The notes beneath the pieces are model-generated. The model had not been told where the DNA came from. It saw nothing but the letters and a program-made list of their open reading frames with translations, and did no database searches. Position numbers and translations under genes: made by a program. Below are positions 1 to 64,000 of a stretch of 64,000 nucleotides of DNA, piece by piece. The stretch is from Lytechinus pictus (Eukaryota): NCBI RefSeq assembly GCF_037042905.1, contig NC_087245.1, forward strand, positions 36,024,001 through 36,088,000. Direction: 5' to 3'. Every line of letters starts with the position of its first letter. Positions within the stretch are counted from its first letter, which is position 1.

Positions 1-15159: not shown

Positions 15160-16929
15160 TTATAGAGGAGGTCCACTCTGTCGTAGTTTCAGTAAAGTAA
15201 AACGAAATAACAATAAACGGTTTTGTGAAAATCCACCACAGAATAAAAGTTACGTCAATCTTATATAGTTGCGTCACTTATCATAACTTTTAATTGCAAT
15301 TGGTGTTTTAATGTATTTTTTTCATAGAATTATGTATGAAGTAATATGTCTGATTGTATAATGAATGCACAATTAATTCAAATCGTTTCAGTTATCTGAG
15401 AAAATGACATTTAATGGAATTTCTTCATAATTTATCATTATGAAGAAAGTGATTGCAATAGCCACGTGTGGATGCTTGATGGAAACACATCATGGTGTAG
15501 AGATTAGGGGGCCATGGAACCCAAGAAAAAAGGTAGAAAAAAGAAAGAAAAGAAAAGGAATAGGGGTGGAATTTGATATTATTTTCTGAATATTATGTCA
15601 ATATCTTTATCAAACTATAGTTTCATATTAAACAGGTAAAAATAACCACCCATCATTATGATGAGTGTGGTATCAAAGGAAAGGAGGAGGTACATACTAA
15701 CCACGTGCACGGTTGTGTATAGCTTGATTCACTTTGAACATTAATGGGCTTTTGGACTTTTAGAGATACCTTACTCAAATCTATTTGCAAATGCTCTACA
15801 TTGGGCTTTAGTGATTTGACATATTTCAAATAATTGCAACATAATGACAATAACTGCAATGTACAACGCTTAGTAAATATTAAGCCCTATATATGAATGT
15901 AATTATTATTATGATTATTATTGTAATTATTATTATTATTATTAATATTCTATTATTATCATTATTGTTATTATTATTTTATTATTAGTAGTATTTTTAT
16001 TATCATCATCATTATTGTAATTATTATCATTATTATCATGTTCATTATTATTATTATTATTAAGGACCCCATGGAAGAACGGTGGTATTTTATTAATACC
16101 GCTGAAATGGGTCATCCTCCATATGATCTGTATGTTATGTTAAATTGAGCATGTATATATTTTATTTTTGTATATGGAAATAAATACAAACAAACAAACA
16201 AGTGTTATTTTCAGTATGATAGAGTCCATATGGGTAGGAATTTGCACCCCAGCCTGCATCCCCGAAAAGAAAATACCTTTTAAAGAGGGATGCAAACTTT
16301 GCACCCTTTTATCCAACGTTTTGGCACCCTGTAAGGTAAAGGGACATTTTTAGTGCATCTTGCGCCGTTACGTGTAAAAAGTATCAAACTATATTGTACC
16401 CTAACAAGGGAGCTGCCATCCTCGGTGTGGGGGGGGGGGGTCCCATCTATTCAATAATTGCATCTGCTCGTGTCGTGATTTCTCTCGAAATAACTTATAC
16501 ACAAGACGGAGTCAGTGAAAAGTACAATTCATCCCAGAAGTAAGAAATAAATATCATCCCATCGTGTGGAGTAAAACAGATGTTAATATTGGAATTCTCC
16601 GATGACTTCAATTAACGACCCACATGATGACAGATGTAAAATGTCTTCTCTTTGGTGAGGGGCGGTGAACATGAAAGGAAGGCGTCTCTTCCTGTGAAGA
16701 CGTGCAATGAAAACTCCCCTTTAATTACCCTGCCTTTGATTTCCTGAGCTATCTGAAGGAGTGTCTCTCCGCTTTTTAGTACCACAACATTGCGATTGGT
16801 GTCATAAATTAGCAAATTGCTAAAGACAGACACGGACGACCGAAAATAGCTAAATTGCGTTATTTGCAAGAACAGGACACAGGGTTGGTCTGTTTCGTTC
16901 AGGATTCGTTAGTGTAACTGTAGCCTTAA

Positions 16930-16990
16930 CCTCTCAGTACCAAGCCATGAAAAGAGTTATTCCACTGATAAGCCAACGGTACTGAGGGGG
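16930..16990. mobile_element. 61-bp piggyBac-like micro-MITE
   Basis: TTAA|CCTCTCAGTACC...GGTACTGAGGGGG|TTAA. Confidence 0.65.
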
Positions 16991-17137
16991 TTAATTAAAG
17001 AGCTGGCTTGCAGCATAATTTTTCACACTGTATGCCATGCAGTGGATGAAGGAGGAAGGGGTGGCGGTAAAGAGCGCAGACATTACAAGCAACACGTAAA
17101 ATGTCGTGGTATGTTGCAGCCATCTCATTTAATTTCA

Positions 17138-17751
17138 AGGGATACTCCGGGCTGAAAAATATTTATTTGTAACTAAAATAGACCAAAATTCACAGAGCAA
17201 AACGCAGAAAATTCCATCAAAATCTTAATCTGATAACAAATAGCAAAGTTATTGAATTTTAAAGTTTGGCAATATATTATGAAAACAGTTATATGCACGT
17301 CGTCATGGATATTCATTGGGTCGGCTGATGATGTCACACCCCCACTGTCCTTTTTTTAATGTTATTACATGAAATCATAATTGTTTGATTTTGTCATACA
17401 TGTGTGAATGTTATGTGTTCCTTTTTTATGAAATATGTTGAAGCAATAAATATATAATGCACTAAATCAGTTGTCAATCCAATATTTTTAATTCTTGGTG
17501 GAAAAATTGTATAACCCTTATTTCATAATAATATAATACAAAAGAACAAGTGGGCATATGACATCATCAGTTTGCTCATTGAATATTTATGAAGACATGC
17601 CTTAAACCATTTCACCGGAATAATGCAAATCTTTAAATTACCATGATTTTGTTATTCCTTGTCCGATTTTTATCACAAATTTTCAGTGTTTTCTTTGTCT
17701 GATTTTTCTTTATCTGTTCAAATCATGCAATTTTCAGCCTAGAGCATCCCT
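17138..17751. mobile_element. Kolobok/T2-like MITE (AGGGATACTCCGGGCTGAAAA...TTTTCAGCCTAGAGCATCCCT|TTAA)
   Basis: Inverted termini and a right TTAA (left is TTCA). Co-linear similarity to 44108-44696. Confidence 0.85.
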
Positions 17752-17948
17752 TTAATTCTCTCGTTTTGTTTTTCTTTTACCAGATAAAATGCAACGGCTC
17801 TCGACTGTATTCCATCTCTCTATATGCGTCAAGTATATAGTTTCCCCTTACATAAATTATGGTTTAACCTTACGAATAATCCTAATTGTTCATAAGTTGA
17901 AAATTCATTTATAGTTCGAAAGTCAATAACGACAAACTTCGTGCAAAC

Positions 17949-17987
<39 letters not shown>

Positions 17988-20900
17988 GACATTGTGACTG
18001 CACATGTTGAATGTGGATCCTGTTAAATAATGCAAACACATAGGCCTGATCTATATCATGTCAATGCTGGGCTTAATTTGAGCACAACAGTCGAACGCAA
18101 CATTACTGAATAGTGATGAATGACTTTTTGAATTCCAAAATCGTTCTATAATGAATATCTTTAAAAAGAAATAATGTGGTACAATTTTCACAGGAAAAAA
18201 GTGAAAACAATTTGGTGCATGCTGGGTAAAGAATTGAGGAGAACGTAAGAGAGGAGAGAGAGAAAGGGAAAGTTTAGGAGGAATAAAGAAAGTATAAATA
18301 AAGAAATGAAGTAAATAAATTCTTTATTTATTTAGAAATAAAAAGTACGACCGATTACTAGTATAAGGGAAAAGGCAATAAAGAAATGAATACATGAAAC
18401 TGAGAGACTGTGGAGTTCATTTTTTGTAAAAAGCGAAGGTGAAATAAATTCCTGCAACGTGTAACCCAAATCAAAAATACGTCGGTACCAATTTTATGCA
18501 TGTTTTTCTTTCGTCATACTCTGGCGCCTGCCTGAATATATGGGTTTGAGTCCATATGAGATAGCAGGTATAATGACTAATTGACTGCTATAGCTGATAT
18601 GAACTATTGATGCGGGTCACGGTTTCTTCACATAGGATGATCGCTGTGTTTAAAGGGGAACATGACCCGATATTAAGACAGTATATCGTCCACTCTTCTC
18701 CTTTACATGCACTTGACATTTCCCGAATGTGACATTTATGCAAGCTATAGGATCACGTTCGATTATGGCAATAATCTTATTTCCGCGGAGTCAAATTTGT
18801 CTCGCAATGGAGTCTGCTGGGAGTTGACTCGATTCCGGGTTCAAGCGACACAGATTCCGTCTGACTTTGACTCGAAATGGTGCGGCATCAACTGAAAGAT
18901 CACTAAATTCCTAGTCGACTCCGAAACGGGTCAACTATTATGAAATATGTCTGAAGTAAGTAGAGAAATAGTAGTTGGTACCATAGTCAGCCGAACAATA
19001 GCACGGATTGTGTTCATATTAAAGCTTTCTGACATTCAATCGATGCTCTGATTTTGTTTTGGCGCAATGTGTTTCTCCATTTTCTTTTCTTTGATTTTGC
19101 CATCTAGTTAGTCTTACATATTGGGAAGTATGATTAAGCATATGCGTCAATATCCAGCAGGATGTTGAGATATTCTAAATTGAAATACCAAAGCTATGAC
19201 TTTACAAGGTAGGCCTACTCTACGTTTTTAAGGTTGTATTTCTTAATATATAGGTCCTACATGTAAGTTTGCCTCTTACTCTAATATAAAATCAGGGATT
19301 TATGGTGTAAATCTAGTCAAAGAATTTTCGATCTATTCAAGAAATATATTGATTGTCAAGAAAAACTGATAAAGAATGTCACTGACTGAACTTGGCAGCC
19401 ACTGGGCATATGAGAATTGATTGCTATAACATGGGGACAAGGATGGAACCATGCCGAATAGCTAGCATGACCTCTGTGTTTTTTTTTTTGTCGTTTCTAT
19501 TAACCTTTTTACTAAATCATGAAATGAAAGCAGTTACCAATTGAACTGACCGCTGTCGTTGGAGAGACTAAATGGTAAGATTGAATAGTCATTATCCTAT
19601 GAATTCTTTGATGTTCCGAAGATAATACTCGGTATACATCATCAAAAGTCATGGAGATGGTGCTTACATTTCCCAGTAGTAATATATAAATTGAACTACC
19701 ACAGCATTGAGAGACAAGAGGGCGCTGCCACTTAATAGATCCCATAAAAATAATGGATTTATTATTTTTAGATATCAAATCCATATCAAATATTTGAAAT
19801 ATTTTATTTTGAACTACTCTGTCTCTATCTTCTCTTTTGTCTGTTAAAGAGAAATGGAATTGATTTTTTTTTTCTTATCCATGTCTAGCAATATAAATAT
19901 GAATTTTAAAAATGTACTGCCGAATCATTATTGAATAGGGTTTGATATAACAGTAAGAATATTTTGTTAAATTTATCTTGTAATGCCAAATGTGTTTATA
20001 TCTGAAAGTTCTCCAAATGCAGATATCTTGGTGTATTCAAAATTTTAGACCTTTTACCCAGCTAATGATAATTAGAGTAACCAATCGTTAAATGTAGGGC
20101 TTATAGTAATCATGTTGGCCTTCAAAATGTTTTTTATCTTTAGAGTGAAAGGTCTGTGTAATTATTCTGAAAAATATATTTATATATTTTTTTTATTATT
20201 ATCGTCTACTAGTATTTCGGAGCCACAATAAATAAATTATGTACACGTTTTGAAAATGAGTGACAGGACTAAATAATTAAATTCACACACACACACACCA
20301 TCACCCTCACACACACCCTCTCCCACACACACACTCCCTCACACACAGAGAGAGAGAGAGGACATGGGTGATTTATCAAGGGGGGGGGGAATGGGGAAGA
20401 ATATGAAAAAGAGAGGTCCTCTCTTCTATATCCCTGTAGTCATGGTAGTAGACATAAGATTGATGCAGGTATATGCATGGTCATTTTCACCAGAGAAAGT
20501 TCGCAGTGTAAGCCTCAAAGTAAAAACGCGTCACACATTACATCACGGGTTGGTCATTTTACATGGAATATACATGACAGAGCAAAACAAAAATATGCTG
20601 TTTTCAGAGGTTTTTGAGAAGGCATGCTTAAAACCAAGGTACTTAAGTCCAAGGCCAAGTTATTGCAAAAAAATAAAATAATAAAAATAGATCAGCCTTA
20701 ACGCATCTTAAGTCCAAGTCTTTAAAGCAACAGAGTACTTCTTTGTCCCACAAATTCAAAGCAATTAGAAAAAATGAAACGTTTTATAAGATTCACAAGT
20801 GAAAGCATGCAATCTTGGTAGTGATAAGCAGGCCGAGATTATGTAAATCAAGAAATTACATTCTTATCATGTATCAAAATATATATATCTGCCGAAAAAG

Positions 20901-21069
20901 AACTTGAAGTTAGTAAAATCGGATTACATCAGAGTGTTCGTCATGAGAATAACATACAACATGATTACAAAATATCTATTCACTCTCGACCTTGGCCTCG
21001 ATTTATAAATCAGAAAGACGAGCGAGACAGAAGAAGACTCACGCTTTTCATCATAAAATCATAGATTGA

Positions 21070-21557
21070 AGAAGAAGTTCACCCTGAAGAAAAGTTTCTT
21101 GCAAAATTAGTAGAAAAATAATTTTTTTAAATACCGGTGAAGGTTTGAGGAAATCCATTAAAGATTAAGAAAGTTGATAGAATTTAAAGTTTTGGATTTG
21201 TGAAGAGTAGAATAAACGAGCAGTTGCCCTCTGTTGTGTAATATAAAACGCATTTTTTTAATGGTTCGCGATTACTTTTTTTTTCTTTTTAGGAACGGGT
21301 GTGAAAATGATTGTCTATTATAATACTGAAGGTACAATAAAAACCATCATAAATTTTCTGAGAAAATTATATTTCATTGACTTTTTACCATATACGATAC
21401 GTAGGAAAGCTGCTCCCATATGACGTCACAAATCAATAATTAAAGTTCTAATATTTTTCTTTCTTTGATAGATTTTCCTTAAACCTTCGGCAATATTTTT
21501 TTAATTGATCATTCTGCTATTTGTACAATAAACTTTTTGGCAGGGTGAACTTCCCCT
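21070..21557. mobile_element. Kolobok/T2-like MITE (AGAAGAAGTTCACCCTGA...CAGGGTGAACTTCCCCT|TTAA)
   Basis: Long imperfect inverted arms, right TTAA, left TTGA. Confidence 0.8.
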
Positions 21558-24500
21558 TTAAATAGGCAATTCTCGGGAATTTCAATCCCGTAATCGGACA
21601 CACTCTTTCCAAAACGCACAAGACAAGAGTTTTTTTTTTCTCCTTATTCTCTTCACCTCGAATCAAATATCACCATCTGCGCAGACAGCAGCTGTATGTC
21701 TTTCTCTCAACCGACGACATATCATATTTCCACTAGAGTTCGATTTAATTCATCCATTGCCCACCCCCCCCCCACCCCTCCCCCTTGGATTTAGAAGTGC
21801 GATGGATTATAATTATTTTTACAGTTTTTTTTCTTCGATTGGTCACTATTTGGGAGCGGTTAGTATTATGGCTGAGCGAAATGCTACATGAATATTTTGT
21901 CACGTGAATAAGCAAGTTTCCATGGCGCTTTCAGGAATCGTAAAATGACTGCGATTAAATTCAGAAAGCGCAGATTATCCAAATGGAAAAAAATCAATTT
22001 CGACCTGACTAGGAAGCCAGGCACACTTATCAAACACATGTTAACACACGGATCCACTCACTCATAGGCATAGGCATGTAATGATATACAGATAATACAG
22101 TGCCTCACATTTAGGAATATATTTATCGATTTTTATTTACTATCAAGCATTAAAATATCGTTTAATGTGTCCTACTATTTTCACATCTAATTGTGATTAT
22201 AATGCATCTGCACGTATTGGTCTAAATACTCTTAGATACTATTAGGGGGCGATGCTGTAGGGGCTCGTCACTCTCTGATTTATAAATGACTTATGAAAAA
22301 AAAATTATGTGTGAAAAAACGTCTATATCTCCACCCCCTCCCCCCTTTCTCTCTCTCTCTCTAAATTTCATGATATTCCAAATTGTTTTGCGTACCATCG
22401 GAATCCACTCTGAATCATTATGACGGTATAGATTGTTGCTATTCCATCGATTGATAATTTTTTATAAACTCTTTATCGTCCATCTGATTTCGATGGCATT
22501 TCAATTCATATTATCTTCAGGTTTGAGTACCTCTTTCAAGAGGCGGTGGTGACCGAATATTTTATGGGGAGGGGGCAAGATGTCCTAACGATGACGTCAA
22601 ATATGTCATCAATTGAATTATAGAGGTATCTGGCCCCAGCTAGACCTCTCCATTTGTACACCCTTCTTTCACCCCCCCCCCTCTTCTTTTCTCGTTTCTC
22701 CTCTTTTCCCCACTACTCGAAAAAAAATATCATAGGAGCAGTTGCCCCTGCCCCCACCCTTCAAGTGCCGCCGCTCCTGTCCCATTTAAAGTATTACAGA
22801 AAACCTCGCATCCAAGTCAGTGAAATGAATACTTAGGCTTAGTGGCGCCTCTCAATGGCTCTTCAGATACAATAAAAGGCGCCATAAATTGTATAGCACC
22901 TGCAGCTTGGTGCGCTGAGAGGGGGTGGGTATATAAACCTAAAAGCCAATTTTTATATAGTAATGATGATATCAATCTGCTTAAACACATTTGAACGACG
23001 TCTCTATGCACTTAACAGTCTACAATAACCATGATAACCCCGGTCATCGGATTTTTGTTTATTCACACATATTTTTTTTTTAATGAAAGTTTTGAAAAAT
23101 GTTAATCGCCAAGAATAAACGGATGCAGTAAGAACTTGGAATCACCAAAAAATATATTTTGTTTTGTTTCGAATCGCACACAAGATACCGAAATGCATGT
23201 ATGGGGAAATGGAGTGGAATATTTCAGCTGTTTGTGCCATAAAGTGAATGTTAGGGAATGTTAAGAGCAGTTGTTTGTAGTCGCTATTCGCAGTTAAACA
23301 TTTTTACTGTGGGTCTATCCTCCCTGAATAACATGAAAAGAACCTCAAAACTCACCCATGATTATCTACGTCTAGGATCGACAATTAACGTCACTATCCG
23401 AAAGACGTGACAAGTGCTCGAACCTCTGCTTCAATTCGTAACTTCCCCTATACATTATGTAGGCATAAGCCACAATGCCCAGATGCGTGCTATAGTTCTA
23501 ACACAAAAAAAAATCTTTTAACAGGCGATTTTCATCTTTTTATTTAAAATCTTGTAGCATCATCTTACGTGAATATTATGTATATTATCGTCGTAGCATC
23601 TCATAACTTAATACCCGTTTGATCTCCGGCAGATAAAATGCTTTTCCATGCGGGTTTCCCCGAACTTGGGGCGGGTGTTTCCAAACCCTTGTCATTGATG
23701 TTCACTTGCAAATTTCCTCCCAGCCAATCGGATATAAGGATGTTGGTAGCTTTTAACGGCCCTTTAGGACAATCATGTCTATGAATTGCCTCATGAAACA
23801 CCATCCTGTTTCCCAAGGCTATTTATCAACTGGAAACGTCACGGCCTAAGAAGATGATGGAAGGTGAAAGCGGTGACGTCATGATGGTTATGATAGCCGC
23901 GTATCACATGTAGACCTGTAAAGAATGGATGGCTACTAACACAAGAAATGACTGTCTTGAAAGACGTTGGAGAAAATGTTGGGAAAACTGCTTTCAAAAC
24001 GTAGCACAGTGTGGGAATATACATGTTGTAAGTTAATGTGAAAATAAATTATAAGAATACAATGAATAATTGTGTAAACTATATCAAAAAAGGGAAGGAT
24101 GGCATTCAGCATGTTCGACTTTCATTAGCCATACCTATGAGAAAAAATAGGTTATATTCTGCAAGGTGATGCAGAATACATTGTCCATTTTATAGCATCA
24201 TGATGAGCTCATTTTGCTAACATTGACTTTCCTATATATAAACTCCATCTTAGCCGTATTACATCTCTTTCCACCCTGTAACCATTAACTGCTGATAGAT
24301 ACTCTTTTTGCAGCACCCTGCTGTTGGTCTCCGATATAAACGGAGGAAGAGGGAGGAGAAGAAGAAGAAGTGTAAGAAGAAGAAGAAGAAGGAGATGCAA
24401 AAGAAGAAGATGCAACGAAGTCTCAACGTGTTATTATGGGTATATTTAGTATAGCTTTTCAAAATTGCGCGATGTAGCTGCCCACACTTCATGGAATCCA

Positions 24501-24669
24501 CTTTGTCAGTTTATGCGTGGATCTCGTAGGATCCACAGCTTATGGGTGCAACTTCAGGGTGCATGAAGTGATGAGCACGGAACACTTTTGGTAGAGTTTT
24601 GCCCTTTGGGGAAGGTGCGAATCTTTACCATTTTGGTATTTATATCCCTTTGGTGCACAAAATAAAAGG

Positions 24670-25150
24670 AAAAGGCACAACAAAGGAGCAAGAAGAAGAA
24701 GGAAGAAAGGGGGAGGATCAGAAAACTAAAGAGGAAGAAGGGGAAAGAAGACGACAAGAAAATGGCAGAGCGAGGAGGGGGAGGAGGAGGAAGAAGAAAA
24801 AGAAAAAGAAGAAGAGGAAGAAGAAGGAGAAGAGGAAGAAGAAAAAGAAGATGATGACGAAGAAGAAGAAGAAGTAGAAGAGGAAGAGGAAGAAGAATAA
24901 GATGAAGGAGGAAAAGAAGAAGATGAAAAGAAGAAGAAGGAGAAGGAGAAGAAGAAGAAGGAGAAAAAGAAGAAGAAAATGAAAGAAGAAGAAGAAAGGG
25001 GAAAGAAGAAGAAGAAAGGAGAAAGAAAGAAGAAGAGGGGAGAAGAAAAAGGAAGAAGGGGGAAATGCTGGAAAATAATTTGGAGGAGTAAAAAGGGAAG
25101 CGGGGAATTGTAGGATGAGGAGGTAGAAAATAAGAAACAGAAGAAGAAAT
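24670..25150. repeat. Purine-rich (GAA/GGA)n tract
   Basis: Read directly; a shorter tract lies at 24342-24420. Confidence 0.95.
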
Positions 25151-25734
25151 TCTACTTACCACCTGAGGTCTTCGAACGCACTCGTGTTGCTGTGGCTAAA
25201 TTTGGACAAGACATTGGCTGGAAGATGAAAACGAGGATAAAGCAAACAAATGTAAGCCTCGGGGTAATTCAATTAGTCTAACCCTATTCCTAGGGTAACC
25301 GCTATTTTGTCGGTATTCGTAAATTGAATTCAAGCTATCTATCTTCTTTCCTCCTATTCTGACTGCAGGTTATGTTTAAGTATAAAACGCGTATGAGATA
25401 AGCAGGTATCGCCTAAGGTTACGCATGCTGTCTTTGTACTGTTTATGTGACCCCTTCTGCTGAACGCTAGGTGGTGACACGTTATGAATAAGTACAGAAA
25501 CTTTCTAATATCGAAGTATTGCCTTCACATAAGCAAATAATTTGATAAAGGATAAACAGTACGTTATTCGGTGTTGCAAGTCGTTTAGTTTTTTTCTCTT
25601 AGCATCATCATAGTGAGTTGGAACACAATTTCATCTTTACTAAAAAAATAGAAATGAAAAGGCAAATTGAAACAAATTATTGAAATGACCTAATTTAAAT
25701 TATAACTAAATCTCACTCCCAAGTACATTTACAA

Positions 25735-25927
25735 TGGGAGCACCTTTTAAGGTGCAACTTTGTACTCTTTTGAAAAGGTGCAACTTTGAACCACTCTGAT
25801 TGGTACAAAGTTGCACATATAAGGTGCAGAATTGCACCCCAAAGGATCTTATTTGCACCATCAAGAGAAGTACAAAGTTGTACCTTTCCAAAAAAGATAC
25901 AAAGTTGCACTCTAAAGGTGCTCCCAG
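25735..25927. repeat. Inverted-repeat element with ~55-bp arms (TGGGAGCACCTTT...AAAGGTGCTCCCA)
   Basis: Arms match by reverse complement; internal GGTGCAACTTTG repeats. No TSD identified. Confidence 0.7.
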
Positions 25928-26834
25928 TTTGACGTCTAGTCTGCATCTTTAAAGGTTGAATTAAGACGGCAACGGATCCAACTTGCCTCGGTTTTTCCTA
26001 TGAGGATGCCACCGTCCCTGGCCGTCCGCTTCATGTTTGGCCAAAATTTCAGGTGGTTACGGAAATCTTCTACGAGCACATAATGAAAGTCAGTGATTTC
26101 TAACTCTACCTTTAATTTCACAATAATTAATTGGCACAAACCGGATAAAATGGTGGATCGTGTGTATGGAGAAATACAACTATGAATTGCAACGTTTGGT
26201 TTGCCGTATATAAGGATTTACAAAAAGCTTATTGAAAAAGTTACTAAAATGACTATATCTTTGCCAAATGACCTGATTCCCCAATTAAAACTAAAAAAAA
26301 AACATGCTTAAGTGGCTTAGGCCACTTTTCTTACAATTACTTTTCTCCAAAACGGTCATGACAAGCGTAACATGTTCATAATATTCGAATTATGCAATCG
26401 TTTTCTTAATTCACAGACCCCTATACACGTACGACTTCTATGTAGATTGTTCCCATGGCCTAACTCTATACGACATTATGTAGGAGTAATTTCGCAAATA
26501 AAATTATAGTTTTATTGTCATTACACGTATACATACAAGACGCACACTCTTATACCCACCCAAACAAGAAAAAGTATTATTTCATTGCCGAGCATGTTCA
26601 ACTTTGCGAGCATTTTGATAAGGATGAAGTATGACAGGAAACTAGACTAAACGCGAGGTTCAAACTTGCACCCCAACGACGCGCTACGGGCCTGCGCAAG
26701 CGCAGTGGCAAGTGAAAGGTGCAACTATGCTCGAATACTCGCTCTGCACCCTCCCCCCCTCCCCTAGTTCTTAGTGTGTAAAATGGAATCTGCCCTCAAA
26801 ACAGCCATGGTCATAGTTGTGTCTTATACCCCAA

Positions 26835-27735
26835 ACATTTGCTGTTTAATGCTGCCCCACCCCAACCATAATCATGTGCCATATACTTCAACGTTTGTTA
26901 TGTTTCTACCCAACCCCAGCACTATCCCCACCCAAAGAATGATCATAATGCCCGCATAATACTACAACGTTGTTAGTTTGCTACTCCACCCAAAAAATGA
27001 TCATATGTATTTTACTACAACGTCTGTGATGTTTATCACTCCCTGCAATGATCATTTGCCTTATACTGCAACGTTTGTTATGTTACTATCCCAACCAAGC
27101 AATGATCATACGCCTTTTACTACAACGTTTGTTATGTTACTATCCCAACCAAGCAATGATGCCTTATACTTCAACGTTTATCGTGGTACTATCCCAACCA
27201 AGCAACGATCATTTGCCTTATACTTCAACGTTTGTAATGTTACTATCCCAACCAAGCAACGATCATTTGCCTTATACTTCAACGTTTGTCGTGGTACTAT
27301 CCCAACCAGGCAATGATCATTTGCCTTACACTTCAACGTTTGTTATGTTACTATCCCAACCAAGCAACGATGCCTTATACTTCAACGTTTATCGTGGTAC
27401 TATCCCAACCAAGCAACGATCATTTGCCTTATACTTCAACGTTTGTAATGTTACTATCCCAACCAAGCAACGATCATTTGCCTTATACTTCAACGTTTGT
27501 CGTGGTACTATCCCAACCAGGCAATGATCATTTGCCTTACACTTCAACGTTTGTTATGTTACTATCCCAACCAAGCAACGATGCCTTATACTTCAATGTT
27601 TGTCGTGGTACTATCCCAACCAAGCAATGATCATTTGCCTTATACTTCAACGTTTGTTATGTTACTATCCCAACCAGGCAATGATCATTTGCCTTATACT
27701 TCAACGTTTGTTATGTTACTGCTCCACCCCAACAA
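26835..27735. repeat. 54-bp minisatellite (CCCAACCAAGCAATGATCATTTGCCTTATACTTCAACGTTTGTTATGTTACTAT) with a 49-bp variant and a 211-bp higher-order unit
   Basis: About 16 tandem units read directly; centre homogeneous, edges degenerate. ORFs at 27286 and 27497 are offset by 211 = 3x54+49. Degenerate units recur at 29530-29645 and 31057-31210. Confidence 0.93.
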
Positions 27736-27802
27736 TTGCCACCTTTCGCAATCCTCGCGGACGCTAATATTAGGGTCCCCTAACACAAAAGTTAACGCTT
27801 AA

Positions 27803-28387
27803 AGGAGAATGAAACACTTGGAGCAAGTTAGCTTTTGTGAATGCAGAAAAATCAAAGAATAAGATAAAAAAAAAGTTTAAGTAAAATAGGACTAGCAATA
27901 TAAGAGTTATGAGCATTTGAATGTCGAGATCACTAATGCTATGGAGATCCTCCCATTGGCAATGCGACCAAGATCTATGATGTCACAGATGAACAACTCT
28001 CCCCTTTTGGACACTGCAAATATACCCCAAAACATCTCTTTTTGCTCATTCTAATCATATGACAAACGATTCATCAATGATATAATATTGTGAAACCTCT
28101 GTTCTTGTCCTCTCATAAAGAGAACACCTCACCTTGTGATAGACTCTATAAAAATGAGAATATAAGTGAAATAAGTACTAAAGTAATGAGGGAGTTGTAC
28201 GTGCGTGACATCACAGATCTTGGTCGCATTGCCAATAGGAGGATCTACATGGCATCAGTGATCTCAATATTCAAATGCTCATAACTTTCTTATTATTTAT
28301 TCAATCTTCCTCAAACTTTCAACAATATGTTTTTTTGATTTTTCTCTTTGATATGGATTCAGCTGGTTTCAAGGGTTTCATTCTCCT
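27803..28387. mobile_element. TTAA-flanked Kolobok/T2-like MITE, relative of 12316-12909, nested in a smaller MITE
   Basis: TTAA|AGGAGAATGAAAC...GTTTCATTCTCCT|TTAA. Flanks 27772-27798 and 28392-28492 rejoin into the element family seen intact at 40838-40975. Confidence 0.9.
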
Positions 28388-28951
28388 TTAATCATACACT
28401 TGATTTTTAAGATTGATTGTAAATTATAGTCAATAGAATCAAAGGTAGACAACTGCTCTACAATCAATGCTAAGCTTTGTGTTACAGGGGGGTTACAGGC
28501 CCTACAGATCTGCTTTTCGTGTGCAAAATTCTTTCCCGCGACACCCGCACCATACATGCATGTACATTACGACTGATGGCTGGAGATATTCGAAATGCAG
28601 GACCTAAAATAGATTATGACATGGATAAGAAAGTGGTTTTTCAAACAAATCGAGTACATATTGAGTGAGGAAAAAGTTACTGAATTAAGGCTTAGATATA
28701 GATCATTACAGTCCATCGAATCGATATTGCATTTAATGTGGATTATTGATGGATCTCTGGCAATTGATTCCATGGGTCAAATCACCTCTCCAGCCGAAAC
28801 CATTTCGCATGCGTTGATTATGTACACAGCATGGATACGTGTGGTGTTTTTTTTTATTTTGTTTACTCCTACACAAACGATATGCCTCTAGCACACAATG
28901 TAATGGGCATTATGCTTTACTTTCCCCAGAAATGGGGATTAGATTCGAATT

Positions 28952-29254
28952 CCCGGGGGGACCACTTCCATTGATGAGTGGATACCAGGCACGACCATGC
29001 GGTTTCGAAAAGCACCCTAAACAAGGGAAGCAAGACTTTTCCAGATTATGAAAATGCATATCTCTTAACAAGTATTTAGCTTGTGAAACCCTACAAGTAT
29101 TGAAAACATATCCTCCTTTTTCAGTATTTTAAACATCGTGTTTGGCACCCTTATAACGTTACATAGGCCTATACGTAACGTTCTTGCCCACTCTTTCCCT
29201 TTTTACGCGTGGTCGCGCCTGGTATCTACTCTTCAATGGAAGTGGGCCCCCGGG
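28952..29254. mobile_element. MITE with CCCGGGGG...CCCCCGGG termini and ~50-bp TIRs
   Basis: CCACTTCCATTGATGAGTGGATACCAGGC matches the reverse complement of GCCTGGTATCTACTCTTCAATGGAAGTGG. Confidence 0.8.
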
Positions 29255-29645
29255 CGGTCTCTCGAGCTCTGGGAGGAACCAAATGTGGCTTTGGAAAGTC
29301 GTCCTAAATCGGATATATCACTGTTACCATAGTAGCAACCAGAACTTTTTGCACACGAAACGCAGATTGAATGTTTCCGTTCCAGATGCAAAACGAAAAA
29401 ATAATCTCATGTCACACAATTTGCATTGCAGGAAAGAGTTTTACGACCATGACGACGGGCCCAAAAGTCTCTTCCAAAATCAACTACCGTCGCATATAAG
29501 CGTTCGCGTTCTCCAACGAAAGGTCGGGAATGATCTTATACTATGTAACGTTTGTAATGCTACTACCCCATCCCTACAAAGGCCATTGGCTTTATACAGC
29601 GACTTTTTTAAATAATACTTCCTCACCCCACCCAAACAATAAATC

Positions 29646-31056
29646 TGTTTGGGATTCAACCTTCTTCGCCTATGCTATCCCCTATTGTTATGCACAATTT
29701 AGGCCTGGGACTGAATAAACCATTGTTAGGCTGCAGTGCAACTCTTCCTGGCTTAACAGGTGGAACATTTTTGCATTGGGTGGGTTGCCTTACCAAGCAC
29801 TTATAGGCTTCACTATCTGCTCAGAAGTTAAACAGGGAGGACCTATGGGTCAATTATTGGTTCAGAAATGCTGTTGGAAAATTGAAGTTTTTAGACTTGA
29901 ATTTAGGGCAGATAGTGCTGCATTTTCCATGTCAAAGCATCAAGAACATTACTGCTGACAATTGAGGCCTTCCTGATGATTTCCTGCCTTTAGTCACAGA
30001 CGTCAAACTGTAAGTGAAAATGATTTTGATTACTGTTCATATTGTATTTTGATTGTGTCATTGAGAAAGTCAAGGTCATACAAGGACCATTGAATTTTAT
30101 ATAAAAAAAGAGTATTATAAACTATCTCCAATTTAATTAATGTCATGTTAATTAATAATTAATATGAAAAAGTTGAGTTGTTCCAGGACCCAGATTTATT
30201 AAAATTTGAATCTCAGAAATTGGAAAGGATCTTTTAAAAGAAATGCTTTTTTGGAAGAAGTCACTTTCTTGTTATATGTGAAACATTTTGAGGACTGCTC
30301 ATGTTTATTAATTAATTGTGAAATTACAAATGAGTATTTTGAAGATTGGAATATATTATACCTTTGAATACAGGAATTACTCTAGGGAATTACATATATG
30401 AATATTGTGAAAATTTAAAGATATTATTCTTTAGATTATTTATAGTTTACCAGAATTAATCTAGGGAAGTATAATATGAATATTGTGAAGATTTAAAGAT
30501 ATTATTATTCCTTAGATTGTTTATAGTTGGGTTATGTTTGCTTTTAGATGGGTTCCAAGTCTGGTTCTGAGTCTGGTTCCAAGTCTGGTTCCAAGTCTGG
30601 TTCCAACTGCCGTTCCAATGGCCGTTCCAGTAGCCGTTCCGGTCCCATACCCGGCTCCGGCTTTACCATGGTTATGACTGTCAAATCCCGCCATGGACAA
30701 GACTTCTAAAGAGAGTCAGAGAGGGAAGACGGATTCGTCGTCGAATGATGTAACTAGTTAACGATTCGTCAGTATCAATGAACATTGAACTGGAGTGATT
30801 ATTTTACCTCATAAAGTGGGTTACTTTGTATGTTATTTCAAAGACTTCTATTTTTTATGTTATTTGTAGTCTGAAACAAAGCCATTGAATTATCGATCTA
30901 CAAGAACCTGAATACAGTTTTAATAAATTCTTTGTACTGTATTTTTATTGTTCATGTAATTATTTCATTTTATGTCCTCTTGAGTTGCTCGGGTGTGACA
31001 ATTAGTTACGAGAAATGATTGTATGTGCTCTTGCATGGGTTGACTTTGGTGTGACA
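29646..31056. mobile_element. Solo LTR (1411 bp), TGT...ACA termini, 5-bp TSD AAATC
   Basis: AAATC at 29641-29645 and 31057-31061. Removing the element and one TSD restores a degenerate 54-bp minisatellite unit. Internal AATAAA (30922), ~80-bp tandem duplication (30371-30528) and GGTTCCAAGTCT 12-mers (30551-30606). No coding capacity seen. Confidence 0.75.
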
Positions 31057-34000
31057 AAATCATATACCTTTTATATCAACGTTTGTTATGTTTACTACCC
31101 AAGCTCTAATAATGATAATTTGCTTTCTACAGCAATGTTTGATATTTTTACTACCCCACCCCAACAAGGGCCATTTGCCTTATTCCCAACACCTGGTTAA
31201 AATGCTGCCCCGCCACAGTTCGCGATCGACACCAACATTTGCTATCGATGCTACTGCACCCTAATTCTTAAGCAGTAAAAATGATATCCACCCCACCCTA
31301 ACCCATCCAACCACATCGTGTGCGTTATTTTATCATTTACACCAACATTTGGTATGAAAACCAGTGGACCGGAGGAGACATATACGCTCACGTGTGACGA
31401 CTGCTCGTTGAAGTTCAAGGTCATATAAAATGTACACAAAGCATCCAGACAAGAATGTATTAAACTTGACAACATGAACAGAAAGGGGAGGGGCTATTAC
31501 TGAGAGTGACGGGGGTAGACGCATGCTCGAGTATGACAAGAGAATCATCCGTCATCGCAGTGAGAATGAATAATGAATGGGATTGTTTAAAGTAAATAAT
31601 AAATTGTGATAACAATTCACCTCAAAAGGTATGAGTGTGTGTGTTGAAACATGTTCATCAATTTAGCTATCATCTAAGAGAAATAGGCTGTATATGCTCA
31701 CTCAACATAAACGTTGTAAGCGAGCTCTTGCCCGACATGGTTAAAGATAAGACAATGCTGACTTATCATGCTTGACAAATACTTGCTAAATGAATAAAAG
31801 TGCGGTGACATGCATTAAATGCATTTGATAGAGATGATTAACTTCAACATGATTTCTACTTTTCCAAACTTGCTTTATCAAAATATATTTTACTGTGGAG
31901 GGGGCAGAGAAATTACAAGTTTACCCATTAAATTATAACAAAATGAATAAGTTGCGTTAAAACAATGACAGGAAAATAAAATATCTAAAAGGGAGAAGGA
32001 GAGAGGAATCAAATCATTATTAAATTCTTCCAAAAAAGGAAAGCTGTGTTCGTTTAAATTTGGTTCATAGCATGATCTGTCAGGCGCCATAATCTAAACT
32101 ATTTATACATGTATGAACAAATGCAAAGACACCTGAAATGAAGTCAATTAAGTTGGTTTCATCGTTTATGAATGCCATTTTAAGAAATATTAACTTTTGA
32201 ATTTCTTGCTGAAAATGTGAGTTTTAGTGGTGGTTTGAAGTGTTCAGGAGATACCACGGACCCGTTTCATATTAGATCTCACAAATATGGCAATTTTGGA
32301 ATTATTTTAACTAAACAGGTCTCGGTAGACAATCCAAATCATTGTTTCCATTGTAGTTACTGTAATTTGAAAAAAATATACCATTATTGTGGGTCCTTAC
32401 ATGAATCGGGACACAATGTAACTCATCAAGAGATGAGTGAAATTAGTTTTATATTGATTGATTGATTGATTTTATTTTATTTCTGCATTCAAGATAAATA
32501 TGCAACATAACATCTACAAATGTGATACATTCAAGCTTTACAAAACAATTAAACAATAGTCATAATAAAGCAATGAAAAATAAATATCAACAAGAAGCAT
32601 TATTCAATTAAAATAAAATATCAGTTTAAACGAATGCAGGAGACCGCCACCGTGAGCGGTTAAGCTTGAAAATGATGGCGGCCTCGTAAAAATGGTACAT
32701 AAATGTCTTTCTTCATTGATCAAGTGGGTGCAATGCAGGTGCAGGTGAAGTAGAGGGCAGTTGAATAATTAACTTGAAGAGGGGGATGCATAATGATTCG
32801 ATGGTTTTTCTTTTAATAGTAGCTTTAAATTAGTATATTGTTGAACATAGCTTAATATTGTCTGGAAAGTATATGTCTCCCATGCCGCTCTGGTACATCT
32901 GATAGGCTTATGTGGATATTTTTTTTTATTCAGTGGCCGTCCGACCATTGAATTATGTCATTTTTCTTTTCGCTCATATTATCTGAAAGAAATATTAGAA
33001 GTTTTGTGATATAAAAAATGTTACGGGTAAAATGATATATCATTCTAGCATTCCAATGACCAATGAGAAGCCATTTATCAAACTATTCAATAAGTGGATA
33101 CACTCCCTCTATGTTACAAGGAATATCTTACACTCTTTTGTGATTAATGTGTTTCATTTTTTCTACACGATATCTTTATTTTTTACCTAACAGGACTATG
33201 ACAGAATTAATGATTGATAATGTAATAGTAACGGGTAGTTTTCAGGGGCCTGGGAACGATTTTTACAGGGGTGCTGAAGTAAATTTGGCAAGCAAAAAAA
33301 AAAAAGAGGAGATTCATTACAAAATGGAGGTTGTTTTGGTCCCAAGAAATTTGACAAGAAAAAAAAACATTCCGAGCAAATCAAATACGACCTTACCATT
33401 TCGCATTCTTTCATGGATATGATTCTGACAAGAATGTTCTTTCTCTCTATAAAATGAAAGACTATCTGTGTACACGAATGACGGGCGTTGAAGTGTATGT
33501 GCTAATGTTATGACATTGAGGGTAAGCGGATTGATCGAGCATATTTGCCAAGTTACCCTCAAGAAGCACACATTAAGGGGGTTGTCTGAGATTGTTATGT
33601 ACACTATCTGTCTGAAATTCACATCAATTCACCGTCTTTAAACCGGCAAGACAGCTTCCTCTTGAAAAACGTGAAAGATGTCAATAAAGCGACCAACATA
33701 AATAAGAAGCAACGAAGGTTAGGCACTCACTGTGAGTGGGGAAAATTTGAGGTATCATTTTTGATGATGAATCGGCCAATTTTTGCCCATGGTTTTTTTT
33801 TTGTGGTCTAGTGGTTTTTGGTCGGATTATAAGTCATGAGAAGGTTTGAGGTTCAAGTCCAGGGTTCTGTATCATAAAGACTTCTTATAATAACAAACAA
33901 ATTTACTATCAGCCAATCAGATTGAAGGATATCAGTAGCTTGTAATTGTTATTGTGAATTTAAAGTTTTGTGAAATGGACCTCACATGTGCCAAACTTTC

Positions 34001-34719
34001 CTTCTAAAAATGGTCGTCTTGGTCGAGGATGAATATACTAAAATCATTCAAGAAATGTAAGAGAGGTGTTGTTGGTCTGGTTGATACATCGTCGATTTGT
34101 AAATCCGATAGGTCTGAATTCAAGTTACGCCACAGGAAATAACAAAATTAATGACTTCTGCATGGCAAAACATTGGTCTATATTTATTTTGCCATTCTCG
34201 ACGAAGTAGTGGTTAGAATGGGTGTTTTGGACGGTGAACGAAATTTGAGAAAATTTGCGATTGAAAAAAACAACATATTTTTCAAAATTTCTCGAGAGGG
34301 AGAACTGCAAACCTGCCCCCCCCCCCCCCACTTCAGGTGCATGAAGCTCTGGTTACATGTTTTATATTGTTCATAATAGAGACAGTGTTTAATAATTTCC
34401 CAGGAAACCAAACTGTGCCCGAATTATGCTGGTTCTTTTGAGGCACCAAAACATATACGTGAAGGTTTGATATTACCATGCAGGCAAGAGAGAAATGCAT
34501 GCCCGTCTCTGACGAAAATGCAGTTTCAGTATTCAGGTGCAATGTACCCAAATCTCAATCTAACTGGTAACCCAACACGACAGCGTCTTTAAGAATGGCG
34601 GCTGCTCTCCTTCTAGACAAGACGCACATCGTGATGGAATCGGAGGAGTATTGCCTTACTTGCTTGAACTTATTACTCCACCCTTAAACTACTCACACAA
34701 AGCAAAACTCTTTCTCCAT

Positions 34720-35100
34720 CCCCTTTTCTTTTGCTTCATTTTTCTTTAGTTGTTCCTTTTCCTACTTCCCCCTTCGACTTTTCTCTTCTCTTCATTCTTT
34801 CTTTTTATTTCCTCTATTTTTTTTCTTTTTGTATTGTTCTCGGTTTGTGTTTTCATTTATACATTTGTGTTCTAATTATTTTACCCTTGTCTCCATTCCC
34901 CCCTCCCCCTTCTTTTCTTTTTTCCCTTTTCTTCGTCTTCTTCTTCTTCATCTTCTTCTTCTTCATCATCATCTTCTTCTTCTTCATATTCTTCTTCTTC
35001 CTCTTCTTCTTTTTCATCATCTTCTCCTTTTCCTCCTCCTCCTTCTTCTTCTTCTTCACATTATTCTTTTCCCTCTTCTTCTTTTTCTTCTTCTTCTTAT
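34720..35100. repeat. Pyrimidine-rich (CTT)n tract
   Basis: Read directly. Confidence 0.95.
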
Positions 35101-37753
35101 AATCCTTCCTGAATTTTCTCGCATTCGCAGAGTACTCCCGAAACCACCCGGATACGTGTATTCGGATGGATTCGCAGCTGATTCGGGTTCCGGTGTAACC
35201 CTAGCTTTTTCTTTCGGATGGGGATTTAATACACGAATCCTCTTCACGACATGGTGTTCTGTAGTAATTTTGGATAATGTACCTCATTTTGTATAGATAA
35301 CCCTGGTTATAAAGAGCAATATCAGAATATACTATAACTGAGAAATTGTATGCATATTTAAAAAAAGAATATCATTTTCATTTATGGAGTCTTGATTGTT
35401 TGGTATCACGTGATCATGATTTTTTTTAACAGACATGGTGGAACTTGAGACCGGTTATTGATATCGATTTGATCCGAGTATGATGCGAGGTAATCAAATT
35501 ATCGTCCTCCTCGGACCGTCCATGTTCCCTTGGAGCACATAAAACCCAAGAACATAATGCAAGTCGACAGCCATGTGTGACCCTTTTGATTAAGCCCATA
35601 CTGATCAAATTAGGTTGGTATTAATACCCCATGTCGACCGACAGAGGAGCCAGGCTCTTTCATTAACAATGCGTCTCTGTTCGGGCATGCGCAAGAACCC
35701 ATGTGACATTTCACCAAAACCCATCCTCCACAATCATGTGCTCATAATCAGCTTAAGGCCTTTTCACACTCGCAGCGACTCCCTGGCGTTTTTCATTCTC
35801 TGTATTTAAAGATAACGGCCTACCTTGCAGGACGGCAGATCTTTAGGCTCCATGGGAACGGGACCTTATACCTCCTTGGCGCGAAAGGAAATGGAAGACG
35901 CTTAAATTTTAAAGGTGGTTGCTGCTGTGATAGAGCGAAAATCAATTATCGCATGCCGTTATTTGGTAACATGAAGACTCTTCTCCATGCAAAATAAATA
36001 TGAAATAAGAGACTTGAAGGGGTAAACGCTACCTAACGTAGATCATCGTTCACATTAAAAAGAAAATACATTGAATGATTCAATAATGTATATTCAGATT
36101 TAAAGGAATCGGCGCCATTTTCTATCTGAATTTATGGTGGCTTTTGATGGAATATTTTCTTAACTGAATTGGAATATAATCGCTTTGCTTCAGATGCGTG
36201 GAATAATTGAGAACGCTGGATCTAAACCCACAAATAAAATGTTGATAGATATAGACATAGATAGGAGGTATTGATTAGAAAATACTGCTAAACACTAACG
36301 CAGCTGTGGTCCCCCTTTTCCTCTTTGTTAAAAAGGCTGTTTCGGCTTATTTATTATCTAAACTTCTTCTGACATCTTCATTCAGGCGTGTACCAAACGT
36401 CTACCAAACAAAATTTGTTTATATGACCTTCTCCTCTAAAAACATTTTTCAGAATTTCTTTCTTGGACTTTTATGCAACAAACTATTAAAAGAGGGTTGA
36501 GTCAATAAAGGTACGTGTTTGTTGAGTAGGATAAAACCAAGTACTCGATACTTATATAGAATGTTGTGTAAAGTTTATTAACGAAACACATTTTACATTA
36601 TGTGCCATAATGTTTATTAAAAAAATGTACATTGATTTCATACATTTTCTGTTTAACAAAATATTGAATAACTTTTAACTCGACCCTTAAAAATGGTGTA
36701 TGCACAGTTTGTTTCTGCTTATATTTGCTGATGAATTCCTCACCTTTTCTAAACCGTAAAATAAATATGTAACCAATAATACTCTCTTCATGAAAAAAAA
36801 AATCTCCATGCACTATTAACATAAATAATCTTTCACTCCTGGCTATTCCGAAGGCACTTTATTATGTATTAATATTCAATCAAAAACGTGTGCCAAAATG
36901 ACGCGGGGAGTGAAAGTGGGTTAAAATGCAGTCGTTCTACTTTAAAGGAATAATTTAGAGTTTATGATGAGTTGTGTCATGGTATTTTTATAGGCTTGGG
37001 GTAAGACTATACCTAAAAGATGACCTTCTATTTTTATCAGTTGAATAACAGGGGTAGTTTTTACCTTTTTTACTCTCTTAGTACTTAATTTGTAATGTTT
37101 ATCTTCCCTGTTGCGTTCGTTAATTCCTTTCTCCTTTTCCCCTTTTTTTCTCCCGTTCCCCTTTTTTACCGTGTTATTGGAAAAATCACAAGGAAAGGTG
37201 TTCCCTCTATTGTCACCCTTGAGGGTATGACAAAAGAATTGTTGTTTCTTTCATATTTCATCATAATATACTTTCCTCTTCAACCCAAGATCTAAGTAGA
37301 CCTTATAAGAATATTCTACTGGATATAATTAAAACGTTCTTTGGGGAATTCTTCCATCCAAATGAATAAATATACCCTTAACTACTGTCTATCGAATTTA
37401 ACCGTTGGATTCCATATAGATTTCGATGTTTTCGTTCCTGTATAAAAGCGTTGAATTATACTCTCTTAACGATCAGTTTTTACTGAATGTCTAAGATAAG
37501 AGATTAGTTTGCATTCGAGTGCCATTAGGGAATTCTTTGTTTTCCTTAGTAACAATCGATTATTACCGATGAATTATCAACCACTTAAGACACCCGATTG
37601 CCAAGTGCCATTTCCGAATATTCCTCGGGAAATTTGGCGCATGCGCGCAAACCATCTCAAATGAATATTATCTTTATCGACCTGCCTTGTTAAACAATTC
37701 AATACGAGAACAGGCAGTGTGTACAGGCTAATGGAGGAACCTTTTGTGATTAA

Positions 37754-38341
37754 AGGTCAAGTCTACCTCAGAAAATGTTGATTTAAGTCAATAGATAAAA
37801 ATCAGACATGCATGATGCTGAAAAGTTCATCAAAATCGGATGTAAAATAAGAAAGTTACGACATTTTAAAGTTTCGCTTATTTTTCACAAAATATTTAAT
37901 TGCACAATTTAGTCACATGCAAATGAGAGAATCGACGACGTCACTCGCTCACTATTTCTTTTGTTTTTTATTGTTTGAATTACACATTATTTCAATTTTT
38001 ACAGATTTGAAAATAAGGACCAACTTGACAGAAACATAAAATGTTAAACAATTGTAATTCCACATGTTCAGGGAGATATAAAACTGTGTATAACAGGACA
38101 ATGAGGAGAACATTAGGATATTTCATATTTCACATAATAAAATACAAAAGAAATAGTGAAAGAATGATGTCATCAGTTCCGTCATGTGCATACAGACCGG
38201 GATGTGCATATTATAAGTGTTGTGTGAAATTAAGCGAAACTTTAAAATTCTACATTTGATTTTGATGAATTTTCAGTGATATGCTTGTTGGATTTCTCTC
38301 TTTTTATTCAAGTCAACTTTTTGTTCGGGTGGACTTGTCCC
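37754..38341. mobile_element. Kolobok/T2-like MITE (TTAA|AGGTCAAGTCTACC...GGTGGACTTGTCCC|TTAA)
   Basis: TTAA on both sides; long imperfect inverted arms. Confidence 0.85.
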
Positions 38342-40837
38342 TTAAACACACATTGTAAATACCAGAGAGAAAAGTTTGTCGCTATCAAAATAAAGAAATA
38401 AAAATAAAGAAAGCTAAAGTGTTAAATTATTTTTATAATCACATTGATTTCGTTAATTTAGACAGTAAAATGTCAATTTATTTCACATCAATTCCAATTC
38501 ATTTATTTATTTACATTGTAAATATAATTTACTACATTATAAAATGTAAATATCAAATTGATTAAAACGATAATTGTAATGAGATCAAATTATACATACC
38601 ATATAGAAAATAGATTAATAATTATACTAGTAATCAAACCATCAGTGGAAAACGATGCATCCGTAAAAGCCAATGGTCCTTATTTTAAACTCTTGTTTGA
38701 TTTAAACCTTGGTATCATGGTTTAAGTCTTATTTGTATTAGTAGTAGTAGTATTACGTGCATTATTATTATCATTATTATCATCATCATCGTCATTATCA
38801 TCATCATCATCATCATTATTATTGCGAATACTGGGATCCTTCCCGTGGTTCAGTGGCAAAGAAATGTAATTATCATTTAAACATTTTTTTTTATTTGGAA
38901 ATTTTAAATGCTAAATGTGACAATTATTGATCATCAATTTCTGAATATGGATATAACGTTTGGCTTCCCATAATTAAACCACATCTGTAGACCAAGGTAT
39001 AGGTTAAACCAGAATACGGGCCAACGAGCCTTGATAGATTGGAGGCACCAAAGATGCACTCATGCATCATGATAATATACCGTGTAATATACAAATGTGA
39101 CTTGATTTGTGTAAGTGTGTTCATATCTAATGCTGATAACACATTTTTAAATGCTGTCCAATACCATCGTTAAAAAGAAACTATTAGGATGGAATGAAAT
39201 ATTCTCTCACTGCACTCGCAGTCTGAATTGTACTTCCAACGCCAACACCAGTAACAACACCCGGGGGGACAAGGGGGGCAGGGGCGACCAATCTAAATTA
39301 TTTTGCAAGCGAAATAAAAGGGAACCGGGAGAAGAAATAAAAGAAGAAGAAAGGAGCGAGAAACGGGGAAAGTAGGAGAGTAAAAAAAGAAGAGGTTTGG
39401 ATTGTGTAAGTTAGTTTAGAAAAATATGATGCCATCTTTAGATCGCCCCTATCAAAATAGAATGACGTCTCCCCTGGCAACACCAATCTGACCACGCCCC
39501 TTCCACTCATCCAATGGGCTCCTTTTTTAATGGCATTACGACCATGGCTTTATCCCCGTTATGTGAATTACAAAAGAGAGAGATGGGAGGGAGTAGAGAC
39601 TTGAAGTATGAAAATAAAGAATATAAGAAAGAGAGGGGGAGAGGGGGAGGGGGAGGTAGAGAGAACTCAGAGAAGGGCGGAGAGGGACATAATTACGTAG
39701 GGATGGGATGGTCATAGGAGGATTGAAATTAAAAATTAGAAAAAAGTGAAAAGGGAAGGGAAAAGATATAAATGTAAATGTCGGTAGTGTTTCATGAAAC
39801 AAACTAGTCCGTGTTTTTTTTTCACCGACGATTTTTTTTTCTTTTCGCCAATCAAAAATGCAAGGATTTCAAGAGCTAATAACAAATACGCTCCAGAAGA
39901 TGATAACGTTGAAAGATTACAAGTCTAACAAAAAAGGGGGTGGATGGCATGGATAGGGAATGAAGGAATGACGGTCGGTAAGAGAAGGGAGAAGAAGTCG
40001 GACTGGAGATTGTTTTGGAAGGAAAATTATCAAAATGCCAAAAGCAATTACATTGCTCGGTCGGAAAGAGGGCATAGAGATCCGTTTCCGGTTGCTCTAC
40101 ATGACATTTTGGTGACATTCTGATCAGAAGGGATACCGTCCGTGTTCAAAATGCGTTTTCTTAGGAGGGGAAAATGCAAAGAGAGAGAGAGAGAGCAAAA
40201 CAAGAATATGAAGGGAAGTTTGGGAGGTGTGTGAGCAGAGAGAAAGAGAGGGGTAAAGAGGATCAGTGGGGGAGTCATGACAAATGTATTGGAAAGGCGG
40301 AGCGGAGCGAATGAAAAAAGTTTCCTTGATTGTGATGAGCGAAGGATTCAAGGATCCAAAAGTTTCGTTCGAAATTTCGTTTCGACTCACCATTTATTGT
40401 TTGCCATGTTTACAGCTATTATTCCGATTCTTGATGAGGAGATGAACTTCGAACTTTTTAATGTATGTTTTTATTACTGTGAATTTTTTTTTATCCCATA
40501 TACCATTGTATACTGTAACAAAGTATGATAATACGAGCGTTCTGACTTCATCAAGCGCCCGGTGGCTATTTATTTCTTCCAAGAAATCCTCCTAATATTG
40601 ATTTAAGTATATTCAGAGGCAACTCGTGAACCCCCCCCCCCCCCCGCGACAACAAATTGTAAATTATTACTCACCTCTTACGAGAAGTGCCCCCCCCCCC
40701 TTCATTGAAATTATACTGCCCCTACATATTCTTGAGTGAGGATGGAAATTAGATCCCCTTTAAGAGTGACGATTGAAGACTAGAAAAAATATTCGTTGAT
40801 TGATTGATTGTGATCCATATCGTGCTGCACTTAACCT

Positions 40838-40975
40838 TGGGTTCCGTAACACAAAGGTTAATAGCGATTGATCGTACGCTTGATTTTCACGATTGATTGC
40901 ACATTGTAGTCTATAGAATTGATCGTAGAAAAATGTTCTACGATCACTTCTAAGTCTTGTGTTACGGGACCCAGG
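40838..40975. mobile_element. ~135-bp MITE (GGGTTCCGTAACACAAAG...CTTGTGTTACGGGACCC)
   Basis: Terminal inverted repeats; a split relative flanks 27803-28387. Confidence 0.75.
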
Positions 40976-41649
40976 TGATGCAATTGGGTATACCGAAAGA
41001 GTTAATTCCTGTATGCACCAAGCGCCATTTGCAGCTCGAGCTATGTTATATATCATGCGTCGCATAGTACGCCGTGGAATATAGGCAACGAGAAAATCAG
41101 CGCCTCGTAAATGATATCACTTTACATGGATATTAAATGTAAATTTGGTCCATTTTGCGTGTCAGACCCGCCTTTTCTTTGATTTCCAGTTTCTGTACAT
41201 GTGCACCCCTCCCCTTCATTTATGAAATCCAGGATCCATCAATGCGTGTTGCGGATTTAAACCATTCACTATAGGTAGAATTGGAAAGTTCAGATTTAGC
41301 TTTTAAGATGAAAATGCTATATAGCCTGTGGTAAACAAATACAAGGCTGGATGTATTCTCGATTTATTAATCAACAATTTATCCTGAAGCTATTTTCATG
41401 TACAACATTGCCAGAGTGGCATCGCTTTTTTTAAGGGTGAGTGGCCTCGCAACGATAAACTCTAGTTATGAAGGAAGGAAGAAAGGGAAAAAATCACATC
41501 ACTATTCAACATAGCCCGCAGAAAATTTTACCTAATTGTATGTGTTTTAAATTAGACATGTCAGAAGAGGCGAAATAAAGCAATTACTTTTATGTACGAG
41601 TGCATTAGTGAAAGGGAAATGGAAAGAGAGAGAGATGAAGCCATCGGGA

Positions 41650-41870
41650 AGATGATGGCATGGTTATGATAATGGCGACAATGATGAGGATGGTGATGAT
41701 GGTGATGATGATGATGATGATGACAATAATGATGATGATGAGTATTATGATGATGATGGTGATGATGATGGTGATAATGGATGATGATGATGGTGATGAT
41801 GATGATGTCGATGATGATGGTGATGATGATAATGATGATGATGATAATGATGATGACGATGATGGCGATT
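41650..41870. repeat. (GAT)n microsatellite
   Basis: Read directly. Confidence 0.95.
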
Positions 41871-42074
41871 TTGGTACTTATAACTGTATGATGTTGGAAG
41901 ACAGTACGATAAATTCTTTGACCAGGACAGCATGAAAATCTATAGTTCATGCTTGCATCACAAGTAAATTGGATTTTTGCAATAGTGTTCGCTACGGATT
42001 ACCCGATAAGCAAATTGCAGAGAGTGCAAAATACATGTGCACGTTTAATATATCGTCTTCCCAAATTCTCTCTA

Positions 42075-42372
42075 GTCACCCGATTATTGAGAGAATTACA
42101 CTGCTAACCTGTCCGGCAAAGAATTACATTTAATATCCTAATGATTGTCTTGAAAGGTCTTTATGTTCAGGCCCCAAGTTATATCTCAGATCTCTTGAAA
42201 TTAAAATCCCGGTCTCATGGCCATCGCCTTCGTAGCTCCCTCACAAGACTAAAGCAACAATAGGAGATAGGGTCATTTCTTATATTAGCCCCATGCACAA
42301 CTATGGAGCAAACTTCCCCTCGACATTAGGAATTCAACAACTTTACATAATTTCAAACTTAAATTATTCCAA
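42075..42372 (+). mobile_element. Decayed L2/CR1-group LINE ORF2 C-terminus
   Basis: Frameshifted translation reads approximately LLRELH(W)LPVRQRITFNILMIVLKGLYVQAPSYISDLL...GDR...LWSKLPLDIRNSTTLHNFKLKL, the conserved post-RT tail of L2/CR1-group LINEs. Confidence 0.75.
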
Positions 42373-44107
42373 TAGTATGTACAGCATCTGGAAAGCTCTC
42401 GCAACGCAATAGAATATAGATATATAGAAATAGTTTTTGCGTTATATAAGTGCATTATAATTATTATTATTATTATTATAATTATTATTATTTTATTATT
42501 ATTACTATTATCATTATTATTGCTATTATAATTATTATCATCATCATCATCATCATTATTATCATTATTATTATCAAGTCCATACAATCGACAAGAAAAT
42601 GTAGGCCAAATTCCAAAGAAAATTGGGCTTCAAATTTTCCTAGATAATATTTTATCAACAAGTAAAGCGCAGTCATGAATTAAGGATTATGCTTTGTGTA
42701 AGTATGTGAAGCCATTTTTAGTATTTTGCCCATGGTTAGAAGAACGTATATGAAGTATGCTGCCTAATGCAGATGCACGCATCGTGGATAAATCACCCGG
42801 CCCGCCTTGGTAAGGTATGCGCAATTATGATTATCGATTGACGGACACTAGCAAATATCGAAAATCTGGTTGTCATAATAAATGTGAAACGAAACCTACC
42901 ACGCCGCTTATAGAGAGCATGTATAGGAATTGAGGTGGTTCATAAAGCTGTATGATATATAAAGTCACATATGAAATTATGGGGAACTAGATTTTTTTTG
43001 GTGCTAAAATGAATGCCTATATTTCCCCCATACATTTAACACTTGGCTTAAGACAGCTATGAACCGCTCTGATATTTGCAAAAAAATAATAATGTGAGTT
43101 TACTTTGATCTAATTGCTACCTTGACTCGAGCTAATAAAATTCAATTGAAAAAACTCACTGAGCTTTCCTTACTCAGTGGTTTTTGGCTAAATAACTAAT
43201 CGAAGAACAGCTCTGTGGAAGATCCCCCTGCCCTTGCAAAACAATATATATTGTAGATCCATGTAAGCTAGCGTGATTTACTGGGTTTAGCAACATTCAA
43301 TGATTAAGATTGGTTTTTGTAAAAGCAAGGTTTCAAAGGGCCTTTTCACACGTCAATCTTGAATCATCATTGTAATGATGATTGCTATTGTAATCGTGAC
43401 TGTGATTAGCGTTCGTGATTCTAATCATGTTTTAGTTTGGCTTCACACGTGCTAAATATTCGTCATCAGCCTTATTTTCCACTGGAATCATCATTCAAAT
43501 TACGAAAAGAAAATTGCCGTGTGAAAGGGCGGTTAACTGATCTTTGCATCTTTTGGGTGCGCAAACGCATCCTGAATTTATCCTGCATATTTATCGTTCT
43601 TGTATTTTGTTGTATATCAACTGAAGGGGCGTCTTTCTAAGCTTTTTTTTCTTGTATAATAATCTGCAATACTTTAAAGCCAAGTTGAAGGAATGAATGG
43701 GATATTCCTCCTTGCTCCTCCTCTTTCTCAGGCCATTCAACCCTTATCACTCACCATGCATTAGGCAATATCGAATTTCTTACGCCATTTTCTTTTCGGA
43801 TCTTTTCTCCTTGTCGTACGCCCGGAAGCGACGCGTTCAATAATCAGGGGCACTGATTGGGGCTGATTGAATAATATCATACTTCGTTTAGGAGTACGAG
43901 GAAATTCCTTTCAGGCTATTATAGTTGAGTCGGAAATGGGGGTCCCCATGCACGATCTGAAAACATTTTTTCGTCTTTGTGCACCTGACGGGGGCCCCGA
44001 TTTCCGACTTTAGACATTTATGATTGTCGCCCTTCAAACATGTATGTTGGACTTATCTTCCGTTTTTGCCCGGGAGCGTTTGGCATTTTGTAGTTGGCAG
44101 GCCTAGG

Positions 44108-44696
44108 TCCTGGCTGAAAATATTTACAAATATATAAATAGAGCAAAATTCACAGAGCAAAAGAATTAAAATTTAATCAAAATCTATTAACAAATAGCGA
44201 ACTCATTGAATTTCAAAGTTTAGCAATATATTGTGAAAACATTAATGTGCATGTTGTCATTCAGTAGGTGGGCTGATGATGTCACATCTCCACTTTCCCT
44301 TTCGTTATTACATGAACTCATAAATGTTTCATTTTTCATACATGTGATAAATATCCCTTATAATGAAATAATTTGCAGCAATAAATACCTAATGCACTAT
44401 CACTTGTCAATTATTTTGTTTAAAGTTTTATTCATTTTTCGGAGGAAAAAAATGAATAAAACTAATTTCATATAATGAAATACAAAATAACAAGTGGTGA
44501 TATGATATCATCAGTTTGCTCATTGAATATTCATGAAGACATATACCGAGAACTGTTTCACCGGAATAATCCAAATCTTTAAAATGTCAAAACTTTGTTA
44601 TTCCTTGTCTGATTTTGATCAATTTTTCAGTGTTTTGTTTGTCTGATTTGTTCTTTATCTGTTCATATCATATTATTTTCAGCCTGGAGTACCCCT
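44108..44696. mobile_element. Kolobok/T2-like MITE, same family as 17138-17751, left tip truncated
   Basis: Shared internal sequence; ends TTTTCAGCCTGGAGTACCCCT|TTAA. Confidence 0.85.
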
Positions 44697-45394
44697 TTAA
44701 GGCCTGAAATGAAAAATAATCGCCTCAAAAGTAAAATAGATACGACTAAAAAAAAAAAAAAAAAAATGTTCTATGAAGCGCTTTAATATTGCTTCGAGAC
44801 TCCGTCATGTCCGTTCGGGGCCCTTCGCTGAAAGAGTATGCAGTCCAAACATGCCAAATGAATGCAACTCCAAAATTCAATCCCAACTTGATCTCAAGCC
44901 AATCACATGACTGAGCACGTTTTAAAGTTGCGCTTGATTTATTGCAGTTACATACGAGACAGTAACATTATTTCAATTTCATAATATTCAGATTAAGACA
45001 AAATATATTAACCAAAGTGAGTGAATTGATGTAAGAATCAAACCTCTCTACCACCCCAATCTCTTCATGAAAGACAACTCAGTCTTTATTGATTAGATTC
45101 GATGTCAGCACTTTCCTGTTATCTCTATTGTGTTTCCTTTTGTGTCTAGTTATGTAATATATATATATATATATATATAAATGAGGCAAAGTGGTAATGC
45201 ATTGTACTTAGTTCCATCTGAGTTTATTTTGAAGTCCAAATTTTCAACGTTAATCACACGTCTTCTTCAGGGATACAATAAAGCTCACAGTGACAAGAAC
45301 TGAAATAATAACATTCATATATATATTCATTTATATATCCTTAGATGTGTAGATGCCGATGATTGTGCAAAGTGCTCAAGCATGAGTGAACAAA

Positions 45395-45436
<42 letters not shown>

Positions 45437-47266
45437 TCACCATGGTATATTTATATACATGTTTATACATTATGGATTCCTATGAATCGATATGTAAAGA
45501 TAAGATTGACACTTTATCAGTAGTTATCGAAATTTCTTATCTTACAAAGAGAGGTTTAAAAAAACCAGGTAAGATAATGTTGTATCTAGTCACGATTTAT
45601 ATATGATTTTGCTTTGAGAAAACTCTTCTTTTCTTATCTGTCAAAATTTAAAGTCATACATTTTTTTTTTTGGGGGGGGGGTAAACAAGATACAAGAGTT
45701 GCTTTGAGAACTTATCTTTTTCGACTGCGAATGGTTTCCTCATCTCATGCTTGAGTGAACATTGAAAACATGACTTTCTTCTGCTTGTCTAAACGTCCCC
45801 CGCCTAAAATCCTCTTTCCCTAAGTAAAGTTATAGGGGGCGACCCCGGGGTGTTTTGATGAGTGGAAGGAAACAAAACTATTTTTCTTAATTGAATATCA
45901 GGGGAAATATACAGTTACACGACCTAGTTTGTATACCCTCCTTTCTCTCTTTCTCTCTCTTTCACCTCCCTCTGTTTTCTTTTTCTCCCATTTTTCACTG
46001 CTTGAAAAATCATGTGCATGGGGTGGTCGCACACTGCCCATGCATCCCCCCCCCCCCTTACCGCAACCCCTGCATAATATTGTTTTCATTCTATAATATG
46101 TTCCATAATTCCAATGCTCGTCGCAAAGAGATATTTCTTAAATTCACATGAAGAAAACGTTGTTTCATTTACTTTCAAAGATACTGCACCCCTAGTTTGG
46201 AATGCACTTCCTCCAAGAGATACTCCAACCTAGTGATTTTAAAATTGTTATAAAAGGAAACTAAAGTCATAGCTGTTAACGCATACCTAATCCCTAATCA
46301 TATACTTTTCATACGTGAAAATTCAACCTGTTATTCCATCTTCACTAGAATTTATGTTTTTGTATGCGAACTTCCTTTTTGTATTGCATTGCTCTATGAT
46401 TATCTATCTTAGAATTGTCTATTCGAAGATATTTAATATGGCTAATTCCAGTTTGGGGCAATACCTCGACAAGTTATGATTATGATTATTTTTCCCTGTT
46501 TGACTGCTTTTCTTTGTCTGTAAAATCAATGTTCTATTGCGTTTGTATAACTTGAATTATATAATGTAAATTTGTATCTTATTATAGAATGAAATGAATC
46601 TCAAATCGTGGATTAATTCGGTTATCATTGATCAATTTTCAGAAGTTATATATCATTTTAAAGCTAAGGATCTGCATTTATGAAATTACATCTATTTATA
46701 TAGCAATCACCTTCGTAATAGTGAGGACTAAAATGCATTGCCATGGAGGCATATTGTGTTGCGTGTATAAGAACCTGTCTGTAACAATCTTTTATGGCTA
46801 TTTTCTATATATATTTCCCAAATTAAGTTGGTTATGTTTTACTTTATGTGAAAAAATGTTATCAGAAGTATTTTAGTCGACTTCTTGTGTATTTGGGCTT
46901 GGTGACCTTATATCAGAATCGACTGTATATTCAAAATCGTTTTGCGTACCGAATCTTTGATGATCCGAACTTTTGCATCTCATTCAAAATGTCGCTTCTC
47001 TATACTGCATACACTTCCTGACCCGTTTATGTCGGTTCCAAATCGATAACAACAACAGAGAGTTTAAAGATAATCGAATCTTGAATTCAGATGTAACTGT
47101 CTCCAGTAATGTCACTTTCACACCAACGAATCCGACACCAGGCCGATCAAAGCTATTTACTTTGATTCAAATGACACATCATCGAACGGTTTGGGTTCGG
47201 TTATATCTGGTGTGACTGCATCATTTGAAGATTTGGCTCCCCCCCCCCCCTGTTTGACATGTTATA

Positions 47267-47537
47267 CACTCTAAAAATTATTGGGTAAAATGCTCCATGT
47301 GGGTAATTATCTGTCCAACCAACATTGGGCATGTCATTTGGGCATTTTTATTTATCCAATGCGATGAAAATATTGCTCATTCTAAAGTATTGCTGCTAAT
47401 TTTATTTTTACCTAACCTTGGCTTACTGGACAATATTTATGCTTCCCGCTTTGGATAAAAAATGCTGCCCAAAATTTGTTGGACACACCCCTTACCCTCG
47501 TGCTGGTTAAAATTTTACCCAATTTTTTTTTACAGTG
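47267..47537. mobile_element. TA-flanked CACT-ended MITE, same family as 10413-10675
   Basis: Co-linear similarity, TIRs and TA flanks. Confidence 0.87.
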
Positions 47538-47732
47538 TACAATCCTTAGAATTGGTTTGAAATACATGCTTACATTATACGCTTTACCCAACTTTTTTTG
47601 TTGAGGATAATCATTTTGCCAGAATATATAAGCTCTATAATCATGAAGAAAAATATAGCGATGATGATAATAATAACGTTTTATTTACCTCGCCACTTCA
47701 GTGATGAAACTGTTCTACTGCATTCATGACAG

Positions 47733-47880
47733 GCCTCTATTCTAAATGCTGAAGGCCTATAGCAAGGAGGCAGGAGGTCCCATTATTTTTACTTACTAGT
47801 CTTAATTTGGTATATGACTCGGCCAGGGATCGAACCCACGACCTCGCGTTCATGAGGTGGGCGCTTAACCACTGAGCCAT
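47733..47880 (-). mobile_element. tRNA-derived SINE 5' part
   Basis: Minus strand: A box TGGCTCAGTGG, B box GGTTCGATCCC, then a non-tRNA body (AATGGGACCTCCTGCCTCCTTGCT). No intact acceptor stem. Confidence 0.7.
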
Positions 47881-48272
47881 CATTATGTGTGGATTTTGAA
47901 AGATATGCAGAAGTAAGGGAGGTGTTAATTAAAGGGGTATAATGCCTATTAGTTCGGAAACATAACGCAAGCTATATAGAGGGCAAGTTGACCACAGCAT
48001 GGAGTGATTTAACGTTATGCGAAATTTACCCATTTTTTGTCAATATATGCAATTAAAAAAAAGTTTTTGGACAGATAGTGTATCATCATTGCTTGGAAAA
48101 ACTTGAAGACCCGACAACATGCTCGAATGACATGATTGGGTTGCTAATTTTTCAGCAACTATTTCGTCTAGAATCCTTTGTCACATATTTTTGTCTCATT
48201 TTGAAATAGTTTCCACAACCGGCAGTTATCATTAAAGTAATTGTTTCGTCTTCTTTCTTTCTTTTCTTTCAG

Positions 48273-48395
48273 TGAACTCTCTAGAATGTTTCAAATGCCC
48301 TTTATCATCGAGTCATGAGGAGTGTGATACAAACAGCACGACAGATGAGTGTCAGGTCGGGACAAGGACGTGCTCAACACAAGTCAAATTTAAAG
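48273..48395 (+). CDS. Ly6/uPAR gene coding exon 2: (V)NSLECFKCPLSSSHEECDTNSTTDECQVGTRTCSTQVKFK
   Basis: Strong acceptor (tcttctttctttcttttctttcag) and donor AAG|gttagt. 123 nt, phase 1-1. Encodes the L-x-C-x2-C start of an LU domain with 5 Cys. Not in the ORF track. Confidence 0.92.
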
Positions 48396-49062
48396 GTTAG
48401 TTTACACCGGAAAAAGGAGTGCTGTATACTCCACCGGTGCTTATAGATCGATAACCACACAATGACACCAAGCATTGAATTTTTCAATATTGTAAGTGGT
48501 GCAAGTTCAACACCCATTGGTGTTATTATAATAAATTATGTCTGCATTATTCTAACACTGTTCGCTGTTGTTATTATAACAAAATTATGTATGTTATTTT
48601 AACACAGTTCGGTGCTGTGTGCAAACTCCGTGGTGTTGCCTCATCTTAACACCGTACTTTTACAGTTTACCTACAAATACATGGCCGTATGCAGGAATTT
48701 TGACTGGATGTTATGCTCAAGTATAATATATGCAAAGGAGAAGGCGAAGCGACCGATCTGAAAATAGTATTTTATTTCATCTTGTTTTTGCTTTTGCAAA
48801 TTTAAATGAGTGGATCGAGTGCACAATTTGTGTGGATAATCAGGGAGCCAAATCCAACCCCCATCGTAAGGTTATGGGTTTCGGATACCGATATTTGACT
48901 ATATCACGAAATTCAATTACTTTTACAAACATTTCTTATTTATACACCTGGTATAAAAAAATTCGGGGGTGGTGGGGTCTCATTTTTAAATATTATTTTC
49001 AAAGCATGTTATTGGCTTTAATTTGACATCTTTTCCTTTTATTTTTCTCCATTTATTCACAG

Positions 49063-49337
49063 CTGGTAGCCGAGAAGTGCTCCAGATAACCCGGAGTTGC
49101 ATGTTGGATACGTTTTGTCTAGACGAAATAACGCGAAGCGGCAATAAAGAATGTCTCATCAATCCATCATCGCATTATGTATGTACATTTTGTTGTCATT
49201 CTGACTTTTGCAACGACTTGCCCGTTGGACGGGCGACAGAGGGCGCTCGATGTCATCTCGTGGCGGTCTGGATTGCAGTTGCCGTCAGCCTCGCTACGAT
49301 TTTCACGCTTGGTCGGTTCCGGATGCCCGATTCGTGA
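49063..49337 (+). CDS. Ly6/uPAR gene terminal coding exon: second half of the LU domain (..CTFCCHSDFCN) plus a hydrophobic GPI-signal-like tail
   Basis: Acceptor ctccatttattcacag, in phase with exon 2. Contains the CCxxxxCN LU signature, then a spacer and the hydrophobic LVAVWIAVAVSLATIFTLG, stop TGA at 49335-49337. The LU domain has 12 Cys with spacing like the LYPD1/LYPD6 subtype. Confidence 0.93.
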
Positions 49338-51727
49338 CTGCCAACCGACTCAGAAATGATATCATTACCATGGTTACCTGGTTGAGCTCAGATTTTAACT
49401 CTTGAACTTCCATGGCTTCTGGTCTTGATAAATAGGCCATGATGTTCCGACGGAGATGACATGATCTATGGCATGAAACTGTGATGAGAAAATGATAGCG
49501 GTGTCCACTGTCGCGTGCCGCCCGTGGCGTCTGTAGCCTTGGCCTAACGGGTTCTGGAAATAACGACTCAAAATCCCACAAATTAATTATTGAGACCGCC
49601 ATGGATATGCCGACTATTTTGCACACTTTGGCCTCCAACATAATCGAAGGACTGAAACCGCTTGTGAACAGAGTCACGAGAGGAAATTATTTGACTTCCT
49701 TAGCACACTATTTTTGCCATGATACAATAAGCAAGATAAGAATTTGTCATCTTCATTAAACACTTATCAAATTGGCGGACTATGGATACTTCTCGACGAG
49801 AAATTTTCCCGGAGGCACTCAAGGAGTCATCTTTGTAATTGTTGTTTCACAGTATAAATTTGGACAATATACAGCCATGTTAAGAAGAAAAGTGCAGGGA
49901 ACCAAAGTGAGGTTCACTGCAATTCGAGAAGGAAATGATTCGACATTGATATCATTCATGTCATTTAGACGTTGTCTCTGTGAGACTCTTCCAAACTTTA
50001 GCACCACTGTGGCTAACAAAATCTCCTGTTTAGTTGATTATATATATATTGAACTGATCCTTATGCCTAGCTTGTCACAGCCCCCCTCCCCCCGGGAGGG
50101 AAGCATATGGATACATCTCTGCACCTCGGGGTTAACACTGTGCTGCCCACGCGCCTGGCTTTGCGAAGTGCCGCGTGCAAGCCGCTATAGAAAAATGGGA
50201 ATATGTTTAATTTGTGTTTGTCATAAATTGCGTTAAATTTGTGTTTATGACGTTCACATAAATATTATCAGCATTTGAACCAGTAGTTTCATATTCCATA
50301 TAGCGTCTGGGGCTCCGCCCCGATGTTTCGCTCGCTACATTTGTTCTTCAGATAGTGGCGCAGTACAGATTTCCGATAACAAAATGTGACATTACAAAAA
50401 GTAATTGAGAACTCCTGCATGCTAAGACATCTAGTTTTGATACCATAGGAATAAGATAGCAAACTTTTTGCATAGATCATGGAGATATACAAGGATACAG
50501 GAGCTCGTATAACCATTAATTCTATTTTAGCATTACAAACAATAATTTTGTCGGAAAGTCTTGAGGTTATGACGACGGATTCTTCTACGACGGTAAACTA
50601 CTTTATTTGTGCTGTCGGCCGATGTAATTGAAGGGGGTTGTCACTCGGCGGCGTATGGAAGATTCAAGAACATAGTATGTCAAATGCCCTTCATGACAAA
50701 AACAACCAAGAAGTCTTTGTCGAAAAACCGGTGAATCTAAACAGCAGTTTAATCCTTGATTCTGTTACAAACAATATTTTTTTGGAATGTTTCATCTGCT
50801 CTAAAACAAGGACGATACTATACTGTCCCTGCTCATCAATTTTCGATAAAGACCTCACCGCTGTTCTTTGTCATTCGATTGACTGTTTCAATACATCTAA
50901 TCTGTTCTTGAATCATTCCGTATACGTCGCGGAGCAAGGCACCCTAGTCTTTCCGTCCTGAGAATAACTCATTTCTATTTCTTTGGCGTGGGCGCAAATC
51001 ACGTGTCTCAGCAAAACTCTATAATTGTTGTTTTAGCGCAATGCTTATTCACCTCGAAAACATTCGTTAAACAAGGAGGACCCACGGAATCTCAGAGATG
51101 AGCCATGCGCAGACGGTTAAATCGTCAATGTCTTCGTCGTAGAAATACTGTCATGCAAAACAAAAGGCGCTATCCAGAGCGCGAACCGTTTACCTACTTA
51201 ATTGATTAATTAATACCATGATAATTATGATTCGAGCCGACTGATGGCGTGAAATCTATTGGCCGAGAAGAAAAGACCTGTATATTCGTTTCTTTTGAGC
51301 AAGACACCCCACACCACACTTCTCCCCTCTTTGTAATTTCTACATACTCGAATCTGTAAATTTATGCATTGCGGATGCTGTGTGTCAGTTACATGACATT
51401 ATAATATTGGTACTCTTTATTTGATATTCAATTTGAAACGAAATAGATAATAGAACAGTATGCATGTTCAAGTTCCTGTTGTATTAATTATTGACAATAC
51501 AAACTTTAATATTTTTTATACGTACAGTAGCTATAGTAGGTTACTTTTACAGCGCTTGTTGAAAAAGATATTAACTGTTAATTGAATCATCTAAGTTTAG
51601 AACAGTCTCGTAGTCAACTTATAAATAGAATTATGCATCGGTTCTTTTTTTTCTAATTTGGTTGAAACGTTGGATCGTTATTATGATATTTTTTTACCTA
51701 GTCATAAAGCCGGGGTAATAATAATAG

Positions 51728-51815
51728 CAGGGCCCGCTGGGAGAACAGTTTTCGGAACTGAAGCGGCTTCCCTGGGTAAATATACCTGTATTATTATTAT
51801 TATTATATTATTATT
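51728..51815 (+). mobile_element. Probable non-LTR retroposon 3' tail (stem-loop plus (ATT)n)
   Basis: CAGGG...CAGTTTTCGGAACTG...CCCTG nested hairpin followed by ATT repeats. Similar tail architectures at 16062-16200 (+, AAAC tail) and 32455-32690 (-). Confidence 0.45.
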
Positions 51816-52220
51816 TATTGCTCTCATCATCTTTGTCATCGTCGTCGGCGCCATCACCAGCATCACCAAATATCCCTATTATCATTACCATCATCATCAT
51901 CATCATCACCATTATCATCACCGTCATCATAATCACCATCATCATCATCATCATCATTATCATCATCATTATCCTCATCATTATCACTATCGTTATCATC
52001 ATCGTCATCATCATCATTATCATCGTCGTCATCATTAATTATCATTATTACCATCATCAACAGCATTATCATCATCATCCTCGTTATCATCGTCATCATC
52101 ATAATCCCCACTATCATCATTGTCATCATCATCATCATCCTCATAATCATCACTATCGTTATCATCGCTATCATCATCATCATCATCATCATTGTCGTCG
52201 TCATCATCATCATCATCGTC
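51788..52220. repeat. (ATT)n grading into (CAT)n microsatellite; other ATT/CAT tracts at 15900-16062, 38755-38823, 42455-42575 and 52610-52790
   Basis: Read directly. Confidence 0.93.
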
Positions 52221-53559
52221 ACAATTTAGTTACTAACCACTATTATAGAAATGAATCAGTGATTGTTCTCTTCACCTTATATACCATATATAATGTGATA
52301 ATTCAGAATACATTTATTTGATATTGATAAAAGTGTGTTTTAATAAAGTGTTTCAATCATCAAGGATGAATATTATAAGCGTTGATCGTTTAACCAATAA
52401 CTGCTGATATTGTATATAATGTGTTTTTATATATCATCTTCATGTATGTATGTGGCAATATATTATCATTATTTTGTGAATTTTGTAGAGAATTACATTT
52501 TGAAAAGGCCTATGATAAGAGAAAAGGGGAAGAAAGAGCGCAGAGAAGAAATTGCTAGTTTGTATAATTATGAAATGATAGCTATTTCTTATCAATTCAT
52601 TATATGCATTACTTATTATCATTATTATTATTATTGTTATTATTATTATTGGTATTATTATCATTATTATTATTTTCATTATTATTATTATTATTATCAT
52701 AATAATTATTATTATCATCATCATCATCAACATCATTATTGTTATTATTATCATTATTATTCTTGTTATCATCAATACAATTATTGTTGTAGTTGATATC
52801 CTATAAATAAGAATAATGGTCTCATTCAATTGAATTTAGCATTTGAATAACAAATGTATATAAATGAAATCATCTTCCTTTTGATAGCAGTTGTAACAAG
52901 AGTATTTAATTATTTTTCCCGACGCCGATATGTTTTCAATAAAAGCAGAATAACGACTTAAGTGTATCACTTTCCCCAATGTAGTGTGATATGAATATGA
53001 AAGATTAAGTAGGACCTATGCATTGCAATTTCATCAGAAAATTGAGAATGTTGTTACCTGTGCATTTCAAAGAGTATGATCAACTATTCAAAGGAACTTA
53101 TTTTTATGAATTTATGAAAATTTCATTGTACGACATAATGGGGCAGCTGCTCGCATGCGACGTACGGTCGCAAAATGAAAGCAAAAATTAATAAGTTTAT
53201 TTGTTTGTCATTCTTCTTCGTGAATTTTTGTAAGACCTATTATAAGGATATGTTTTATTATTTCCTGCTTTATATTATAAACCGACTTGAAGTCGGTCTT
53301 ACACCAGCACCATAAAAATGCACAAAATTAATTAATTGGGTTTAACCATCTGGACGTTGTTGAATCATATGTGTGTAAACTTCTTTTATTTTGCATTAAA
53401 TCATGTCACATTGCCCTTGTGAATAAATTTAGATAATGATTGTCAATAATTTTCGTACAGACTGTTTAATTTATTGTAATTTTGTTTTGTTTTTCCCTTT
53501 ATTTAACTTTTTGTCCTGAAAATTGAACGTTCTGAGCAATGTTTGTGATCATAAACAAG

Positions 53560-54814
53560 ACACGTACTAAGCTGCGCGAGCTATAATTTTGAATTACTGG
53601 CCCGATTGAACAGAAACCTGTTAAGGACTGTTTGCAGATATGAAGGAAAACGATGCATACTTCAACAATCAAAGCACTTTTTCTAATAATGAGCAAATGT
53701 AAAGATATGTAAATAAATAATTTATGAGAGCGAGAAGCGGAAAAATTGAGATTTAGAACTCAAAATGGGACACTTTATTCATACTTTGTAACGTTTTTTA
53801 TATTCTGATCTGAAACTGGATAATTTAAGCATGTTTTAAATAAGGAACAAGCTGCGTGTCTCATTAAACACGTTTGCGCGAAGTGCAATCTAGCTGATTT
53901 TTTTATTATTATTATGACCTAGGAGCGGGATACAAATTTTGTCATCATATGAAAAGAATAACTATCTTCCTATTCCTCTTCTTAAGTGAGAGCTGATTCA
54001 GCTGAAAATAGTTGATATTCAGATCTAAAAAAAGGAAAAGACATTTAAGGATTAGAAATTCAGGAGAAAGATGTTATTTCATAATTTAATAGGTCTATGT
54101 GCCAAATTTGTTTATATTAATGCCTGAAAACTTGTAATTATGAATAAGATGCATGAGTTAATGTATTTTCAACATCAATGCGAGCGCAAATCACGAGCCG
54201 ATATTGTTGATAAACTGTCATGAAATGGGGATTTTAAGTAATTAAAACTATGTTATAGAATTAATATTGAGATATATATATGCACAACTCACCAATCAAA
54301 ATGAGAGCGTGCATCGCTAGCAGATACGTTTTGACAATTTGACCTGAATAGGGATATGAGAACTTTATGAAATACCGGAAAATATTAGGTCCTGACAAAT
54401 CAAATTTTGCGAGCGCGCAGCGCGAGCAGAAAATGTTAATATACAGACCATAAAACATAAATTTTACAGAGCACTTTTTAAAAATCAATTAGTAAATCAA
54501 ACAAAATAATAGAAGTTCGATTTCCGAGCTGAAATATGTTTTGTATATTGACTTTAAATTTGAAATTTAAGCTCCATATTGAGCAATTAATATATGTAAA
54601 TCACTTAAAAGGCAATGCGAGCGCGAAGCGCGAGCGATATAGTGACATGAAAGATTTTTTAAATTATTTTACAAGTCTTCCCCTCATCTTATTTTATTCA
54701 CTCTCTTTTCCCTTTTTTTTCTTTTTTTTTCTTTCCCCCTCTTATTCTTTTTTTTTCTCCGCCAATGGGGGGGGGGGGTGGACCCCTCGGGCCCCCCTCC
54801 CTGGATCCGCCTAT
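53560..54814. mobile_element. Repeat element with recurring GCGAGCGCGAAGCGCGAGC motifs, ending CCCTGGATCCGCCTATG
   Basis: Motif variants at about 53572, 53727, 53876, 54180, 54303, 54409 and 54617; hAT-like ..TG right end. Left boundary uncertain. Confidence 0.6.
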
Positions 54815-55159
54815 GCCAAGGGATTATGATATGACCAACAAGATCCCCACCCCAGTACAGACACAGCGAAGAAGTTTTATTTTCCTTGATAGGATCGACG
54901 GACTTAAAAAAAAAAAAGTCGAGGTCGCTCGCACACAGCTGCAGATTGCTGGGGCCGCTTTCGTGTCGCCCACTTGATGTGATGCGCCATATGTAAAACG
55001 CATTTTAAATAAATTACCTGCAAACATACTGGTATTTTATCAATCCCTTAAAGTAAACAAAATCATCGTTCATAAAATTATAAGATATAACATGAAATTG
55101 CATCAAAACTGATTTTAAAGCTAGCTAACAAATTTTATTTGTTCATCATATATTTCAGA

Positions 55160-55408
55160 AACACCCCGCTTATAGCGGGGCGACACGGAAGACGGTCCTT
55201 GGAAAGACCCTCTCGTGCAATCGGCCCATCGGCCCCAGCCTGCATGTTGCACCCAGCTCAACTCATGAACTTTGACCTAATTTGCCTGCGATCGCGATCC
55301 TATATCCGACGAGCTAAGCTAGCTAGCTAGCTGTACTGTACGTTGCCGAGAGACGATACGCTGTCTGTGTTTACCGTTTTGTTCTGCTACAGCCTACGCA
55401 ACGGAGTG
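55160..55408 (+). promoter_or_regulatory. Candidate CpG-rich promoter and non-coding first exon of the LRR gene
   Basis: High local CpG density and a donor-like GTG|gtaatg at 55409. The exon at 59506 begins with an acceptor, so an upstream non-coding exon is expected. Confidence 0.45.
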
Positions 55409-56260
55409 GTAATGTACGAAAATTACGGTTTCTTTCTCTTGCTTGCTTTTCAGATATTATGAAAAACTAGTTTTGCCTTCGTTTTACATGTAAAAGATAT
55501 AAATACCGTGCCATAAAATCGATAACTTTCCTTCTTAGTACCGGTACGTTTGCTTGTTGTCTAGAAAATTAAGTGTAGTCCCACGTGTTTATATTTTTGT
55601 AGAGGTCTGACACTGAGTGACAGTTTTTGGCAGAGAAGCCAGTGCCAGTGGCACTGCCACTGCAGTGCCGAACAGCGAAGGAACTGAATCTCACTTCTCA
55701 GATCTCCGAACTCCGAACAGCGGAGGAACTGAAACGAGAGAGAGAGTGGCAGTGCAGTGAGTCTAGACCAAAGTTATGATGGGGTGACCTAGTCTTGAGG
55801 ACTCCATGATGATGTCTTTTTTAATACTTTGTCTTTGTCTTTGACATACCGTACGGTACTTCTTCATCATTCAGACATTCGAGTCTTCAACCGCCCTTCA
55901 TATATTAAGAGACACATGTAAACAAAGATGGATTTCCCTAGGAAATCCATCTTTTAATATAAAAATCAGGTAAATTGTTGTGATTTTATTAATCTCTACA
56001 CCTTCCTACGCCTAATGCGTAGGAAGGTTTTAAAAATGGTCAATTAAACTGTTAAAAAATGAAGGTTTCTTACCAGACCGATGTCGTGTAGATCCCTCGA
56101 TCCAAATGTACACAACGCAAATACAGTAGGGTCGACCCTTGAACCGCTTATGTATGACATACATCCGGTTAGCGATGCCGTTTTGAAGAACAATTTATAG
56201 ATAAAAATTATTATTTCACAAATACTAAAATCTATTACGTGATTATAAATAATTAGCATT

Positions 56261-57810
56261 ATACTAATCTCAGGAAATGGTTCCTCAACAGAGAACATCT
56301 CCCTTTTTGTTGATTACCACATTAAGCCCCTTGTCTCACGTGCACCCTCTTACATCCACGACACTCCAGACTTTCTCAGGAAACTAAATGTTATCAAGGA
56401 CCAGATACCCGAGACTGCGATCATCGGCACTTTCGATGTTTCTTCACTGTACACCAGCATTCCCCACGATGAAGGTATCCAAGCATCATGTGAAGCCTTG
56501 GCCGCCAGTGGCCATTCCAGTCCTCCCATATCCGATATCAAATCTCTGATGTCTCATGTACTAACAAAAAACAACTTCACATTCATGGGCAAGCACTACC
56601 TACAGATATTCGGTACAGCAATGGGCACCCGGATGGCTCCTTCATTCGCCTGTCTCTTCATGACCAAGCTGGAACAGCAGATGTTAGATTCAGCCCCCTG
56701 TCGCCCATGGATTTGGTGGCGTTACATAGACGACATTTTCTTCATCTGGACCAGGGATGAAGACAGCCTCCATACATTCATTGACCACATCAATTCCTTC
56801 CACAGGACCATCAAATTCACTTCTGATTTCTCCCAACAGGAAACCCACTTCCTTGATGTTACAGTCCAGAAAAAGTCTAATGGTATCACCACTACCCTAT
56901 ACTCTAAACCCACAGATACCCATCAGTACCTCCACTCATCCAGCTGCCACCCCCGTCACTGCAAAACCGGCATCGCTTTCAGTCAAGCCCTCAGACTTCG
57001 CCGTATCTGCTCCGAGGACCCTGATTTTTCCTTCCATGCCAGGAATTTGCAGAAACATCTCTGTGCCAGGGGCCACGGGGCCAGGGCAGTCCAACTGGCA
57101 ATTAACAAAGTACGTTCTCTCCCCAGATCTGAAGTTCTCAAACCAAAAAGTGACAAGGAGACCACCGACAGAATACCGCTTGTGACCACCTTCCATCCGA
57201 TCTATCCCCTCTCCGCAAAATCCTGTGTGATAACCACCACATTTTACACACTTCTGATCGTCTCCAACAGGCCGTTCCCGATACTCCCCTTCTAGCATAC
57301 CGATGCCCACCGAATCTCAGGGACCTCATTGTTCGTGCTGAAGTGCCCTCCCTCACTAACCATTCTTCTCCCATACAGCATGGCACCTTCAAATGCACCA
57401 GCAACAGGTGCATCATATGTGAAATACACCTTCACGAGGGCGATACTTTCACCAGCAACTCTACCAGCCTGTCTCACCAAATCAAGGGCAACATCACATG
57501 CACTACCACTAATGTTGTATATCTCATCACTTGCAGAGTTTGTAGGGTACAATACATAGGGGAAACCAAGACCACACTCAAGAAACGATTCTACGGGCAC
57601 AGATCCACCGTCAACACAGCAAAGCTGGACACTCCAGTTGGCCGCCATTTTAACCTCCCCAACCACTCCATCACTGACATGATGCTACAGGGCATAGAAT
57701 CTTTAGGTACCCGTCCTGACTCAGTCCGTACTAGCAGGGAGAAGTTCTGGATGAGACGACTTCGCACCACCCAAACTCATGGCCTGAACATCCAAGAGGG
57801 GAACGACTGA
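56261..57810 (+). pseudogene. PLE RT-GIY-YIG polyprotein remnant: no N-terminus, single 1-nt deletion near 57198
   Basis: The frame of ORF 56498 is open from at least 56261. At cat-cc-gat (57194-57201) homology moves to the frame of ORF 57343 (DLSPLRKILCDNHHILHTSDRLQQAVPDTPLLAYRCPPNLRDLIVRAEV...), ending at TGA 57808-57810. No in-frame stops seen. Confidence 0.9.
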
Positions 57811-58850
57811 TTATTCTTTCCTATCCACTTTCAATTTATAAATACATATAATTTTTCCCCTCAGCTCTTTTGAATAGTTACATTATAGTTTCTTCCTCTA
57901 CTTTCCTCCCATATCTCATACAAGCTCAGCTCCAATTTTTCCTTCCTTATTCAGGCGATATAATAATTATTATATATATATATTTGTTTTTTCTCCACTC
58001 ACCTCTTTTAGATTTACCACATTTGCTTATTTACATGTATACTATGGTTTCTTCATAATACACCCCCTCTCTTCTATATTTGCTTTTACCTTTTTAGGCA
58101 ATTTGCTTCCTCTTTTTCACATATACAGGTTTTTTTTTTGTTTTTTTCCTACTATATAGTCTTATGTTTTTTTCCCGTCACACCTAGCGGATTACAATAT
58201 CAGTTACACCATATGTGTATTTATATTTTTTCATATACATTTCTTTTTTGGATATATTTATATACATATCACTTATAGATACATATTTACACTTACCTTC
58301 TTCTCTTAGTTTGTTTAATGCTTTTTCATATATACTTATATGTCTTTTGCACATTATCAGTTGTTCCCCATTCTTTTCCTTTCCCCCCCCCCCCCCCACT
58401 CTTATGTACCAGTTTATTATGCCTTTCTTTGTAACCTGTTTGACCCACCTCTCACTAATTCTCTTGTTATTCATCCCATTATCACTGTTTTGTTCCAGAT
58501 CCTGTTTGATGTTGCCTGCCTCATTATCTTAATCCCTCTTGGCTTGAGGTCTTGTACTGGCCTTACTTACACTAACTTCCCTTTGTGTCTGCCTACTCTC
58601 TTTTTCATCCCCTTCACTAACCTGATTGGTCTTCTCTACTCACTAATGCCCCTTTTGTCTCCTTGTTTCTAGTGTTGCTGTAGCTTGTTTGTGGTTTATA
58701 TTATGGTTGTTCCACTTTATATGTTTGTCATTTTGCCTCCGACGAAGATTCTGCTAGGATCGAAAGCTTAGGCCCCTTTTTGACTTTCTAATTTACTCCA
58801 TTGGCTCTCTTTTATTAGATAAGCAGTTTTCAGCAGCTTCTTTTTGCCAA
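56266..58850 (+). mobile_element. Penelope-like retroelement (Neptune type), 5'-truncated, with a ~1-kb pyrimidine-rich 3' region
   Basis: RT motifs (ISGNGS..TENISLFVD, DVSSLYTSIP, GTAMGTRMAP, WRYIDDIF, FLDV, LYSKPTD), a Cys-rich linker (CTSNRCIIC) and a GIY-YIG endonuclease (NVVYLITCRVCRVQYIGET...REKFW). Hammerhead-like motif near the 3' end. Boundaries are approximate. Confidence 0.92.
58735..58773 (+). ncRNA. Minimal type-I hammerhead ribozyme-like motif in the PLE 3' end
   Basis: Sequence GCCT-CCGACGA-A-GATTCT-gct-AGGATC-GAAA-GCTT-AGGC. Stem I is GCCU/AGGC, core CCGACGA (CUGANGA with U4>C), stem II is 6 bp, then GAAA. A palindromic AAGCUU replaces the stem III loop. Position matches known PLE-associated minimal hammerheads. 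Confidence 0.7.
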
Positions 58851-59546
58851 TTATTTATGATCACGTAATAAATTTTAGTATTTTAGTAAAAAAAAGTTAC
58901 ATAATCAGGTAAAAATATGGCTGTCAAAAAACAATTAATAAAAAGATAAAATTAAATGTTTTGTCAAGACAGCCACGGGCCACCACTACATTAAGTAAAT
59001 CATTTTCCAAGCAGATATCATTAAAAATGTGTGTACAATGTGGTACTGACTGATTCTATAGCATTTTGGGCGCTAATGCAGTTTCGCACTGGGCGACTTC
59101 AAGAAAATTTCCCCACATAATTTAATTCAATCACAGAATATCAACATTTTAAGTCTTTTTAGAGAAAACCAATTCAAATAATAGAGCTCAACCAAATCGC
59201 TGGCAAGATCGTAGACTACAAATTTATTGATGAAAATGTAAGGTACATGTACAACTGTACATTAGGTTAAGGTGTTTCCCTGGTATCGCAATCTCAAAAT
59301 TCTATGCCTATCAACAAACGTGTGATGTGCAGGAAAAGGGTTCTTAAAAAGTGTGATCTTATTTAGCACATGAAAGTTTTGTGGAAATTTATGCAAAAGG
59401 TCAAATCAAATCATTAATTTTTTCCTGATTTTACCGTGAACTGGTATATGTTTTGATGTTAAATGCATGTTTAAAAAACATATATTAATTACTTTTTATC
59501 CACAGATATCCCTAGAATGGTATAGATTGACACGAAAACGTCCACC

Positions 59547-60750
59547 ATGGATTTGGAAACGATTGAAGAGATTGACGATGCTGCCCTTTCTGAGTTTGGT
59601 AAGGAGACAGAAGAGAGGGAAGAACTTGAAAAAGAGTCTGAAGACCTGAAGACAGAAGTGCCAGATGACGTCGATGAGAAAACGGATGGAGATTCCTCGG
59701 AGAAAAGAGAGGATGAGAACGCAAATGAAATAATTTTGACTTCTGGTGAAGAAACTCGTCCGGTGAATACAGTTGTGGATTCAGATATGCAGACATGTAC
59801 TCTTGACGAAGCACATGAAGTTATTCAAGAAATCTCAAATGAGGAAAATGTTGCCCCTGCACCATTGGATGTAAGTTCATTGGTATACAGGGATACTCAT
59901 GGCAAGTTTTGTTTGGATCTATCAGAAGAGGACATCAGCGTGATACCCTCAGACACCTTTGAGCTAGATTTCTTAAATTACTTTGCAGTGACATGTTTAC
60001 CTCTGTACAAGATCCCATCTGGTCTCAGTTACCTTCGGCAGCTTGATGCCTTGATACTGCGAGAGTGTTCTTTAGCAGAGTTCCCAAAGAGTATATGTGC
60101 ATTGCCGCTCCTGGAAAACTTAGACTTGAGCGGAAATGAAATCCTGGAGATTCCGACGGAAATAAGAATGCTATCCTCGTTGCGACAGATTGACCTATCA
60201 GACAATCAACTTACCGTCTTACCCGATGAATTCTGCCACCTGCGTGAACTCATCTGCGTCTTTCTCTCCCAGAACAAATTGACCAGCCTGCCCACCAACA
60301 TCTCGCATCTTCGCAACATCCAGGTCTTTGAGATGAACAATAACATGTTGAAATGGTTACCGAAACAAGTCTGTCTCTTGGATCAACTTGTGAAGCTCAG
60401 TCTTTGTGGGAACTACCTTCAGACGTTGCCTGCGGACATCGAGTACCTCTTTAATCTCCAGGAGTTGCATCTCGAACAGAACAGCTTCTTCTACCTCCCC
60501 ATCCAAATATACTGGCTTCCGGAGCTGGAGGAACTGTACCTGAGTCAGAATCATATCCAGGAGATATCTCCAGAGATTCAGAAGCTCACTAAGCTTAAGG
60601 TCTTAGATCTGAGTAACAATGAGCTAAGTACAGTCCCACAAGAGATATGTCTTCTCCTAAACTTAGTATTTCTTGGTCTCAGCTCCAACAGGCTAACATC
60701 TCTCCCAGACAACATGAATAGACTTTACAAGTTGGTGGAATTCTTAGTAG
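59547..60750 (+). CDS. Leucine-rich repeat protein, coding exon 1 (acidic N-terminus, then about 10 LRRs of 23 aa)
   Basis: Perfect Kozak ccaccATGG. Exon acceptor ttttatccacag ends at 59505. Repeats of LxxLxLxxNxLxxLPxxIxxL, e.g. LENLDLSGNEILEIPTEIRMLSSLRQIDLSDNQLTVLP. Donor TAG|gtatgt at 60751, phase 1. Confidence 0.95.
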
Positions 60751-61222
60751 GTATGTAATCTTTATTTATTATTATCCTTATTTACATGTTTGTTAAGTGA
60801 AAATTGGTATAATTGCTTGAATGTAGAATTTAGTGATAATGAAGACTCACTAGTTTGTAATTCATACACTCATTCATTCATACATTCATTCATTCATAAT
60901 CTGTCTTGGAGCATGGTACAGTGTTTTTTTTTAAGTATTTACATCATGGGTGGTATACAAATGAGGGACTTGATGATAAAACACACACCCTTGCTATTTC
61001 AAATGTTGTAGAGGTCATATGCCTGAAATTATCATGTTCTCATTGATAACTGTAAGAACCATTTGAGGATTCACTTTCAAACTACATGTAGCTAATACAA
61101 GAGGGTGGGGCCACTTTATCTTTGCAATGTTTATTTTAGCTAATGTATTTTTAAATGAATCTAACTCCAAATGTTGAAATGAAAAGCAAGGAAAATACAA
61201 TAATCATTGATACTACATGTAA

Positions 61223-61642
61223 GTCCCGAATTCTCAAAGGTGATTTTGAAAACCCAAGGTTGAGTCCATGGTTATGCAGATTTCTTGTATTAATTACGCT
61301 TATTTTAACGCGTATATTAAAAAATGTCCAATGCTGATGCGTGCTTTTGTCCCAGTGCGCAAAATTGACGCCTGTTACAGTGGTTATCCACGCTATTGTA
61401 TTCATGAGTCCACTGTTTTGAATTAATGACTCTCTTCAAACAGTGGACTCATGAATAAAAAAGCGTATCTAACCATGGTAACAGGCTTTAATTTGGCGCA
61501 CTGTGACAAAAGCGCACATCAGCATTGGAAATTTTATACATGCGCCCAATACGCGCTAAATTAAGCGTTATTTATACAGGAAAACTGCATACACCATGGA
61601 TTCAACCGTGGGTTTTCGAAACCACCTTTGTGAATTCGGGCC
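61223..61642. mobile_element. PIF/Harbinger-type fold-back MITE, TAA TSD, in LRR intron
   Basis: TAA|GTCCCGAATTCTCAAAGGTG...CACCTTTGTGAATTCGGGCC|TAA; near full-length palindrome. Confidence 0.88.
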
Positions 61643-62021
61643 TAAGAATCTCACAGCATTCCTGAAAATGATGTGCAATAAAATGATGAAATATTTCATA
61701 AGACTTTGTTGACCACATTTTATATTGTCCTTGAAAAGATATGATAAGACGTCAAACAAATTAGTAAAAAGGAAACATGTCATTCTAACCACGTAGAAGT
61801 GAACTACACACCTCCAGGGCATGTTTTGAAATCAAAAGCAAGGTTTATAAGATAAGTTAAGCAGAAAATAATTTTAAGACATACATCCCCGGCCTCGTGA
61901 ACCCTCAGGCTTGTGGGAAGCTGATTTTTCACTGAACAGTTTTGGGAGGTCACAAATACTCCCCAAAGATAATGACTCCACACAATTTCTTTTCTTTATA
62001 ATTCAATTCATTTTTTTTCAG

Positions 62022-62140
62022 GAAATAACGAGCTGACAGAAATTCCCGATGACATCTCTCTCCTGTCCGAGCTTCAAGTCCTTGATCTGTCCAATAACCA
62101 TATACCGGATCTACCTGTTGAGATTGCAAGTCTAAAGCAG
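62022..62140 (+). CDS. LRR protein coding exon 2: (G)NNELTEIPDDISLLSELQVLDLSNNHIPDLPVEIASLKQ
   Basis: Acceptor ttttttttcag and donor CAG|gtaaaa. Phase 1 to 0; continues the LRR register exactly. Missed by the ORF track. Confidence 0.93.
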
Positions 62141-62213
62141 GTAAAAGAAACTCATTAATTTGTGATAATTGCTGTGAAGCCAGAATGCTCAATTGACCTG
62201 TAATCACCATGAT

Positions 62214-62604
62214 GGTTCCATGACATTTGCTCTGGCGACAATTGCTCTGCTGTAAATTCCATACACTAAAGGAATGGTCAACTTTAACCGTGGATTCAAC
62301 AGTGCACTATACCCTATCCTAAACCTAGGATGAAACCCTATTGCAACCCTAACCCTATATCTTAGACAAAATGAAGCCAGGAGTGTGTTTCATAAAGCTG
62401 TTTGTAAGTTAAGAGCGACTTTAAGAATGACTGGTGGTCCTTTCTTATGGAAAGTGATTTTCACCTTTAAATGTTCAATGGTGATTATTTAGCGCGTAAG
62501 AAAGGTTCACCAGTCTTTCTTAAAGTCGCTCTTAACTTACGAACAGCTTCATGAAACGGCCCCCAGCAGCAATTGTCAGCGGAGCAAATCAGTGTAGTGT
62601 CACC
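62214..62604. mobile_element. MITE with 9-bp TSD CACCATGAT (Mutator/Merlin-like), GG...CC termini and internal AACCCT repeats, carrying a nested MITE
   Basis: TSD at 62205-62213 and 62605-62613; inverted ATTTGCTCTGGCGACAATTGCT / AGCAATTGTCAGCGGAGCAAAT. Confidence 0.82.
62381..62563. mobile_element. Harbinger-like palindromic MITE, CAG TSD
   Basis: GTTTCATAAAGCTGTTTGTAAGTTAAGAGCGACTTTAAG matches its reverse complement at the right end. CAG at 62378-62380 and 62564-62566. Fragments of the family at ~4395-4445 and ~42930-43070. Confidence 0.82.
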
Positions 62605-62969
62605 CACCATGATATATCTGGCAACTTATATCCCTAGTTTGGAATCTACCATTTAAAGAAACAAATCAGAGCTCATCTTGAGTATGGGATTAGTGGGATT
62701 TGTGTGTGTGTGTGTTTTTTTAAGGGGGGCAGCCATTTGCAGAATAAGTAAACATCAGATTTAAAACCAATTGTGTTCCATTGGTAAAACTTTTTGACTT
62801 TGACAATTGATTTTATGAGCCTCCCCTCCCCCCCCCCCCCACCTCCTTTCGAGGTATACCACACGGTCAAGCCATCCTTTATCATATAAGATTCTTGTAA
62901 TAACCAGTCCACAGTTGTTCTCAAGAAGTACATTGTTGTGACTTTTTGTTTGGTCTTTATTCAATGCAG

Positions 62970-63136
62970 GTATATGTGCTATCGCTGCAAGGAAACCAGA
63001 TATCTAAGTTCCCACCTGGTGCCTGCCTTCTTAGCCAATGTCAAGAGTTGACATTTGACAGGAACTTACTTAGTAGACTACCCAGTGAGGTCAAGCACAT
63101 GAAATCATTACAGAGTGTTACAATCACCAACAATAG
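62970..63136 (+). CDS. LRR protein coding exon 3: VYVLSLQGNQISKFPPGACLLSQCQELTFDRNLLSRLPSEVKHMKSLQSVTITNN(R); gene continues beyond the window
   Basis: Acceptor tctttattcaatgcag and donor TAG|gtaata. Phase 0 to 2; LRR consensus continues. Confidence 0.92.
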
Positions 63137-64000
63137 GTAATATTGTGTTAATGCTCCTATTATCTAGTTGCCGTACCTATTCAGTGGCACAATATGCAAT
63201 GCGTCTCACAAAAAAGAGGAAACCGGGATTCCCACTTATTTTTAAAAAAAAAGCTCAAGAATTAATAGTCTTTCATTTACATCATCTTAACCCTTTGAAG
63301 CCAATAGGTCGCAATACCGGCCTACCAGTGAACGCGCATATACCCGATAGGCCGCAATACCGACCGGCCTGAAGCCATGTGACTTAAAAAACATGGGTTC
63401 TAAATGTCAGGTGATCTTTTTAAAATAACGTCATCTTTCTAGTACGTGGAGAGATATTTAGTTGATAATTTCAGTCAGGATAGGTATTGATTTCGGAAGG
63501 TTTTAGCTCTTTCAAAACACTCCTCAAATCTTACCTCATTAAGCAGTCCTCTTAATTCCATATCCTGTTCTCTCTCACTTTTTTTCTTTTTTTGTTCTTT
63601 CCAATGCGCTTAGAAACTGTTGTATTAAGCGCTATACAAATGTTAATTATTATTATTATTTTAGCATAAAAAATGGCCAAAATATGCCACTCTACTGCAG
63701 TGGCTCCTGTGGCATGTGCGGTAATACACTGTGTAATGCATGGCGAGGCACATGCTGACTATGGGGAAGCTATTGATAAATCTGACATTAGTCAGAACAG
63801 TGATTTTGAGCCCAAAACAGACACTAAAAATTAAGTTGATATTTCTGTCTGTAGACTAGGTCTGCGAGAAGCTAAACAACTTCAGCCGGCTTGGTCTGGG
63901 TACTAGCGGGGGGGGGGGGGGGGGTCGGGTAAAGATGTCGTTGGGGCTCGAATCATGGGAGTTTGTGAATGTGGCTGATACGTGCAAATAATTCAGGGTA

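What the first reader, a model, noticed from the sequence alone, without database searches (positions are those of the whole stretch)
58735..58773. Variant minimal hammerhead ribozyme at the 3' end of an intronic Penelope-like element
Seen: GCCU-CCGACGA-A-GAUUCU(gcu)AGGAUC-GAAAGCUU-AGGC folds as a type-I hammerhead with three departures from the textbook core. These are U4>C, an extra A after A9, and a loop-less stem III that is the palindrome AAGCUU, with predicted cleavage after CUU at 58769. Known: PLEs carry minimal hammerheads that are thought to need dimerisation through such palindromes. Inference: this single copy is sense to the LRR gene, so if active it could cut the host pre-mRNA ~740 nt upstream of the acceptor at 59505.
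Basis: partly seen in the sequence, partly recalled or inferred. Interest (0 to 1): 0.7.

Follow-up and report, generated by a model that had tools for sequence, protein, structure and literature searches.

The report
Penelope minimal hammerhead with U4C core
A small hammerhead-type RNA motif does sit in the tail of a young Penelope-like jumping gene in what is likely a sea urchin; it matches the form published for these elements in 2014 except for one core letter that likely weakens cutting, so it is probably a passenger, not a cutter of the neighbouring gene's RNA.

Summary
The motif is real. It is the only hammerhead-descriptor hit in 64 kb, and related elements carry it with covarying helices. 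It lies 924 nt behind the ORF of a 5'-truncated, about 1%-diverged Neptune-type Penelope-like element (PLE; 56268 to about 58849), likely in a sea urchin.

Two of the three 'departures' are the published norm for PLE minimal hammerheads: the extra A after A9 and the loop-less palindromic helix III. Cervera & De la Peña 2014 even list GAAA-GC-U-U in a turtle. Only U4>C is unusual. The three closest intact relatives have CUGAAGA, but one high-depth DNA contig of other copies is identical to the window across the motif, so C4 looks subfamily-level, not private. U4C is known from a viroid, where it strongly lowers in vitro activity.

Host pre-mRNA cleavage is unsupported: there is no second copy in the window, no RNA-end pile-up, almost no reads from this copy, and no splice joint proving it is intronic. 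This scan noted similar PLE hammerheads, mostly with other core variants, on other DNA. Verdict: a minor variant of a known kind; activity untested.

The parts
58735..58773 (+). Minimal type-I hammerhead motif: stem I 58735-38/58770-73; core C3 C4 G5 A6 C7 G8 A9 at 58739-45; extra A 58746; stem II 58747-61 (G10.1-C11.1); GAAA 58762-65; loop-less palindromic helix III AGCU 58765-68; N17=U 58769
   Evidence: sequence; descriptor scan and shuffles; homologue alignment and covariation
58740..58740 (+). C at core position 4 (U4C), the only departure from the published PLE consensus CUGANGAH; position 7 (58743) is also C where the closest relatives have A, but N7 is free
   Evidence: shared by contig X9 record 24
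56268..58849 (+). 5'-truncated Neptune-type Penelope-like element, about 1% substitutions from another copy's contig; 3' end near 58849, about 80 nt past the predicted cut
   Evidence: X9 record 18 (18 other letters, 11 gap letters over 1873 nt; continues 5' of 56268 into further PLE coding sequence); 119 X23 reads with loose ends behind 58849
56273..57208 (+). RT part of the ORF (residues 393-705 of a 905-aa relative, 89% identical); a frameshift near 57199 is private to this copy
57199..57810 (+). C-terminal linker with C-x4-C-x2-C motif, GIY-YIG endonuclease, stop codon
   Evidence: clade features from PMC8557442
57811..58734 (+). 924-nt pyrimidine-rich 3' UTR / pseudo-LTR; 56-61% identical to the four relatives aligned, against 35-36 of 39 nt for the hammerhead
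59504..60749 (+). Splice acceptor AG (59504-05) and large exon of an LRR gene (ATG 59547, in-frame stop upstream, so the upstream intron would be in the 5' UTR); expressed weakly on the + strand; upstream exon not located
   Evidence: X1 record 8 begins at 59506 with 0 other letters, X23 depth 3.7 on one strand only
56220..56258 (.). Left arm of a 39-bp inverted repeat (right arm 58845-58883) flanking the element; likely a host hairpin repeat into which the PLE inserted
   Evidence: (high depth at 55885-56355 in X10, joint 56242->58849)

Best explanation
This is the pseudo-LTR hammerhead motif of a young, 5'-truncated Penelope-like retrotransposon, carrying a U4C core change that other copies share and that likely weakens cleavage, so this lone copy is likely an inert passenger beside the LRR gene. 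Shown: the anatomy; its position in the element; homology and covariation with canonical-core hammerheads of sister families; C4 in a contig of other copies; insertions that end about 80 nt past the predicted cut. Inferred from published PLE work: in tandem or partial-tandem PLE transcripts two motifs would pair their AGCU palindromes into a 4-bp helix III, possibly helped by the element's own protein, and cut slowly after U58769. Reverse transcription would start downstream of the ribozyme on uncleaved RNA, so a weak ribozyme would not block spread. A single copy with no partner, a 4-bp helix III, U17 and U4C would rarely cut.
For: Same stems with canonical CUGAAGA in the closest relatives L002-L004 (78-86% ORF DNA identity). 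The motif is conserved (35-36/39) while the rest of the UTR is 56-61% identical. Helix III swaps among AGCU, AAUU, AUAU and ACGU. X9 record 24 (304 nt, depth 131.5, 58480-58781) has 3 other letters and 2 gaps, all listed outside the motif, so it carries C4 and C7. Element ends lie at 58780, 58792 and 58849, all past the cut site. PLE monomers are inactive and dimers weak (PMC4209133). The Anolis PLE hammerhead needs protein, is dispensable for insertion in vitro, and shows no RNA-seq ends at the cut site (PMC11167929). U4C lowers activity considerably (PMC3088659); mutations in the CUGA turn other than the 3-8 pair swap gave low activity in a pairwise scan (PMC9901934). No second copy in the window. 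No end pile-up (table 6).
Against: No cleavage assay exists for this sequence. C4 sharing rests on one contig in one run: 213 rows of other letters were not shown, so the C/T share at 58740 in X23, X1 and X10 was not seen. The viroid U4C variant stays infectious, so weak in vitro need not mean inert in vivo. In X23, sense depth rises from 37 at 58696 to a mean of 141 in 58711-58867, while antisense rises only from 127 to 193; this is unexplained. A fragment library read at 6% is a weak test for RNA ends. Only 5.2 kb downstream is visible, so a partner copy further along the gene is not excluded.
Confidence: 0.72

Rival explanations
1. Functional variant: C4 (perhaps together with C7) is tolerated in the dimeric or protein-assisted fold, and the subfamily's ribozyme cuts about as well as its canonical sisters in tandem PLE transcripts.
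For: All other features are intact and the subfamily looks young. Positions 4 and 7 both differ from the sisters. A viroid U4C hammerhead suffices in vivo. A 4-7 contact in the full-length structure is recalled, not found in the papers searched.
Against: U4 is kept in 23 of 25 distinct motifs and in all 44 published rows read. The two other C4 cases look like decayed or single copies: L014 has a non-palindromic helix III, and L057 has a U4 twin in L065. No strong positive epistasis in this region beyond the 3-8 swap.
Confidence: 0.13
2. One reading: the copy lies sense in the 5'-UTR intron of the LRR gene and cuts the pre-mRNA 736 nt upstream of the acceptor often enough to affect expression.
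For: It lies on the same strand as the expressed exon, and the acceptor at 59504-05 is supported. Conserved intronic hammerheads exist in amniotes.
Against: No partner in the window; the predicted AAGCUU duplex is only -4.3 kcal/mol. At three private sites 78/79, 125/125 and 163/164 X23 reads carry the other letter, so this copy is hardly in that RNA. There is no joint across the element and no end pile-up. Donor-like sites also lie between the element and the acceptor (58909, 59243), so the intron is unproven. The insertion is young and shows no sign of domestication.
Confidence: 0.05
3. C4 is a private or minority decay mutation, and the family master is canonical.
For: All close sister families are CUGA. 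This copy has other private changes, including a frameshift.
Against: X9 record 24 differs from the window at the private sites yet matches it at 58740 and 58743. No near-fixed difference within 58711-58867 is among the rows shown (the list is truncated).
Confidence: 0.09
4. Chance resemblance to a hammerhead.
For: Folding z-scores are near zero, and there is no Rfam match.
Against: 36 of 79 related loci carry the motif against 0.35 hits per shuffled set; covariation.
Confidence: 0.01

Closest known systems
Minimal hammerheads (min-HHRs) of metazoan Penelope-like elements (Cervera & De la Peña 2014, PMC4209133)
   Same: Type I; 4-bp helix I; 6-bp helix II closed by G10.1-C11.1; extra nucleotide after A9; palindromic loop-less helix III; U-rich 5' flank; pLTR location. 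The Chrysemys row has GC U U after GAAA, and S. purpuratus rows have CUGACGA.
   Different: C at position 4; all 44 published rows read have U4. Activity untested here.
Hammerheads of sister PLE families in metagenome loci L002, L003, L004, L018
   Same: Stems I and II identical in L002-L004 (one-base insertion in L018); same position behind the ORF; shared downstream motif in L003, L004 and L018.
   Different: Core CUGAAGA instead of CCGACGA; N17 is A in L002 and L018; helix III is AAUU in L003 and L004.
PAc hammerhead of the Anolis Poseidon element (PMC11167929)
   Same: The hammerhead lies upstream of the element's 3' end: RT starts 85-92 nt past the cut there, and this insertion ends about 80 nt past it.
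   Different: A different clade (Poseidon against Neptune-type linker here); protein-assisted cleavage was shown there and not here.
Natural U4C viroid hammerhead (as cited in Perreault et al. 2011, PMC3088659; primary paper not held)
   Same: The same core substitution.
   Different: A viroid ribozyme, not a PLE minimal dimer-type motif; much reduced in vitro but sufficient for infectivity.
Conserved intronic hammerheads of amniotes (RECK, C10orf118)
   Same: Type I hammerhead sense within or near a host gene, of retroelement origin.
   Different: Those are conserved across mammals and cleave in vitro; this is a young insertion with no conservation shown and an unproven intron.

Membership tests
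PLE minimal hammerhead (min-HHR) | Located in the pLTR of an RT + GIY-YIG element, same strand as the ORF | tested here: met
PLE minimal hammerhead (min-HHR) | Core CUGANGA (U3-A8 covariant allowed) | tested here: not met
   CCGACGA: C3-G8, G5, A6, A9 present, U4 replaced by C
PLE minimal hammerhead (min-HHR) | GAAA and NUH site | tested here: met
   GAAA 58762-65, CUU 58767-69; N17=U in 9 of 25 related motifs
PLE minimal hammerhead (min-HHR) | Extra nucleotide between 9 and 10.1; G10.1-C11.1 | tested here: met
   A58746; G58747-C58761
PLE minimal hammerhead (min-HHR) | Palindromic 15.2-16.2, no or tiny loop III | tested here: met
   AGCU; double-sided changes among relatives
PLE minimal hammerhead (min-HHR) | Helices I and II conserved with covariation across the family | tested here: met
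   99% of 96 cells paired; helix II has 2 pairs with double-sided change; helix I has none (3 invariant, 1 one-sided)
PLE minimal hammerhead (min-HHR) | Self-cleavage as a dimer (or protein-assisted) | not testable with these tools
   no end pile-up in one RNA run, a weak test
Neptune-clade PLE | C-terminal GIY-YIG with CX2-5CxxC linker and CCHH motif | tested here: met
   C-x4-C-x2-C before the GIY-YIG domain, with the C, C, H, H residues seen by eye (definition)
Neptune-clade PLE | RT phylogeny places it with Neptune rather than Nematis | not tested
   no labelled reference set at hand
Rfam hammerhead families | Covariance-model score | tested here: not met
   none of the 9 matches at E<=10 in 58000-59500 is a hammerhead
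Domesticated intronic hammerheads (RECK / C10orf118 type) | Inside an intron of the host transcript | tested here: inconclusive
   acceptor supported, upstream exon not located, no joint across the element in the RNA run
Domesticated intronic hammerheads (RECK / C10orf118 type) | Conserved at the orthologous locus across species | tested here: inconclusive
   young insertion (about 1% from another copy); orthologous loci not available; no listed piece bridges element and flank

The most novel reading that the evidence does not exclude
A recently active sea-urchin PLE subfamily fixed a U4C (plus A7C) catalytic-core change and still amplified to many copies while keeping the fold and the dimer palindrome. 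This would be a natural experiment showing in a genome that full hammerhead catalysis is not needed for PLE retrotransposition, or that PLE RNPs rescue a core mutation that cripples other hammerheads.
Probability: 0.35. Interest if true: 0.45.

Novelty: new variant of a known kind. Interest (0 to 1): 0.22.

Why it matters
What PLE hammerheads do in vivo is still open: PMC8557442 calls their function unclear, and PMC11167929 finds cleavage dispensable for insertion in vitro. A subfamily that spread with a U4C core, next to sister families with identical stems and a canonical core, would give a ready-made wild-type versus variant pair for testing this. The single copy in this window, and the idea that it regulates the LRR gene, add little.

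Tried and rejected
Rfam scan at E<=10: no hammerhead. Folding z-scores: uninformative. No whole genome is held, so copies could not be counted. The repeat finder was swamped by microsatellites. A self-BLAST and descriptor scans found no second pLTR or hammerhead in the window. Viral contigs: no PLE relatives and no motif; GTDB: no motif. No listed holder is on record as RNA, which is no evidence either way. The read lay hid 213 letter rows, 28 indel rows and 23 joints, including any row for 58740. The LRR homologue search (residues 1-200, longer proteins only) gave 2 distant hits and did not locate upstream exons; an in-frame stop upstream of the ATG makes coding upstream exons unlikely anyway. 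A bacterial promoter/terminator scan was irrelevant. Lünse et al. 2016 (PMC5785218) and one further paper id were not held. Literature searches for a PLE U4C core or a sea-urchin study found only Perreault 2011 for 'U4C'; the library lacks most subscription papers, so this does not show the variant is unpublished. Earlier findings by sequence: none. Rejected: that the extra A and the loop-less palindrome are novel; that U17 is unusual; that the motif is chance.

Full report
OBSERVATION. RNAfold places stems I and II in the minimum-energy structure, but the energy is no better than shuffles (z -0.28, -0.20 and +1.69 for 39, 81 and 131 nt). Rfam lists no hammerhead among 9 weak matches. A hand-written type-I descriptor allowing C or U at position 4 finds this site alone on both strands of 64 kb. 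Block-shuffled windows gave 0.04 hits each with the loose form and none in 200 with the strict form. Because I wrote the descriptor knowing the motif, the stronger proof is homology, below.

CONTEXT. The motif lies 924 nt behind the stop codon of a + strand RT (PF00078) / GIY-YIG (PF01541) ORF. That ORF matches residues 393-905 of a 905-aa relative at 89% and 82%, with a frameshift near 57200. The closest named hit is a Lytechinus variegatus protein (85%), so the host is likely a sea urchin (inference). A C-x4-C-x2-C linker before the endonuclease fits the Neptune type as defined in PMC8557442 (passages); I built no tree. Reads define the element. A DNA contig (X9 record 18) matches 56268-58129 with 18 other letters and 11 gap letters over 1873 nt and continues upstream into more PLE coding sequence, so this copy is 5'-truncated and young. 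Loose ends fall behind 58849 (119 X23 reads), 58780 (61) and 58792 (58), so copies end 10-80 nt past the predicted cut.

THE THREE DEPARTURES. [quoted passage not shown] Their consensus is CUGANGAH ... GAAAN-palindrome-NUH. Their alignment has two Strongylocentrotus rows with CUGACGA and a Chrysemys row with GC U U after GAAA, which is this motif's AAGCUU and CUU site. My own sample agrees. Of 79 related loci from metagenome contigs, 36 hold a motif, giving 25 distinct ones, against 0.35 hits per shuffled set. The extra A is in 25 of 25, G10.1-C11.1 in 24, a loop-less helix III in 23, and N17=U in 9. The descriptor itself demands the 15.2-16.2 pair, so the palindrome count (24 of 25) is partly built in. 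It also missed two decayed copies (L011, L018) that BLAST found. In an alignment of the window with 8 close loci (8 distinct rows), 99% of cells pair, 6 cells change on both sides, and slid controls fall to 17-56%; relatedness inflates the shuffle test. The motif is 35-36/39 identical to four relatives whose remaining UTR is 56-61% identical. So the extra A and the loop-less palindrome are the class norm.

U4C. Position 4 is U in 23 of 25 distinct motifs and in all 44 published rows I read. L002, L003 and L004 have stems I and II identical to the window but CUGAAGA, so C4 and C7 are derived (inference). Is C4 private? In one search, X9 record 24 (304 nt, depth 131.5, against 25 for the ORF contig; depth is not a copy number) covers 58480-58781 with 3 other letters and 2 gaps. 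All five are listed: 58554, 58600, 58696, and insertions at 58597 and 58602. The contig therefore equals the window across the whole motif while differing at sites where the other runs also differ from this copy. C4 and C7 are thus carried by other copies, probably the majority path in that run. This is one contig in one run; 213 letter rows were hidden, so the share in X23, X1 and X10 is unknown. Perreault et al. [quoted passage not shown] A pairwise mutational scan (PMC9901934; passages) found low activity for mutants in the CUGA-turn region except the 3-8 pair swap. Searches for a PLE U4C variant found none, but Lünse et al. 2016 was not held (seen only as a reference and through a review passage, PMC6765202) and may list it.

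MECHANISM. Published: a single Schistosoma min-HHR showed no cleavage and dimers or trimers showed low cleavage. The Anolis PLE hammerhead cleaves only with the element's protein, its catalytic mutants do not impair insertion, unprocessed RNA is the main template, RT starts 85-92 nt past the cut, and RNA-seq shows no ends at the cut (PMC11167929; passages and section 3 part 2). Even tandem Xenopus retrozyme dimers cleaved in only 1 of 9 tests (10.64898/2026.07.22.740005; part 1 of 5 and passages). Here the insertion ends about 80 nt past the cut, so its template held an uncut ribozyme (inference), which fits a weak ribozyme being tolerated. I commit to this reading: a genuine pLTR hammerhead homologue, meant to act as a dimer in tandem PLE transcripts, likely attenuated by U4C, and a passenger at this locus (0.72).

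HOST-GENE IDEA. For: the LRR exon is read on the + strand only (X23 depth 3.7 and 1.4 against 0), and an X1 contig starts exactly at 59506, supporting the acceptor. Against: no joint across the element is listed for the RNA run; the upstream exon must be non-coding (in-frame stop before ATG 59547) and was not located. A few sense reads lie at 55257-55413, but donor-like sites also occur at 58909 and 59243. There is no second copy within the window, though only 5.2 kb downstream is visible. The AAGCUU duplex is -4.3 kcal/mol. At three private sites 78/79, 125/125 and 163/164 X23 reads carry the other letter, so this copy is nearly absent from that RNA, or that animal lacks it. No place has a pile-up of ends despite depth 580 at 58777, a weak negative for a fragment library read at 6%. 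One oddity remains: sense depth rises about 3.8-fold across the motif bin and antisense about 1.5-fold. Short 3' stubs of other copies and a related family sharing only 58727 onward (49 loose ends) could explain this. Domesticated intronic hammerheads (RECK, C10orf118, passages of PMC3088659 and PMC6155905) are conserved and active; nothing of that kind is shown here.

VERDICT. A real motif of a class described in 2014. It fails one defining core letter, so I file it as a variant rather than a plain member. The one new point is that the U4C core seems shared by a young subfamily. Earlier notes of this scan describe PLE minimal hammerheads, mostly with other core variants, on other genomes (8 of 9 shown, none of those described as U4C, unchecked). 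Interest 0.22.

Noticed in passing
window 56220-56258 and 58845-58883: 39-bp inverted repeat (92%) bracketing the PLE. The left flank 55885-56355 has very high depth in X10, and an X10 contig joins 56242 to 58849 with 12 other letters between, so the PLE likely inserted into the centre of a host hairpin repeat.
   Followed up: partly
window 58740-58744: The two derived core letters each create a CpG (C4-G5, C7-G8). Top-strand deamination at C4 would give the canonical U4, which complicates reading T alleles in old copies as ancestral.
   Followed up: no
window 58809-58827; L003, L004, L006, L018: A short motif downstream of the hammerhead is conserved across families. In L006 the 5' hammerhead and this motif precede an apparent GT-AG intron and the ORF start, as expected for a pLTR.
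   Followed up: partly
window 58696 vs 58711-58867 (run X23): Sense-strand depth rises from 37 to a mean of 141 while antisense rises from 127 to 193; antisense exceeds sense about 2.5-3.3-fold over 58397-58710. Unexplained; could reflect orientation bias of genic copies or short 3' stubs.
   Followed up: no
window 58727: 49 RNA reads share the stretch from 58727 onward but have different upstream sequence, suggesting a second family or non-autonomous element with the same hammerhead end.
   Followed up: no
L014:2928 (+) and L057:2536 (-): Two other C4 cores (CCGAAGA, CCGAUGA) occur among 25 distinct motifs. L014 has a non-palindromic helix III, and L057 has a U4 twin in L065.
   Followed up: partly
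L016, L044, L055: U3-A8 covariant cores in PLE loci, a published variant.
   Followed up: no
window 48990-49334 (+): A frame with CC-x-x-x-CN followed by a hydrophobic tail resembles the last exon of a Ly6/three-finger GPI-anchored protein (resemblance recalled, not tested).
   Followed up: no
window 59547-60749: LRR exon with an acidic N-terminal stretch. The best longer hit is a 1554-aa Branchiostoma LRR protein with Roc/Ras-type Pfam domains (PF08477, PF00071), 38% over 37% of the query part.
   Followed up: partly
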